From positions 1 through 64,000 of IMG/VR virus record IMGVR_UViG_3300027782_003601: a DNA stretch of 64,000 bases. One strand, 5' to 3'. The translations under genes and the position numbers were made by a program. Below, in pieces: positions 1-64,000 of this stretch. The notes beneath the pieces are model-generated. The model ran no database searches. It was given only the letters and a program-made list of their open reading frames with translations, and was not told the DNA's origin. Source of the stretch: a virus. Position 1 is the first letter of the stretch; each line of letters starts with the position of its first letter.

Positions 1-125
1 GAAGATTTATCATTGTTATATTTTATATAATAGGTTCTGTTTTGGGAAAATATTTGGGTATGCAATTTGGTAATCCTCGTAATAAAATTTGGAATAAATT
101 ATTTAAAAAATGAAATAAAATTTAT

Positions 126-1022
126 ATGGATGTTTGGATTTTTTCACGAAATAGTGAAATAGATTATGAAAATAAAAGATTAATAGAAACTTTTACTAAA
201 AAAAATATTACTTCTAAAGTAGTTGAACCAAGTTATTTTGATATTATCGTAAATACAAATATTAAAAACAGTATTTTATATAATGGACAATTGGTTGAAT
301 TACCTAAAATTGTATTAGTTAGAACAGGTGCCGAAACAAGTAATTTCATGTTGGCTGTATTAAGACAATTAGATAAAGCAGGAGTAATATGTATAAATGA
401 AGCAGATTCCATAGAAACGGCTTCTGATAAGTTGAAAACTTCTCAAATATTATCACAACATAATATATCAATACCTAATACGATGATGGTAAAGCATCCT
501 ATTGATTCAACAATTGTAAAAAATAGAATAGGATTCCCATGTGTTGTTAAAGTAATTACAGGTACTCAAGGAATAGGGGTTTATTTATGTGAAAAACGTA
601 GAGATTTTAATAAACTTATGGAGTTTATTCATAATGTAGGAATATCTAAAACATTATTAGTTCAAGAATATATAGGATTAAATCCAGGAGAAGATGTTAG
701 AGTTTTAGTAATAGGAGGTAAAGTAATTGGTGCTATGAAAAGAACTGCACCTAAAGGAGATTTCAGAGCAAACATTTCAAATGGAGGAACTGGTGAAAAA
801 TTTGATGTAACACCTGAAATTGATTTTATAGCAAGAGAAACGGCGAGAGTACTAAATTTACATATAGCGGGAATTGATTTATTATTTCATAATGATGGAT
901 TTGTAGTATGTGAAGCAAATACTGCACCCGGATTTAAAGGTTTTGAAAAATATTGTGATGTTGATATTGCCGAATTAATAGTAGAATATATTGATTATAA
1001 ATTATTCAAAAAAAATGTATAA
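126..1022 (+). CDS. rimK: RimK-family ATP-grasp ligase
   Basis: DKLKT, FPCVVK-GTQGIGV, VQEYI, DVRVLVIGG, FRANISNGG, GIDLL, EANTAPGF motifs. Confidence 0.9.
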   Translation: MDVWIFSRNSEIDYENKRLIETFTKKNITSKVVEPSYFDIIVNTNIKNSILYNGQLVELPKIVLVRTGAETSNFMLAVLRQLDKAGVICINEADSIETASDKLKTSQILSQHNISIPNTMMVKHPIDSTIVKNRIGFPCVVKVITGTQGIGVYLCEKRRDFNKLMEFIHNVGISKTLLVQEYIGLNPGEDVRVLVIGGKVIGAMKRTAPKGDFRANISNGGTGEKFDVTPEIDFIARETARVLNLHIAGIDLLFHNDGFVVCEANTAPGFKGFEKYCDVDIAELIVEYIDYKLFKKNV

Positions 1023-1725
1023 ATACATAATAGTATCTGATTTACATTTGGGAACAAAGCACAGTAAAGCAAAAGAGTTCTTAAAATTCATTGAAGAAAA
1101 TCCATGTGATGAACTCATCTTAAACGGAGATATAGTAGATGGTTGGGCATTGCAAAGAGGAACAAAGTGGAGACCATCTCATACAAAAGTAATTGCTAAA
1201 CTAATAAAACTATCTACAAAACAAAAGGTAGTTTGGATAAGAGGTAATCACGATGATTTTTTAAAAGATTTTACTGGTATTAATTTGGGTAATATAAAAA
1301 TTAAAGAAGATTATATTATTACTGCAGATAAAAGATACTTTGTATTTCATGGGGATATTATAGATATATTCATTACAAAATACAAATGGTTATCACAAAT
1401 AGGGGCAGTTGGATATGATTTAGCTTTATTACTAAATGATTTATATAATCGTTATCGTAAATGGAGAAACCTACCTTATTATTCAATATCACAAAGAATA
1501 AAAGAAGGTGTTAAGATAGCAACAAACTATGTAAATGATTTTGAAACAACGGCAATCCGAATGGCAAGTGAAAAGATGTGTGATGGTGTTATTTGTGGAC
1601 ACATACACCAACCTGCTGATAGAATGATAGGAGATAAACGATATTTAAATTCAGGTGATTGGGTTGAAAATATGACTGCAATTTGTATAAATGATAATAA
1701 TAAAATAACAATAGAAAAAGTATAA
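1015..1725 (+). CDS. LpxH/YbbF-like metallophosphoesterase
   Basis: SDLHLG, GDIVD, GNHD, HGD, GHIH, NSGDWVE; start taken at ATG 1015. Confidence 0.85.
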   Translation: MYKYIIVSDLHLGTKHSKAKEFLKFIEENPCDELILNGDIVDGWALQRGTKWRPSHTKVIAKLIKLSTKQKVVWIRGNHDDFLKDFTGINLGNIKIKEDYIITADKRYFVFHGDIIDIFITKYKWLSQIGAVGYDLALLLNDLYNRYRKWRNLPYYSISQRIKEGVKIATNYVNDFETTAIRMASEKMCDGVICGHIHQPADRMIGDKRYLNSGDWVENMTAICINDNNKITIEKV

Positions 1726-1751
1726 TACACATATCTATATATAAAAATAAA

Positions 1752-2792
1752 ATGTTGTCCTCAAAAATATTATTTATTTTAAAAAGAAAACAAGAATACA
1801 ATACTACAAATGATTATAGTATTGGATTAAGTACCGGACTGTACAATTCAGCTCAATTTATGAATCAAATGCTATTAGATGGTGGGTTTGATTCTCAAAT
1901 GGTAGTTGTAAATGATAATAACGATATAGATAGAGAAGTAACTCTACACAAACCAACCCACGTTATTATTGAAGCCCTTTGGGTTGTTCCATCTAAATTT
2001 GAAGTTCTTTCCAAATTACACCCAAATGTTAAATGGGTAATTCGTTTACATAGCGAAATACCATTTTTAGCAAATGAAGGAATGGCAATGAATTGGATTG
2101 GGGAATATGGCAAATTTAATAATATTATTATTTCTTGCAATTCACCACAAACTACTAAAGATATTCAGTTTTATCTTACTAGCAAATTAGGTATTAATAA
2201 AAAAGTACAATTCTTACCAAATTTTTATCCACAAAACTATAAAAAGAAATCATTTAATAAAAAAACCGATGTTATAAATATTGGATGTTTTGGTGCAGTT
2301 AGACCTCTTAAAAACCACCTCATACAAGCAATTGCATCAATTAAGTTTGCCGATAAAATTGGTAAAAAATTACACTTTCATATTAATTCGGATAGGATTG
2401 AACAAAAGGGAGAACCAATACTTAATAATCTAATAGCTACATTTGAACAATTAAATCATAAAGGACATAAATTAGTTCATCATGAATGGAGTGTTAGAGA
2501 ACAATTTATTCAATTATGTTCTACTATGGATATTGGTATTCAGGTATCTTTCAATGAAACTTTTAATATTGTAGGAGCTGATATAATTTCACAAGGAGTT
2601 CCTTTAGTGGCATCACCTGAAATCCCTTGGGCTAATTCATTATTTACTGCAAAACAAACAAATACGGATGAAATTGTAGATTCATTAAATTGTACTTATT
2701 CACATCCAACAATAAATGTATTATTAAATCAAAGAGGTCTTAAACAATATACAAATAAAACTAAAGAAATTTGGTTTGGGTTTTTCAAATAA
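1752..2792 (+). CDS. Putative GT-B glycosyltransferase
   Basis: IGCFGAVRPLKN and SFNETFNIV-DIISQGVPLV resemble the GT4 C-terminal domain. Confidence 0.65.
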   Translation: MLSSKILFILKRKQEYNTTNDYSIGLSTGLYNSAQFMNQMLLDGGFDSQMVVVNDNNDIDREVTLHKPTHVIIEALWVVPSKFEVLSKLHPNVKWVIRLHSEIPFLANEGMAMNWIGEYGKFNNIIISCNSPQTTKDIQFYLTSKLGINKKVQFLPNFYPQNYKKKSFNKKTDVINIGCFGAVRPLKNHLIQAIASIKFADKIGKKLHFHINSDRIEQKGEPILNNLIATFEQLNHKGHKLVHHEWSVREQFIQLCSTMDIGIQVSFNETFNIVGADIISQGVPLVASPEIPWANSLFTAKQTNTDEIVDSLNCTYSHPTINVLLNQRGLKQYTNKTKEIWFGFFK

Positions 2793-2821
2793 TATTTATA
2801 TGGGTAATAAAATCCAAATAA

Positions 2822-4249
2822 TTGAAAAATTTAAAAATACTATTAAGTATATTATTCATATTCTGTCTAACTTCCAAAGTTAACGGACAAACGTACACAC
2901 AAACTTTTATAGATAAATGTAGTGGTGAGGTAAAAGTTGCCACTACTACTTACGTCAATGGAAACGCAGTTGTTTCATTCTATAATCAAATTAAAGTATT
3001 TACTCCTGCCGAAGTTCAAAGTGGAGCATTGCAAATGTGGTTACAAGCTACATATACTGCTTACTCTACAATGGGATGTCCTACCAATGTAGTAGTTCAA
3101 CAGACAGTACAACAAACGGTAAATCAAGCAGTACAACAAGCAGCACAATCTGCGGCAACCCAAGCAGCGAGTGCTGCTGCATCACAAGCGGCAAGTTCTG
3201 CGGCAAGTGCAGCAGCCTCATCTGCGGCAAGCGGTGCGGCATCATCTGCGGCAAGCGGTGCGGCATCATCTGCGGCAGTTCCACCTCCACCACCTGCAGC
3301 TTCAACACCACCACCTGCGCAAAGTGGGGGTAGTTCATCATCTTCATCTAGTAGTAGTTCTTCATCATCTTCGTCACAAAGTGAGGGTAATTCTTCTTCA
3401 AACTCGTCAAAGAGTGAGGGTAGTTCATCTTCAAAATCGGAAACAAAGAGTGAATCTAAATCAGAATCAAAATCTGAAAGTAAGAGTGAGGAAAAAAAAG
3501 AAGAATCCAAATCGGAATCTAAAAAAGAAGAAAAGAAGGAAGAATCTAAGGAAGAGAAAAAAGAAGAAAAGAAAGAGGAGAAAAAGGAAGAAAAGAAAAA
3601 GGTACAAAATTTAAACCCATTACTATTGGCATCGGATTTAACAACATCTCAAGGTGCTGATGGTGAATGGTCTGTAATTCTTTCAAATGGAGTATCTCGC
3701 TCATCTATGGCAGGTGATGAGACGTATTCATTAAGCTCTATGATTTGGAGTAATTTAAAACAATTTGCCCTAAGTGGTGGTTATACTAAAATGAACTTTG
3801 CAGATGGAGCACTAAAATCCATAAACTCATATTCATTAACGGGTGCTTATTTAGCAGGAAACTATATGGGATTGGTTGGTGCAACTGTAATAATACCACA
3901 TCCAAAATTTGGAACATATGGATATAATGTTGGTATTGTAAATCTATTTATTGGAAGTGAGTATAGTATGAGTACTTCGGGTGTTATATTTTGGACTAAA
4001 CCATATCAGGTAAGTAAAAAATTAACATTATCACCACAAATATTTACAATGAGCCCAAGCGGCAGTTGGAATACTTCAACAGGACAATTTAGTATGAGTA
4101 AAGATATTGGATTTTTAGTGGGTAGTTCTTTTGATTATAAAATCAGTAAAAGATTTGGGTTGAGTATCAATTATAAAATCAATACATCAACCGCATCTGC
4201 TGCACCTATGTTAAGTAACTTCTTAATTGGTTCAAGATTAATGCTTTAA
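2822..4249 (+). CDS. Exported protein with Ala/Ser/Pro and Lys/Glu low-complexity linker and beta-rich C-terminus
   Basis: Signal peptide; SAA, S, ESK and EEKK repeats; alternating hydrophobic strands. Confidence 0.75.
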   Translation: MKNLKILLSILFIFCLTSKVNGQTYTQTFIDKCSGEVKVATTTYVNGNAVVSFYNQIKVFTPAEVQSGALQMWLQATYTAYSTMGCPTNVVVQQTVQQTVNQAVQQAAQSAATQAASAAASQAASSAASAAASSAASGAASSAASGAASSAAVPPPPPAASTPPPAQSGGSSSSSSSSSSSSSSSQSEGNSSSNSSKSEGSSSSKSETKSESKSESKSESKSEEKKEESKSESKKEEKKEESKEEKKEEKKEEKKEEKKKVQNLNPLLLASDLTTSQGADGEWSVILSNGVSRSSMAGDETYSLSSMIWSNLKQFALSGGYTKMNFADGALKSINSYSLTGAYLAGNYMGLVGATVIIPHPKFGTYGYNVGIVNLFIGSEYSMSTSGVIFWTKPYQVSKKLTLSPQIFTMSPSGSWNTSTGQFSMSKDIGFLVGSSFDYKISKRFGLSINYKINTSTASAAPMLSNFLIGSRLML

Positions 4250-4380
4250 TCCAATTTCAAAGGTTCTTTGTGTTCTCTTTGTTTTCTAAATCCGTAATCT
4301 TTGGTAGTTTTGGAGATGGTAGCTCCCAATGAGCTACACACCACCAAAATTGCTATAAATAAATTCAACATAATTTCTAA

Positions 4381-4695
4381 TTAAAGGGTAACTAATTCTC
4401 TTTTAATTTCTGTAACTATTTTGAATGATTTTGTAGAAACTATTTCTTTTTTTTCATTCTTAATTTCAATACGATAAACACCATCTAATGAACTATCAAA
4501 TGAAAATATTTTTTTAGATGCAAAATATTCTGTATGAATCAATTCCCCATCACCATTGTAGATGTTTGCCATCAATTTTTCGTTTGGAGATTCTACTAAA
4601 AACTTAAATTTTCCAATTGAATGGATTGAAACAGGCGATGTAGCATTTGCATTCAAAGCCGCTACTAACAAAATTGATGTAATAAGTGTTTTCAT
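4381..4695 (-). CDS. Secreted hypothetical protein (one of very few minus-strand genes)
   Basis: Signal peptide ending ANA; beta-sandwich-like DGVYRIEI. Confidence 0.7.
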   Translation of the reverse strand: MKTLITSILLVAALNANATSPVSIHSIGKFKFLVESPNEKLMANIYNGDGELIHTEYFASKKIFSFDSSLDGVYRIEIKNEKKEIVSTKSFKIVTEIKRELVTL

Positions 4696-4878
4696 AAAAT
4701 TGTGTTTTTTTGTTTAATATATAACTATTTGTATATAGATATTAGAAAAATACCAAAAAAAACTAAAAAATAGGATTTTCCTAATAAGTTGATGAAAGTT
4801 CTTTAAATTATACAATTATGAAATTGTTAAGAACTTTTTAAATGCTATTATATATTTATAGGAAACAAAAACATAAAT

Positions 4879-5505
4879 ATGAAACAATTTTTACTATTAA
4901 TTTTACTATTTTCCACAACATTATTATTTGGACAAGATGTTGTAATTTTAAAACACCAAAACTACACAACCCATTTCAGTAAATCAAAAAAGTATCCTGT
5001 AATGGTTCAATGGGAAACTACTCATGCGATGGTAGGGTGTCCAACTCCACTAAAAAGAAAAGATAATTTCAAACCAGACCCACAATTACCAACGGAAACT
5101 AACATAGGTGCAGACTATGTAAAGAGTGGATACGATAGAGGACACGTAATGCCAGCAGCTGATAATCTTTGCCAAACACCACAAATACAAGATGAGTGTT
5201 TTTATTTCTCTAATATGATTCCACAAACACATAGATTAAATGCGGGAGATTGGAAATCATTGGAAACTGCAACTCGTAATTGGGCATTAATTAGTTCAAA
5301 GGTAAGAATATGGAGTGGGGCAATTGGAGAACAAAAGAAAATAGGTTCAATATCAGTTCCTACACAATGTTGGAAAGTTGTAAATATAGCAGGTAAATGG
5401 ACTGCATACTTATTCAACAACGATTTATCTAATCCTGATGGTTTTGCAAATAACGAAGTACCATTAGCACAAATAGAAAAATTAACAGGTTTCACATTTA
5501 AATAA
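4879..5505 (+). CDS. DNA/RNA non-specific endonuclease, exported
   Basis: GYDRGH active site, SNMIPQ..LN.G.W..LE; signal peptide. Confidence 0.9.
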   Translation: MKQFLLLILLFSTTLLFGQDVVILKHQNYTTHFSKSKKYPVMVQWETTHAMVGCPTPLKRKDNFKPDPQLPTETNIGADYVKSGYDRGHVMPAADNLCQTPQIQDECFYFSNMIPQTHRLNAGDWKSLETATRNWALISSKVRIWSGAIGEQKKIGSISVPTQCWKVVNIAGKWTAYLFNNDLSNPDGFANNEVPLAQIEKLTGFTFK

Positions 5506-5508
5506 CAT

Positions 5509-6027
5509 ATGCGTAAAGAACTAAAAGTAGAATGGGATACCGAACTTCGTTTAATGAATGAATTAAGTAATACCTTATTATCTAATGATTTAAATGCATC
5601 AAATACAATAATAGTAACAGTATCAACTGATTATTCATCCGTAATAGGTCAATACCTTCGTCACCAATTAACCAATAAGGGTGAGATATGTGAAGGATTT
5701 GGTATAGATGTACCATATCCAGATGAATCCTTTAATGAGAAATTTGTAAAAGAAGTTTGTGATATGTTTAAAATGCATTGGGATAGTATAGGAGATAAAA
5801 CAATCCTATTGGTAGAAGCAGGTGTAATACGTGGGGGTAATTATACAAAGGTGGTAGATATAATAAAAAATGAATTAAGTATAACTCAAACTGTACTAAC
5901 ATTAACTATGTATGAGAATATACATAGTAAGTGGAAATCTAATTTTGTAGGGGAATACTATGATGATGAAACCGAAGACCTTACTTTTTGGTGGGAAAAA
6001 TATAACAATCATTGGAAAAATAATTAA
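5509..6027 (+). CDS. Phosphoribosyltransferase-fold protein
   Basis: ILLVEAGVIRGGN resembles a degenerate PRPP-binding loop. Confidence 0.5.
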   Translation: MRKELKVEWDTELRLMNELSNTLLSNDLNASNTIIVTVSTDYSSVIGQYLRHQLTNKGEICEGFGIDVPYPDESFNEKFVKEVCDMFKMHWDSIGDKTILLVEAGVIRGGNYTKVVDIIKNELSITQTVLTLTMYENIHSKWKSNFVGEYYDDETEDLTFWWEKYNNHWKNN

Positions 6028-6044
6028 AAAATAATTCAACTTTT

Positions 6045-6078
6045 GCTTGACTTTTAATCCAGAATTTTGTATCTTTAC
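6045..6078 (+). promoter_or_regulatory. Early promoter, Bacteroidota sigma70-type (one of >20 copies)
   Basis: GCTTGAC-N~17-TTTTGTATCTTTA; related copies near 6543, 12994, 13109, 13249, 13403, 16697, 19494, 23965, 24270, 26900, 30042, 31584, 46138, 46325, 47139, 47537, 48011, 48602, 50144, 54913. Confidence 0.8.
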
Positions 6079-6099
6079 TATGTAATAAATGATAGAGAT

Positions 6100-6528
6100 A
6101 TGGAAAATTTAATTGGTCAAATGGTAAACGTATGTGTTTCCAAAGGTGGTAAAACTGCCACAAAACTCCTTAAAGTTTGTAAGGTAAAAGCTCGTTCAGT
6201 TCTATTCATTGAGGTAGATAAAGAAAATCGTAAGAATACATTCCGTAAAGTTAAAATCAAAGATATTACATCACAAGGTGTTGCAAATGATATACCATAT
6301 ATGTATATTAAAGATGGTGTGTTGCCTGATAAGTGGGAATCATCGTGGGATGCAATTGGTAATTTCTCCCCATCGGTTCAACAAAATTACGGAAGATATT
6401 ATAGTAATCGTTCAAAAGGTTGGGCACCAGTAATTAGAGCACCCAAAGGAGCATCAATGGATGCGTTAGCAGTTTCGGTATCAACTCGTTCAACTACCAA
6501 TTCCGCTGCAGGTTTTCCAATGGTGTAA
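6100..6528 (+). CDS. Hypothetical protein
   Basis: ORF after promoter; ATG 6100. Confidence 0.7.
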   Translation: MENLIGQMVNVCVSKGGKTATKLLKVCKVKARSVLFIEVDKENRKNTFRKVKIKDITSQGVANDIPYMYIKDGVLPDKWESSWDAIGNFSPSVQQNYGRYYSNRSKGWAPVIRAPKGASMDALAVSVSTRSTTNSAAGFPMV

Positions 6529-6635
6529 AAATAAATCACAAAAGACTTGACTTTCTCATTAGAATTTAGTACCTTTATTATATGTGAGAGTGAGAGTTAA
6601 AAAATTAAAATTTAAAATCTAAAACAAATAAAATT

Positions 6636-6902
6636 ATGAACTATTCAGAATTATCAAAATTATCAGTAGAAGAATTAAGAAACATCAATCAGATTGTTGT
6701 TGAGTTAATCAAACAAAAACGTACTGTAGAATCCCTACAAAATAAAGCGGGATTAAAAGTGGGCATGAAGGTTAAAGTTAATCACCCCAAATTGCAAGGT
6801 AGAGAATTGGAGGTTGTTAAAATCAACCGAACTAAAGCCAATCTGCGAGTGATTGGTGGGTTTGCTTCTTACAACGTACCAGTTTCTTTAATTCAATATT
6901 AA
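6636..6902 (+). CDS. Hypothetical protein, SH3/KOW-like C-terminus
   Basis: LKVGMKVKV...VVKINRTKA. Confidence 0.7.
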   Translation: MNYSELSKLSVEELRNINQIVVELIKQKRTVESLQNKAGLKVGMKVKVNHPKLQGRELEVVKINRTKANLRVIGGFASYNVPVSLIQY

Positions 6903-6921
6903 TCCTTAAAATCTAAAAGAT

Positions 6922-7242
6922 ATGAAAGATTATAACAACCCTATTGTTGATAAGTTTATTGAGAAAGTAAATTCTGAAATCAAAGAGTATTACACAACTC
7001 ATTTATCAAATCTAACACCCAAACCGATGGAGATGCGTGTTGGTACTAAATTTATCAAATTAATCAGCAACGGAAGTGTGTGGGGATTTATCTCCCGATT
7101 TGATGGTGATTACAAAGGAGTTCCAATTAAGAAAGGTGATTTAATGAAAGCAGCTTCTCGTGATTCTCCTGCTAAACATAGTAGAGGAAACATCATTGAT
7201 GGAACTGCTAGATATGGTGTGTATGGTGTAACTTATTTGTAA
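6922..7242 (+). CDS. Hypothetical phage protein
   Basis: KGDLMKAAS..PAKHSRGNI motif familiar from large phages. Confidence 0.75.
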   Translation: MKDYNNPIVDKFIEKVNSEIKEYYTTHLSNLTPKPMEMRVGTKFIKLISNGSVWGFISRFDGDYKGVPIKKGDLMKAASRDSPAKHSRGNIIDGTARYGVYGVTYL

Positions 7243-7346
7243 AATAATTTAAAAATAATTGAGAAAAGGCTTGTATAATTCAAGCCTTTTTTGTATCTTT
7301 ACTAAGTAGTGAGAGTGGTAATAATTAAAAGATAAAATTTAAAAGT

Positions 7347-7727
7347 ATGAACAGAGAACAAAATTACAAAACGATTTTTAGTGATATAGACGGGACTTTG
7401 ATTGAGCAAGTTCGTTTTGAAGATTTAAACCCGAACATAGTAAATGTGTTGCCAGGTGTTTTAGAGAAATTCAATGAGTGGTATGAAGAAGGACATTACA
7501 TTGTTTTAACAACTGCCAGACCAGAACATTTGAGAGAGGTTACTATTCATCAAATGGGTGTAGCAGGTATTCGTTACCATCAGTTAGTAATGGGTATCGG
7601 TAGAGAGGAACGAATTCTAATCAACAACAATTCAAAAGGAGAACCAAACGCACCAAGAGCTATGGCAGTTGCCGTTGGTAGAGATGCCGGTTTCAACAAT
7701 TCTGATTGGAATAGTGTTGGATTATAA
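7347..7727 (+). CDS. HAD-superfamily phosphatase (capless)
   Basis: DIDGT motif I, LTTAR motif II. Confidence 0.8.
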   Translation: MNREQNYKTIFSDIDGTLIEQVRFEDLNPNIVNVLPGVLEKFNEWYEEGHYIVLTTARPEHLREVTIHQMGVAGIRYHQLVMGIGREERILINNNSKGEPNAPRAMAVAVGRDAGFNNSDWNSVGL

Positions 7728-7759
7728 TTTTTATTTATATTTATAAGAAACATTTTGAT

Positions 7760-8050
7760 ATGATAAAATTAAAGTCTTTATTAAACGAAAAGTACGATTT
7801 GGAAACTTATCACAAATCTTATACATCAGCAATTAATGCGGCAAAAGAATACGCAGAAAAGAAAGGGTATGAGATTAACGATGATGATTCATTCACAAAG
7901 ATTGGAATGGGACCTCGTAAACCATCGGAAGGAAAAACTAATAGATTTAGTATTGAATTATCCAAAGATGGAAAACCTTCTAGAAAACTACTTCATATTC
8001 AGGTATACGGAATGAGAGATACTTATGAATTAAACGCATACATACAATAA
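7760..8050 (+). CDS. MIKLK-motif protein (putative internal head protein)
   Basis: N-term MIKLKSLLNE. Confidence 0.75.
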   Translation: MIKLKSLLNEKYDLETYHKSYTSAINAAKEYAEKKGYEINDDDSFTKIGMGPRKPSEGKTNRFSIELSKDGKPSRKLLHIQVYGMRDTYELNAYIQ

Positions 8051-8664
8051 TGATGAAACTAAAAGACCTATTAAAAGAGAATTGGGATGTTAAGGATGGT
8101 AAGGTATTATCAAACGGCAAACTTGTAGGATATTACGAATTTGATAGAGATTCCGATTCATTTTGGGTTGATGATGTGCAGAAAGGAAAAGGTCAATTAT
8201 CATTTGATAGTAAGAGAGAAGTTGAAGATTACTTTAAGAAAAACGAAAAGGATGCTATTAAACATTTAGGAAAATTAAGAGAATCCCTTTCAGAAGAAAC
8301 TGCATCTGAAATCATAAAAGATTTGGATAAAGTAAGAAATGATTTGATTAAAAAAGTTGATGTTCTAATTGCTAAAAAGAAAAAACTTTACTCAAATGTT
8401 GATATAACAACACCAATGAGTGCAGATGAAAAACAATTAGATAAAGATATCCAATCTATATTTTCACAAATTCAACAAATAATTCAACAAAAAAGAAAAA
8501 TTAAGAATGAATCAATAAACGAAGCAACAATGCACCCTATGACAAGAGAAATAGCATTGGATAATCTTAGAGAGGTAATCTTAAATATCAAACCATATAG
8601 TAGAGAAGTAGTTAAACATTGTGAAGCTGCTATTAAAATCATAGAAAAGTTCGAAGCAAAATGA
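8050..8664 (+). CDS. MIKLK-motif protein
   Basis: N-term MMKLKDLLKE; internal LRE/LSE/INE sites. Confidence 0.75.
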   Translation: MMKLKDLLKENWDVKDGKVLSNGKLVGYYEFDRDSDSFWVDDVQKGKGQLSFDSKREVEDYFKKNEKDAIKHLGKLRESLSEETASEIIKDLDKVRNDLIKKVDVLIAKKKKLYSNVDITTPMSADEKQLDKDIQSIFSQIQQIIQQKRKIKNESINEATMHPMTREIALDNLREVILNIKPYSREVVKHCEAAIKIIEKFEAK

Positions 8665-9140
8665 TAACATTAAAATCCTTATTAAAAGAATCAGTAGATT
8701 TAGATAAAGCAAAAGAAATCTACAACAATGGTATAGACCTTTATGCAAAAATAGAAGGGTTGCAGAAAGAAATAGACACTGCCAAAGAAGAGTATGAAAA
8801 TTTGCGTAAAGGTTTATTAAATGCCGAATATACCAATTTGATTGATAAAGCAAAAAAACTATATCCAAACGCAAAGGGTGTTAAAAAAGTTGGAGATGGG
8901 GTATTAGTTCAATTACCAAAGGGTGAGTTTATAGAAAAACCATATGATGAAGCAACTAAACTTTCATCCGAAATTGGAACACCATCATCTGTAAAAGTTG
9001 CGGGTAAATATGACATGAATAAACCTGGTTCATATTCTGCTACTGTATTTAATGGATTTTATGCAGAGCTTAGTGCTCCATATATTAAATCAGTAACAAA
9101 CTTACCAAGATGGAATAGTGATTCTAAAAAATTAAAATAA
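8661..9140 (+). CDS. MIKLK-motif protein
   Basis: N-term MITLKSLLKE. Confidence 0.75.
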   Translation: MITLKSLLKESVDLDKAKEIYNNGIDLYAKIEGLQKEIDTAKEEYENLRKGLLNAEYTNLIDKAKKLYPNAKGVKKVGDGVLVQLPKGEFIEKPYDEATKLSSEIGTPSSVKVAGKYDMNKPGSYSATVFNGFYAELSAPYIKSVTNLPRWNSDSKKLK

Positions 9141-9415
9141 TGATAAAGTTAAAATCCCTATTGAAAGAAGGAAAAATTTCTATTTCGGAATTAAATCCAA
9201 ATGACCAAAAACAAATTAAACAATTAGAAAGTATAATTGGGGGAAAGCTAGATACTATTTATGTAGGTGGGAGTGAGCGTTTTGTTGCAAGTATAAAAAT
9301 ATCACCAGGATATAGTGCATACGAATTTACACTAGATATTATGAGAAAATTATTAAAATTTCCTATCACTCATGTTACAGGTGGTCATGATATTGTAAAT
9401 GTTTATTTTAAATAA
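9140..9415 (+). CDS. MIKLK-motif protein
   Basis: N-term MIKLKSLLKE. Confidence 0.75.
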   Translation: MIKLKSLLKEGKISISELNPNDQKQIKQLESIIGGKLDTIYVGGSERFVASIKISPGYSAYEFTLDIMRKLLKFPITHVTGGHDIVNVYFK

Positions 9416-9421
9416 GAAAAA

Positions 9422-9730
9422 ATGATAAAGTTAAAATCACTATTGAAAGAAACAGATGCAAAGTTTGATTTTGCACAAGCAAGTGGTGTTGAGTTTTATG
9501 CTTCATCTCCAAAAAACAATATAGTATTATTACCAAAATCAAGAAAAGAAATTGAAAAGATTGATACTATAAAAGAAAAATTAGGTGATGGTGCAGATGA
9601 TGATTTTTTATCATTACTTAAAATCCGTATAGAAAAGAAATTAGGAATATCAGTAATACCAAATAAAAGATACGAAGGAGCAGGTTACGCATTTGATATT
9701 GATATTGATGAATTAATAAAGAAGTTGTAA
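9422..9730 (+). CDS. MIKLK-motif protein
   Basis: N-term MIKLKSLLKE. Confidence 0.75.
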   Translation: MIKLKSLLKETDAKFDFAQASGVEFYASSPKNNIVLLPKSRKEIEKIDTIKEKLGDGADDDFLSLLKIRIEKKLGISVIPNKRYEGAGYAFDIDIDELIKKL

Positions 9731-10282
9731 ATGATTAAACTGAGTGATTTATTACCTGAATTGGAAATACCATCCGGAAAATGGGTGGATATGGACACGT
9801 CTCAAATAGACAAAGAAGGTATGAAACACATTTGGAAAATCTATTCAGATGCATATTCTGCACAAAGTTTGGATTTTTCAGCATCAGGAGCATCGGAATT
9901 ACAATCTAAATACAAAGCTATAAAACTGATAGATGTAGATGAGGATAAAATACCAGATGCATTTATCATATACAAACCAACAAAGTTTGGAAACAAAATG
10001 GCATTACTTGCAGCAGATGTTGATAAGAGAGATGCAAAGAGAGCCGTAGTTAAAAAAGCAATTGAGTTGGTAAAGACAAGTGGGTGGTTTGTAGAAGCAT
10101 CTGCTAAGATGGAAGATATAATGCAATCATCGGGAGCACCTGTTGTAACAGATGAAAAAAAGATAATGGATATATTGGGTAACGAGAAAGCACCGGAGTT
10201 CACAGGTGATGGATATTACACTCGTACGTTAACAAAAGTAAATAAAAGAATAACTAAAAGAATATACGGAAGACCGAAATGA
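9731..10282 (+). CDS. MIKLK-motif protein, possibly GNAT-like fold
   Basis: N-term MIKLSDLLPE. Confidence 0.7.
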   Translation: MIKLSDLLPELEIPSGKWVDMDTSQIDKEGMKHIWKIYSDAYSAQSLDFSASGASELQSKYKAIKLIDVDEDKIPDAFIIYKPTKFGNKMALLAADVDKRDAKRAVVKKAIELVKTSGWFVEASAKMEDIMQSSGAPVVTDEKKIMDILGNEKAPEFTGDGYYTRTLTKVNKRITKRIYGRPK

Positions 10283-10602
10283 TTAAATTGGTAAATATAT
10301 TAAACGAAATTACAAAGCTAAAAGAGTGGCAAGGTAGTTTAATGGATTTACGAAATGATACTAAATTACCATCTGAATTAAATAAAGTTGGTAAAGATAT
10401 TATAAGTAAAAACCCAAATACAAAGACAGCTGATTGTTGGGTTAGTGATATAAATTATAATGATGCTGGTTCAATACGTTCTGTTTCAGGTTCTATAACT
10501 ATTAAATGGAAAGTATATCGTAGAAAGAATTATTCATTAGAATTTACTTATATTTTTGATAACGGAAATATAAAAACGGCAAATACACAAAAAATATATT
10601 AG
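10279..10602 (+). CDS. MIKLK-motif protein
   Basis: N-term MIKLVNILNE. Confidence 0.7.
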   Translation: MIKLVNILNEITKLKEWQGSLMDLRNDTKLPSELNKVGKDIISKNPNTKTADCWVSDINYNDAGSIRSVSGSITIKWKVYRRKNYSLEFTYIFDNGNIKTANTQKIY

Positions 10603-10607
10603 ATACA

Positions 10608-11360
10608 ATGATTAAATTAAAAGACTTATTAAATCCATCAATATTAAACGAAGGAGTTGATGACCCTGGTATTCTTAAATGTGTATTTTTAGCAGGAGGA
10701 CCTGGTAGTGGTAAATCCAAAGTAGCGGGTGATTTATTTGGTATTCAAGGTATCACATCATTTTCAGCATCTGGATTTAAATTAATAAATTCCGATACTG
10801 CGTTTGAAGCACAATTGAGAAAGAGTGGTATTGACCCGAAAGATTTAGGTAAAATTGAAAAAGAGAATCCTGAATTGTGGAAAGCTATTACGGAAGACCC
10901 AAATGGACAAAGAGAACAAGGTAAAAAAATCACAAAAGCTCAGAAAGCATTTTATGAAGAAGGTAGATTGGGTATGATTGTAGATGGAACTGGTGATGAT
11001 ACTGCTAAAATCAAAAAACAAAAAGAACACGCAGAATCATTAGGATATGATACTTATATGGTTTTTGTAAATACATCATTGGAAGTTGCACAATTTCGTA
11101 ACTCAAAAAGAAGTAGAACTTTGCCAGAAGATTTAGTTACCCAAATTTGGAAAGAATGTCAGCATAATTTAGGAGCATTTCAAACTATGTTTAGTGGTAA
11201 TTTTCGTATTATTGATAATACAAAAGATGGTAACAACATAACAAAAGATATTCAAAAAGCAGTTGATGGATTTATTAGAGAAAGATTATACAATCCAATT
11301 GGTAAACAATGGATAACAACTGCAAGAGCATTGAAAAACGCAAATTTAATTAAAAAATAA
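10608..11360 (+). CDS. Zeta-toxin/AAA_33-like P-loop kinase with MIKLK leader
   Basis: LAGGPGSGKS Walker A, INSD, IVDGTG, R..KR.R lid. Confidence 0.8.
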   Translation: MIKLKDLLNPSILNEGVDDPGILKCVFLAGGPGSGKSKVAGDLFGIQGITSFSASGFKLINSDTAFEAQLRKSGIDPKDLGKIEKENPELWKAITEDPNGQREQGKKITKAQKAFYEEGRLGMIVDGTGDDTAKIKKQKEHAESLGYDTYMVFVNTSLEVAQFRNSKRSRTLPEDLVTQIWKECQHNLGAFQTMFSGNFRIIDNTKDGNNITKDIQKAVDGFIRERLYNPIGKQWITTARALKNANLIKK

Positions 11361-12097
11361 TGAAAGCAGGTAGATACGATTTAGATGAGGCATCTATGGG
11401 TAGAATATACCAGCATGTAGTTTCTAATCCTAATATGAAAAGTTGGGGAATAGTAACTGCAAGTAGAGGTAAACTAACACCTGCTGAAAACAAACAAAGA
11501 AATAAAGAGTTAGAAAACGATTTGCGTAAATTAGGTCTTGGATTTATACACGTAGATGGTATGTGGAGAGAATGTAAAGACCAAAGTATTGATTATAGTA
11601 AATGTCCGGATAATATGAAAGTACCAACGGAAGAAAAATCATACTTTGTTCCAAATGTATCCAAAAAAGATATTAATAAATTAGGTAACAAATACCAACA
11701 AGATAGTGTATTATTTGCAGATGGTGAAACAAAGGAAAAAGGTGAAGCAACTTATATTAGTGCTAACGGAAGTGAGTTCAATATAGGTAACTTTACACCT
11801 GATAAAATTTCACAGGGTTATTCTAAAATGAAAGGTGGTAAAGTATTTACTTTTTTAGAACCAGGAGATAAAGGAGAAACCCCAAAAGAAAAACCTAAAA
11901 AGGAAGAACCTAAAAAACAAGAACCCCAATCTACTGATATGAAATTAAAATCATTAGTACCAAAAGGAATTCTTGATAAAATGGTTAAGAATCCGGAAAC
12001 AGGAAATATGATTAAATTGAAATCAGCATTAAAAAAAGATAAAACATCATCTGTATATAAAACTGCAGTTGGTGTGGTAAAACAATCAAAAAAATAA
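11360..12097 (+). CDS. T3 gp0.3-like S-adenosylmethionine lyase homologue
   Basis: VTASR, EN..R, GMWRE, PTEEKS and QQDSVL align by eye with T3 SAMase motifs as recalled (VSAFR, GCYRE, PTEEKT, EQDCVL). Confidence 0.65.
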   Translation: MKAGRYDLDEASMGRIYQHVVSNPNMKSWGIVTASRGKLTPAENKQRNKELENDLRKLGLGFIHVDGMWRECKDQSIDYSKCPDNMKVPTEEKSYFVPNVSKKDINKLGNKYQQDSVLFADGETKEKGEATYISANGSEFNIGNFTPDKISQGYSKMKGGKVFTFLEPGDKGETPKEKPKKEEPKKQEPQSTDMKLKSLVPKGILDKMVKNPETGNMIKLKSALKKDKTSSVYKTAVGVVKQSKK

Positions 12098-12135
12098 AAA
12101 GTTATATATTTAATATTATAATCAAACAAAATAAA

Positions 12136-12588
12136 ATGAAAAAATTATCGTTTATAGTAGCTTTGATGCTTGGAGTAAGTATCTCTGCAAGTGCACAAGA
12201 ATGGTTTTTAACTGCTACGCGTAAGGGTGGACCATCCGATGGATATATTACAGGTGGATTTATGAAAAAAGGATGGGGATTTTATGCAGGATTACCATAC
12301 GATGAAGTTAAATCTGCAAATTCAAGTGGTATTGCAATTCCTCCTGGAGTTAATACATCTACGGGAACTATTTCACCTAATATGAAGTTTGGTGTTTTAC
12401 GTCAGTTAAAAGAGGATAAAGCAATTTTAGGATTTGGTATTCAACCAACATCTGCTGGAAACAAACCAAATGCATTTTTAATGTATAATCCATTAAGACC
12501 ATCAAATGTTTTAAATTTATGGACAATTGGTAATTTAGTAGGTAGTGATTTTACATTAGGATTAGGACTTTCGTATAAGTTAAAATAA
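12136..12588 (+). CDS. Exported beta-rich protein, possible small outer-membrane barrel
   Basis: Signal peptide ASA|Q; C-terminal LGLGLSYKLK strand. Confidence 0.65.
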   Translation: MKKLSFIVALMLGVSISASAQEWFLTATRKGGPSDGYITGGFMKKGWGFYAGLPYDEVKSANSSGIAIPPGVNTSTGTISPNMKFGVLRQLKEDKAILGFGIQPTSAGNKPNAFLMYNPLRPSNVLNLWTIGNLVGSDFTLGLGLSYKLK

Positions 12589-12974
12589 GGGGATGACTGG
12601 TTTTGACAGGAATCTTAATAAGTATAGTTGATGCAAGCAAGGTTAGATGGAAACCTTTGAAGACCTATCAAACAATAAGTGCAAACGTAGAATTATCTAC
12701 TATGACTTTCGGAGATGCTATGGCATGGATGAATTCATTTGATTACGCAGTAGCTGCCTAATCTTTCCCGTATCACTCATGGGATTTAAAAAGAAGTGAA
12801 CAGAAGTGAGGTCTCGTTTGAGGTTCTACCTATTAAAGTGAACCTCCCACAGTTGAGAGTGATAATGGCAAAATAGAAACTCTATATTTTTTCAGTTTAG
12901 AAAAATTGAATAAGCTTGTGAATGAAACATATTGGTTAATTCTTTGGACTTGGGTTCGAATCCCAACATCTCCA
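12589..12974 (+). ncRNA. ssrA: tmRNA
   Basis: 5' GGGGATG pairs with 3' CATCTCC-A including G3:U70; GAC after D-like loop; T arm GGGTTCGAATCCC; tag ORF 12681-12761 ending YAVAA*. Confidence 0.93.
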
Positions 12975-13155
12975 CAAAAAAAAATATTAGAAAAGACTTG
13001 ACATTGTTAAAAACTTTTCGTATATTTGTAATGTTGTTCAGAAGTAGGAAGCATAGATGGTGTAAGTAAACATAGCTGAAAATGTTCAACAAAAAAAATA
13101 TTAGAAAAGACTTGACATTGTTAAAAACTTTTCGTATATTTGTATCATAATAAAT

Positions 13156-13228
13156 CGCGGGGAGGATGTTGGTTTTCCCACCGGTCTCATAAGCCAGGTC
13201 TACGATAGTTCGATTCTATCTCCCGCAA
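13156..13228 (+). tRNA. tRNA-fMet(CAT), initiator-like
   Basis: C1:A72 mismatch, CGCGGGG acceptor, CTCATAA loop, GTTCGATT. Confidence 0.8.
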
Positions 13229-13292
13229 CTAAAAAGTTTTTGAAAAAAGACTTGGATATATGAAAAAAGTTTCGTATATTTGTAAAACCTTT

Positions 13293-13384
13293 AGGAATGA
13301 TTGTTGAAGCCAACATCTAATAAAACCGAATGTGTGAAGCCCAACCATAAGTGGTAAGCTATAAAGCCGGAAACAATCAATCTT
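13293..13384 (+). ncRNA. Putative small RNA with terminal stem and its own promoter
   Basis: TGATTGTT/AACAATCA closure; no ORF; lies between two promoters. Confidence 0.5.
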
Positions 13385-13540
13385 AAAAAAAATATTAGAA
13401 AAGACTTGACAATATCAAAAACTTTTCGTATATTTGTTAAACAATTTGAGACCAAAAGGTGATGAAAGATACTCGGTCAAATCAAATGAAAAACGTTCTT
13501 TAAAATATAAACACATAGTAGACTTGTTCTACATAGTGTA

Positions 13541-14338
13541 CATCGGCCGCATATGGTCGTTAAATAAACTACGAAAGTAGGATAAAGTGAACCATTTGGT
13601 TAAGTGGTTTGCGACTTCGTAAGGAGTTCGAGTATGCAAGTGGAATATCATTAGACCTGTGTAGTGAGGGTAACTCCGTAGCGAAATGGTTGAATGACTG
13701 GGCTAAGTAGAAGTTCAGTTGAGGTAGGAATACCAATAAGAATAATCCATAGAGTTAATGCAAGAAGTAAGAACTTAATCTCTTCTTATCATTGCGTGAT
13801 TCAATATTAAAGGTTGCTTAAAACCGAAAGGTATGATGAAGTACGAGTGGTGTCGTTATCATCCTTACCTACATCTCACCAAAGAGTGGGTAGTGAAGTA
13901 ATCTTAAAATATGGTGTTAGAGATAACACATTGAGTAGTTCAGTATTCTGTTGTTCAAAAGATAACGGAGCAGGTTGGCGAACCACTACTTGAAACTATC
14001 TACAAACCAAAACTCAATTTGCTATACGGTGCAAACTTAAACAAAAAGAGCAAAAGTGTTCGCCAGTTGCAAACGAAAGGTGCGTACATAGTAGGGAGAT
14101 GTTCCCTGCCACGATACCTCCGCAAGAGGTCTGTGATTCTTTCTAAAAGCTTCTAACACCGCAAGTGTGAATCTGTTCGGCAGAATAGAAGAAGTAGAGT
14201 AAAAAGAGAGTAGTTTGTAACTCAAAGAGTGGTTCACTTAAATAACCCGCATTGAATCATTACTATCCAAAAGATGGTGGAAACGTTGGGAAACAATAAT
14301 CCAACAAAAGATGGTTCGTTTATGGAGTATTCTCATCC
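13541..14338 (+). ncRNA. Large structured ncRNA, GOLLD-like (~800 nt)
   Basis: ORF-free and GC-enriched; several GNRA/GCAA hairpins; long-range pairs AAGTGAACCA/TGGTTCACTT and GTTGCAAAC/GTTTGTAAC; adjacent to phage tRNAs. Confidence 0.7.
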
Positions 14339-14351
14339 ATATCTTTTATAA

Positions 14352-14425
14352 GCGAGATTGGTGTAATGGTAGCACGCTGGCCGTCCAGGTCGGAGGAGGG
14401 GGTTCAATTCCTTTGTTTCGCTCCA
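14352..14425 (+). tRNA. Atypical tRNA-Gly(TCC) with G33/G38
   Basis: GCG acceptor, U73, encoded CCA; loop CGTCCAG. Confidence 0.75.
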
Positions 14426-14428
14426 TAA

Positions 14429-14499
14429 GCGGAATTAGTGTAATGGTAGCACAGCAGCCGTCCAGGTTGCAAGTTGGAGTTCGATTCTCTGGTCCCGCT
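14429..14499 (+). tRNA. Atypical tRNA-Gly(TCC) with G33/G38, second copy
   Basis: GCG acceptor, U73; loop CGTCCAG. Confidence 0.75.
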
Positions 14500-14501
14500 C
14501 T

Positions 14502-14524
14502 AAGTAATTAAATTACTTTTTTTT
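14502..14524 (+). terminator. Weak intrinsic terminator
   Basis: AAGTAATT/AATTACTT hairpin plus T-tract. Confidence 0.45.
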
Positions 14525-14570
14525 AACCAAAAATAAAAAAATTACATATATATTATTAAATAACAAAGAA

Positions 14571-14702
14571 ATGAAAACTTTTAACCTACATACGATTAGT
14601 TATCAACCGATGCCAACTTTGGCGTGGGGAGGCACAAATGTGTGTGATTTTAATTCAAAGAGAATTGAAATGCAGTTAGGGGCAAACATAATTTTAGAAT
14701 AA
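14571..14702 (+). CDS. Putative leader peptide (43 aa) containing all 20 amino acids
   Basis: MKTFNLHTISYQPMPTLAWGGTNVCDFNSKRIEMQLGANIILE*; A-rich start context; carries antiterminator arm at 14674-14682. Confidence 0.8.
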   Translation: MKTFNLHTISYQPMPTLAWGGTNVCDFNSKRIEMQLGANIILE

Positions 14703-14727
14703 ACAAACTAAAATATAGTAATGTAAC

Positions 14728-14764
14728 AAACCCCTAACTTAATCAGTTAGGGGTTTTTTGTTTT
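14728..14764 (+). terminator. Intrinsic terminator (attenuator) directly before the tRNA array
   Basis: AAACCCCTAACT-taatc-AGTTAGGGGTTT plus TTTGTTTT. Confidence 0.85.
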
Positions 14765-14766
14765 AA

Positions 14767-14838
14767 GTTGATGTAGCTCAGAGGCAGAGCGGGAACCTGT
14801 TAAGTTCTAGGTCGGGATATCGTAATTCTCCATCAACG
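14767..14838 (+). tRNA. tRNA-Asn(GTT), atypical T loop
   Basis: GTTGATG/CATCAAC; CTGTTAA loop; T loop ATCGTAA. Confidence 0.8.
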
Positions 14839-14846
14839 CAAGTAGA

Positions 14847-14859
14847 GTTCTTTGACATA
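14847..14859 (+). promoter_or_regulatory. boxA-like antitermination site
   Basis: GTTCTTTGACATA; variants at 13495 and 16735. Confidence 0.55.
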
Positions 14860-14860
14860 A

Positions 14861-14932
14861 GCAGGTATAGCACAACGGTTAGTGCTCTGGTCTTCCAAAC
14901 CGGAGATTTCGGTTCGAATCCGAATACCTGCT
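14861..14932 (+). tRNA. tRNA-Gly(TCC)
   Basis: Cloverleaf, CTTCCAA loop. Confidence 0.9.
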
Positions 14933-14937
14933 CATAT

Positions 14938-15012
14938 TGCCCGATGGTGTAATGGTTAGCATAACAGATTTTGATTCTGTTTGTATAGGTTCGAATCCTA
15001 TTCGGGCATCCA
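14938..15012 (+). tRNA. tRNA-Gln(TTG)
   Basis: Cloverleaf, TTTTGAT loop, CCA. Confidence 0.9.
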
Positions 15013-15015
15013 CAT

Positions 15016-15089
15016 AGAAGATTAGCTCAGTTGGTTAGAGCATTTGGTTTACATCCAAAGGGTCATAGGTTCGAATCCTATATTTTCTA
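15016..15089 (+). tRNA. tRNA-Val(TAC)
   Basis: Cloverleaf, TTTACAT loop. Confidence 0.9.
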
Positions 15090-15094
15090 CATTT

Positions 15095-15178
15095 GGGAGT
15101 TATGCACGAATTGGTTAGGCGTTAGACTGTAAATCTGGTAATCCGCATGGATAGGTGGTTCGAATCCATCAACTCTCA
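15095..15178 (+). tRNA. tRNA-Tyr(GTA)
   Basis: CTGTAAA loop, long variable arm. Confidence 0.88.
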
Positions 15179-15183
15179 CAATT

Positions 15184-15256
15184 GGAAATGTAGCTCAGCA
15201 GGTAGAGCACTAGACTGAAGATTTAGGTGTCGGTGGTTCGAACCCACCCGTTTCCA
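15184..15256 (+). tRNA. tRNA-Phe(GAA)
   Basis: CTGAAGA loop. Confidence 0.9.
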
Positions 15257-15315
15257 CATTTTTTAACAATTTAAACAATTTATACTATGGAAAGTGACAA
15301 GTATGATAAACAAAA

Positions 15316-15389
15316 GACTTCGTAGCTCAGTTGGTTAGAGCACCTCACTTTTAATGAGGGAGTCGTGAGTTCGAGTCTCACCGGGGTCA
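15316..15389 (+). tRNA. tRNA-Lys(TTT)
   Basis: CTTTTAA loop. Confidence 0.92.
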
Positions 15390-15395
15390 CAATAT

Positions 15396-15471
15396 AGGGT
15401 AGTAGAGGAGTTAGGTTTATCTCGCTTCGTTTGGGACGAAGAGCACACAGGTTCGAATCCTGTTTACCCTA
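15396..15471 (+). tRNA. tRNA-Pro(TGG)
   Basis: TTTGGGA loop. Confidence 0.88.
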
Positions 15472-15476
15472 CACAT

Positions 15477-15550
15477 AGGAATATAGCTCAACTGGTTAGA
15501 GCATTTGCCTGATACGCAGAAGGTTGTAGATTCGAGTTCTACTATTCCTA
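15477..15550 (+). tRNA. tRNA-Ile(GAT)
   Basis: CTGATAC loop. Confidence 0.88.
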
Positions 15551-15553
15551 CAT

Positions 15554-15624
15554 ATCTCTTTGGTGCAATGGTAGCATAACGGATTCCAAACCCGTAGATG
15601 AAAGTTCGAATCTTTCAGGGGGTG
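15554..15624 (+). tRNA. tRNA-Trp(CCA)
   Basis: TTCCAAA loop, G73. Confidence 0.85.
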
Positions 15625-15630
15625 CATAAT

Positions 15631-15702
15631 AGTTCCGTAGTTTAACGGATAAAATGATTGGCTACGAACCAATTGATGGGAGTTCGATTCTCTCCGGAAC
15701 TA
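15631..15702 (+). tRNA. tRNA-Arg(ACG)
   Basis: CTACGAA loop. Confidence 0.9.
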
Positions 15703-15703
15703 C

Positions 15704-15812
15704 AAAAACACAATGCTGGGTTTCCTAATAGTAACGGCGTGAACATATGTAAGTAAACTATAAGATTCTAGTAATAAGTGGAAGATGGATTCCCCACGGC
15801 TAAAGTGTTTTT
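15704..15812 (+). ncRNA. Stem-closed spacer RNA
   Basis: AAAAACAC/GTGTTTTT closure between two tRNAs. Confidence 0.5.
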
Positions 15813-15817
15813 TAATT

Positions 15818-15890
15818 GTCAGGTTGGCCGAGATGGTTTAGGTGGTGTTCTGCAAAAGCATTTACGTTGGTTCGAATCCAACACTTGACT
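15818..15890 (+). tRNA. tRNA-Cys(GCA)
   Basis: CTGCAAA loop, U73. Confidence 0.88.
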
Positions 15891-15895
15891 CAGAT

Positions 15896-15965
15896 TGCGT
15901 GACTTAGTGGAAAAGAACTTTCTCTCATAAGGAAGGTCAATTGAGTTCGAACCTCAAACACGCAA
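15896..15965 (+). tRNA. tRNA-Met(CAT), short D arm
   Basis: TGCGTG/CACGCA; CTCATAA loop; GTTCGAA. Confidence 0.7.
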
Positions 15966-15974
15966 CGATTATAT

Positions 15975-16048
15975 GGTGTTTATAGTGTTAATGGTTAGCA
16001 CGTCAGTTTGTGGTACTGATAGTATGGGTTCGAATCCCATTAAACACC
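15975..16048 (+). tRNA. tRNA-His(GTG)
   Basis: G-1:C73; TTGTGGT loop. Confidence 0.9.
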
Positions 16049-16055
16049 CCCAACT

Positions 16056-16128
16056 GTCCGTATGGTGGAATGGAAGACACGGTGGTCTTAGAAACCACTT
16101 TTTGCAGGTTCGAGTCCTGCTATGGATA
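16056..16128 (+). tRNA. tRNA-Leu(TAG) lacking the long variable arm
   Basis: CTTAGAA loop; Leu-type D arm; variable region only TTTTT. Confidence 0.82.
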
Positions 16129-16144
16129 CTTAAATTTGAATACT

Positions 16145-16600
16145 ATGATTTACAAAAGATTGAGTGATGGTAGTAAAGTTCAGTTAGATGAGTATATTAA
16201 AAAATATATGACTCAATACGAAGATGTGGATATCCTTATAGGTTGTGATTCACAGAACTTTGCAAGAGGAACGGTATATGCTATTGTAGTTGCATTATAC
16301 AGACCTGGCAAAGGTGCTCATGTTCTATTTAACAGATGGACTGCACCAAAAGAATACACTCGTTCTATCAGATTGTTAAACGAAGTATGGTATGCAATTG
16401 AAGTTGCTGAAAAGTTAAGAGAATCAGATGTACCAAAAGTAAAATGGATTGATGTAGACTTGAATCCAGACCCGAGATATAAATCAAATGAAGTGTTTAG
16501 ACAAGCAGTTGGTATGGTTGAAGGTATGGGTTATCAGGTTAGATACAAAACATTAGGTCCGATTGCAACTTATGCAGCAGACCATTTAGTAAAAATGTAA
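16145..16600 (+). CDS. RNase H-like YkuK (DUF458) family protein
   Basis: IGCDSQ, RLLNE, IDVDLN...KSN, YAAD; ATG 16145. Confidence 0.8.
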   Translation: MIYKRLSDGSKVQLDEYIKKYMTQYEDVDILIGCDSQNFARGTVYAIVVALYRPGKGAHVLFNRWTAPKEYTRSIRLLNEVWYAIEVAEKLRESDVPKVKWIDVDLNPDPRYKSNEVFRQAVGMVEGMGYQVRYKTLGPIATYAADHLVKM

Positions 16601-16762
16601 AATAATGTTAGGATATATTAAAGTTTTTTTGTATATTTGTTAAACAAAATCGGTAAAAGTATTGATTTTAAATGTAAAAAATAAAATTCAGAAAAGACTT
16701 GATTTTATCAAAAAGTTTTTGTATATTTGTATAAGTTCATTGAAATAGTGGTGATTAAAAAT

Positions 16763-16836
16763 GCTCCGTTCGTCTAATTGGTTAGGACATCCGCCTTTCA
16801 CGTGGAAGCTTACGGGTTCGAGTCCCGTACGGAGTA
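16763..16836 (+). tRNA. tRNA-Glu(TTC)
   Basis: CTTTCAC loop. Confidence 0.92.
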
Positions 16837-16838
16837 CA

Positions 16839-17029
16839 ATGTATCAAATGTGCAGTGAAAGTTAATGTAGGCATACATTAATGAGGTGGGTTCGAGTCCC
16901 GTATAATAATTCCCATCTGTAAAAAGAAGGGGGAAGCCAAGTAACTGATAACACATTATAGCCGGAGGGTTGTGCACCTTGTCTAAGAGACCCTAATAGT
17001 TCCTAATAGCTGGTATGGAACTGATACAT
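16839..17029 (+). ncRNA. Stem-closed spacer RNA containing a T-arm-like hairpin
   Basis: ATGTATCA/TGATACAT closure; GGGTTCGAGTCCC inside. Confidence 0.5.
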
Positions 17030-17033
17030 ATTT

Positions 17034-17105
17034 GCTCTCAAAGCATTGCAGGCGATGCACTTGACTTGTAATCAAGATAATTCGGTTCGATTCCGGATGA
17101 GAGCT
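17034..17105 (+). tRNA. tRNA-Thr(TGT)
   Basis: CTTGTAA loop. Confidence 0.9.
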
Positions 17106-17130
17106 CTTGGTACTTTTTTGTACCAACAAC

Positions 17131-17315
17131 AAAACAAACGAAGACTGAGGTGTAACCCCTCGGTATATAAAATCCAAAATGGTCCTGTTGAAGCCGGAAT
17201 AGTCATACAGGTCAGGAGAGAGTTACTATAAGTGGGGAGTAATTAACCCAATACGAAATGTAACCGCCAATGAAAATTGGTTATGATGTGTATAAGGACA
17301 CAATAAGTTTGTTTT
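17131..17315 (+). ncRNA. Stem-closed spacer RNA
   Basis: AAAACAAAC/GTTTGTTTT closure with internal hairpins. Confidence 0.5.
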
Positions 17316-17320
17316 ATTTA

Positions 17321-17381
17321 TGATTACTGAAATTGAATGATACGAGCCCCGAAAGTTCGAAATGAGTCAAATCAGTAATCA
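17321..17381 (+). ncRNA. Stem-closed spacer RNA
   Basis: TGATTACTGA/TCAGTAATCA 10-bp closure. Confidence 0.5.
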
Positions 17382-17386
17382 AATTT

Positions 17387-17459
17387 GGTTCATTGGTTGA
17401 ATGGTCACAATACCACCCTGTCACGGTGTGTGGTACGGGTTCGAATCCCGTATGAACCG
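17387..17459 (+). tRNA. tRNA-Asp(GTC)
   Basis: CTGTCAC loop, G73. Confidence 0.9.
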
Positions 17460-17486
17460 CAATAGTTTAATTTAAATAAATAAAAA

Positions 17487-17852
17487 ATGAAAGAAGTAGG
17501 ATTAAGCATTATGTTATTTTTCAACACTTTATTAGGTGGTGTAGACCCTGCATTATCAAATGAAAGAGATGCTATTGCAAACATTAAAAAAGAAATTAAA
17601 GTTTTGCAAAGAGAAATTGAATGGGAATCTGTAACAATAACAGATTACGCAACCCGTTGGGTAAAGATTAAAAAGATTAATGATAAGATTGACAACCTTA
17701 AAAATCAGATTAAAACAATTGAGGTTCGTGCTAAACTAAAAGAAAAGTGGGCAGCAGAAGATTCATTGGAAATTATTAAACAATATCCACCAATTGAATT
17801 GAAATTAGAGAAAACATCCGAAAGTAAAGATGATAAATCTATTAATATTTAA
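17487..17852 (+). CDS. Hypothetical coiled-coil protein with N-terminal hydrophobic segment
   Basis: ORF track. Confidence 0.7.
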   Translation: MKEVGLSIMLFFNTLLGGVDPALSNERDAIANIKKEIKVLQREIEWESVTITDYATRWVKIKKINDKIDNLKNQIKTIEVRAKLKEKWAAEDSLEIIKQYPPIELKLEKTSESKDDKSINI

Positions 17853-17864
17853 GTTATATAAAAT

Positions 17865-17937
17865 GCAACTATGATGTAATTGGATAGCATAAGACTCTTC
17901 TAAAGTTTTCGTATAGGTTCGAACCCTATTAGTTGTA
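17865..17937 (+). tRNA. tRNA-Arg(TCT)
   Basis: CTTCTAA loop. Confidence 0.88.
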
Positions 17938-18015
17938 CAAAAAAACATAGTTTTTAACAAGTTCATTTTAACAAGAATGAAATCATTCTTAATTCTATCA
18001 CTAAACAAAAAAAAT

Positions 18016-18711
18016 ATGAGATTATTAATATGTTTAATTTTAATAGTAAATACGGCATTAGCTAAACCAATCGTTACAAACTCTAAAATAGAAAAAGAAG
18101 TAGTATTAAAGTATATGGATAGTGTGGGGATAAAATATCCAGAAATAGTGTGGGCACAAGCTATTTTGGAAACCGGACATTTTCGTTCAAAAATATTCCG
18201 ATACAACAATAATATGTTTGGAATGCGTTTGGCTAGATTTAGAAAACGTACTGCAATAGGTAAACGATTTGGTTATGCTATATATTCAAGTTGGCAAGAA
18301 AGCATAATTGATTATAAATACTTTCAGAATAGATTTATAGGTAAAATTCGTAATAAAAAAGATTACTTTAAATATTTGAATAAGTATTATAGTAGTAGTA
18401 GAAGCTATTCAAAATTAGTTAAAAAAATAATGTTAACTACCACATCAGTAAAATATAAATTAAAAGGTACGGAATCTAAACCTGAAATAGATAAAGAAGT
18501 TGAATCACCAAAACCAAGAACAGGTATTGAAGTGGATAAAAATGGTGATGGTACAATGGATGGTATTGATTTTGATGGTGATGGTAAAATTGATATGTAC
18601 TTTGCGTACAGACAATTCAAACGTGTGTGGGGAGATTTTGATGGTAATGGTGAAGAAGAATGTTTAAAATTTGATAAAATTAGAGATGTGTATGCTAAAC
18701 ATTCTGGATAA
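18016..18711 (+). CDS. GH73 glucosaminidase-domain protein with DxDGDG tail
   Basis: AQAILETG...NNMFGM...YSSWQESIIDY; signal peptide from ATG 18016. Confidence 0.8.
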   Translation: MRLLICLILIVNTALAKPIVTNSKIEKEVVLKYMDSVGIKYPEIVWAQAILETGHFRSKIFRYNNNMFGMRLARFRKRTAIGKRFGYAIYSSWQESIIDYKYFQNRFIGKIRNKKDYFKYLNKYYSSSRSYSKLVKKIMLTTTSVKYKLKGTESKPEIDKEVESPKPRTGIEVDKNGDGTMDGIDFDGDGKIDMYFAYRQFKRVWGDFDGNGEEECLKFDKIRDVYAKHSG

Positions 18712-18766
18712 AATAGTTTATGAATTGGAAAGATATTACAAAATTACAAAGGTGTAGTTTTAGTTT

Positions 18767-18851
18767 GGAGGAATGGCTGAGTGGCTTAAAGCAGCAGTTT
18801 ACTAAACTGTCGTATCGTAAGGTACCTGGGGTTCGAATCCCTATTCCTCTA
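18767..18851 (+). tRNA. tRNA-Ser(ACT), rare A34 anticodon
   Basis: GGAGG acceptor; long variable arm; GCAGT-TTACTAA-ACTGT. Confidence 0.8.
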
Positions 18852-18852
18852 C

Positions 18853-18961
18853 AATGTAACGATTCGTAAGAATGACGGAACGGACGCTAAGTATGAAATG
18901 GAAACTTTTTGAAACTCGTATAAAGGAGTGAATCAGACACAAACCGTACAGACGTTACATT
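18853..18961 (+). ncRNA. Stem-closed spacer RNA
   Basis: AATGTAACG/CGTTACATT closure. Confidence 0.5.
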
Positions 18962-18966
18962 ATTTT

Positions 18967-19039
18967 GGGGATTTAGCTGAGTTGGTTTTAGCACTTGCCT
19001 TGCACGCAAGAGACATAGGTTCGAATCCTATATTCTCCA
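18967..19039 (+). tRNA. tRNA-Ala(TGC)
   Basis: G3:U70; CTTGCAC loop. Confidence 0.92.
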
Positions 19040-19078
19040 CAACACCATCTCTAATTGACATATAGGAGGAAACAACTT

Positions 19079-19333
19079 ATGGATATATTATCATTCGGTT
19101 TAGGAATTGCAGTGGTTGTGATTATTGGATTATCAGTAATTGCGGTTATTGCTTTTGTTAAGGCAAGGAAAATAGAAAAACAAATAGAGCATATAGAATC
19201 TGATATTTACAGAACAATTGGAACTGAAATAACAGAAACGCATCGTAGAATCGATGACTTTGAAAAAGATGTTTATTCTCAATTAGATTCGAGAATAGAC
19301 AAATTAGAAAATAAACTAACAACTAAAAAATAA
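19079..19333 (+). CDS. Small membrane-anchored coiled-coil protein
   Basis: N-terminal TM helix; ATG 19079. Confidence 0.75.
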   Translation: MDILSFGLGIAVVVIIGLSVIAVIAFVKARKIEKQIEHIESDIYRTIGTEITETHRRIDDFEKDVYSQLDSRIDKLENKLTTKK

Positions 19334-19358
19334 AGTTGATTAGGGGTGGTGTTAATAT

Positions 19359-19436
19359 GGACTTGTAGCTCAGTTGGTCAGTAGCAGTGCTCTCATAAAG
19401 CAAAGGTCGATGGTTCGAATCCATACTGGTCCACCA
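19359..19436 (+). tRNA. tRNA(CAT), Ile2 or elongator Met
   Basis: CTCATAA loop, CCA. Confidence 0.85.
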
Positions 19437-19573
19437 TAAAAAATCGGTTATGTATGAAGTTTTTTATAATAAATTTATAAAATAAATCAAAAAAGACTTG
19501 ACTTTGATTGCAAAATTTTGTATCTTTATTATATGTTCCGATGAGAACCAGTAAAACTTAAAATTCAAAAAAA

Positions 19574-20155
19574 ATGATAACATCTTTAATAATAGAAAAA
19601 ATAGAAGAAAAAATTAAATTACATCATAAATTATATAGATTTCCGGTAAAAGCTGAAATATGGGAAGATATATTTGACCAATGTATAAATGGAATGAATT
19701 CAAATTGGAGTGTAGGTGGGCATAGTGTTGGAGCAGATGTTATTTCGGAAAAATATGGAGTTAGATACCAAATGAAATCAGGTGAAATTAATTTAAAAAA
19801 TAATACTATAAAATGGAGTGGTCATCGTACAACAAAGCATGAAACAATTGAAGAAAAAATAAATTTTATTTCTAAAAATCATTACGATAAATATGTAATG
19901 TTAGCAAGAAATTCCAATGAATGGAAAAGAGGTATTAAAAAATATTATTTAATTACTTTTGATTCATCTTTAATAGAATATTCAAAATTAGAATGGAATG
20001 AAACTTTTTCAAAAAAAGGAAAGTTATCGGGATGGGTTGGTAAAAATAAAAATCTACCATATTCGGCAAAAATTTCATTAAGTATGTCGGGTCAATTGTG
20101 GCCGGAATCTGATATTAATTATTTGGGAACTCCAATTGAAATTACTATACAATAA
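19574..20155 (+). CDS. Putative PD-(D/E)XK endonuclease
   Basis: GADV...RYQMK resembles D-xn-QxK; coupled to a methyltransferase. Confidence 0.45.
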   Translation: MITSLIIEKIEEKIKLHHKLYRFPVKAEIWEDIFDQCINGMNSNWSVGGHSVGADVISEKYGVRYQMKSGEINLKNNTIKWSGHRTTKHETIEEKINFISKNHYDKYVMLARNSNEWKRGIKKYYLITFDSSLIEYSKLEWNETFSKKGKLSGWVGKNKNLPYSAKISLSMSGQLWPESDINYLGTPIEITIQ

Positions 20156-21183
20156 TGATAGAAAATTTTTTAAATGTAAAAAGTAGTTTAAGAAATTTAT
20201 CAGATGATGAATTTTATGAAATCTTACCAACTTTAAGTAAAGAATTAGAAAGTATTGATTTTTATCATAACTATTCTGAAAATGAATTAAAAAAAGATTG
20301 GATGAATTTGCAATATTGGAATGCTTCAATATCTGAAATAGCATCAACACAAAGGATTGGGATGAAGTTGTGTGAACAATTTTTTCCTAATTTTTATAAT
20401 ATTGAAAATAAAAAAGGAAATTCTTTTAAATCATTATGGAAAGCTGATAATTTAGAAAAAGTTTTAAAATGGAATAGAAAATCCCATACAACTCCATATC
20501 TTTCAGAATTAAAAAGAGGTATATATTTTAATTTTAGTTTGGCAAAATCAACTATGTTTAGACCTCAATTGGCAAAAATAGTTGTCAGTAATTTACAAGC
20601 AAAAAGAGTTTTAGACCCGTGTGCAGGTTGGGGTGGTAGAATGTTAGGTACGGTTTCTGCTGGTGCAACCTATGTTGCATTTGAACCAAATACGGAAACA
20701 TATAATGGTTTGGTAAAATTATCTAAATTTTTAGGTATAGATGATAAAGTTTTAATCATAAAAGATTCTGCTTTACAAATGGACAAATATGATATTGGCG
20801 AATTTGATTTGATATTAACATCACCACCGTATTTTGATTTAGAAGTTTATTCACATGAGGATACTCAATCTGTAAAGGGATGTGATTCATATCAAATGTG
20901 GGTTGATACGTTTTTGAAACCATTAATTGAATTATCTTTAATTAGATTAAAACCAAACGGATGGAGTTGTTGGAATGTTCATAATATTGGAAAAATGAAA
21001 ATGATTGAAGATGTTAAGAGTATACACATTGGATATAATGCTAATAAAATATATTCCATAACATCATCAAAAAGACAAACCAATCAAACTAATATACAAA
21101 AAAAGAATTCAGATATTACAATTTGTTATTCTAAAACTGAGCTAGAAAAAAAAGAAACTAAATTTAATAAATTTTTTGAATAA
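20155..21183 (+). CDS. Amino (N4-C/N6-A) DNA methyltransferase
   Basis: VLDPCAGWGG SAM-binding motif, TSPPY catalytic motif. Confidence 0.85.
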   Translation: MIENFLNVKSSLRNLSDDEFYEILPTLSKELESIDFYHNYSENELKKDWMNLQYWNASISEIASTQRIGMKLCEQFFPNFYNIENKKGNSFKSLWKADNLEKVLKWNRKSHTTPYLSELKRGIYFNFSLAKSTMFRPQLAKIVVSNLQAKRVLDPCAGWGGRMLGTVSAGATYVAFEPNTETYNGLVKLSKFLGIDDKVLIIKDSALQMDKYDIGEFDLILTSPPYFDLEVYSHEDTQSVKGCDSYQMWVDTFLKPLIELSLIRLKPNGWSCWNVHNIGKMKMIEDVKSIHIGYNANKIYSITSSKRQTNQTNIQKKNSDITICYSKTELEKKETKFNKFFE

Positions 21184-21222
21184 AGTTATTAAAGACTTAA
21201 AGAATTACGAAGAAGAGTAAAA

Positions 21223-21308
21223 GGAGAGTTGGCAGAGTTGGTCTATTGCACTTGTCTTGAAAACAAGAGACTGTTACAGGTCCGGGGGTTCGAATCCCTC
21301 ACTCTCCT
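21223..21308 (+). tRNA. tRNA-Ser(TGA)
   Basis: CTTGAAA loop, long variable arm. Confidence 0.9.
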
Positions 21309-21313
21309 CACAT

Positions 21314-21487
21314 TGTGGTATGGTGAAATATGATTGGCACGTGTGCTAATCCGGCAAACACTCCTTCCTGTCTCGGAGGCGGGGATAAAGAAATAGGTTA
21401 GTAATATGGGGTAGACCACCAAGCCGGCCGGCGGATGCTACTAACTGAATCTCCCTTTGCATGGTTCGAATCCTGCTACCACAGCCA
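21314..21487 (+). ncRNA. Giant tRNA-like RNA (174 nt) with D-loop and variable-arm insertions
   Basis: TGTGGTA/TACCACA-G-CCA; GGTTCGAATCC T arm; CCTTC-CTGTCTC-GGAGG arm. Confidence 0.7.
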
Positions 21488-21548
21488 TTTGGAAATATGA
21501 AATATTTTTCGTATATTTGTTAAAAGAAACAATAATAAGAATTAAATT

Positions 21549-21809
21549 ATGGCAGAATTTAGTAAACAATATTGTGAGATTCACGACCCAGAAATGCCTT
21601 GGGATTTTGATATTGAAGAAATTGCAACAGAAATACCAAGAGGATATTACAAATCAATCATATGTGAAGGATTTGGTTTCGTTGGTATTGGGGTTGGAAT
21701 GAATGGTGATATACAATTACTATTCGCAGATAAAATTGGTGATGAATTTGACAAAGTAAATTACAATCACTTCATCAAAAAACAAAAAGAATCAACGGAT
21801 GGAATCTAA
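21549..21809 (+). CDS. Hypothetical protein
   Basis: ORF after promoter. Confidence 0.75.
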   Translation: MAEFSKQYCEIHDPEMPWDFDIEEIATEIPRGYYKSIICEGFGFVGIGVGMNGDIQLLFADKIGDEFDKVNYNHFIKKQKESTDGI

Positions 21810-21999
21810 AAAAGAACAACATTTAGAGTTGATGGATAGAATACATATAGCATCAATTAATTTAGATGACCACATTTTAAATCACCCTATTTCATTGGAA
21901 AATTCAGATGTAAAATATCATTTAGAATTAGCATTGGATAATTTATTAATAGCATACTCAAACTTAGGTTATATATCAGATGAAAATAACTCACATTAG
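21799..21999 (+). CDS. Hypothetical protein
   Basis: ORF track, translationally coupled. Confidence 0.65.
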   Translation: MESKKEQHLELMDRIHIASINLDDHILNHPISLENSDVKYHLELALDNLLIAYSNLGYISDENNSH

Positions 22000-22735
22000 T
22001 GATACACACAATCACCACTCAAAACTTCAAGAAGACCTGCCAGGTGGAGACCTTTTAATCCATAGTGGTGATTTTACATCCATTGGTAGAAGGTCTGAAA
22101 TTGAACGATTTATCAAATGGTTCAACAAAATAGATAACTACACAAACAAAGTATTTATCGCAGGTAATCACGACTTAACATTTGAATCGGAAGTATTACA
22201 ACGTAAGAAAGCAGATTGGTTTGATGGACCTAAAGTGTATGAAGAACCTGCTGATGAAGCAAAACCACAATGGTTATGTGAATTGTTGGAAGTTGGATTA
22301 GCAGGTGGTGTATTCTATTTGGAAAACGAAAGCATTACACTAGCTGGCGTAAAGATTTGGGGTTCTCCTTTCTCTCCTACATTTGGTAGAGATTGGGCAT
22401 TCAATGTAAACAGAGGAGCAGATTCAATCCAAATGTGGAATCAAATACCAGAGGATACCGATATTGTAATTACTCACGGACCTATGTATGGAGCATTAGA
22501 TGTAGCATATAATAGTGGATTGCCAGTTGGATGTGAAGACCTTTACAATAGATTACAGGTTGTAAAACCACATCTACACTTTTGTGGACACGTTCACGAA
22601 GGTTATGGGTATAAGCAAGTAGGTGATATGTATTCCTTTAATGGTGCATCCGTATCATTGGAATATCAATATAAAAACAAACCAATTACTTTTGATTATA
22701 ATTTTAATACAAAAGATATAAACTTTTTAATGTAA
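21980..22735 (+). CDS. Metallophosphoesterase (MPPED-like)
   Basis: SDTH, HSGD, AGNHD, THGP, GHVHE. Confidence 0.9.
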   Translation: MKITHISDTHNHHSKLQEDLPGGDLLIHSGDFTSIGRRSEIERFIKWFNKIDNYTNKVFIAGNHDLTFESEVLQRKKADWFDGPKVYEEPADEAKPQWLCELLEVGLAGGVFYLENESITLAGVKIWGSPFSPTFGRDWAFNVNRGADSIQMWNQIPEDTDIVITHGPMYGALDVAYNSGLPVGCEDLYNRLQVVKPHLHFCGHVHEGYGYKQVGDMYSFNGASVSLEYQYKNKPITFDYNFNTKDINFLM

Positions 22736-22736
22736 T

Positions 22737-23303
22737 ATGACAACACGATACAGAATATGGGAATTTATTAGATATGGTATCCTAAGATTTTTTACAAACA
22801 TTTGGAGATTCCGCAGGGAATTATACAACCATCAATGGTGGGATTATCATTATACATTGGAGATGATTCATCGTTCTTTATCTATTATGGTTGTTAAATT
22901 AGAGAAGGATGGGATTGAAGAAAATATCAGTAGAGGTAAGAAAGTTGCTAAAATTAAAAGAGCAATTCAATTATTAGACAATCGTTTGAATGATACTTAT
23001 ATTGAACAAGCAGAAGCAGAATTCGGTAAATTGCATTTGAAGCCATTGGAGTCTGAAGATTTAGGAAATGGGACTAGTAGATTATTGGATACCAACACCA
23101 AAGAAGAAAACGAACATAACAAAAGAGTATTCAAATTAGCATCTACAATAGATGATAGAGAATGGAGAGAGTTGTGGAATATCTTTAAAGGACAATCTAT
23201 TTTAGATTATGAGAAATATTTTAAAACAATACCAAAAGAAGAACAAGCAGATGGGTGGAACAACTGGTACAATGGTTCTGATATGAGGGGGTGGTGGGAT
23301 TAA
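22737..23303 (+). CDS. Hypothetical phage protein
   Basis: Trp-rich, ends RGWWD. Confidence 0.75.
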   Translation: MTTRYRIWEFIRYGILRFFTNIWRFRRELYNHQWWDYHYTLEMIHRSLSIMVVKLEKDGIEENISRGKKVAKIKRAIQLLDNRLNDTYIEQAEAEFGKLHLKPLESEDLGNGTSRLLDTNTKEENEHNKRVFKLASTIDDREWRELWNIFKGQSILDYEKYFKTIPKEEQADGWNNWYNGSDMRGWWD

Positions 23304-23497
23304 TCGGATAACATAAATAAGATAATATGATAGTATTAGGATTAGTAGCATTTCTAGCATTAGGATATATTTGTTGGATATGGGTTAAAGGAATTGATTA
23401 TATGAAAGAAAATCATCCCGATTATAAAGGAGATGATTTATTCGGTAAGTTTGATGAAAATGATAAAAACCAAATAGCATAATTTAAATTAAATACA

Positions 23498-23782
23498 ATG
23501 ATAGAATTTATTAACAAATACCAAAAATTTATTACAGGAGCAGGAGCATTATCAGTATTGATTTTGTGTCACTTTCAAGAAATTGAAATCAGAGAGTTAA
23601 GAGCATCTTTAAAAAGAGTAGCTGAAACTAAAAACGCAATAGCAAAGATTGATTCAATGCAAAAGGATTTGTATCAAGCATCCGTTATTATAGATAAGTA
23701 TGATAGAGCAATTGATGAGTTCAAACAAACTAATCCAACAGAAGCAGCAAAATTAGAACATAATATTCATACAATAGACTAA
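23498..23782 (+). CDS. Membrane-anchored coiled-coil protein
   Basis: ORF track. Confidence 0.65.
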   Translation: MIEFINKYQKFITGAGALSVLILCHFQEIEIRELRASLKRVAETKNAIAKIDSMQKDLYQASVIIDKYDRAIDEFKQTNPTEAAKLEHNIHTID

Positions 23783-24047
23783 TGGAAGTAGAACAATTTA
23801 CAATAATTAAAAATCTTCTTGAAGAAATAAGAGATTTGTTAGCAACCAATCAATCACAACCAACAACAAAAATCACAGTAGTTGGTAATGGACAAGGTCA
23901 GAAAACAACAAAAGGATTGAAATCGGATGAAGATTTTTCTTTATAAAAATATATTTTAGAAAAGGCTTGACATTTTGCGAATAATTGTGTATATTGTAAG
24001 GTAATTGAGAGTGAGAGACGTTTCTCCTCTTTTAACCCCTTTCCGAT

Positions 24048-24266
24048 ATGACTTTTTTAAAAATGTGTGCTTCTTACGATTCTTATTTCAATTATTTATT
24101 TGGTGATGTAAACCAGATTTCAGGTTTCAAACCAATTTCATCTAAAAAAGACATTGTTGATTTGATTATCAAAAATGATTTGATGTATCACAACAATTAC
24201 ATCTCCAAATCAATCTACAAAAGAGCAGAAAAACATTTGATAAAATGTTTAACAATTATTTCGTAA
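24048..24266 (+). CDS. Hypothetical early protein
   Basis: Own promoter and AACCCCTTT leader. Confidence 0.65.
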   Translation: MTFLKMCASYDSYFNYLFGDVNQISGFKPISSKKDIVDLIIKNDLMYHNNYISKSIYKRAEKHLIKCLTIIS

Positions 24267-24337
24267 TATGCTTGACATTACGGATATTTTTTCGTATATT
24301 GTAGAATAATTAATAAAACAACATAAATTTCCGAGCT

Positions 24338-26566
24338 ATGAGTTTTTTCAACAAATTTAAGGGTACTGATTCAAAGAAATCGGCATCTTCCTATTGGTTT
24401 GATGAGCACGATTCATCCTATGATTATTTGGATTTATATTCAGATATGAGTGGTGATGAGTTAGCATCTTATAAGAAAACCAATGACCTTTATAAGTTAT
24501 CGGCAACCCGCAGAGCGATTGCTAACTTCGTTCAGATTGTAACACAGAAAAACATTCCTGTTTCATTTGCTACTAAATCTAACTCCTGTACAGATGGAGA
24601 GAAAGTTATTCTATCAGCAGATGTGGATAATAACTTTGACGTTTCTGTGGGTTTAGCATTACACGAAGGTTCTCACATTGTTCTTTCTGATTTTGGTTTA
24701 CTAACTGAAATGATTACGGCATTTGATACATATCGTTACGCAAAAATGGATATTGAACAACGTGGTGGTGGTGATATTGTTTCTAAAATTGAATACACCA
24801 TTAACAACTGTAAGTTCAAAGATGGTTTACGTGAAATGTACTATCCGACTGGAAAGATTGGTAGTAAAGTTTCAGTAGATATGGAAATCAAAAATCTAAT
24901 CGGTTCTCTAACCAATTGGATTGAAGATAGACGTATTGACCGTTACATTTACAATTCGGCACCTGGTTATAGAGATTACTACACATCTATGTATGATTTC
25001 TACTTCAATGATAAAGCAATTACTAAAGGTATTGCTTCAGATGAATATACGGATGAGAATATTGAATCTTATATGTTCCGTATCATTAACCTACATAATG
25101 AGAAAACAGACCTTTCTAAACTAAAAGGTTTGAGAGAAATCTATCGTTTGATTGACCTTAAAAACATTGACCGTTTGAAATCAACTGAAGATGTGTTTAA
25201 TCTTTCTATTGATGTTACTGCTATTATCTTAGATAACATTGCTTATAGTGCAGGTAGTGGTAAAGGTGGTGATAAAGGTGAAGTTGAAAAAGGTGATGGT
25301 AATCCGACCGGAGAAGCCGATGGTAATGGAGAATCAACCGATGGTGAAGGTGGTGAAGGTGATGGTATCCAAATGGAAGCCGGTGATGATTTTGAAGGAA
25401 CTGATTCAGATGGTGATTCTGATGGAGATACTTCATCTACTTCCGATATCAAAAAAGGTAAAGAAACTTTATCTGCTAGTTCTAAAAGACAATTGGATAA
25501 GAAAATCCAAAAGCAAAAAGACTTCTTAGATGGTAAGATTAAGAAGAAACAAATCTCTAAAGGTGAAGCTGAAAAATTACAAAACATTGTAGATTCAGAT
25601 ACGCAAGTTGTTAGAGTTGGTAATGATTACGAAACAAAATACTCAATTACTAAAGGTGTGGATTGTATTGTAGTTAAGAACTTAACAGAAAATTTGTTAG
25701 AGCAGGAAGATTTTCCTTTCTCTAGAATTGATTGGAAAACTAAGAAACCTTACGAATGGGCAATTGATGATGTAACCAAAGGAATTACATTAGGAAACAT
25801 ATTAGGTAAGAAATTGCAAGTTCGTAATGAGAGTCGTGAAACGGTTTACAGTAGATTAACCAAAGGTAAGATTGATGGTAGAATGGTTGCTTCATTAGGA
25901 TACAATAATGAGAATGTGTTTTATACAAAGGATGTAGACCAATATAAGAAAGCAAACTTACACATCTCTATTGACTATTCTGGTTCTATGAGTGGTGATA
26001 AGTTACGAAAGGCAATCACATCTACGGTAGCAATTGTTAAAGCATGCCAGATGGCAAGAAACATTAATGTGCAAGTATCCATTCGTTCTACAGATAGTAG
26101 TTACAAAGCATTACCTTACATCGCAGTTGTGTATGATTCTACAAAGAATACATTTAGACAATTCTGTAAGTATATGAGTATCTTACAAGCAAACAATACT
26201 ACACCAGAAGGTTTATGTTTTGAAGCAATTCAAAAACAATTAATCCCATCATCCAATGATACGGATTCTTATTTCTTAAACTTTTCTGATGGACAACCTT
26301 GTTATTCTATTGGTACGGCTGATGATTCTATTAACTATCAAGGAGAAGCAGCAGCAGAACACACAAAGAAACAGATAAACAAAATGAGAAATGCTGGAAT
26401 TAATACTTTATCGTATTTCATTTCAGATTATTCAGAGGAAAGAATTCAAAGTACCGGAGATTGGAAAATATTCCAAAAGTGTTACGGAAAGGATGCCAAA
26501 GCAGTAAACGTAGAAAATATGATGCAAGTAGCAAAAACAATGAACGAATTGTTTTTATCAAAGTAA
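24338..26566 (+). CDS. vWA-domain protein with HExxH segment (CobT-like AAA partner)
   Basis: HEGSH, IEDRRID, acidic Gly linker, MIDAS DYSGS...T...SDG. Confidence 0.85.
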   Translation: MSFFNKFKGTDSKKSASSYWFDEHDSSYDYLDLYSDMSGDELASYKKTNDLYKLSATRRAIANFVQIVTQKNIPVSFATKSNSCTDGEKVILSADVDNNFDVSVGLALHEGSHIVLSDFGLLTEMITAFDTYRYAKMDIEQRGGGDIVSKIEYTINNCKFKDGLREMYYPTGKIGSKVSVDMEIKNLIGSLTNWIEDRRIDRYIYNSAPGYRDYYTSMYDFYFNDKAITKGIASDEYTDENIESYMFRIINLHNEKTDLSKLKGLREIYRLIDLKNIDRLKSTEDVFNLSIDVTAIILDNIAYSAGSGKGGDKGEVEKGDGNPTGEADGNGESTDGEGGEGDGIQMEAGDDFEGTDSDGDSDGDTSSTSDIKKGKETLSASSKRQLDKKIQKQKDFLDGKIKKKQISKGEAEKLQNIVDSDTQVVRVGNDYETKYSITKGVDCIVVKNLTENLLEQEDFPFSRIDWKTKKPYEWAIDDVTKGITLGNILGKKLQVRNESRETVYSRLTKGKIDGRMVASLGYNNENVFYTKDVDQYKKANLHISIDYSGSMSGDKLRKAITSTVAIVKACQMARNINVQVSIRSTDSSYKALPYIAVVYDSTKNTFRQFCKYMSILQANNTTPEGLCFEAIQKQLIPSSNDTDSYFLNFSDGQPCYSIGTADDSINYQGEAAAEHTKKQINKMRNAGINTLSYFISDYSEERIQSTGDWKIFQKCYGKDAKAVNVENMMQVAKTMNELFLSK

Positions 26567-26693
26567 AGCTCGGAAAGCGGTAAGATTGGGGACCTAAAAA
26601 ATCCCCTTTTTTATTAAAAGTTTTTTACAAATTGCTTGTTTAATTGCGTAAAATTTTGTATATTGCATAGTATTAATTGATAAACGAAACATT

Positions 26694-26882
26694 ATGAGCT
26701 TAACGAAACAGTATTATTTTGACCAATTGGGATTTGATACCAATTCCATCTACGATGATGTGGAATACAATAACCCACCATTAGATTTGTTTTCTGATGA
26801 AATCCAATGCGAGTTTACAGACCAACAAATTTACGAAGCAGAGTTACTCTCCGATTATCTGCGAGAAGCAGGAAATATTTAA
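26694..26882 (+). CDS. Small acidic protein
   Basis: Own promoter; Asp/Glu-rich. Confidence 0.6.
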   Translation: MSLTKQYYFDQLGFDTNSIYDDVEYNNPPLDLFSDEIQCEFTDQQIYEAELLSDYLREAGNI

Positions 26883-26981
26883 AAAATAATTGAAGTTTTG
26901 CTTGACTTTCTCATCAGAATTTCGTATATTGTAGAATAAATTATTAATAACGATAAACTTTTAATCTTAACCCCTTTTATT

Positions 26982-28211
26982 ATGGCTACCAATTTGAAAA
27001 AATCCGATGTTATTGTAGGTTTCACTAACGAAATCTACCAAGTTATCCAATTAGGTCGTTCCTTTGCGATGTTGACCGTTGATAACAAACCTGCTTCCAA
27101 ATTAGCTGGTGTTTCTAAAGCCCGTATGAAACAGGCATTAGATGAAAACAAAGCCATTCGTGGTTATGTTTCCAAATCCGGCAAAACCACTTACAAACTT
27201 GTTGAAATTGATGAGTTTCGTAATCTCGCTCACCAAACTCCGGAAGTTAAATCTGAATCAGTTTCAGAAGCATTTGAAACACATGAAGCACTAAAATCAT
27301 TCATTCACGACAAAGGTTATTCATTCAAACCAAAAGGTTTATTTATGGATGAATTGAAGTGGAAGTACTTACTTCGTTCAGCAGTTAGAGGTAAGAACAT
27401 TATGATGACAGGACCGACTGGTTGTGGTAAAACCTTAGCCGCTCAATCATTGGTTAAATCTCTTAATCGTCCTGATTTCTACTTCAACTTAGGAGCAACG
27501 CAAGACCCGAGAGCAACTTTGATTGGTAACACTCACTTTGATAAAGTGAAAGGTACTTTCTTCTCTGAATCTGCGTTTGTTAAAGCAATCAAAACTCCTA
27601 ACTCAATCGTATTATTAGATGAGTTAAGTAGAGCACATCCAGAAGCATGGAACATTTTGATGACTGTGTTGGATGCAGGACAACGTTACTTACGTTTAGA
27701 TGAGGCAGACGGTTCTCCAATCGTTAAGGTTGCAGAAGGTGTTACATTCATCGCAACTGCTAACATTGGTAATGAGTATACATCAACCCGTATTATGGAC
27801 CGTGCAATTATGGACCGATTCGTAACGATTGAAATGAGCTTGTTGGATAAGGATTCGGAATTTGATTTGTTAAAACTTATCTATCCAGAAGCTGATGAAT
27901 ATTCATTGAATGCATTAGCAGAGATTGCCTCTACAACACGTGAGTTAATTAAAACGGATGCCAGTAAGATTTCAACAATCTTATCTACTCGTACTAACGT
28001 AGAAGCAGCCGGTTTGGTTTACGATGGTTTCACATTGTTAGAAGCCGCTGAGATTGCTATCTTACCTTACTTCTCCGCTGATGGTGGTTTAGATTCGGAA
28101 AGAACCTTTATGAAGCAGTTAGTTCAAAAATACATCAAATCTGAAAATGGTGAGGAAAATAAACTCTTCAATGAAGTAGAAGATTCAACCGAAGAAACTA
28201 TCGTTTGGTAG
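26982..28211 (+). CDS. MoxR/CbbQ/CobS-like AAA+ ATPase
   Basis: GPTGCGKT, LLDELSR, ATAN, DRAIMDRF. Confidence 0.9.
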   Translation: MATNLKKSDVIVGFTNEIYQVIQLGRSFAMLTVDNKPASKLAGVSKARMKQALDENKAIRGYVSKSGKTTYKLVEIDEFRNLAHQTPEVKSESVSEAFETHEALKSFIHDKGYSFKPKGLFMDELKWKYLLRSAVRGKNIMMTGPTGCGKTLAAQSLVKSLNRPDFYFNLGATQDPRATLIGNTHFDKVKGTFFSESAFVKAIKTPNSIVLLDELSRAHPEAWNILMTVLDAGQRYLRLDEADGSPIVKVAEGVTFIATANIGNEYTSTRIMDRAIMDRFVTIEMSLLDKDSEFDLLKLIYPEADEYSLNALAEIASTTRELIKTDASKISTILSTRTNVEAAGLVYDGFTLLEAAEIAILPYFSADGGLDSERTFMKQLVQKYIKSENGEENKLFNEVEDSTEETIVW

Positions 28212-28233
28212 CGGTAGTTTTAAAGGGGGGTTT

Positions 28234-28268
28234 AAATGGGGGAGTGGCTTCCACTCCTCCCATTTTTT
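28234..28268 (+). terminator. Intrinsic terminator
   Basis: ATGGGGGAGTGG/CCACTCCTCCCAT plus T-tract. Confidence 0.75.
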
Positions 28269-28310
28269 ACCTAATAACTCCCAATTTTTAAACTCTAAAA
28301 TTTTATAGAA

Positions 28311-28571
28311 ATGACAACATTTAACGATTTAACATTTAACAGACTACCCGATGGTATGGGTATTCAATGCCGTATTGATTTTCCAAACGGATATGGTGCA
28401 AGTATAGTAAAAGGTCCTTATACCTATGGTGGAAGAGACGGATTATTTGAATTAGCAGTATTAGGTTCAGGTGGTGAAATATCATATGAAACACCAATTA
28501 CAGATGATGTGGTTGGATATTTAACAGAAGATGGAGTATCGGCATTATTAGCAGAGATTGAATTACTATGA
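28311..28571 (+). CDS. Hypothetical phage protein
   Basis: [23 protein letters not shown]. Confidence 0.8.
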
Positions 28572-28759
28572 GACGTAAAGAATATACCAAAGATAAGGTA
28601 AAACAAATGCGTGTAAATAGAAACACGTTGAAACCGATTGACCCATTAGTTGCTGATTTATATGCCAAAAAAGTTGGTAAGTTGCGAGCAGCGGGACACT
28701 TTACAATTGATGGGTTTAAAAAACTTATTAAAAAAGAAGATGGTAAACTTGGGGGTTGA
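28568..28759 (+). CDS. Small basic protein
   Basis: ORF track. Confidence 0.55.
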
Positions 28760-28937
28760 TGGTGGTAAAATTTACCAAACAGGGTTATCATTCAGCACCA
28801 TTCAAAGGAATGGACATGGTGAATCACCACACATTAGTGGGTATCTGGTATCGGCATCTGATGCTGACAAAGGTAAATACCGATTGAAGGGATGGTTTAA
28901 TGAGGATGGTACAATTAGAATAGAACTTGTAGATTAA
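28740..28937 (+). CDS. Hypothetical protein
   Basis: ATG 28740. Confidence 0.55.
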   Translation: MVNLGVDGGKIYQTGLSFSTIQRNGHGESPHISGYLVSASDADKGKYRLKGWFNEDGTIRIELVD

Positions 28938-28943
28938 TAACAT

Positions 28944-29141
28944 ATGTGGTATTGGATTGGGTTGGTATGGTTATTGTTGTGTTATCCTTTAGCAAGAAAC
29001 ATTGATAAAGAAATGGCACAAGGTGATAATCCTTTAAGGTTTAACATTATTGTAAATCTATTAATATTTGTAAAAACTTTAATTATGATGCCAGTTTATT
29101 ATGTAATGGTTATTAAAAATATAATCGCAAATAAAAAATGA
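28944..29141 (+). CDS. Small membrane protein
   Basis: Two hydrophobic segments. Confidence 0.6.
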   Translation: MWYWIGLVWLLLCYPLARNIDKEMAQGDNPLRFNIIVNLLIFVKTLIMMPVYYVMVIKNIIANKK

Positions 29142-29382
29142 AAAATTTAAAACAACATTGGGAAGAATTTGTAGGAGACCCATCAGAATACCTACCTTAT
29201 TTACTTATTGCAGTTGGATTTGTAGTAGCAACCTATGTATTCGGATTATCATTCTATTCACACAATTTGTAAAACTTAAAAATTCCTTAAAAAAAAGTAT
29301 ATTTTACTTGGAATTTAGTAAAAAGTTTCGTATATTTGTAAAACAATTTAAAATTAATAATTAACAATTAAACAATTAAACA

Positions 29383-29544
29383 ATGAAAAAAGTATTAGCA
29401 TTAGCTTTCGTAGCAACAATGGTGGTTTTATCTGCATGTGGTGGTTCTAAATCAGAAACAAACGCAGTAGCAGATTCAACAACAGTAGATTCAACGGTTA
29501 CACAAGCAGATTCTGTTGCGGCAGATTCGGCAGTAACTAAATAA
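29383..29544 (+). CDS. Small lipoprotein (53 aa, absent from ORF track)
   Basis: MKKVLALAFVATMVVLSACGGSKSETNAVADSTTVDSTVTQADSVAADSAVTK; LSAC lipobox. Confidence 0.8.
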   Translation: MKKVLALAFVATMVVLSACGGSKSETNAVADSTTVDSTVTQADSVAADSAVTK

Positions 29545-29585
29545 GGGGAGTTAAGGAAAGTGCGGTTCGATTCCGCACTCCTCTC
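29544..29585 (+). ncRNA. tRNA-like minihelix (acceptor plus T arm only)
   Basis: AGGGGAG/CTCCTCT stem; TGCGG-TTCGATT-CCGCA; 10-nt linker. Confidence 0.55.
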
Positions 29586-29665
29586 AATTACAAACTCGCA
29601 CCCACACCTAAGCGGTTATTCTCCGATTACTTTATCAATTATTACACAAAGCAGTTTGTATTTCA

Positions 29666-29698
29666 ATAGTGGTTATATGGGTAGCCACTATTTTTTTT
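29666..29698 (+). terminator. Intrinsic terminator
   Basis: ATAGTGGTTA/TAGCCACTAT plus T-tract. Confidence 0.7.
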
Positions 29699-29719
29699 GA
29701 ACTTTAAACACTAACATAT

Positions 29720-29959
29720 ATGGCAAAATTAGAATATCCATTAGAAGTATTGCAACACGCTGAATCGGTACTAATGAAACGAATTAGAGAAATGCGTGAT
29801 GGGAAACCAAAGGATGTAGCAAAGGATAAATTGTATCAAATTAGGGATGCAATCGGTTTAGTTAAAGAATATGGAGTTGTATCGGAACAAGTAGAAGAAT
29901 TAGAAGAGGAAAAGATGATTCAATACTTTACCCACAATCCACCAATTGCAGAAGCATAA
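29720..29959 (+). CDS. Hypothetical protein
   Basis: ORF track. Confidence 0.7.
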   Translation: MAKLEYPLEVLQHAESVLMKRIREMRDGKPKDVAKDKLYQIRDAIGLVKEYGVVSEQVEELEEEKMIQYFTHNPPIAEA

Positions 29960-30120
29960 CAAAAACTCTCACATAAATGTGGGAGTTTTCTTATTTAGAA
30001 CCATTATAAATTTCTAAACTTTTTAAAAGTTTTTTGGTAAAGGCTTGACTTTTAACTTAGAATTTTGTACCTTAGATAAACAATGAGAGTTCAACTTTAA
30101 AATCTAAAACCCCCTTTATT

Positions 30121-30432
30121 ATGACAAAATCAAAAGAGTTTTCCGCCCGTTATTCTTCTTCTTCAAATTTAGAAGCCGCTTCTGAGTTCATCAACATTCC
30201 TGCTAATAAGGGACGAGTTTTAAAGGCCGGTGTGCCTGTGATTGTTCTTGGTGAGTTTCGGTTTCCTTTCAGAAACAAAGTTCAGAGACAAGAGATTAGA
30301 GAGTTCAGCAAGTTATTAACCACAGAACTTATCAACATTAAAGAAATCATTAGTTTCTCTCCAAAGGTTGCGGAAGCTAAATTGAAAGAGAGTTACGGAT
30401 TTTCAAACAACATCATCAAATCATTAGTTTAA
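30121..30432 (+). CDS. Hypothetical early protein
   Basis: Own promoter, CCCCCTTT leader. Confidence 0.7.
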   Translation: MTKSKEFSARYSSSSNLEAASEFINIPANKGRVLKAGVPVIVLGEFRFPFRNKVQRQEIREFSKLLTTELINIKEIISFSPKVAEAKLKESYGFSNNIIKSLV

Positions 30433-30437
30433 TCATT

Positions 30438-30737
30438 ATGGCAAATCAGAAATCAGAGTTCCCACGTGGATACAAAGTTGAAGAAATCAACAAAACATTA
30501 AATATTGGAGGTGAGGTAGTTCCATCAATTTTATTTCAGGTCACTTCTAAAAAAAATCCAACACCTAAGATATTTATTAACAAAGAAGCAGTTCATAAAT
30601 ACATTAATGAATTGGAACGGATAAAATTAGAAGCAAAAGCATTAAACTTGAGTGGATACCAACACGTTAGTGGTGTAGTTCAGAAACATAACGAATTAAT
30701 AGCAGTTGCTGAGTTAGAAGAAATTTCAGGAATTTAA
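30438..30737 (+). CDS. Hypothetical protein
   Basis: ORF track. Confidence 0.7.
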   Translation: MANQKSEFPRGYKVEEINKTLNIGGEVVPSILFQVTSKKNPTPKIFINKEAVHKYINELERIKLEAKALNLSGYQHVSGVVQKHNELIAVAELEEISGI

Positions 30738-30748
30738 AATAAATTATT

Positions 30749-31567
30749 ATGATAAGATTAAAAGATTTATTGAAAGAAGGAGAAAGTAAAAATCCACTAA
30801 TCAGCCGTTTATTGATGGAGTTGAAACCTTTAATAGCTGACATTATTGAAAATAAAAAACAAAGCTATAAAAAAGAAGATAAAGAATTTACTAAATATGA
30901 TGAACATTACACCGAAATCGTATTAAAATATGATATGGTTAAAGCTTTGGAAAAATACACACAACCTACTGATAAAATGAGTGAGGTTAGGGTAAGAAAT
31001 TCATCCAAAGGTTCATTTCAAATCAGTTGTATAATTGAAAGGGATGGTACTAGCTATCCATTTAACACCGAAGTTATTTACGCAGGTGGATATAATATTC
31101 AGAAGTTACACTTTCGTTATTTAACTAAAACATACTTACCATATACGGGTCAAGATGCCGAAACTCAAAAGTTAAAAGGTGAATTGAATAAATTATCAAA
31201 AGGTGAGAGATTAAAAGCGGATATTGAAATGTATCAAAAAAATGTTGATTACTATCAAAAGTTGGTGGATGACAACTCCAAATTAAGTGATAAAGAAATC
31301 ATCAAAATAGTTAGTGCAGATGGGTATGGGACAACTCCTAAAGGTGGTTGGTTTGCTTCTCAATTAAAACCTTTGAAATGGGATGAATTAAGCGATGAAC
31401 AAAAGGAACGATTTGGTAGTAAAGCAGCAATGGAAAAAGATAATAAAGAACAAGCCGAATATGCTATTGCTTGGTGGAAAAAAAGAAACATAGAATGGCA
31501 TAAGGAATCTATAAAAAATGCCAAATTAGAAAAGGCAAGGGTTCAAAAAAAATTAGATAATTTGTAA
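30749..31567 (+). CDS. MIKLK-motif protein
   Basis: N-term MIRLKDLLKE; IYAGGYNIQKLHFRYL. Confidence 0.75.
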   Translation: MIRLKDLLKEGESKNPLISRLLMELKPLIADIIENKKQSYKKEDKEFTKYDEHYTEIVLKYDMVKALEKYTQPTDKMSEVRVRNSSKGSFQISCIIERDGTSYPFNTEVIYAGGYNIQKLHFRYLTKTYLPYTGQDAETQKLKGELNKLSKGERLKADIEMYQKNVDYYQKLVDDNSKLSDKEIIKIVSADGYGTTPKGGWFASQLKPLKWDELSDEQKERFGSKAAMEKDNKEQAEYAIAWWKKRNIEWHKESIKNAKLEKARVQKKLDNL

Positions 31568-31665
31568 AAATATTTTACAAAAAGCTTGACTTGTATTGAT
31601 ATTTTTTGTATATTGTAAGGTAATTGAGAGTGAGAGTTAAAATCTAAAATCTAAATATAAAAGTT

Positions 31666-32244
31666 ATGAAAAAGACAATTAAATTCAACTATTTGGGTAT
31701 CCGTTTTGAGTTACCTGAAACCTGTTTAAGAACTAAAAATTACTCAGGAGTTACGTTACTTAATCCAGTTATCACTATAGGACGTAAAGAAGTTCCTTTG
31801 ATGTTCAAACAATGGATGAAGGTTAAATATCCTAATATGTTGGTGTGGGGTAAATCATCCACTTTCGCTAACGGTTCTTCATCCGATTTGTATGCGTGTT
31901 ACGCAGATGGTTCAGAGTTAGCATATGGTACTGAAGATTATAGAGAAATCTCTTCGTTCTGTAATATGTTCAAAGGAGGTCATTATGATGGTATGCATGA
32001 TTTGTATGAGTACGCGGAGAATGGTAAGACCGATAATGGTACTGAGTTAGAGTTCAATTCTAAGTATGTTTCATTCAACGGAAAAGCACCTTTCGGTACT
32101 TGGCCAGAGGCATTACGTTCCTTAAAGGGTATGTTAGCGGGTGAGTATGTGTGGGGAGTGTTGACTGTTGAGAAAGCAATAGAGAAGTTAAAAGGTTACT
32201 CTTATACAGAGGCAACTATTGAGAAAGCATTACAATATATCTAA
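31666..32244 (+). CDS. LPD29-like polyvalent-protein domain
   Basis: SSTFANGSS and FKGGHYDGMHDLYEY pattern. Confidence 0.55.
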   Translation: MKKTIKFNYLGIRFELPETCLRTKNYSGVTLLNPVITIGRKEVPLMFKQWMKVKYPNMLVWGKSSTFANGSSSDLYACYADGSELAYGTEDYREISSFCNMFKGGHYDGMHDLYEYAENGKTDNGTELEFNSKYVSFNGKAPFGTWPEALRSLKGMLAGEYVWGVLTVEKAIEKLKGYSYTEATIEKALQYI

Positions 32245-32377
32245 ACAATAAAATTATGATAGCAAGAGAATTCGGAGTAATGGATTATGTAGTAGGTATT
32301 TTTCACCTAACAGTTTTAGTTGGGTTATTTTTGATTGGATTAGCTATGATTTACAGAGGCATTAAAAATCAGAAAAT

Positions 32378-32560
32378 ATGAAATGGTTTTATAGTGAGAT
32401 GGGTAGTAAAAACAAAAAGACAGGTACTTACAAATACTATAAAGTATCAGTTGAAGATTGGAAAATTGTAGGGTGTAACTGCGAAGCAAGAGATTTTCGC
32501 AGATATACACCTTGCAAACATATGATTTCAATACATAACAAATTAGGACACAGTTTATAA
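32378..32560 (+). CDS. SWIM zinc-finger protein
   Basis: CNC...CKH. Confidence 0.7.
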   Translation: MKWFYSEMGSKNKKTGTYKYYKVSVEDWKIVGCNCEARDFRRYTPCKHMISIHNKLGHSL

Positions 32561-32568
32561 ATAATAAT

Positions 32569-32904
32569 ATGGTAATATACAATCCAGATGCAGAATTGAC
32601 CGAAACTGAGTTAAATGCATTAGATGAAAAAGATTTTTTTCAATATTTAGATTCAAAGGCAAAGTATTTAAAACAGTTTACTCGTCCATTGGATACTTAT
32701 CATGCTAAAACGTTTGCAGCACTTGCCAATGGTGGAAATCTATCAACGGAAGAACTACAAACTGCAAAGGAAATTGGTAGAATTGGCGATGAAGCCAAAC
32801 ATAACGCAATTGCGGAAGCAACTGAAAAATTAGGTGGAGACCCTAAATATAAAGATGAAGGAATTAAAAATGTAAAGACCCACCGTTCGCAGTGGTTTGA
32901 TTAA
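32569..32904 (+). CDS. Hypothetical protein
   Basis: ORF track. Confidence 0.7.
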   Translation: MVIYNPDAELTETELNALDEKDFFQYLDSKAKYLKQFTRPLDTYHAKTFAALANGGNLSTEELQTAKEIGRIGDEAKHNAIAEATEKLGGDPKYKDEGIKNVKTHRSQWFD

Positions 32905-32916
32905 AACAAAACAATT

Positions 32917-33396
32917 ATGGCATATAAGAATCAACCAAGTAAAGTAAGTGCAACCCAATGGGGTAAGACTGTGACAATAGAAGTAGACCATTCAGATACA
33001 GATTTATTAGAGTTAATAGATATGTTCAAAGCTTTAGCAGTTGGACTAGACTATAGTGAAAGTAGTTGGAGAAGTGTAATCAAAGAGTTAGGATTAATGT
33101 ATGAGGAGGAAGATACCAATGATTTGAAAGAAAAATTAAATGAGTGGAAAGAAGATGATAATTTCGTAGCTGATTTTCCACCACATAAATCATATGAATA
33201 TAAAATGAGTCCAATTGATAGTTATGTTAGAGGATTGCATGAAGAACAAATTGATGCAGCATTAAGAGAACATAACAAAGATGAAGAATCTATAGAAGAA
33301 TATAATATAGATGAATATGTAGAAGGTACTACCGAAGATAATTATGACGAAGGTGGGAGGCCGATTGAGAAGGACAATTATAAATCAAAAGAATAA
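32917..33396 (+). CDS. Acidic hypothetical protein
   Basis: ORF track. Confidence 0.7.
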   Translation: MAYKNQPSKVSATQWGKTVTIEVDHSDTDLLELIDMFKALAVGLDYSESSWRSVIKELGLMYEEEDTNDLKEKLNEWKEDDNFVADFPPHKSYEYKMSPIDSYVRGLHEEQIDAALREHNKDEESIEEYNIDEYVEGTTEDNYDEGGRPIEKDNYKSKE

Positions 33397-33399
33397 TAG

Positions 33400-33645
33400 A
33401 TGGTAATTCTAATTGATACTAACGAATTAACGGAGGAGTTTGTAGAAAGTTGGAAAATGGAGTTCATTAGAGACCTACATATAGATTATGCAACCAATTG
33501 TATTCATGCTTGGTTTGAAGGTAAGGAAGTGATATTATACCGATTTAAAGAATATGGTTGGATAAATGATAATAGGCAAAACACCTATGATATATCAGTA
33601 GGTAAAGCAGGTATTACTATTAAAATAACAAAAAATGAGTTATAA
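33400..33645 (+). CDS. Hypothetical protein
   Basis: ORF track. Confidence 0.65.
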   Translation: MVILIDTNELTEEFVESWKMEFIRDLHIDYATNCIHAWFEGKEVILYRFKEYGWINDNRQNTYDISVGKAGITIKITKNEL

Positions 33646-34126
33646 TCGTTACAGATGGTTTACAAAAGGTAGACCCAATAAACCTTTAAAGGAAGATGCT
33701 CCTTTACTATTAAAAATACGAAATGGTGACTTTGCTTATTCTTATATGTTTGGTGAAGCTAGGGATGTTAAAGAAAGTGCCAAGAAAGCTAGTGAGATGG
33801 CTTATAAAAATTATGGGGGCACGAATCTCAAAAATCGTAATGAGGTTGCTATGGAAGCGGGTAGAATGAAACGAATAAAGGCAATCAAATTAGAATTAGA
33901 AGCATTTGCCAATGAGAATAGAATCCTATGGAAATTGCAAGGAGATTTAAAAAAAGAATTTGGTAAAGACCTATGGGATAAAGCAATGGAACTTAAAAGA
34001 GGTTTCAAAACTATAGAGGATTTATATTGGTGGTATAAAAAAAGAGTTAAAGAAGTAACTACCAAATCCGAAATGGATATTCAGTTAAAAAGAGCAAACA
34101 CAAAAGGACTACAGCATTTAATATAA
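33635..34126 (+). CDS. Hypothetical protein
   Basis: ORF track. Confidence 0.7.
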   Translation: MSYNRYRWFTKGRPNKPLKEDAPLLLKIRNGDFAYSYMFGEARDVKESAKKASEMAYKNYGGTNLKNRNEVAMEAGRMKRIKAIKLELEAFANENRILWKLQGDLKKEFGKDLWDKAMELKRGFKTIEDLYWWYKKRVKEVTTKSEMDIQLKRANTKGLQHLI

Positions 34127-34494
34127 TGAAAGAAGAACCAATTTTACTACACATTGATTTGGGAAACCAATCTTTATCAAATTGGTTACGTGAAAACAAA
34201 TACATTATATTTTCAGAGCTGGTTAGATATTCCGAAAAATTAATTAAATTGGGTTTAGAATCTATTCAAGCAATAATGGTTTCTAATTTATCAGACAATG
34301 TTGTTTTTATTATTCAAAGAAAAGATTTACAAATTACATTAGATAAAGCAATGGATTATTTTCTTTCTATGGAAGAATATGAAAAATGTGCTGAAATTCG
34401 TAATTTGTATATACTTATTGAAAACTTGAAAAATGAAACAGAGAATATTGAAATTAGTAAGCCAAATAAAAGACAATCTAAAAGAAGTAGATAA
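34126..34494 (+). CDS. Hypothetical protein with UVR-like EEYEKCAEIR motif
   Basis: C-terminal motif, similar to one in 58760-59062. Confidence 0.7.
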   Translation: MKEEPILLHIDLGNQSLSNWLRENKYIIFSELVRYSEKLIKLGLESIQAIMVSNLSDNVVFIIQRKDLQITLDKAMDYFLSMEEYEKCAEIRNLYILIENLKNETENIEISKPNKRQSKRSR

Positions 34495-34614
34495 TGATGG
34501 TGTTTATCACCCATTGTTGGATGATGTTTACGATTCGTTGGAACTTATAGAAACGGAAATTTACGATGATGATGATTTGGCATTAGACCCATTCGCATCT
34601 TTAGATGATGATTA

Positions 34615-34836
34615 TTGATGAGAAATTTACAGTTAATTAATGTTGCAGACGAACTTTATGAAGTTGTTAGGAGATTTCCATACACAAAATTCAAAGTTCA
34701 ATTGGATGGTGAAAATACTGAAATATTAAAATCACATTATGGTGTTGATAAGATATTGAGACATCACCCAACACAGGAGTATTTCTTTGTAAATCTAATA
34801 GAAGATGCAAAGGTAGAATATTATGAATCAAACTAA
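34615..34836 (+). CDS. Hypothetical protein
   Basis: ORF track. Confidence 0.6.
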   Translation: MMRNLQLINVADELYEVVRRFPYTKFKVQLDGENTEILKSHYGVDKILRHHPTQEYFFVNLIEDAKVEYYESN

Positions 34837-35040
34837 ATCAAATATAAATGGCACTTACTAAAAAGGAACAAAAAAAAGAGCATTACAAACAGATTGTAAA
34901 AAAAACTATCAAAGAACAACAGAAAGTTGGAATTTACAAAAAGAAATCATAGTAAAAGGGAAACGGAAAAGTTTCCCTTTTTTTATTTGGATATGTGGAA
35001 AATATTTTGTATATTTGTGAAACATTTAAAATTTAAAACT

Positions 35041-35430
35041 ATGGATACGAACATAAAATTAAAAATTACATTAGGTACAATACTAATAGTTGGAATAATG
35101 GGTATGGTTTATGGATTGAGTATTAAGGATGAAGATAAACCAATCGTTGCAATGGGTAGACAAAACTATGAGATTCAAACTCATACAATAGATTCATTGG
35201 CTAGAGTAGTTGATAGTTTACAAATAGAGATAGTTTCATTAGAAGATGGTTTTGATTATAAGGAACACCGTTATGATGATGTTATATTTCAATATGAATT
35301 GGGTTTATCTTATCTTAAAGATTACCATCAAAACGCATATAGAGATTTTCATAGATTCCTTGCTCATAAAGAAAGATATTCAAAGAAAGACGAAAGAGAA
35401 AATAATAAACTATTAAGTATTAAAGAATAG
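35041..35430 (+). CDS. Membrane-anchored hypothetical protein
   Basis: ATG 35041 after promoter. Confidence 0.7.
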   Translation: MDTNIKLKITLGTILIVGIMGMVYGLSIKDEDKPIVAMGRQNYEIQTHTIDSLARVVDSLQIEIVSLEDGFDYKEHRYDDVIFQYELGLSYLKDYHQNAYRDFHRFLAHKERYSKKDERENNKLLSIKE

Positions 35431-35432
35431 TT

Positions 35433-35816
35433 ATGAAACCAATCCACAAATTTAACGGAGGTAGAGGAGCAACCCTATGTAATGAATGTAGTAAAATCAT
35501 TACCGAAGGTATGACAGATGATTTGTATTGTGAAGAGCATGGTGGGAGAAAGATGCATAAATACACTCTTATCAGAGAAAGAGATGGTTTAACTATTGAT
35601 GCAAACAAAATAGCATGGATAGAGTTTAGTGCTAATGGTGTGGGTAAAGCAATGCATGAAGACCCTGCAATAGATAGGAGTTTGATGTTAGAACCAAGCA
35701 TTAGTTATAAATGGATGACAACTACCATAACTGAAATTGTAGAGCAAAAAGAAGGATATATAAAATTTAAGACATTAAATAGTATTTACGAATTAAAATA
35801 TGAACACAATAGATAA
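35433..35816 (+). CDS. Zn-finger-like hypothetical protein
   Basis: CNEC...CEEH. Confidence 0.7.
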   Translation: MKPIHKFNGGRGATLCNECSKIITEGMTDDLYCEEHGGRKMHKYTLIRERDGLTIDANKIAWIEFSANGVGKAMHEDPAIDRSLMLEPSISYKWMTTTITEIVEQKEGYIKFKTLNSIYELKYEHNR

Positions 35817-36885
35817 AAAGTATCAACAATTACTTAGTGATATTATTGAATTTGGTGTAGAAAAACAGGATAGAACCGGAACAGGTACTATATCAGAGTT
35901 TGGGCATCAGATAAGACATAAGATGAGTGAGGGGTTTCCATTACTCACTACAAAGAAGATGCATTGGAAATCAATCGTTACAGAACTCCTATGGTTTCTA
36001 CGTGGAGATACTAACATCAAATTCCTATTGGATTACGATTGCCACATTTGGGATGGTGATGCTTATAAGAACTATCTAAATCATACGCAAGATGAAGCAT
36101 CTTATACAAAAGAACAATTTATCAATTTAATTAAAACAGATAAAGATTGGGCAAATGTATGGGGTGATTTAGGACCAATCTATGGTAAGCAGTGGAGACA
36201 GTGGCAAGGGTGGATGGATATGAATGGTAATGAGAAAGGTTCATTGTGGTATGACCAAATACTACGATTGGTACATGACTTAAAAACCAATGCAGATAGT
36301 AGAAGATTAATGGTATCTGCTTGGAATGTAGCAGAGTTAGACCAAATGGTTTTACCACCTTGCCACTATGGATTTCAAGTTTATACAAGAGAGTTAAGTG
36401 AACAAGAACGGATGGATTCATATAACAAATCAAATTGGAACAAAGATATATTCCCAAGTGATGTGAGTGGATGGAATAGACTACTTGATACTTATAATAT
36501 CCCAACACGTGCAATCTCTTTAATGTGGAATCAACGTAGTTGTGATACATTTTTGGGATTACCTTTTAACATAGCATCTTATGCATTACTATTAGAGATT
36601 ATTGCGAAAGAAGTAAATATGGTGCCGGAAGATTTGATTGGTAATTTGGGAGATGTGCATTTATATAAAAACCACATTGAACAAGCCAAAGAGCAGATTG
36701 AAAGAGAACCATATAGTTTACCAACAATTCAAATCACCGAAAGAAATTGGTATCAGCACGAAAAAGTAAAAGAACAATTAGGACCAAAAACATTTAGAGA
36801 TATAATACTATCTTACAGACCAGATTGTTTTGAACTAATAGGTTATGAATCACATCCAAAAATTAAAGCACCTTTATCAAATTAA
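35800..36885 (+). CDS. thyA: Thymidylate synthase
   Basis: DRTGTGT, ELLWFLRG, SRR, LPPCH, QRSCD-FLGLPFN, HLYKNH. Confidence 0.97.
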   Translation: MNTIDKKYQQLLSDIIEFGVEKQDRTGTGTISEFGHQIRHKMSEGFPLLTTKKMHWKSIVTELLWFLRGDTNIKFLLDYDCHIWDGDAYKNYLNHTQDEASYTKEQFINLIKTDKDWANVWGDLGPIYGKQWRQWQGWMDMNGNEKGSLWYDQILRLVHDLKTNADSRRLMVSAWNVAELDQMVLPPCHYGFQVYTRELSEQERMDSYNKSNWNKDIFPSDVSGWNRLLDTYNIPTRAISLMWNQRSCDTFLGLPFNIASYALLLEIIAKEVNMVPEDLIGNLGDVHLYKNHIEQAKEQIEREPYSLPTIQITERNWYQHEKVKEQLGPKTFRDIILSYRPDCFELIGYESHPKIKAPLSN

Positions 36886-36986
36886 TATGAACGAAATAAA
36901 AACACCATTAAAATTATTTATAGTCGGATTCGCTTTATGCTTTTTGGTATTGAAGTGCGCAACTATGTAATGTAAACAAAATTAAA

Positions 36987-37610
36987 ATGAGAAAACTAAT
37001 AACTTTATTACTTATGCTATCGGGAGTGTTAGCATATGGCCAGAACCTGACATTCAAATCTTATAAGAATGGACAAATAATCGCAACTAAAACTATTCCA
37101 TATCCTACAAAAGTTGTAACAAAAGTAGTTTATAAGTATGTACCTTTTGCAAAAATTAAGAAAGTAAATGTACCTGTCCCAAAGATAGAATATAAATTGG
37201 TTGAAGTTCCAACAAAACCAACGGCATTGGATACGGTATCAATCTTACAACAATACTATCCAAAGAATGAATTCAAAGATGTATTGGTATTACCAGATGG
37301 ACAAGGTAGAATATCTATTACAGATAGTATTTCACACAATCGTTTGGCAAGTAGAAAGTGGTTGGCGGATATTAATCCAAAAGTAGTTAGAGAGACAGTT
37401 GAAGTACCCTCTCCACCCATTAGAGAATATTACATAGGACCAGAAGGTAGTACAAACTTTAGTTCGGTAAATAATTGGTATAGTTTATCTTTATTAGTTA
37501 AAAACAAATCAAATCATATAATCAGATTTAGTGGTGGTATTAATATGAGAGATGGTATTGATGGACCAAAACCATATTTTGCAGCAGGATTTTACTTTAA
37601 GTTTAAATAA
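36987..37610 (+). CDS. Exported protein with beta-rich C-terminus
   Basis: Signal peptide; ends AGFYFKFK. Confidence 0.7.
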   Translation: MRKLITLLLMLSGVLAYGQNLTFKSYKNGQIIATKTIPYPTKVVTKVVYKYVPFAKIKKVNVPVPKIEYKLVEVPTKPTALDTVSILQQYYPKNEFKDVLVLPDGQGRISITDSISHNRLASRKWLADINPKVVRETVEVPSPPIREYYIGPEGSTNFSSVNNWYSLSLLVKNKSNHIIRFSGGINMRDGIDGPKPYFAAGFYFKFK

Positions 37611-37892
37611 ATGAAAAAAATAGTAGTATTACTAATGTTATTGGGAGTAATGACATCAGCAGAAGCAAGACCAAATAGGTATCGTATTATGATTAAACAA
37701 ATTGAGGGAGTATTATATTATATTCCACAAGAAAGAAAAAAAATTGAAGGATTGCCAATTCCACAATGGGTAGATATTTCCAATCAACCACTAAAAAGTG
37801 AAAATGAGGCAAGGAACTATGTGAGAGAAGCACAAATTATTGAAAGTCAAATTAGACAATCAAACATCATTCAATATATTAACGTAAAATGA
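37611..37892 (+). CDS. Exported hypothetical protein
   Basis: Signal peptide AEA. Confidence 0.65.
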   Translation: MKKIVVLLMLLGVMTSAEARPNRYRIMIKQIEGVLYYIPQERKKIEGLPIPQWVDISNQPLKSENEARNYVREAQIIESQIRQSNIIQYINVK

Positions 37893-38321
37893 AATATATA
37901 AAAAGCATATTACTAATTGCAATCGGAGTATTGTTATTAGATTCGTGTATAGTAATCACCGGAAGACCACCAATTGGTAGAAGAGGTTTTTTTTTACATC
38001 CGCAAAGAGGATATAGAAAATTACCAAACTATCACCCAAATCCTCGTCAATTTTATAATCCAATACCACCTAATAAAAGATAATTAAAATGATTAAGTTT
38101 AAAAACACAGATTACCGATTGTTGGTACTACCTGAATTTGAACTTTGGTATGTAAAGGATTTTTTTATAAATGAGAAACAGACCAGACCATGTTTAGGAT
38201 TCAATGTTGGTTGGTTATTTTGGGAATTATATGTAATGATTAAATTATAAAAATAATTTGGAATTGTGGGAATAATTTTGTATATTAGACTTACAATTAA
38301 TTAAAATCTAAAAATAAAGTT

Positions 38322-38558
38322 ATGGAAAAGACATTAAGAGTTAAGTATAGTGATTTTCAAACAAAATTATCATTTAATGAGTGGGCAAAGTTATTGCAAG
38401 TATCAACATTGGCAGAATACGAATTTGAACCTTATTATAAAAAGTTGGATAGTTATAATGAGGAAGAAAAACGTAAAATGATTAGTTCAGTATACAAAAT
38501 GGAAACACCAAAAAAATCTTTATCATCACAAAAACAAACTCACAAATATGCCGTATAA
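38322..38558 (+). CDS. Hypothetical protein
   Basis: ORF after promoter. Confidence 0.6.
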   Translation: MEKTLRVKYSDFQTKLSFNEWAKLLQVSTLAEYEFEPYYKKLDSYNEEEKRKMISSVYKMETPKKSLSSQKQTHKYAV

Positions 38559-39054
38559 ACAACACATTATAGATGTGCCTAATTGGCCAGCAGAAGGTGT
38601 TCTATTTAAAGACATCACCCCATTACTTGCAGAACCGGCAGCATTCAACTTTGCTTTAGATGATTTATCAATTATGGTTGAAGAATTGCAATTCAATTGT
38701 ATTGCAGGTATTGAAAGTAGAGGTTTCATCTTTGGTGCAGGATTATCCGCTCTGAATGGATGTGGGTTCATTCCTGTCCGTAAAGAAGGTAAATTACCAC
38801 CACCAATTGAATACATAGATTCCACTAAAGAATATGGTAATGAGGTATTGGAGGTAAAAGCAGGAACTGGTGATGTTTTGATTGTAGATGATGTATTGGC
38901 AACTGGCGGAACTTTAAGAGCAACCGAACAATTACTAACTGAAGCAGGTTACAATGTAGTAGGAGCAATTGTATTGATTGAACTAACCTATTTGCATGAT
39001 GAAATCTTAATTGGTGGGCAACCTGTATTATCTTTAATTAAATACGATGAGTAA
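38548..39054 (+). CDS. apt: Adenine phosphoribosyltransferase
   Basis: GVLFKDITPLL, GIESRGF, RKEGKLP, IVDDVLATGGT. Confidence 0.93.
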   Translation: MPYKQHIIDVPNWPAEGVLFKDITPLLAEPAAFNFALDDLSIMVEELQFNCIAGIESRGFIFGAGLSALNGCGFIPVRKEGKLPPPIEYIDSTKEYGNEVLEVKAGTGDVLIVDDVLATGGTLRATEQLLTEAGYNVVGAIVLIELTYLHDEILIGGQPVLSLIKYDE

Positions 39055-39598
39055 ACATATTATATTATTCGTAGCATTAGAATCCGAACTACCAAAGGAA
39101 TTAGTACCACCAAATGTGAGTGTGTATTATACAGGTGTGGGTAAGGTAAATGCTGCAATCAAAGCAACGGAGGTTTTATCTGGTTTGTTGTATGATTTTA
39201 ATCTAACCGTACTAAACTATGGTTCGGCAGGTTCAAATACAATACCAAAAGGAACATTAGCAGATTGTAGGTATTTCATTCAGCAAGATATGATTACTCC
39301 ATTTGGTAAAACGCATGAAACTCCATTTGATTCTGAAATATATACTGAAATAAAAGAACCAACAATTGAATTTGGTAGTGGGTATGTGTGTAGAACGCAG
39401 GATAAGTTTGAAGATAATCCACAAGGTATCTTTGATATGGAAGCATATTCAATTGCAAAGGTATGTAAGATTTATGGATTTGATTTCAGAGCATATAAAT
39501 ACATTAGTGATGCAGGTGATTCGGATGAATGGAAGGAAAATCATTCAAAAGGAGCAAGTTTGTTTTTAGAACAACTTAAAAAAATACAAAATGGATAG
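39047..39598 (+). CDS. mtnN: MTA/SAH nucleosidase-like (PNP_UDP family)
   Basis: ALESE, TGVGKVNAA, NYGSAG, DMEAYS, ISD. Confidence 0.8.
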   Translation: MSKHIILFVALESELPKELVPPNVSVYYTGVGKVNAAIKATEVLSGLLYDFNLTVLNYGSAGSNTIPKGTLADCRYFIQQDMITPFGKTHETPFDSEIYTEIKEPTIEFGSGYVCRTQDKFEDNPQGIFDMEAYSIAKVCKIYGFDFRAYKYISDAGDSDEWKENHSKGASLFLEQLKKIQNG

Positions 39599-39842
39599 GA
39601 GAGCTAAAATTGCTGAAGTAAATCCAGATGCTATCCTTTGGGATGATTTAGATGAAGCTATCATTGGTATTGATGTGGATAATATAGCAGTTTATGATAT
39701 ATATAAAATGGAGTTAGAGATTATGAAACTACACGATTGCACATTTGAAGAAGCAGTTGAATGGGTAGATTATAATATCCTATCTGCATATGTAGGTGAG
39801 TGGACACCTAAACATATTTGGTTAATACCTGAAAACAAATAA
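39591..39842 (+). CDS. Hypothetical phage protein
   Basis: DEAIIG..AVYD..YNI..AYVGE.TP. Confidence 0.75.
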   Translation: MDRRAKIAEVNPDAILWDDLDEAIIGIDVDNIAVYDIYKMELEIMKLHDCTFEEAVEWVDYNILSAYVGEWTPKHIWLIPENK

Positions 39843-39862
39843 ACAATATAATAAAAAATAAT

Positions 39863-40384
39863 ATGGGATTAAGAGAAGCAACGGCTGAACTACATAGTAA
39901 AGCTGAAAAGATGGAGTTCAATCAACGAATGTTTAGAGGTGAGTTATCCACAAAGGAATACTTACATTATTTGATTCAGCAAGCATGTATTTTTGAATCT
40001 ATAGAAGAACATAAATCGGCTGATATAAGTCCGGATTTGGCTAGGTTAACAAAAGTATTTGAGGATATTATGGAATTACAAAAAGAAGTTCCACAAACCC
40101 TACCACAAATCCAAGCAGCCAATGAGTATGGTGCATATTTGGAAGGTTTAAACACAAAGGATTTATATCCTCACATTTATTTAAACTATATGGCATTGAT
40201 GTATGGTGGGCAAATGATGAAATCAAAAGTTCCAGGTAAAGGTAGAATGTATGATTTTGATAATGTACCAGAAGCAATTGCTACGATTAGAGGTATCCAA
40301 AAGGATATATGGGCTGATGAAGTTAACAAAGGATTTAATTTTATTATAAACATATTAGATGAACTACAAAGAAACGCTGGATAG
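39863..40384 (+). CDS. Heme oxygenase (biliverdin-producing)
   Basis: LREATAELHSKAE proximal His; HIYLNYMALMYGGQMM distal helix. Confidence 0.9.
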   Translation: MGLREATAELHSKAEKMEFNQRMFRGELSTKEYLHYLIQQACIFESIEEHKSADISPDLARLTKVFEDIMELQKEVPQTLPQIQAANEYGAYLEGLNTKDLYPHIYLNYMALMYGGQMMKSKVPGKGRMYDFDNVPEAIATIRGIQKDIWADEVNKGFNFIINILDELQRNAG

Positions 40385-40994
40385 TATAGCAGATAATATT
40401 GAAAACATTATCATTAAACATAATGGTAACGTATTGCCTACCGAAGATTATGGGTGGGTTAATAAACGATATATAAGTGATAAATTTAGATTAGCACATA
40501 TTGAAAGATATAGTGATAAAAATTTAGAGGTATTACATATAACGTGTTTTCCAAACGAAAAGTATTCACATCCTATTTTTGGGTTTGATATTGTATGTAC
40601 TGCCAATAAACCATTAGCTGCATTTATGGATTGGTCACCTGTTAATAATACATTGAGTTATAAGTGTAATTATGATTTTGAAAAAATGTATCCATTACCT
40701 GAATGGGCTAAACTAATATTTTCACCATCTGCATTGGGCATAATACCAAATGATAATGAGTTGGTAAAATTAACTGATATTATACATGACTGTTTTGATA
40801 TGTATATGAAAATATTGGATGGTGCAAAAAAAAGTGAATATCATAGTAAATATATAATAGTAGCTCAAAATCGTTATTGTGAAAACCAACAAAAGAACGA
40901 AAGAACTTATAATGTATTGAAAGCTAAATTAGGTGAGGATAGAGCAAGACAATTTATGGAAACTATATTATTTCCCAAAATAAATTTAAATTAA
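40359..40994 (+). CDS. Ferredoxin-dependent bilin reductase (PcyA/PcyX-like)
   Basis: RLAHIE, VLHITCFP, PIFGFDIV, LPEWA-IFS, YCENQQKNERT...FMETILFP. Confidence 0.88.
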   Translation: MNYKETLDSIADNIENIIIKHNGNVLPTEDYGWVNKRYISDKFRLAHIERYSDKNLEVLHITCFPNEKYSHPIFGFDIVCTANKPLAAFMDWSPVNNTLSYKCNYDFEKMYPLPEWAKLIFSPSALGIIPNDNELVKLTDIIHDCFDMYMKILDGAKKSEYHSKYIIVAQNRYCENQQKNERTYNVLKAKLGEDRARQFMETILFPKINLN

Positions 40995-40996
40995 TT

Positions 40997-41239
40997 ATGA
41001 CAAAAGAAGAAGCAATTTTTATTAAAGATTTAAGAGTGAATGGTGACCATACTTGGAGAACGATACATATAGAGTATCAATTGAAATATGTACCAAAAGA
41101 AGAATGGTATTTTTTACCATCTGTAAAAAAATTAGTATCAGATAAAAGTATGCCAAGTGGTAATCAATTGATGGGTGCTGAACTATGTGGGGAGGCAATG
41201 CATTTATTGGGTGAAACTATAGATGATGGTTGGGATTAA
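40997..41239 (+). CDS. Hypothetical protein
   Basis: ORF track. Confidence 0.65.
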   Translation: MTKEEAIFIKDLRVNGDHTWRTIHIEYQLKYVPKEEWYFLPSVKKLVSDKSMPSGNQLMGAELCGEAMHLLGETIDDGWD

Positions 41240-41920
41240 ATAAAATATTATGGGAAAAAGAGATAACACTTTGATTTGGGTAATAGTAGCACTATTGGGA
41301 TTGATAGTGATTCAGATGTTTGGTACACTTAAAATAAAAGAAGAATTAAAGCAATGCAAAGCAGCAAATAAGTAGAGTGATGAAAGAGAAGTACAAACAC
41401 AAATTTTTAGAAGAATCATCCGAAGAATGGGATTCATTCAAACCTATTGTGAAACCTATTAAAAGGAAAAGTTTAGAAACTCAATCGGTTAAGCGGAAAG
41501 AGAAATTAAAGAAACGAATAAAAACTGAGGAATAATGCAAGTAATTTTACTAATAATTATTGGAGTGTTTTTGGTATATCGTATGATGTTGGTTGAGGAT
41601 AGAATGAATAAGATGGAGCATGATATGGAAAAATATAAAACTAATTTGAATAAAGAATTAGATAAAAGGGATAAAGAGTTTAAACAATTTCGTACTTAGA
41701 TTGAATATATCCCATATTTATATTCAAACATATAAATAAAATTATGGAAAAGAAAATTGATAACCTTAAATTTGATGAATTAAAATCTCAAATGGAAACT
41801 GAGTGGGAAAGACATAAAATAAAGCAAAGTACCACAACTGAAAGGGGAATAGAAGTTCGGACAATCTTAATGATGTTGGACTGGATTGAAGATAATAGTA
41901 AATAAATAAAAATCAGTTAT

Positions 41921-42184
41921 ATGCAAACACTAATAGTTATGTTAATCTTTGTTGTCCTACATTGGATGACGTATCAGAAGCAATCAAAAGAAATCCAAAG
42001 ATTGCAGTTATTAATCAAACTTCATAATGAGAATATGAAAACTGCTATTCAAGAGGCAGAGGAGGGTCAATCTAGAATCAAAAAGATTCAATCTGCTAGA
42101 AAAGATGAACAAACAAATGGTAACAAATCTCGCAGAGAATCCTTACAAAAAGAAATCAAAGGAAAATTAGATAGTAACAAATAG
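41921..42184 (+). CDS. Membrane-anchored coiled-coil protein
   Basis: ORF track. Confidence 0.6.
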   Translation: MQTLIVMLIFVVLHWMTYQKQSKEIQRLQLLIKLHNENMKTAIQEAEEGQSRIKKIQSARKDEQTNGNKSRRESLQKEIKGKLDSNK

Positions 42185-42185
42185 T

Positions 42186-42458
42186 ATGAATAGAAATACA
42201 CAAAATTGGCTAAAAGCAACCGGTATGGGGTTTGGTTACATAAGTGCTATTGCATTATTTATAGGGGGATTGGTAATATTTCTTAAATCCTATCCAAAAT
42301 ATTTTGAGTACACTTTAATTATTATATTTGTAGGAATTGGTTTATTTGGATTAATCAAATTTATCAAAGACCATTTGGATGATAAGGATGCATCGGATAA
42401 ATATTACAGAGAAATGTATCCATCATATTACAAAGACGAAAAGGAAAAAGATAAATAA
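42186..42458 (+). CDS. Two-TM membrane protein
   Basis: ORF track. Confidence 0.65.
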   Translation: MNRNTQNWLKATGMGFGYISAIALFIGGLVIFLKSYPKYFEYTLIIIFVGIGLFGLIKFIKDHLDDKDASDKYYREMYPSYYKDEKEKDK

Positions 42459-42459
42459 T

Positions 42460-42741
42460 ATGGAATATCACTATAACATAGAGCAATTCAATTGGAATAA
42501 GGATATAAATACATTCTACGCAGAAGCGGCACATTTGGTATGTATGATGGGTGATGGTAGTATTCATCCAGAAGCATTCCCAAATCAGAAAGGGCAATTT
42601 TTTATTGATAACACTAAAACTGGTGGATTCCGTAGATTCAGATTCCGTAAAGAACTGATAGGTGGTATAGGTAATGAGGTATCTACTAAATGGATATTTG
42701 AAAGTGAAGATGAAATAGAGTGTATAATTTCAATAGATTAA
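42460..42741 (+). CDS. Hypothetical protein
   Basis: ATG 42460. Confidence 0.65.
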   Translation: MEYHYNIEQFNWNKDINTFYAEAAHLVCMMGDGSIHPEAFPNQKGQFFIDNTKTGGFRRFRFRKELIGGIGNEVSTKWIFESEDEIECIISID

Positions 42742-42804
42742 CGGAGATTCGCCGGAGGGGTGGGGGTTGGGGGAATCGCAGTCGTAAAGGGAAAAATTAT
42801 TGAT

Positions 42805-42892
42805 AGTGTCTTAATTAGTTTAGATAGTGATAGTTGCCTTAATTAGTTTAGAGTGTCTTAATTAGTTTAGATAGTGATAGTTGCTTTAATTA
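42805..42892. repeat. Tandem repeat, ~47-nt unit with TTAATTAGTTTAG cores
   Basis: AGTGTCTTAATTAGTTTAGATAGTGATAGTTGC occurs twice. Confidence 0.85.
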
Positions 42893-42956
42893 TTTGGGAT
42901 TATCCTTTGATTTCCAAAAAATATTTCGTATATTAGATTAATTAAACAATAAGAAA

Positions 42957-43328
42957 ATGCGTAAGTATACATTTATAGAGTTCATAGCAGCTCAAGAAGG
43001 TGATGATTTTAATGTTATTGAAGACCATAACTTAGGATGGGCAAGAAGTTTTGTTAAAGGGATGGGTGATTTACCCAATCCAAAACATGAAGGTGATTGT
43101 ACCAAAGAAAATTATACGTGTACATTGTGTGTATATGAGTTGTATTTAAAAGAATATAGGGAGTACTTCTTTAAAGAAGAAGAAACATTAGAACAAGCTT
43201 CACTAAGAATTTATCCGATTAATATCGTTAAACTTAATGATACTTTAGAGATTGACTCTAATGCCACCAAACGTATGGCTTTTATTGAGGGTGGGGAATA
43301 TACCTTAAAACAAAATGGGATAGTATGA
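42957..43328 (+). CDS. Hypothetical protein (H..C..C..C)
   Basis: ORF after promoter. Confidence 0.65.
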   Translation: MRKYTFIEFIAAQEGDDFNVIEDHNLGWARSFVKGMGDLPNPKHEGDCTKENYTCTLCVYELYLKEYREYFFKEEETLEQASLRIYPINIVKLNDTLEIDSNATKRMAFIEGGEYTLKQNGIV

Positions 43329-43778
43329 AACTATTGTTCTATTATATAAGTAAATTAATTAACAATGTTATATAAGATATTAGTCGTATTAGGTATAGGA
43401 TTAGTGATAGGAATCCTTAAATGGTTTGAAGTTAAAAGTTGGAATAAAAGAATAAAGAAATATAAATCAAAGACGAGATGAATAGATATCACTTAGAGGT
43501 AATCAAATCCGATGATACGGGTCACACAATAATTGAGGCAGATGGATATGGTATTAATTCAAACGGATGTTACGAATTTTACGATGAGTATGATGTTGTA
43601 AGAAGAGTTGTTGCCAGTTATCCTATTGGAAGGACGGTAATTCAAAGAATAGATTATAACATACAATAATTATGAGATACTTAGAAGATTTAAAAGATAT
43701 TGGAATAGGGTTAATTCTATTCATAAGTGGAGTGAGTTTATTGGTCCAATTTGTTCATTGGTTAGTAGGTTTGATTCT

Positions 43779-44291
43779 ATGAGTAATAAATACAACATAG
43801 GTGGGTATGGTGAATCAGAACCTTTGGTATTCGGAAAGAATAGGAAGGTAAATATAACCAATCCACAAAGAATTAATGGTGAAATTCTCAATGGGATTGT
43901 CATACAATTTGAACCAAAGCATATGAATGCGGATAATGAGTATGTATGGGTAATCTTTAAGAAGGAAACATTTGTTTTGATAGCAACTTTAAGGATAGAA
44001 AAGGAGTTAGATGAAAGAGGTTGGGTAAAGGTATGGTACACAGCAAACGGAAGTGGAGGGGATGAAGGTAGTGAAATTCACATAAATGATTTAACGGGTG
44101 ATAGAATAAAACGATTAGTAACCAATCGGGTTAAAGCAAAGTTAGATACCGATAGAGATGAGGGATTACGATGGGATAAAGATGAAGATGAGGAAGAGTT
44201 ACCACCACTACAACAATGGAAATCTCCTATGACTCAATTGACTCAAGCTATGAAAGATTTACATAAGAGAATACAAAAGAAAAATGGATAA
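43779..44291 (+). CDS. Hypothetical protein (LxIxN family)
   Basis: ATG 43779. Confidence 0.65.
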   Translation: MSNKYNIGGYGESEPLVFGKNRKVNITNPQRINGEILNGIVIQFEPKHMNADNEYVWVIFKKETFVLIATLRIEKELDERGWVKVWYTANGSGGDEGSEIHINDLTGDRIKRLVTNRVKAKLDTDRDEGLRWDKDEDEEELPPLQQWKSPMTQLTQAMKDLHKRIQKKNG

Positions 44292-44688
44292 GAAACTAAC
44301 GATTGAGAATCCCGAAAATATTGATAAGAGTCCATTACCTAATTTAGATGGGTGGAGTATAGAGGCAGGGCATAAGTATTGGGATATGTATGAGTTTGAT
44401 ATATTCCAAAATCATACAATTAGAATGTCATTAAGAATAATGAGAGAGGAAGGGTTTGATTCTCACTATGATTGTACGATGATAGGTAGTGGTAGAGCAA
44501 CGGTTAAGTATTTGATGAACAAAAGGGATTTGAAAACAAAGGATTCATTTTTGATGATAGTAACGGAGATAGTAGAAAAGATGTTAGAAGAGAGAAGAAA
44601 GCAGTATAACACTACTACAATGCCACCACAACAATGGGGTAATTCACCATCATTTGGACCAACCCATTCCCTAAACTTACCATTTTAG
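44284..44688 (+). CDS. Hypothetical protein (LxIxN family)
   Basis: KLTIENP. Confidence 0.7.
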   Translation: MDKKLTIENPENIDKSPLPNLDGWSIEAGHKYWDMYEFDIFQNHTIRMSLRIMREEGFDSHYDCTMIGSGRATVKYLMNKRDLKTKDSFLMIVTEIVEKMLEERRKQYNTTTMPPQQWGNSPSFGPTHSLNLPF

Positions 44689-44733
44689 GATTCAAACCAA
44701 TGTCGGACTCATATAAAAATAAAACAGCAAGGA

Positions 44734-45084
44734 ATGTTAACAATAAGAAACATAAATAAGATAGTAGGTAAGGATATCCATATAGGAGGGAATAGAATAG
44801 CATTAGCAAAAATAGAAGATGTCATTGAGTGGATAGATAATAGGTATGGGTTTATAATCCATGTCCATACACCAGATGGTAAGATAAAGGGATATCATTT
44901 AAACTTAGATAGAAAGAAGATACAATATCCCATAGTCTTAAAAGATTGTTGGGAACTATCTTATGAAGAGAAACCAAACCAACTGAAAGTAGAAGTAGAA
45001 GCAATAAGTAAGGAAGATTTACGGGATATGAAAGAAGTAATAAGGAGAATAGGTCATATGATGGATAGAGTATTGAATTCGTAA
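44734..45084 (+). CDS. Hypothetical protein (LxIxN family)
   Basis: MLTIRN. Confidence 0.7.
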   Translation: MLTIRNINKIVGKDIHIGGNRIALAKIEDVIEWIDNRYGFIIHVHTPDGKIKGYHLNLDRKKIQYPIVLKDCWELSYEEKPNQLKVEVEAISKEDLRDMKEVIRRIGHMMDRVLNS

Positions 45085-45089
45085 TAGAT

Positions 45090-45434
45090 ATGAAATTAAA
45101 GATAGAAAATCCCCATAGGTTGGTAGAGATGTATAAGGAGATAGCACCGGATTGGGTAATGAAGTTTAGAGGGGGTAGTGGAGGTGAGTATAAGTTTGGA
45201 TTGCAATCTGATTCTACTAAAGTATGGGATGAGTTCCAAATCTATATAACTAAGGAGATGAAGGTGATATGGGATACCCATAACTTCACACCACATTACT
45301 ATGTAAAATTAATAGTGGTTGAGCAGTTATACCGTCGTTCACTTACTAACGTAATTCGTTTAGATGAGTGTAGAAATCCTCAAAAGTTAATAGAGCATAT
45401 CTTAGATGGGATGGATGCGATAGTCCAATCATAG
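45090..45434 (+). CDS. Hypothetical protein (LxIxN family)
   Basis: KLKIENP. Confidence 0.7.
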   Translation: MKLKIENPHRLVEMYKEIAPDWVMKFRGGSGGEYKFGLQSDSTKVWDEFQIYITKEMKVIWDTHNFTPHYYVKLIVVEQLYRRSLTNVIRLDECRNPQKLIEHILDGMDAIVQS

Positions 45435-45436
45435 TA

Positions 45437-45488
45437 ATTCACTAGCGTTGCATAGTTATTCACTAGCGTTGCATAGTTATTCACTAAC
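45437..45488. repeat. 21-nt tandem repeat, about 2.4 copies
   Basis: ATTCACTAGCGTTGCATAGTT. Confidence 0.85.
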
Positions 45489-45819
45489 TACAAAATGAAA
45501 GAAAGAAGAGATATAAGTGAGCTTCTATACAAAAGAAAAAGAATGGATTTGATTGTGTATGGAATCGGATTCACCATATTTTTGAGTATCGTAATCATAG
45601 GCTGGTGGTTAATTCTTTGGATTCTACTACATTCTATTTTTAGCTTCTAAGGGCTTAAAATCCTAAAGGTAGTGTATCACCCATAAGGTATCAAAATCTT
45701 TTAAGAGAATCCAATCCCACCCCATCTACGGAGGTGTGGAGTACCACTATGTCTAAATCACTAAGTATGTTATAATGGATAGTGATATACACACCCCTTA
45801 CAAAGAAAGAAAAGGAGGG

Positions 45820-46958
45820 TGACAAAGTGTCAGTAAAATTGAAGAGACCCCACCCTTTCACGCCGTCTGAGAGAAAAAAAAATTACATTTGTAACCGGTC
45901 TATTCACATTTGTAAACCCCTATATTTGTATTATTCTAAGACCCGTTAGATAGTTAGATAAACGTCTAAATGACTAATGCGCTTCGTAACATTAATTTCT
46001 CCCACTACGAGATAAAACTTTCCCATCAGAGCAGAAATTGTATTATTCCGATATGAGTTTGTTGTATAATTTATGTTATGTTAAGTAGAAAAATTATTCT
46101 AAGAACTTATTATGCGGTTAAAAATAATTCATAAAAGGCTTGACTTTATCAGCAGAATTTCGTATATTGTGGGAGTGGAGGGCGGGTTCTTAATCTCAAT
46201 CTACTGAGCATCAAAGACTTACACATCCAGCAGTATACGAATATGTGAATGCCTATTATAACACATTTTTTAAATTCATATGACAAATTGTCAGTAAAAA
46301 TAAATAAAAAATAAATGAGTAAAAGCTTGACTTGTGTTCACTTTTTTTGTATCTTTATTGTATGAGAGAGAGATTGATAGCCCCTTTAATTGTGTTCCTT
46401 TTGGTTACCGACCACCCCTGTCGTATGAGGGTGAGTTCAATACGTGTTGACCATTTACCTAAAATTGAAATAAGTTTTAAACCTAAACATTAATCCTATG
46501 TTAAACGAAGAAATGGTTGCTTTGAGTTTAGTTGAGTATGTTGATTTGTTAGAGGGTATGGCTTTGTTAAATGGTTCAACGCCTGAGAAGGTCAATTGGG
46601 ATTACTTTATGTGGCATGGTGTAATTGGTGAAGAAAGGTTTGAGGAAGCAAAGTGGGCATTGACCATTCGTAAAGTTGTTGGAGAGTATGCGGGTTTAGG
46701 TCACGCATAATTCGGACATGAATAAAAAAATAATTACCTAAGTGGATACTACCAGTAGGTATAGTACTAATAGGTATAAGAGATAGAGTGATTTAGTTTG
46801 TTACATTTTTTTGGGTTTAGATAATAGAAAGCAGTAGGATGATGTCTTACTGTTTTTTTGTGTCCAATCGTATTTAGCCATTCAACTAATTATGACATTC
46901 TGTCACCCCCCACCCCCCTAACTGAATTTCATGTAACTAAGAAGATGACACTTTGTCA
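45820..46958. promoter_or_regulatory. Four TGACA-N3-TGTCA palindromes in a gene-poor region
   Basis: At 45820, 46281, 46893 and 46946. Confidence 0.65.
46498..46710 (+). CDS. Hypothetical early protein
   Basis: Own promoter and terminator. Confidence 0.65.
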   Translation: MLNEEMVALSLVEYVDLLEGMALLNGSTPEKVNWDYFMWHGVIGEERFEEAKWALTIRKVVGEYAGLGHA

Positions 46959-47218
46959 GGATGGGGTCGGACCCGTTTAAATATTGCGGTCAGGTTTTTC
47001 ACCACAGAAACCCTTTTTTATATATTGTTGTGATACATCATGCATTGAATTCCCCATTGAATACCCCACTATACGTTGTTTAAAGGGATATGAGGTAAAT
47101 AAAAAAACCCTAATATTATTAAAAATAAACCACAAAAAGCTTGACTTTTAATCTAGAATTTAGTATCTTTAATATATGTGAGTGAGAGACCAAATCATCC
47201 CCTCCTCCATTTAACGAT

Positions 47219-47521
47219 ATGTACGATTTTTCATCATTACTACGAATTAAGTTTTACTCCGATACCGAACGTGGTTATGGAGATGTAGGTACTTTCAAAT
47301 ATGTAAGGGTTTCAAAAGATGAGTTTCATCCGATAACATACGAAAGATTTGATGGTTCTATTTACACTAAATATGTTCCAACCGATGCATTAATTGAACG
47401 ATTAAAAGGGTTGCGTTATAATGGGTATGGTATGGGATATGAGTTCGCAACCGAAGAAGCCTATAATGAGGAAATTGCCGAATTAAGAAAGAAGTTAGAA
47501 CGATTAGAGAATATTTGTTAA
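47219..47521 (+). CDS. Hypothetical early protein
   Basis: Lies between duplicated promoters. Confidence 0.7.
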   Translation: MYDFSSLLRIKFYSDTERGYGDVGTFKYVRVSKDEFHPITYERFDGSIYTKYVPTDALIERLKGLRYNGYGMGYEFATEEAYNEEIAELRKKLERLENIC

Positions 47522-47624
47522 AATAAACCACAAAAAGCTTGACTTTCTCCTTAGAATGTAGTATCTTTAATATATGTGAGAGAGAGATGGTTCTCCTCCC
47601 TAAAACCCCTTTAACCCATACCAT

Positions 47625-48002
47625 ATGAATAACTTAAAATATTTCTCCCAACAAAATTACGAATTAAAGAAAGAAATTGAGCGTGGAGTTATCCACATCC
47701 CTGCTAACCATAAAGATTTAGAATACAATTATGTTGGTTTGGATGAGGTTGAAGGGTTTGAATCCCAATCATCGGAATTTAGAGGATTTGAGATTGAAGA
47801 TATGAGTAAAGAATTGAATTTGGTGATGGGTTCTATTTTAACACCTATTGAAAGATGTGTTATTGAATTGGCATTTGGTTTATCGGGTGATAGAGAAATG
47901 AGTGTTAATGAGATTGGAACGGAGTTAATGTACACCAACACCCACATCTCTTCAACCAAAAAACGGGCAATGAAGAAACTTCAAAATTACTTCTTAAATT
48001 AA
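47625..48002 (+). CDS. Stand-alone sigma70 region-4-like HTH protein
   Basis: LTPIERCVIELAFGL...MSVNEIG.EL...ISSTKKRAMKKL. Confidence 0.8.
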   Translation: MNNLKYFSQQNYELKKEIERGVIHIPANHKDLEYNYVGLDEVEGFESQSSEFRGFEIEDMSKELNLVMGSILTPIERCVIELAFGLSGDREMSVNEIGTELMYTNTHISSTKKRAMKKLQNYFLN

Positions 48003-48074
48003 TTCCTAAACGACTTGACATTGTGATTAGAATTTTGTATATTGTATTTTAATTAGTTATTAACCCCCTTTATT

Positions 48075-48308
48075 ATGAATGTTGATAAAATTAGAGATTT
48101 ACGTTTGATGATTGGTGAATCGGTTTCAGAGAATCGTTCTCCTACATTCCGTGCTAAGTTATTAGAAGTTTATGAGAATCCAAATCAATGTTTGATGGAA
48201 GTTGCTTATAACCACTACGAAGATGGTGTTGGTGCTAAATCAAACCATAAGGTAGGTGCTAGGTATCTTGCTCCTATTGACCGTATTTGGAACGCATTTT
48301 ATTATTGA
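48075..48308 (+). CDS. Hypothetical early protein
   Basis: Own promoter. Confidence 0.65.
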   Translation: MNVDKIRDLRLMIGESVSENRSPTFRAKLLEVYENPNQCLMEVAYNHYEDGVGAKSNHKVGARYLAPIDRIWNAFYY

Positions 48309-48338
48309 TTTATTTAAACCCCTTAACCCCCTTATATT

Positions 48339-48599
48339 ATGGATTATCTTTTATTTGACCGTCATGCCAATATGAGTAAAGAAACTCTTTTTGAGATTGG
48401 TAAGATTATTAGTGATATTGAGATTAACTATGATAGGAATAAATCCTTTCCTTTGGTTAATATGTTGTATGGTTTGTACGATGGATACTTCTACGTTGAT
48501 TTAATACCTATTGCTTGGGGATATTTAACCAATGATGATTTCCTACGTTTATCAGAGATAGTAAATGTGGTTGAAAAATATCCAAAATTTTTACATTAA
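48339..48599 (+). CDS. Hypothetical early protein
   Basis: ORF track. Confidence 0.65.
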   Translation: MDYLLFDRHANMSKETLFEIGKIISDIEINYDRNKSFPLVNMLYGLYDGYFYVDLIPIAWGYLTNDDFLRLSEIVNVVEKYPKFLH

Positions 48600-48691
48600 A
48601 AGCTTGGATATATTCTCAAAATTTTGTATCTTTGTTATATGTGAGAGCGATAGTACTCCACTTTAAAACTTAAACTTTAAACCCCTTTCCA

Positions 48692-49165
48692 ATGTCTACT
48701 TCAAATTTTTACAATGTTAATGCTTCCCATATCTTCGCAGTTCAATTAGAAGATACCTATGAGTACGATGATTTAATCCAAAACTTAGAATCAGAGTTTA
48801 ATTCACATAAAGATTATTCTAATCATAGTAAATCAGACCCTAACAATTTACGTTCTTATCCATCCACTTCAATTGGTTCTTTCTCCAATGCAGTAATGAT
48901 AGGAGAAGATGAGGTTGAAGTTTGGGTTACACCTGTTGTTCGTAGTGGTTACTATGATGGTGTGAACTTAGATTGGCATGTTCTATACTATGTTAATGGT
49001 TATGAATATGAATCCTATGAGCACTACGATGATACCAACATTCAATCATTAGTGTATGAGTATGTAGATTTCATTGAGAATGTATTTTCACAATACTCCC
49101 AACCTTTAGGTGTTACTGCTCAATTTTCTAACGGAGAAACAATTTATCACCCAATAAACTTTTAA
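48692..49165 (+). CDS. Acidic early protein
   Basis: RSGYYDGVNLD...AQFSNGETIY. Confidence 0.75.
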   Translation: MSTSNFYNVNASHIFAVQLEDTYEYDDLIQNLESEFNSHKDYSNHSKSDPNNLRSYPSTSIGSFSNAVMIGEDEVEVWVTPVVRSGYYDGVNLDWHVLYYVNGYEYESYEHYDDTNIQSLVYEYVDFIENVFSQYSQPLGVTAQFSNGETIYHPINF

Positions 49166-49176
49166 TCCCCTTTACT

Positions 49177-49389
49177 ATGAAAAACGTAAATAATATGAGT
49201 GATTTTAATTTGTATAATACCACAATCATCTACCACATATGGGATAAAGATGATGAATACCACGTATCCAAAATCGGAAACGAAGGAAATACGGAATGGA
49301 AATGGGAGGTAGAATCCTTAACCTATGGTCCGATTAGTAAAAGAACGAATTTGTATAAAAACTTAATCCAATACTGTAGTGAGTTATGA
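49177..49389 (+). CDS. Hypothetical early protein
   Basis: ORF track. Confidence 0.6.
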   Translation: MKNVNNMSDFNLYNTTIIYHIWDKDDEYHVSKIGNEGNTEWKWEVESLTYGPISKRTNLYKNLIQYCSEL

Positions 49390-49712
49390 AAGCACCAATC
49401 AACTTTAGTACGAGATTGAACGGATATGAGATGGAGGTCGATGGAACGCAGTTTGAGATTACGACCAACATAAGATTGGATAATATGATGTGGATATCTC
49501 CAAAGGATAGAACTCCTAACTGCTTAGGTTTATTGTTTAATTGGGATAGGGAGCAGTATGATATTGTAGTGATAAACAATTTATCCGGTACTTCGGATTA
49601 TTCTCGTTCAAAGCAGGATTTGGGTTTCTCTCCACATAAGTTCAAAACATTTGATTCGTTCATCCAATTTACTTCAGTACTAATCAGAGACCATAAAGGA
49701 TTATTTAATTAA
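49386..49712 (+). CDS. Hypothetical protein
   Basis: ORF track. Confidence 0.65.
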   Translation: MKAPINFSTRLNGYEMEVDGTQFEITTNIRLDNMMWISPKDRTPNCLGLLFNWDREQYDIVVINNLSGTSDYSRSKQDLGFSPHKFKTFDSFIQFTSVLIRDHKGLFN

Positions 49713-49713
49713 G

Positions 49714-50055
49714 ATGCTAACAATCCATAACTTTAAATTATTAGAAGGGACACAATGTGGTGGGTGGAGGATTGATTCTATATTGGATTCTGTCTATAAA
49801 TACGATACGGCTTTGAATATCATAGAACCAAAGTGTTACTCATTTTCATTTGTATCACCATTGGGTATGAATAGGGGTAAGTTGTTATTGACAAGGAAAT
49901 ACGATGTATTTTATAAGACACAATATAGGTATGAACTATGGTTGAATGGAAAGCAGTTTGATACTGGTGGGATAAGTGGGAACGGGTTAAAGAATAAGAA
50001 TGCATTTATACAATCCGTAGTAGATACATTAGATTACCAATTGAAGAATACCTAA
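49714..50055 (+). CDS. Hypothetical protein (LxIxN family)
   Basis: MLTIHN. Confidence 0.65.
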   Translation: MLTIHNFKLLEGTQCGGWRIDSILDSVYKYDTALNIIEPKCYSFSFVSPLGMNRGKLLLTRKYDVFYKTQYRYELWLNGKQFDTGGISGNGLKNKNAFIQSVVDTLDYQLKNT

Positions 50056-50240
50056 ACTATCAATAGAGATAACAAATTTTCTTTTTGACTTCAATTCCCC
50101 CCTGCCCCCTCCCCCAAAAATAATTTAAAAATATTTTCAAAAAGGCTTGACTTTTAATACAGAATTTTGTATCTTTGTTATATGTGAGAGAGTGATGTAA
50201 TTCTCTCCATTTTAAACTTTCAACCTTAAACCCCTTTGTT

Positions 50241-50549
50241 ATGACCCTTTCCGAAACCCCCATCCCCACACAAGTCCAAAGAAACTTTCTTACCGACCTC
50301 AATCTTTTCATTGAGTACTGTAACGATTTCTACAACATTAAGAGTGGTGTGTACCCCATCGCAAAACGTAGTGAAATTATCAACGCAATCGGTGAGTACC
50401 TTACAGAACCCCATCCATATGATATTCAGTTTGATTCTATAGATAGAGAGAAAGTGAGAGAGATATTAGAACCATCTTACAGTTGGGCAGGTGTTAGTGG
50501 TGGTATTTCTTTCGGTCCTGCTATTGAATTTACAGTTTGTGAAGAATAA
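50241..50549 (+). CDS. Hypothetical early protein
   Basis: Own promoter; FDSIDREKVR. Confidence 0.7.
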   Translation: MTLSETPIPTQVQRNFLTDLNLFIEYCNDFYNIKSGVYPIAKRSEIINAIGEYLTEPHPYDIQFDSIDREKVREILEPSYSWAGVSGGISFGPAIEFTVCEE

Positions 50550-50576
50550 TTTTTAAACTTTAAAACCCCTTATATT

Positions 50577-50810
50577 ATGAAAAAGTTCACTATTGAAGAA
50601 ATCCGAAATTTTGCTGAAAACCTTAACGCAGTTGAGTTTGAAGCCTTTTGTGATAAAGCTAAAATCCACACAAGTTGGTTGGATATTGATAACCTTATGA
50701 ACTATAACCAAGGTTATTACAACGTAGAGTTACGAGATTATGATTTGTTTGTAAGTTACTACGATGGTGTATTAGAAGAGTTTACTGAATTAGAACTACA
50801 ATATAACTAA
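50577..50810 (+). CDS. Small acidic protein
   Basis: ORF track. Confidence 0.65.
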   Translation: MKKFTIEEIRNFAENLNAVEFEAFCDKAKIHTSWLDIDNLMNYNQGYYNVELRDYDLFVSYYDGVLEEFTELELQYN

Positions 50811-50815
50811 AAGAT

Positions 50816-51055
50816 ATGAATACTTTAGAAATAGTTGGTTACTTTGCAATGGGATTATCTGTTTTATCCTTTGCGCTTTCTAAACAAAAGTTAGTAAGAA
50901 CAGTCAACTTAGTTGCTTGTTTGATTTGGGTATGGTATGGATTTTTAATTCAAAACAATCCTACTATCATCGTCAACGTTATGGTGTGTATGGTACACTT
51001 TTTTTGGTTTATTAAAAGATGGCATAGGATTCACAAATTAAATCGTAAAGGATAA
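50816..51055 (+). CDS. YgjV-like small membrane protein
   Basis: 3 TM; GY.A...SF...R.VN..C..W..YG...P.IIVN. Confidence 0.7.
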   Translation: MNTLEIVGYFAMGLSVLSFALSKQKLVRTVNLVACLIWVWYGFLIQNNPTIIVNVMVCMVHFFWFIKRWHRIHKLNRKG

Positions 51056-51060
51056 AAATA

Positions 51061-51411
51061 ATGGAAAATAAAGAATTTTTAAGTCACTCACAATGCCAAG
51101 CATTAGCCGAATTAAACTACGATGGGGATTATGATTATACCTATCATGCAACAGGAGAACTATGGGAACGTATTAAGAAAGCAAAGGTTGAAAGACACAC
51201 ACCAGCACCACTCAAACAACAAGTATTTAGATGGTTTAGGGAGAAGTATGATGCACATATTCATCCAACAAAACTTATGCCGGATGTCTATATAATTCAT
51301 TATGGCACATGGACAAGCATAACATTCAATACCTATGAAGAAGCCGAAAGTGCATGTATAGATAAATTTATTGAACTAGCTAAACAAGACAATGAAAATT
51401 ATACTAAATAA
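51061..51411 (+). CDS. Hypothetical phage protein
   Basis: APLKQQVFRWFREKY...TYEEAE. Confidence 0.75.
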   Translation: MENKEFLSHSQCQALAELNYDGDYDYTYHATGELWERIKKAKVERHTPAPLKQQVFRWFREKYDAHIHPTKLMPDVYIIHYGTWTSITFNTYEEAESACIDKFIELAKQDNENYTK

Positions 51412-52045
51412 GGGACAAAATTTGTGGTTTACATCTGATACTCACTACAATCATGCCAACATATGCTCATCCACAACTCAATGGTCTAACCCAGTTACAT
51501 TAAGGGATTTTAAAACATTAGAACATATGAACGCCCACATTGTTGGTAACATCAACGAAATGGTCGGACAAGATGATATCCTTTTTCATTTAGGTGATTG
51601 GTCATTTGGTGGATTTGAACAAATACAAATATTCAGAGATAGTATTTTTTGTAAAAACGTTCACATCATTACAGGTAATCATGACCACCATATTGAAAGA
51701 AACAAAGAAGATGTACAATCTCTTTTTAGTTCAGTAAACAAATATGTAGAATTGAATGTAAAATGGGATGTTGCGACTCAATTACAAAGAGAACAAAGTT
51801 TTATTTTAATGCACTTTCCGATTGCAAGTTGGAACAATTTGGCAAAAGGAGTAATTCACTTACATGGACACGTTCACTTACCAGCAGAACGTAGGATTGG
51901 ACCAGGTAAAATTATGGATGTAGGAGTTGATGGTAATGGTTTAAATCCAATCAGTTTAGAAGAGATATTAAAGATTATGGAGAAACAACCAATTAATAGT
52001 ATGATACCGGATGACCACCATACAATTGTAGAAAATTATAGATAA
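51392..52045 (+). CDS. Calcineurin-like phosphoesterase
   Basis: TSDTHYNH, HLGD, GNHD, HFP, HGHVH, DVGVD. Confidence 0.9.
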   Translation: MKIILNKGQNLWFTSDTHYNHANICSSTTQWSNPVTLRDFKTLEHMNAHIVGNINEMVGQDDILFHLGDWSFGGFEQIQIFRDSIFCKNVHIITGNHDHHIERNKEDVQSLFSSVNKYVELNVKWDVATQLQREQSFILMHFPIASWNNLAKGVIHLHGHVHLPAERRIGPGKIMDVGVDGNGLNPISLEEILKIMEKQPINSMIPDDHHTIVENYR

Positions 52046-52046
52046 A

Positions 52047-52259
52047 ATGAAAAAAATTAAATTAGTAAAATATGATTACAAATCTATGCCAAAAGAATGG
52101 AGAGTAGATAATCCAAATCCATTTGAAGGACAAGTATTTGCTTTAATTGGTGAAGTAAAAGGAATGCCGGGTCATTCTTATTTACAAAATATAGAAACTG
52201 GTGTACCAATTATATTGGATACCGATAACTTAATTGAATTAAATGAAGATGAATTATGA
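52047..52259 (+). CDS. Hypothetical protein
   Basis: ORF track. Confidence 0.65.
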   Translation: MKKIKLVKYDYKSMPKEWRVDNPNPFEGQVFALIGEVKGMPGHSYLQNIETGVPIILDTDNLIELNEDEL

Positions 52260-52675
52260 TACCAAAGATATTAATATTATTAAGAGGATTACCAGGTAGT
52301 GGTAAATCAACATTTGCTAAAACTATGTGGAGTGAGTATGTAATTTGTGAAGCAGATGATTATTTTGTAGATAAGGAAACCGGCGAATATAAGTTCAACG
52401 CAAGGGATTTACCTAAAGCACATAATTGGTGTAGATTTAGAGTAGAAACATTTATGAAGGATAATATAGCAAATGAACAATTCTATTCCGAAATTGTAGT
52501 ATCAAACACATTCACACAAGAGTGGGAGATGGAAGAGTACTTTAAGTTAGCCAAAGAATACGGATATAAAGTATTCACTCTAATCGTTGAGAACAGACAT
52601 GGTGGTGTGAATGGGCACGGAGTACCAAAAGAAAAGTTAGAACAAATGAAAGATAGATTCAGTATTAAATTGTAA
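52256..52675 (+). CDS. Polynucleotide-kinase-like P-loop protein
   Basis: RGLPGSGKST, EADDYF, VSNTF, HGVP. Confidence 0.85.
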   Translation: MIPKILILLRGLPGSGKSTFAKTMWSEYVICEADDYFVDKETGEYKFNARDLPKAHNWCRFRVETFMKDNIANEQFYSEIVVSNTFTQEWEMEEYFKLAKEYGYKVFTLIVENRHGGVNGHGVPKEKLEQMKDRFSIKL

Positions 52676-52678
52676 GTT

Positions 52679-52951
52679 ATGAAACCACCAAAAGATTACG
52701 CAGAAGAGTTAATAGAAAAATTTAAGCCAATGTGTCATAATGTAAAGCATACGGGTATTTTAAATGGCTTAGCAACTGTTATGAATGATGACATTATTAA
52801 TTTTTATGCAGCAAAGGAATGTGCACTAATTGCAGTAGATGAGATGATTGAATCGTATGAGTTTGATATGATAAGTGATATGACAAATCAAAGATATATA
52901 GATAAATTAAATTATTTGGATGAAGTTAGACAAGAAATAAATAAGTTATGA
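52679..52951 (+). CDS. Hypothetical phage protein
   Basis: AKECALIAVDEMI. Confidence 0.7.
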   Translation: MKPPKDYAEELIEKFKPMCHNVKHTGILNGLATVMNDDIINFYAAKECALIAVDEMIESYEFDMISDMTNQRYIDKLNYLDEVRQEINKL

Positions 52952-54042
52952 AATACAATTTAGAAGTTTTAGAGGAGTATATAGATAAGGGTTTGGTGAT
53001 TAAACAAAATCATCCTACACTCCCTTTGTCTATATACAACTATTCCCGTGAATGCCAATACAATGGATTGTGGGATGATATTACTTTGAATTGCAGAGGG
53101 TTAGTGTTAGATAATAAAGGTAATGTGGTTGCTAAACCTTTTCCAAAGTTCTTTAACTATGAAGAACATAAACCAGAAGATATCCCAAATGAAAACTTTG
53201 AGGTATATGAGAAGATGGATGGCTCGTTGGGTATTGTATTCCACTACAACAATGAATGGCATGTAGCAACACGTGGTTCATTCCAATCCGACCAAGCAAT
53301 CAAAGGTAGAGAATTATTGGAAAAATATAATTTTGAAAAACTACATACCGATTACACATATTTGTTTGAAATAATTTATAATGAAAATAGAATAGTATGT
53401 AATTATGATTTTGAAGATATTGTTTTATTGGGTATAATAAATACAAAAACAGGTAATGAAGTTAATCTAAATAATGATACCGAAGATATTCGTATTAAAA
53501 ATATTATTTCTAATATTGGGTTTCGTATTGTTACATTATATAAAACTTGGGGAGAGGATTGGGAAACTTTGAAAAAAGAAATATCCAAAGATAAAGAAGG
53601 ATATGTAATTCGTTTTTCAGGTGGTATGCGAATGAAGATTAAAGGAGATGAGTATGTTCGTTTACATAGAATTCTTACCAACTTTTCTACCAAAGATATT
53701 TGGGAATTGTTAAAGAATGGAGAACCATTAGAACCATTTTTAGAAAGAGTGCCTGACGAATTTGATGATTGGGTTAAGCATACTGCTATGAATTTAAGAT
53801 GGAGTTTTCACCACATTGACGAGAGAGTAGGTAAGATGTACGACTATTTCCGTTACGGTAAGTTTAATGATAGATATCCCGAGCCAACAAAAAAAGAGTT
53901 TGCTGAATATGTAATGACTCAATCTGAAGAATTAAGACCAATTTTGTTTAAGATGTGGGATAACGCATCATATGATGATATAATTTGGAGTATGATTAAA
54001 CCGAAATATTCTAAACCATTTTCTTCTGATGAAAGTATTTAA
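52948..54042 (+). CDS. T4 Rnl1-like RNA ligase
   Basis: CRGL, KFFN, EKMDGS (motif I), TRGSF, FEII, EGYV, KIK. Confidence 0.9.
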   Translation: MKYNLEVLEEYIDKGLVIKQNHPTLPLSIYNYSRECQYNGLWDDITLNCRGLVLDNKGNVVAKPFPKFFNYEEHKPEDIPNENFEVYEKMDGSLGIVFHYNNEWHVATRGSFQSDQAIKGRELLEKYNFEKLHTDYTYLFEIIYNENRIVCNYDFEDIVLLGIINTKTGNEVNLNNDTEDIRIKNIISNIGFRIVTLYKTWGEDWETLKKEISKDKEGYVIRFSGGMRMKIKGDEYVRLHRILTNFSTKDIWELLKNGEPLEPFLERVPDEFDDWVKHTAMNLRWSFHHIDERVGKMYDYFRYGKFNDRYPEPTKKEFAEYVMTQSEELRPILFKMWDNASYDDIIWSMIKPKYSKPFSSDESI

Positions 54043-54108
54043 TTAATTAGTTTGGATTAAATTAAGACCAAAATTGGAATATCATATATTTATATAAAAA
54101 ATTAATAT

Positions 54109-54906
54109 ATGGCTTATACATACAAACATATCAGAAAAGATAATAATGATGTTTTTTATGTAGGAATAGGTAAAACAAAAAAACGATTATATTCACATTC
54201 AAACCGAAATAAACATTGGAAAAACATAGTAAATAAAGTTGGGTACGATGCTGAAATTATTGAAGATAATCTAACATGGGAAGAAGCTTGTGGAAAAGAA
54301 AAAGAACTTATTATGTATTATGGTAGATTTGATTTAGGGTTGGGAAAATTGGTCAATATGACAAATGGTGGGGATGGTGTTAATGGGCTAATACATACCG
54401 CCGAACATCGCATGAAAAATAGTTTATCAAATAAAAATAAAATTGTTAGCGAAGAAACTAAACAAAAAATGAGTAAATCGGCAAAAAAACGTGGAATTAA
54501 ACCACCATCAAAACCGATTGGGTGGAAACATTCAGAGGACGCTATAAAAAAAATGAGTGAATCACATAAACATATACATAATGGTGATTTGAATAATTTT
54601 TTTGGAAAAACACATACTGATGAAGTTAAAGAAAAATTAAGAAATTTACGTTTGGGTAAAAAAATGAGTGAAGAAACAAAAGAAAAAATATCCAAATCAA
54701 ATGTAGGAAAAAAAAGAAAACCATTTTCTGAAGAAACTAAACAAAAAATGGCAGAATCCGCTAAAAAACGTGGAGCTAAACCGCCATCACGATTAGGTAA
54801 AAATCATAGTGAAGAAACTAAACAGAAAATGAGAGAGGTTGCCAACAGTAAAATTACCAATAAGATAGAGTACGAAAAACCTTTTAAAAAAGATGAAAAT
54901 AATTAA
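54109..54906 (+). mobile_element. Free-standing GIY-YIG homing endonuclease with NUMOD3 repeats
   Basis: YTY..VFYVGIG; NMTNGGDG; repeated (H)SEETKQKM. Confidence 0.88.
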
Positions 54907-54986
54907 AGTTTTACTTGACTTTTAATCCAGAATTTTGTATCTTTACTATGTAGTTCGGGTTGAGCTACTTTAAACCCCTTTCCGAT

Positions 54987-55346
54987 ATGAGCTTACCATT
55001 TAACCTTAGTTCAGTTTTAGCCACCGCTTCTTTAGTAGAAGGGTTTGATGTTGTTAAAAATGCTTTCCCAGTTGAGGGACGATTTACAAAAAGTATCATC
55101 ACTTATGGTGATGCAGTTCATTCAGCACTTTCAGATGTTGCTGATGATTATATGGATTGGCCAGAAGACCAAGGGTTTGGTTCTTCCGATATGACTTATG
55201 TTCGTAAGTCGTTCATTGATTCATTGATTGATATGGCTAACCTACGTGGTTATTACGAAACTAAATTTTCTCCTTATCTTAAAGTTGTGGAATATTCGGA
55301 AGCTGAGTATCACGAACAACAACTGCGTAGAGAGCAGGGATTGTAA
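54987..55346 (+). CDS. Hypothetical early protein
   Basis: Own promoter, AACCCCTTT leader, ATG 54987. Confidence 0.7.
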   Translation: MSLPFNLSSVLATASLVEGFDVVKNAFPVEGRFTKSIITYGDAVHSALSDVADDYMDWPEDQGFGSSDMTYVRKSFIDSLIDMANLRGYYETKFSPYLKVVEYSEAEYHEQQLRREQGL

Positions 55347-55378
55347 TTATTATTGTTAAACTTTAAAACTTAAAACTT

Positions 55379-55624
55379 ATGTCAAATTTTCAATTTACTT
55401 TTAAAACAGATGCTGAATACTTTTCAAAGAAATTTACCGGCTATATTCCTAATTACGAATGTGTTAGGATGACAATTGCTAGACCCAATGGTAGTACGAT
55501 AGATTTCCCCATTCATACTGAAGAGGAATATACTACTTACTTATCTAAATATGTAAGGAATGGTGATAAGATTCTTAACACTTACCCAACCACTACTTTT
55601 TACGAATCAGAATATTGTTATTAA
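55379..55624 (+). CDS. Hypothetical protein
   Basis: ORF track. Confidence 0.65.
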   Translation: MSNFQFTFKTDAEYFSKKFTGYIPNYECVRMTIARPNGSTIDFPIHTEEEYTTYLSKYVRNGDKILNTYPTTTFYESEYCY

Positions 55625-55648
55625 ACTTAAAACTTAAATTATAAAATT

Positions 55649-56101
55649 ATGGGATTAGACATGTATTTAGAGAAGCGTACCTATGTTAAACAATGGAGCT
55701 TTCAAAAACCAGAAGAGCAGTATAATGTAGAAGTAACCAAAGGTGGTGAACCTACAAACATTAAACCTGAAAGGGTTACTCATATTGTTGAGGAAATTGG
55801 ATATTGGCGAAAGCAAAACCAAATACACCAATGGTTCGTTGAGAATGTACAGAATGGTGTAGATAATTGTGGTGAGTATTGTGTTAGTAAAGTTCAGTTA
55901 GAAGATTTGTTGGAAATATGTAAGAAAATACTAAACGATAATTCATTAGCAGAGGAATTATTACCAACTACAAGTGGTTTCTTCTTTGGTGGAACTGAAT
56001 ATGATGAATGGTACTTTGATGGTATTAAAAACACTATTGAGATTTTAGAAGAAGCATTATCTGATAATAGTGGCGATTACTATTACTCTTCATCTTGGTA
56101 A
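55649..56101 (+). CDS. Conserved phage protein (MGLDMYL...YWRK.N.IH.WF family)
   Basis: Motif pattern; GFFFGG; YYSSW end. Confidence 0.8.
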   Translation: MGLDMYLEKRTYVKQWSFQKPEEQYNVEVTKGGEPTNIKPERVTHIVEEIGYWRKQNQIHQWFVENVQNGVDNCGEYCVSKVQLEDLLEICKKILNDNSLAEELLPTTSGFFFGGTEYDEWYFDGIKNTIEILEEALSDNSGDYYYSSSW

Positions 56102-56121
56102 ACTTTTAAAATAATAAAAAA

Positions 56122-56379
56122 ATGAAAAAAATAATAGGATTACTTTTAATTTCAATCATATTGGTTTCCTGCTATGGAAATGGCATTGAAAAATCAAAAA
56201 CAAATAATGATGATTACGATGTTACCTATCTTTTTGAAAAAGATGATGTAAAGGTTTATCGTTTTTCGGATGGATTAAATTATCATTATTTTACAAGTAG
56301 AGGTGAAACCATAACAACACAGACAAGTGGTAGTGGTAAAAATGAAACTCATCGTGAAGAAAACATAAAATCTTATTAA
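56122..56379 (+). CDS. Lipoprotein, DUF4884-like
   Basis: LVSC lipobox; YLFEKDDVKVYRF.D...YFT. Confidence 0.7.
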   Translation: MKKIIGLLLISIILVSCYGNGIEKSKTNNDDYDVTYLFEKDDVKVYRFSDGLNYHYFTSRGETITTQTSGSGKNETHREENIKSY

Positions 56380-56380
56380 T

Positions 56381-56716
56381 ATGAAATTACTTAATGGGTT
56401 TGGTTTGATTATAATTGCCCAAATCATTTCATTCATACAATTACAAGGGCAAGGTAAGTGGGAATGGGCAAAAGAAAACCCATTCTTAATGGCAGTATGT
56501 GGTTTACCAGTTGGATATTTGTTTATTCATTCAACTCGTATAATTAATGAAGCAACAGGTGAAACCTGGCCAGGTCGTTTGATTGGGCAGGCAATCGGTA
56601 TCGTTATATTTTGTATAATGAGTTGGATTATGTTTAAAGAACCCCTAACTATAAAAACAGGAGTTTGTATTGCATTGGCATTGTGTGTAGTATTAATTCA
56701 AATTTTTTGGAAGTAA
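56381..56716 (+). CDS. SMR/DMT-like four-TM protein
   Basis: Four hydrophobic segments; FKEPLT. Confidence 0.7.
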   Translation: MKLLNGFGLIIIAQIISFIQLQGQGKWEWAKENPFLMAVCGLPVGYLFIHSTRIINEATGETWPGRLIGQAIGIVIFCIMSWIMFKEPLTIKTGVCIALALCVVLIQIFWK

Positions 56717-57207
56717 TGGAGCAAAAAGAATACGAAATTTATATGGCACAACAAATATCAGCATTGAATTCTAAATATAAAATGTCAGTTGCACAAACTT
56801 GGCAAGATAAATTATTAGAATCACTCAAAGATGAGGAGAATAATGGTATGCTGGTAGATACTCTTTCAAAACTTTTAGATGAACCCCCTAAAAAGAATGC
56901 AGAAAAACCTATAAAATTATCCAACCCTGGTAAGTTGGCAAGAGCTTATGATTTATTAAGTGGGGATATGGTTCTAATAAAATATATGGGAGAGACTAGT
57001 AAATCATATAGATATCTGTACACGATAGAACATAAACCCTCTAATACAGGAGAAATGCGGATAATGAAAGAAAAAAAGTATGGGTGTGTATATGTTGAGT
57101 TTGAATACCAAAACGGAGGTAAAGATGGTAGACGATATGAAATGGATGAATTTACAGATTTTGATACTTTTATGAATTTAATTGTAGATGTGATACGAAA
57201 ATTTTAA
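56716..57207 (+). CDS. Hypothetical protein
   Basis: ATG 56716. Confidence 0.65.
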   Translation: MEQKEYEIYMAQQISALNSKYKMSVAQTWQDKLLESLKDEENNGMLVDTLSKLLDEPPKKNAEKPIKLSNPGKLARAYDLLSGDMVLIKYMGETSKSYRYLYTIEHKPSNTGEMRIMKEKKYGCVYVEFEYQNGGKDGRRYEMDEFTDFDTFMNLIVDVIRKF

Positions 57208-57219
57208 AACGATATTTAT

Positions 57220-57576
57220 ATGTATAATTCAGAAGATATGTTAAGAGAGGAAGTTTATGACCGATTAGCAGAGGATTTTGGTACAACTATTGCGGTTGCA
57301 CATATTCTTGGTTACAAACATATAGAAGATGAGAAGCAAGATTATGAGCCAGTTCAGTATCGTAATATGAAATCTCAATTGGATGTGAATGGTATCATTT
57401 CTGAAGCAATTGATGGCAGTAAATATCAAACTTTACAAAGAGAGTTATTCCGATTAAAAGGTAAAATTTCACCAAAAATTAAGGAAACTACTATTTATAA
57501 TAAAGTTTGGAAAGATATAAATGGCAAAGCAACCAATAGAGCAAAACCCAAAGAGGTACAAAAAGAAGGAAGATAA
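57220..57576 (+). CDS. Hypothetical protein
   Basis: ORF track. Confidence 0.6.
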   Translation: MYNSEDMLREEVYDRLAEDFGTTIAVAHILGYKHIEDEKQDYEPVQYRNMKSQLDVNGIISEAIDGSKYQTLQRELFRLKGKISPKIKETTIYNKVWKDINGKATNRAKPKEVQKEGR

Positions 57577-58585
57577 ATGGATTATATCCGCACTCCCAGA
57601 AGAACCTACAAAGGAACAAATTGCAATAATAAAACCATTAGAGTTAGAAGTTGGAAAACCTATCCCAAAAGATAAGTTAATTCCACTTTTAGCTGTCAAT
57701 GGTATTGTTGTTAAGATAAATGATTTTTACATTTTATCGGAACAAACACTTTCCGATATAAAAAATTCCAATAATCCACACTACGACATTGTTGAAAATG
57801 GTAAAGTAATGGGAATACCTATGGGTAAAACTATACCTATTATTGAAATATCGGATAAGCAGTTAGAAGCAATTGGAAATACAAGAGATATTGCAAATAA
57901 AAATGCAGGTGTTAAATCAGTTGATTATATCTATGAAACTGAACTTGAAATGGGAATTCCTATTGGATTAATTAATCAAATCAATTATACACTATCTCCA
58001 GATATTTCAAGACCATCCGATAGATTTGAAACATTTGATTGGGCATTACAATCAGAACGCAATCCTAATGCGTATAATGTAAATCAATTAAAAAATGATA
58101 CTGCACAAGATAAAGAAAAATCATTAGATACTAAAAAAATGGCAACATTTTTAACCGGAGTTAGTTCTCTTTTGAAAATAATACAAAAAGATTTTGAAGA
58201 TGTTAAACAATGTTTTCAAAATGCAACATTACCCGGATTATCAACAACTACTTGGGATATGGTTGCAACAACCGATACATCAAATGATACATCTATTAAA
58301 CCACAAGTTGTTTCAAAATCTTCTACAATAGTGGCAGTTGGTGACACACCATTAGTTGCTAAAGAAAAAGCATTGAAAAAAGAACAAGATACAATTAAAG
58401 CGGATGTGGAAGCTGCTAAAACATCATTGGAACAAAAGATATCACAACAATCCGATGATTTCCAAAGAGCACAGCAGGGAGATATGGAAGCGCAAAATAG
58501 ATTAAGACAAGAAATTGCCAATACACAAGCTACTACTTCTGATGTTTATAGTAAATACGAAAAATTGAGTAAGAATATTCAATAA
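57521..58585 (+). CDS. Hypothetical protein with C-terminal coiled coil
   Basis: ORF track. Confidence 0.75.
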   Translation: MAKQPIEQNPKRYKKKEDKWIISALPEEPTKEQIAIIKPLELEVGKPIPKDKLIPLLAVNGIVVKINDFYILSEQTLSDIKNSNNPHYDIVENGKVMGIPMGKTIPIIEISDKQLEAIGNTRDIANKNAGVKSVDYIYETELEMGIPIGLINQINYTLSPDISRPSDRFETFDWALQSERNPNAYNVNQLKNDTAQDKEKSLDTKKMATFLTGVSSLLKIIQKDFEDVKQCFQNATLPGLSTTTWDMVATTDTSNDTSIKPQVVSKSSTIVAVGDTPLVAKEKALKKEQDTIKADVEAAKTSLEQKISQQSDDFQRAQQGDMEAQNRLRQEIANTQATTSDVYSKYEKLSKNIQ

Positions 58586-58759
58586 TGAAAAAAATTCAAA
58601 TCTATACTAAATTAGTATTTGATATTATTATGGGAATTATAATGATTCCATTTATATTGATTATGTTAGGTGTTATTGTATTTGCATTATTTTTCCATTT
58701 TTCATATTGGTGGTATATCCGTAGAATAAAAAAATAAAAGTTATATATTTAAATATGTT

Positions 58760-59062
58760 ATGAATCTATCAGTTTTAAATACGTTGGAAAGAGGTTATGT
58801 TAAGTTACATTGGCATGAATACATTGAACGTGTCCAACTTACAATAGAACATTTGGAAACTATTGTAGATATGATTAATAATTTTAAATCAAACAAATCA
58901 GCAAAAGAATTAGTTGTATTTCGTTTCCAAAATATTCCCGCATATATTACAATTAAAAAAAGTGAATACATAGATATATTAAATTGGATACATGAACGTG
59001 CTTTGACTTTGGAAATATACGAATTATGTAAAAAAATAATTGATATAAAAAAATCGTTATGA
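58760..59062 (+). CDS. Hypothetical protein
   Basis: ORF track; LEIYELCKKI end. Confidence 0.65.
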   Translation: MNLSVLNTLERGYVKLHWHEYIERVQLTIEHLETIVDMINNFKSNKSAKELVVFRFQNIPAYITIKKSEYIDILNWIHERALTLEIYELCKKIIDIKKSL

Positions 59063-59310
59063 ATACTCCTTCAGAAATAATTAAAGCTTGGTGGATTGCC
59101 GCAAATCCATCTAAAGAACAATCAGAGTTAGCGCAAGAGCGATTATCAATATGCATGAAACCATGTGATTATCTTCAAGAATCTATTGTATTTGAATATG
59201 TATGTGGCGCTTGTGGGTGTCCCATTCGTAAAAAGATTTTTACTGCTAATAAAAAAGCATGTCCAAAAGAAAAATGGAATGAAGTAGAAGATAAATCGTA
59301 TCTTAAATAA
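59059..59310 (+). CDS. Cys-rich metal-binding protein
   Basis: RLSIC..C, CGACGC, CP..KW. Confidence 0.75.
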   Translation: MNTPSEIIKAWWIAANPSKEQSELAQERLSICMKPCDYLQESIVFEYVCGACGCPIRKKIFTANKKACPKEKWNEVEDKSYLK

Positions 59311-59351
59311 GTTTAATTTGTTAATTTGTAAAACTTTTCGTATCTTTGTAT

Positions 59352-59669
59352 ATGATTATAGTTCCACAAACACCCATAACAGAATCTAGCTTCCAAAAAT
59401 GGAAGTGTCATAGATTAGACGTAGAAGACGGATTAGATTCGTACCATTACTATGTAATTCCTTTAGTAGATATTGATGAAAAAGAATTGCCGGATATTGA
59501 AACAATACCTGCATTATTTAGTTCCGAATCGGATGCATTTTTAGATGATGATGGTAACCAATTATACACATTAAGATTATTTGATGATGACCTTCCTGAA
59601 TTAGAATTTGAAGAGGAAATAGAAATACTTTATAAAATTTTAACAAAAAAAGAAATATATTTAAAATAA
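59352..59669 (+). CDS. Acidic hypothetical protein
   Basis: ATG 59352. Confidence 0.65.
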   Translation: MIIVPQTPITESSFQKWKCHRLDVEDGLDSYHYYVIPLVDIDEKELPDIETIPALFSSESDAFLDDDGNQLYTLRLFDDDLPELEFEEEIEILYKILTKKEIYLK

Positions 59670-59747
59670 TTTGGAAAAGTTAAAAATTTTTCGTATATTT
59701 GATTTATCTTTTTTACTATACTTAAACTTTAAAGCAACAAAAGCAAC

Positions 59748-60392
59748 ATGAAAGAAAAAACAGAACAAGAATTAAAAGCAAATTACAACAGGTTCATTGA
59801 AATCCTTAAAAAGTATTTCACAGGAGAAAGATTAGAAAAATTGTTATTTATGTACTCAGAAGATGAGTTAGGATTAAATGTAACAGTATCACCAGCATCA
59901 GGTAATAAAAGTTATCATAACGCATATGATGGTGGTTATATAGACCACATCTTTAATGTTTGTAAGAATGCATTAAAAATGAAAAATTTATTTGAATCAA
60001 CAGGTGGTAAACCAGATTTTACTGATGAAGAATTATTATTTACAGCATTGCATCATGATTTAGGTAAATTAGGAATCAAAGGAGAATTGCATTATGTAGC
60101 TAATGATTCAGATTGGCATGTTAAAAATAGAGGTGAATACTATAAACGTAATGAAAGCATTCCATTTATGTCAATTACAGATAGAACATTTTTTACCTTA
60201 AATTATTATGGTATTCAGTATAATGAAAAAGAATACTTTGGTATAAAACTTACAGATGGATTATATGATGAAGATAATACTAAGTATTTAAAAGTATATG
60301 ATGCAAATAAAGCAGTTAAGTCCAACTTGCCTCATTTAATACATTGGGCTGACCATATGAGTACTGTAATTGAGTCACAAGATAACAATTAA
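59748..60392 (+). CDS. HD-domain phosphohydrolase
   Basis: PAS...HNAYDGGYIDH, HHDLGK, HWAD. Confidence 0.85.
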   Translation: MKEKTEQELKANYNRFIEILKKYFTGERLEKLLFMYSEDELGLNVTVSPASGNKSYHNAYDGGYIDHIFNVCKNALKMKNLFESTGGKPDFTDEELLFTALHHDLGKLGIKGELHYVANDSDWHVKNRGEYYKRNESIPFMSITDRTFFTLNYYGIQYNEKEYFGIKLTDGLYDEDNTKYLKVYDANKAVKSNLPHLIHWADHMSTVIESQDNN

Positions 60393-60407
60393 TAGGATAA
60401 AAAAGTA

Positions 60408-60468
60408 TGACATTTTTACATAAAGTATGACATTTTGTCATACTTTTTTGTTTTGGTGTAAAAATTGA
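60408..60468 (+). promoter_or_regulatory. TGACA-N3-TGTCA sites plus sigma54-like promoter of hsp20
   Basis: AAAGTATGACATTTTGTCATACTTT palindrome; TGGTGT-N5-TTGA. Confidence 0.55.
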
Positions 60469-60509
60469 AATACTATACTTAAATTTTAAACAATTAAACA
60501 ATTATTATT

Positions 60510-60902
60510 ATGAGCTTATTTAAAAACACAACTGGCTACAAATCAAATTTAGATGATTTATTTTTAGATTGGGATAATTTATACTCCCATGTTAAGCAAA
60601 ACTCAATTTCCAATTATACTACAAAAGAATTGGAAGATGGTAAAATTCAAGTAGATGTAAATGTATTGGGACACAACCCAAAAAATATCTTATTAGAAGT
60701 AACGGATGATAAGATTACAATCAAATCAACTAAGATAGAAGGAGAGTCTGATTTAATTAAAGATATTGATTTTAGTTTCAAATTAGGTAAAGATTACGAT
60801 GGTACTAAATCTGAAGCTCAATTCAATAATGGAGTACTTTCAATCACCATTGAAAAGAAGGATGAAAGAAAGGCAAAAAAATTATCTATTAACATTAGGT
60901 AA
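60510..60902 (+). CDS. Small heat-shock protein (Hsp20)
   Basis: Alpha-crystallin pattern, AQFNNGVLSITI, C-terminal ISINI. Confidence 0.85.
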   Translation: MSLFKNTTGYKSNLDDLFLDWDNLYSHVKQNSISNYTTKELEDGKIQVDVNVLGHNPKNILLEVTDDKITIKSTKIEGESDLIKDIDFSFKLGKDYDGTKSEAQFNNGVLSITIEKKDERKAKKLSINIR

Positions 60903-60927
60903 TATAAGTTATTTTTTGTATATTTAG

Positions 60928-60959
60928 AAGGTAGGAGCATATAGTTCCTACCTTTTTTT
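60928..60959 (+). terminator. Intrinsic terminator
   Basis: AAGGTAGGAGC/GTTCCTACCTT plus T-tract. Confidence 0.75.
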
Positions 60960-60979
60960 ATAAATAAATATTTATTACT

Positions 60980-61165
60980 ATGAGTATGATGTACAAAAGT
61001 CAAATCCAAAACCTATTGGTTGTGTTGGATGGTAAATTAAGAATTTTGGAGGGAGCAGCATCGGGTGCTATGAAACTTGCTCCTAACGATGTTATTCAAT
61101 TAGTTCAAGATATTAGAAAAGTTTCTGATAGAATAGCTGAATTAATAAACATTGAAAGAGATTAA
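60980..61165 (+). CDS. Small helical protein
   Basis: ORF track. Confidence 0.7.
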   Translation: MSMMYKSQIQNLLVVLDGKLRILEGAASGAMKLAPNDVIQLVQDIRKVSDRIAELINIERD

Positions 61166-62275
61166 ATGAACTGGCTTAAATATTTAGTAGGTATATCAGC
61201 GGTATTGGTTGCAGGATGTGCAGCTTATTTCTCCGTAACTGGATTGGGTGTTCTATTTAGTGGAGCATCAACGGCAGTAATGGTAATGGCAGGTTCTTTG
61301 GAATTTGCTAAATTAGTAACTGCTACTTATTTAAAACAAGTATGGGATGACATTAAGGGTTTCAATAAGGTATATTTAACAATATCTGTTGCAATTCTTA
61401 TGTTAATCACATCAGCAGGTATTTTTGGATACCTTTCAAACGCATTTCAAGCACAATCTTTAGAATTACAACGGGTAGATAGGGAAATCGCTGTTCATCA
61501 AACTAAAATTGACCAAAATACTGCTCAAATTGAGCAACTTTCTACTCAAATTACAGAATTTAACACCAATCAAGGTAAATTATTGAATGGTGGTTCAGTT
61601 AATAGGAGATTAATTAACTCTATTGATAACAGAGATAAACAAATTTCTAAAATTAACGATAAAATTTCAGATTTACAGATTCAAAATGGTCAAGAAACTG
61701 AAAAAATTAACCAAATTAAAATTTCTAACTTAAATTTAGAAAAAGAAGTAGGTGGGTTTAGGTTTGTTGCCGATGCATTTGGTGTAGAATTGAAAAATGT
61801 TGTAAAATTCTTTATTTTTATCATTGTTATAGTGTTTGACCCTCTCGCAGTTGCCCTAATTATCGCATTTAATGGGTTAATTGATGATAAAAAGAAAAAA
61901 CAAAAAGAAATTTTAACCGAAATGATGGAAAATGACCAAAAATTAGGATTATATGAGGTATATGGTGATACTAAAGAAGATATAGTGGAAAATAATTTAC
62001 AAAATGAGGTAAATAGTGGAAAAAAATTACCAAATGAAGAAGAAAGCGAAGTCATAATGGAAAATATTCGTATTCCAATAGATTCCGATGGTGATGGTGT
62101 AATTGATGGGTGGGATACCGATGGTGATGGGTTAATAAATGAATGGAAAGAAATTGGTCCAAGAAATGGTATGCAACCATATTATGCAAAACCTGATTTT
62201 GATTGGAATAATAAAAATGCTTGGATAAATGACCAAAATGCAGTTAATTTTTGGTTAAAATACAAAAAATCATAA
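61166..62275 (+). CDS. Membrane protein with coiled coil and DxDGDG motif
   Basis: 3 N-terminal TM, coiled coil, VFDPLAVAL TM. Confidence 0.8.
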   Translation: MNWLKYLVGISAVLVAGCAAYFSVTGLGVLFSGASTAVMVMAGSLEFAKLVTATYLKQVWDDIKGFNKVYLTISVAILMLITSAGIFGYLSNAFQAQSLELQRVDREIAVHQTKIDQNTAQIEQLSTQITEFNTNQGKLLNGGSVNRRLINSIDNRDKQISKINDKISDLQIQNGQETEKINQIKISNLNLEKEVGGFRFVADAFGVELKNVVKFFIFIIVIVFDPLAVALIIAFNGLIDDKKKKQKEILTEMMENDQKLGLYEVYGDTKEDIVENNLQNEVNSGKKLPNEEESEVIMENIRIPIDSDGDGVIDGWDTDGDGLINEWKEIGPRNGMQPYYAKPDFDWNNKNAWINDQNAVNFWLKYKKS

Positions 62276-62316
62276 CAAAGCTTGTTTTTATGAAATAAAT
62301 GTTGTATATTTATACT

Positions 62317-63222
62317 ATGAATATAGGATATGCATGTATTAATATGACGATGGGTAAAAAAGTTACCACAAATCGTTCAATGGTGAAAAAAACGTTCAAT
62401 GCCAAAGGCTTGGATTATGTTTCGGAGTTGGCATTAGCAAATGCTAAAGATATTATCAAAATTTTAGAATGGAATAGACAACATAAGATTCATTTCTTTC
62501 GTCTATCTTCTGCAATTATTCCGTGGGGTGATAATTTAGACTTAACTCAATTAAAAGATTATAAAGAGATTAAGAATGAATTAAAGAAAGCAGGTGATTA
62601 CGCTAAACTTCATAACATCCGTATAACATCACACCCAGGTCCATTTAATGTATTGGTTTCTCCAAATGAGAAAGTAATTTTGGCTACAATAGCAGATTTA
62701 GAATTACATGGTAAAATCTTTGATATGATGGGGTTAGAATTATCGCCTTATAATAAGATTAATATTCATTGTAATGGCGTTTACGGAGATAAAAAATCTG
62801 CAATGGATAGATTCATCAAAAACTTTCAAAGACTCTCTAAATCGGTACAAAAACGACTTACAATTGAGAATGATGATAAAGCATCTATGTATTCAGTTAA
62901 AGATTTAATGTATATACATAAAGCAATCAAAATACCGATTGTATTTGATTATCATCATCATACATTTTGTACAGGTGATTTATCAGAAGAAGATGCACTT
63001 AAACTAGCAGCTACAACTTGGCCCAAAGGTATTACGCCAGTTGTACATTATTCCGAATCAAAGGCATTGCATGAAAATAATCCAAAAGAAAAACCACAAT
63101 CCCATTCATTATATATCAATACTCTACCTAATACATACGAATTGGTTGTGGACATTATGTTGGAATGCAAAGCTAAAGAGCTTGCTTTATTAGATATAAA
63201 AAAAAAATATAAAATAGATTGA
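62317..63222 (+). CDS. uvsE: UV damage endonuclease
   Basis: IGYACIN, FRLSS, HPG.F, END, FDYHHH, HYSE, MLECKAKE. Confidence 0.93.
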   Translation: MNIGYACINMTMGKKVTTNRSMVKKTFNAKGLDYVSELALANAKDIIKILEWNRQHKIHFFRLSSAIIPWGDNLDLTQLKDYKEIKNELKKAGDYAKLHNIRITSHPGPFNVLVSPNEKVILATIADLELHGKIFDMMGLELSPYNKINIHCNGVYGDKKSAMDRFIKNFQRLSKSVQKRLTIENDDKASMYSVKDLMYIHKAIKIPIVFDYHHHTFCTGDLSEEDALKLAATTWPKGITPVVHYSESKALHENNPKEKPQSHSLYINTLPNTYELVVDIMLECKAKELALLDIKKKYKID

Positions 63223-63237
63223 ACCAAAAACAAATAA

Positions 63238-63885
63238 ATGAAATTAATTACAGATAAAAACACAAATGGTTTAACATCCAAAGAATTTACAGAATTCTTA
63301 AAAACTCCTACATTATATTCTACTTTTACAAAAGAAGAAGCAGATGAATTAGAACAAACACTTAAAAAAGGATTGGAAACATATCCAGGTTTAGGTATTT
63401 CGGCAACTCAATTAGGAATTAAAAAAAGAGCATGTTATATTAAGTTTGGTGATGATGAAAATGGTGTAGAATTATTTTTATTAAATCCAATTATTAAAGA
63501 ACGTAGCAAAGATGGATTTTTATTTTACGAAGGATGCTTATCTATTCCAAAAACAATAACTACTCCATTAAAAACTATTCGTGCTACTAAAGTTGTTGTT
63601 TCAACGGATAATTTAGGTGAATTAACATTTGAAATTAATCCAGATGGGGATAAAGCAAATGAAAAAGTTTCACAAGAAACAATGATGACAGTTATTGTTC
63701 AGCATGAGATTGACCACTTAGATGGGTTTACTATTAAAGATAGAGTTTATTCAACTACCCGTTCTGTTAAAAATAATTATGGGAGAAACGATTTAGTTGT
63801 AATGAAATCACCGGATGGTGAAATGATTGAAGTTAAATATAAGAAAGCAAATCAGTTTTTCTTAAAAGGATATGAAGTAGTTTAA
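63238..63885 (+). CDS. def: Peptide deformylase
   Basis: GLGISATQLG, EGCLS, QHEIDHLDG. Confidence 0.93.
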   Translation: MKLITDKNTNGLTSKEFTEFLKTPTLYSTFTKEEADELEQTLKKGLETYPGLGISATQLGIKKRACYIKFGDDENGVELFLLNPIIKERSKDGFLFYEGCLSIPKTITTPLKTIRATKVVVSTDNLGELTFEINPDGDKANEKVSQETMMTVIVQHEIDHLDGFTIKDRVYSTTRSVKNNYGRNDLVVMKSPDGEMIEVKYKKANQFFLKGYEVV

Positions 63886-64000
63886 TATGATATTTTTATA
63901 CATAACAATTGCAATTTTATTAGCATTATCCATAATATTGGGTTATGTTATTATTATAAATTTACGAAAGTTGGAAAGTTACGAAGATTTCATTGAAAAA

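Follow-up and report, generated by a model that had tools for sequence, protein, structure and literature searches.

A candidate leader-peptide attenuator with an amino-acid-complete leader at the head of the tRNA array of a freshwater giant phage

The DNA analysed here, called the window throughout, comprises positions 1 to 64,000 of an IMG/VR virus record of 176 kb (31% GC, ~92% complete) from a freshwater giant phage. The features of the locus are collated in Table 1. A tmRNA gene, the tag of which comprises 26 residues with YAVAA at the end, is located directly 5′ of the GOLLD/tRNA region, and genes for an AAA_33/Zeta-toxin-like kinase (10608–11360) and for an S-adenosylmethionine lyase family protein (PF23780, 11360–12097) are found just 5′ of the RNA gene cluster. 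The tmRNA is followed by GOLLD RNA, two weak tRNA-Gly-like genes, a short leader open reading frame (ORF), an intrinsic-terminator-like hairpin and a long tRNA array.

Table 1. Features of the leader locus and its surroundings (positions in the window).
Feature	Position	Strand	Remarks
tmRNA	12589–12977	+	Rfam 90.8 bits
Near-consensus TTGACA-17-TATATT word, three copies	12998, 13112, 13406	+	ORF-free stretch 12998–13434 in the tmRNA–GOLLD interval
GOLLD RNA, full length	13545–14339	+	Rfam RF02032, 296.6 bits over 13931–14339
Two weak tandem tRNA-Gly(TCC)-like genes	14352–14500	+	tRNA scores 37–38 bits; between GOLLD and leader
AT-rich region, presumed promoter and short SD-less 5′ UTR	14529–14570	+	−10-like TATATT at 14549–14554; inference only
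Leader ORF, 43 codons and TAA	14571–14702	+	all 20 amino acids by codon 33; homologous ORFs in 47 variants
R1 CTTTTAAC, codons 3–5, candidate anti-antiterminator	14578–14585	+	pairs with R2
R2 AGTTAGGGG, codons 35–38, putative antiterminator arm	14674–14682	+	exact copy of terminator 3′ arm; covaries with R3
Terminator 5′ arm	14728–14739	+	R3 core CCCCTAACT at 14731–14739
Terminator 3′ arm	14745–14756	+	R4 core AGTTAGGGG at 14745–14753
Intrinsic-terminator T-run	14754–14764	+	first three T also close the stem; ends 2 nt short of first tRNA
tRNA-Asn (GTT), first putatively gated gene	14767–14838	+	Rfam tRNA 48.8 bits
Remaining tRNA array, 21 ARAGORN tRNAs	14861–21309	+	RNaseH_like/YkuK gene (16130–16600) and other ORFs interspersed

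Two huge-phage records, LR756502 and LR745206, match the 5′ half of the GOLLD RNA (from ~13545) by blastn. Contigs over GOLLD positions 13564–14314 from four freshwater metatranscriptome runs had depths of 1e2–1e4, versus ~10 in the flanks, and some of the RNA contigs that covered GOLLD were without any difference from the window; in view of this depth, the RNA appears to reach high abundance or to be highly stable in nature. An RNA-library contig of one relative connects position 14343 with position 14520, so some relatives lack both tRNA-Gly-like genes. Another, from a relative with ~92% identity, runs from 14518 to 14790 and thus spans the leader, the terminator and the start of tRNA-Asn; it may reflect read-through or DNA carry-over. 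The metatranscriptome data consist of contigs only, with small word shares, and do not allow 3′ ends at the terminator to be mapped or expression there to be quantified.

The 43-codon ORF and the peptide that the sequence-only reading had derived from it were both recovered. Its statement that all 20 amino acids occur within codons 1–33 holds, the set in fact being contained already in residues 7–33. The probability of 20 kinds in 33 codons, the calculation of which had been proposed, was 2.4e-4 to 9e-4 for this genome alone (2.4e-4 under the amino acid usage of the phage, ~8e-4 for random sequence of local composition). The leader is the genome's extreme for amino acid coverage among the six-frame ORFs of at least 30 aa (n=1114); given so many ORFs, a single 20/20 ORF is by itself marginal, and its significance comes from the relatives. 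The uncommon codons ascribed to the leader are likewise real: eight rare codons were counted, versus 3.0 expected (P=0.007), and GC3 is 35% in the leader versus 16% genome-wide. The last new residue of this leader is Glu33, two codons 5′ of R2. Because of this closeness, a ribosome stalled at Glu would probably mask R2, and Glu33 is not usable as a sensor codon.

No SD motif precedes the leader. An SD-like 4-mer was found upstream of only 8 of the 159 ORFs of at least 100 aa in the whole genome, and upstream regions are A-rich; the phage thus rarely uses SD motifs, and the SD-less, A-rich start of the leader is normal for it. The scarcity of SD motifs, together with the A-rich upstream regions, suggests that initiation does not depend on SD motifs, as in Bacteroidota hosts; the phage's own host is unidentified. 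With regard to the promoter, a TAYWTAT(A)-like word is located 4–20 nt before the ATG in all 30 relatives for which DNA was available. No convincing −35 element was found for the leader, a scan with a sigma-70-type consensus did not score above its shuffles, and no TAnnTTTG motif is visible. Internal promoters near 16610–16730, inferred in the sequence-only reading, could not be confirmed: a single 9-of-12 consensus match was all that was obtained, with the scan again not above shuffles.

The first tRNA of the array, tRNA-Asn, begins where it had been placed; it is recognised by Rfam and is not called by ARAGORN in this window, and ARAGORN does call a tRNA-Asn(gtt) at the corresponding place in relatives. 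Once it is included, the array serves all 20 amino acids, as had been claimed. Where at least 5 kb of downstream sequence was available, nearly all arrays comprise 21–25 tRNAs and serve all 20 amino acids. Four ARAGORN lists contain 19 kinds; the program also misses the window's own tRNA-Asn. The tRNA-Ser at 18767–18852 was assigned the anticodon ACT by ARAGORN, and the corresponding gene in relatives has GCT.

Relatives were sought by means of two neighbouring proteins (RNaseH_like/YkuK, 16130–16600, and the ORF at 12136–12588), a degenerate DNA pattern and a profile search that covered 1.84 billion representative proteins. The resulting family set comprises 30 distinct DNA instances (from IMG/VR, JGI, ENA and Logan contigs) and 47 distinct leader peptides. 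Of 18 matches from a pattern scan of genome contigs, 17 were rejected as chance; the sole true member (L098) lies on a 1.6-kb contig binned with Cyanobium, which was discarded as unreliable host evidence. Searches of GenBank phages with blastn and tblastn found no relative of the leader, so neither a cultured model nor a host is at hand. The family is nevertheless widespread in freshwater metagenomes, with 32 clusters at 50% identity and one member occurring in 73 index blocks.

All 30 DNA instances share a common plan, namely an SD-less A-rich stretch, ATG, leader ORF, stop codon, spacer, terminator and tRNA genes. The ORF is 35–55 codons long with an N terminus of the form MKTL.LHT, and start, frame and stop are retained through the indels that account for this range. 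The spacer between stop codon and terminator measures 22–31 nt in 30/30 instances, the terminators consist of a GC-cored hairpin of 10–14 bp followed by a T-run, and the first tRNA thereafter is usually tRNA-Asn(GTT). The upstream context varies (GOLLD or a tRNA in some members, a hairpin or the end of a protein-coding gene in others), which identifies the module itself as the conserved unit.

A lack of conservation in relatives had been named beforehand as a refuting outcome, and the ORF passed this check: although the leader peptides are only 23–56% identical across the family, 39 of the 47 distinct variants (35–55 aa) contain all 20 amino acids. The expected number of complete peptides was 0.37 with the composition of the phage proteome and 1.3 with the family's pooled composition. 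Some leaders complete the set in 38–40 residues and one does so within 28. When the columns of the alignment were shuffled, 9.4±2.4 peptides were complete, with a maximum of 18 in 2000 shuffles. When evolution was simulated on the phylogeny of the family with a 20/20 peptide at the root, 3.8 tips were complete under pooled frequencies and 9.9 under column-specific ones; none of 1000 runs gave more than 24. The leader sequences are related and the counts hence not independent, a kinship for which the tree simulation corrects only roughly.

How the set is kept complete can be followed in the alignment. Cysteine, at 0.6% of the proteome, is nevertheless found in 45/47 leaders and occupies nine alignment columns; shifts of position between members are also seen for Tyr, Phe, Asp, Arg and internal Met. 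Residues present as a sole copy change half as often as those present in several copies (19.6% vs 41.9%). The 20-kind set is complete 5′ of R2 in 23 of the 24 complete DNA instances. The peptide as such evolves fast, with near-equal numbers of variable sites at codon positions 1, 2 and 3; M1, H7 and G21 are invariant, and P13 and W19 nearly so. Among single-base changes, synonymous ones make up a larger share in the frame of the ORF (37% and 55%) than in the other frames (10–32%). Completeness is not universal: 8/47 members are without one to three amino acids. In four close relatives Glu alone is missing, through the exchange E33K at the same Glu33, with tRNA-Glu retained in their arrays; among more divergent members, six are without one to three kinds. 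No association was found between leaders without Glu and arrays without tRNA-Glu. Completeness, moving positions, retention of sole copies and the in-frame synonymous excess together suggest that the frame is read, and that the amino acid set is conserved rather than the peptide sequence. On the strength of this comparison between family members, the leader ORF and its 20/20 content are demonstrably under selection.

Codons that end in G are doubled across the family (259 vs 129 expected). Decoding of such codons relies mostly on wobble by tRNAs with U34, of which the array contains examples; the excess may sharpen sensitivity, or may serve RNA structure. The match of leader codons to the anticodons of the array is only modestly raised (80.6% vs 72.8% expected) and was not relied on.

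At the RNA level, the 9-nt identity between the end of the ORF and the terminator that had been pointed out is exact: AGTTAGGGG occurs as R2 and as the core of R4, with its complement CCCCTAACT as the core of R3. Only two other exact copies of this 9-mer are present in the 64-kb window. The proposed terminator is also in place and is the strongest terminator-like site in the 12–22 kb region; it has a stem of 12 bp with the T-run, and a terminator between leader ORF and tRNAs recurs with covariation in 30/30 DNA instances. In the R3:R4 pairing, 96.7% of the cells are paired, and four pairs show two-sided changes.

All relatives carry R2, always in the same codon frame (xxG TTA NNG Gxx) and 6–28 nt 5′ of the stop codon, and in every instance it is complementary to the 5′ arm of the terminator across a gap of 44–61 nt. 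An initial alignment (A2) put R2 of short and of long forms into different columns and was for this reason replaced by an alignment in register (A3). In A3, seven core pairs of R2:R3 are 96–100% paired, and two-sided GC-to-AU changes are present at two positions, in four and eight sequences. This covariation score was matched by 0/500 shuffles, and slid registers collapse. At one covarying position, R2:R3 has eight AU pairs, whereas the terminator (R3:R4) has three UA pairs and six UG pairs; R2 compensates more faithfully than R4 and so tracks R3 in its own right, rather than being a mere copy of R4. Duplexes of R2 with its own R3 had a mean energy of −13.68 kcal/mol, against −11.48±0.35 kcal/mol for permuted partners. 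The codons in R2 alternate freely between Gly, Glu and Arg with the pairing to R3 kept, which places the constraint on the RNA. By alignment and pairing statistics, R2:R3 and R3:R4 covary, in line with the check for covarying antiterminator and terminator arms that had been proposed.

R1 can form a duplex of 7–10 bp with R2 in 30/30 DNA instances (−5.8 to −11.5 kcal/mol). Partner specificity is modest (self −8.70 vs permuted −7.79±0.27 kcal/mol, P=6e-4), as is covariation, and the duplex is weaker than R2:R3 (mean −8.7 vs −13.7 kcal/mol). When folding was computed before R4 exists, R2 paired with R3 in 29/30 members; in full-length folding, the terminator together with R1:R2 was the MFE structure in 26/30 members, and the full-length MFE structure of the present leader includes R1:R2. 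The leader RNA folds better than its shuffles (z=−2.9 without and −5.1 with the terminator), and the GC content of the leader region is elevated. In one divergent member (L084:1501–1701, MQTLILHT...), a T in R2 mismatches R3 and is matched by an A in R1, so that in this lineage compensation is seen in R1:R2 rather than in R2:R3. R1 to R4 constitute the four-region layout of classical attenuators.

From these observations it is considered probable that the locus is a ribosome-mediated leader-peptide transcription attenuator that heads the tRNA array, with an amino-acid-complete leader that gauges the decoding of all amino acids. Translation, termination, promoter and response sign are inferences, and direct evidence is lacking for translation, termination and regulated read-through alike. 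The attenuator interpretation of the sequence-only reading gains support from the conservation of ORF and arms in relatives, a support that does not extend to its scenario of anticodon nucleases or to the sign of the response.

The proposed mechanism would operate as follows: Transcription would begin in the AT-rich region before 14571, and a ribosome would translate the 43-codon leader while RNA polymerase advances. If decoding is fast, the ribosome would be on or just past R2, or at the stop codon between R2 and R3, as R3 emerges; R3 and R4 would then pair, and transcription would end at 14764, 2 nt before tRNA-Asn. If no ribosome has loaded, R1 would hold R2, and the terminator would also form. 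A ribosome lagging at any hungry codon 5′ of R2 would leave R2 free to capture R3 in the stronger duplex, the terminator would be blocked, and the polymerase would enter the tRNA array, the products of which would relieve the shortage in a negative feedback loop. The model requires the amino acid set to be finished before R2, which agrees with the position of the set reported above. Two points of geometry complicate the scheme. A ribosome that has reached the stop codon is positioned between R2 and R3 and leaves R2 uncovered, so masking would have to be partly steric; in addition, stalls at codons ~12–31 leave R1 free 5′ of the ribosome, where renewed pairing with R2 is possible in principle. 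The more specific notion of a pan-amino-acid gauge of decoding speed, in which one ribosome run over about one codon per amino acid decides on transcription of the full tRNA set, is held with only slightly more confidence than doubt.

The same elements could also form a translation-coupled switch with another input or sign, in which read-through needs translation because the ribosome melts R1:R2. Such a switch would report ribosome availability or initiation capacity rather than a shortage of aminoacyl-tRNA, and stalls would be irrelevant or would favour termination. The placement of R1 at codons 3–5, where an initiating ribosome would mask it, fits this arrangement, as do the preference for R2:R3 before R4 is made (29/30 members), the fact that a terminating ribosome leaves R2 uncovered, and the RNA-library contig that bridges leader and tRNA. 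It leaves unexplained, however, why all 20 amino acids are maintained and why the set is completed 5′ of R2 (23/24), and it offers no reason for the two-fold excess of G-ending codons; it is regarded as rather unlikely, without being dismissed.

Two further explanations were weighed. If the ORF merely encoded a conserved small phage protein and were followed by an ordinary terminator, with the tRNA array served by its own promoter or by leaky read-through, the conservation of the ORF, including its invariant (M1, H7, G21) and nearly invariant residues (P13, W19), the strength of the terminator and the incompleteness of 8/47 members would all be accommodated. The T-run, however, ends 2 nt before the tRNA and so leaves no room for a promoter, and R2 varies between Gly, Glu and Arg yet stays complementary to R3 over a gap of 44–61 nt. 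The peptide, moreover, evolves fast and still retains every amino acid, the conserved residues being mostly the rare ones present as a sole copy, so that this explanation appears very improbable. Conversely, a switch that works through RNA alone (a riboswitch, or a tRNA- or protein-binding RNA) and in which the open frame is incidental would be in keeping with the better-than-shuffled folding of the leader and its elevated GC content. Against it stand the retention of start, frame and stop through indels (35 to 55 codons), the synonymous excess in frame and an amino acid completeness for which there is no explanation at the RNA level. No Rfam family, T-box included, was matched at E≤1 either: in a scan of 11000–23000 at this threshold, neither a T-box (RF00230) nor another cis-regulatory match was obtained at 14500–14766. 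An RNA-only switch is thus scarcely credible, and the ribosome-mediated attenuator remains the preferred reading.

Leader-peptide attenuation is known for amino acid biosynthesis, for a synthetase and for resistance genes, with one or a few amino acids sensed; the enterobacterial examples include trpL, hisL, pheL, leuL and thrL as well as the multivalent ilvGMEDA leader. The phage element resembles trp/his/ilv-type leaders in its short leader ORF (the translation of which is inferred), in its 1:2, 2:3 and 3:4 regions and in a terminator directly before the genes; as in trp-type leaders, the position of the ribosome is expected to choose between antiterminator and terminator. Sensing of more than one amino acid is itself not without precedent, as the ilv and thr leaders already do so. 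Unlike trp-type leaders, however, the phage leader has no runs of a single codon and contains each of the 20 amino acids about once; the element is viral, and it would regulate tRNA genes instead of genes for biosynthetic enzymes. R2 is contained in the ORF, and the stop codon separates R2 from R3, whereas in trp it lies between regions 1 and 2, and the phage's host appears to be SD-poor, in contrast to the hosts of enterobacterial attenuators. The match between regulatory codons and regulated genes that marks such leaders is present in modified form, with a 20/20 leader (39/47 variants) and an array that serves all 20 amino acids.

Two other systems invite comparison. The pheST leader of E. 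coli is likewise a leader-peptide attenuator placed on a component of the translation apparatus and reads the supply of charged tRNA, but it responds to a single amino acid through Phe codons and controls a synthetase rather than tRNA genes. T-box riboswitches share with the phage element a terminator/antiterminator switch tied to tRNA status and to translation-related genes; they bind one uncharged tRNA directly and are untranslated, whereas the phage ORF is conserved as an ORF. A full-text search of the literature found no leader peptide or attenuator before phage tRNA genes, by which absence is not proven. Judged by structure and sequence alone, the locus appears to meet the structural criteria of trp-type attenuator logic, from which its sensor (all 20 amino acids), its target (tRNA genes) and the position of its stop codon set it apart.

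Attenuator logic would thus apparently be extended to 20 amino acids and to viral tRNA genes, which provides a testable answer to the question of how the tRNA arrays of large phages are regulated. Selection for a pangram peptide is unusual; function resides in which codons are present and not in the peptide. If the gauge is real, no attenuator known before would have controlled tRNA genes or sensed all amino acids, and a shortage of any host tRNA or charged amino acid would switch on the phage tRNAs, with host shut-off, starvation or tRNA-cleaving defence nucleases as possible triggers. If verified, the leader would constitute a compact natural reporter of global decoding capacity, and phage tRNA arrays would be linked to the sensing of damage to host translation.
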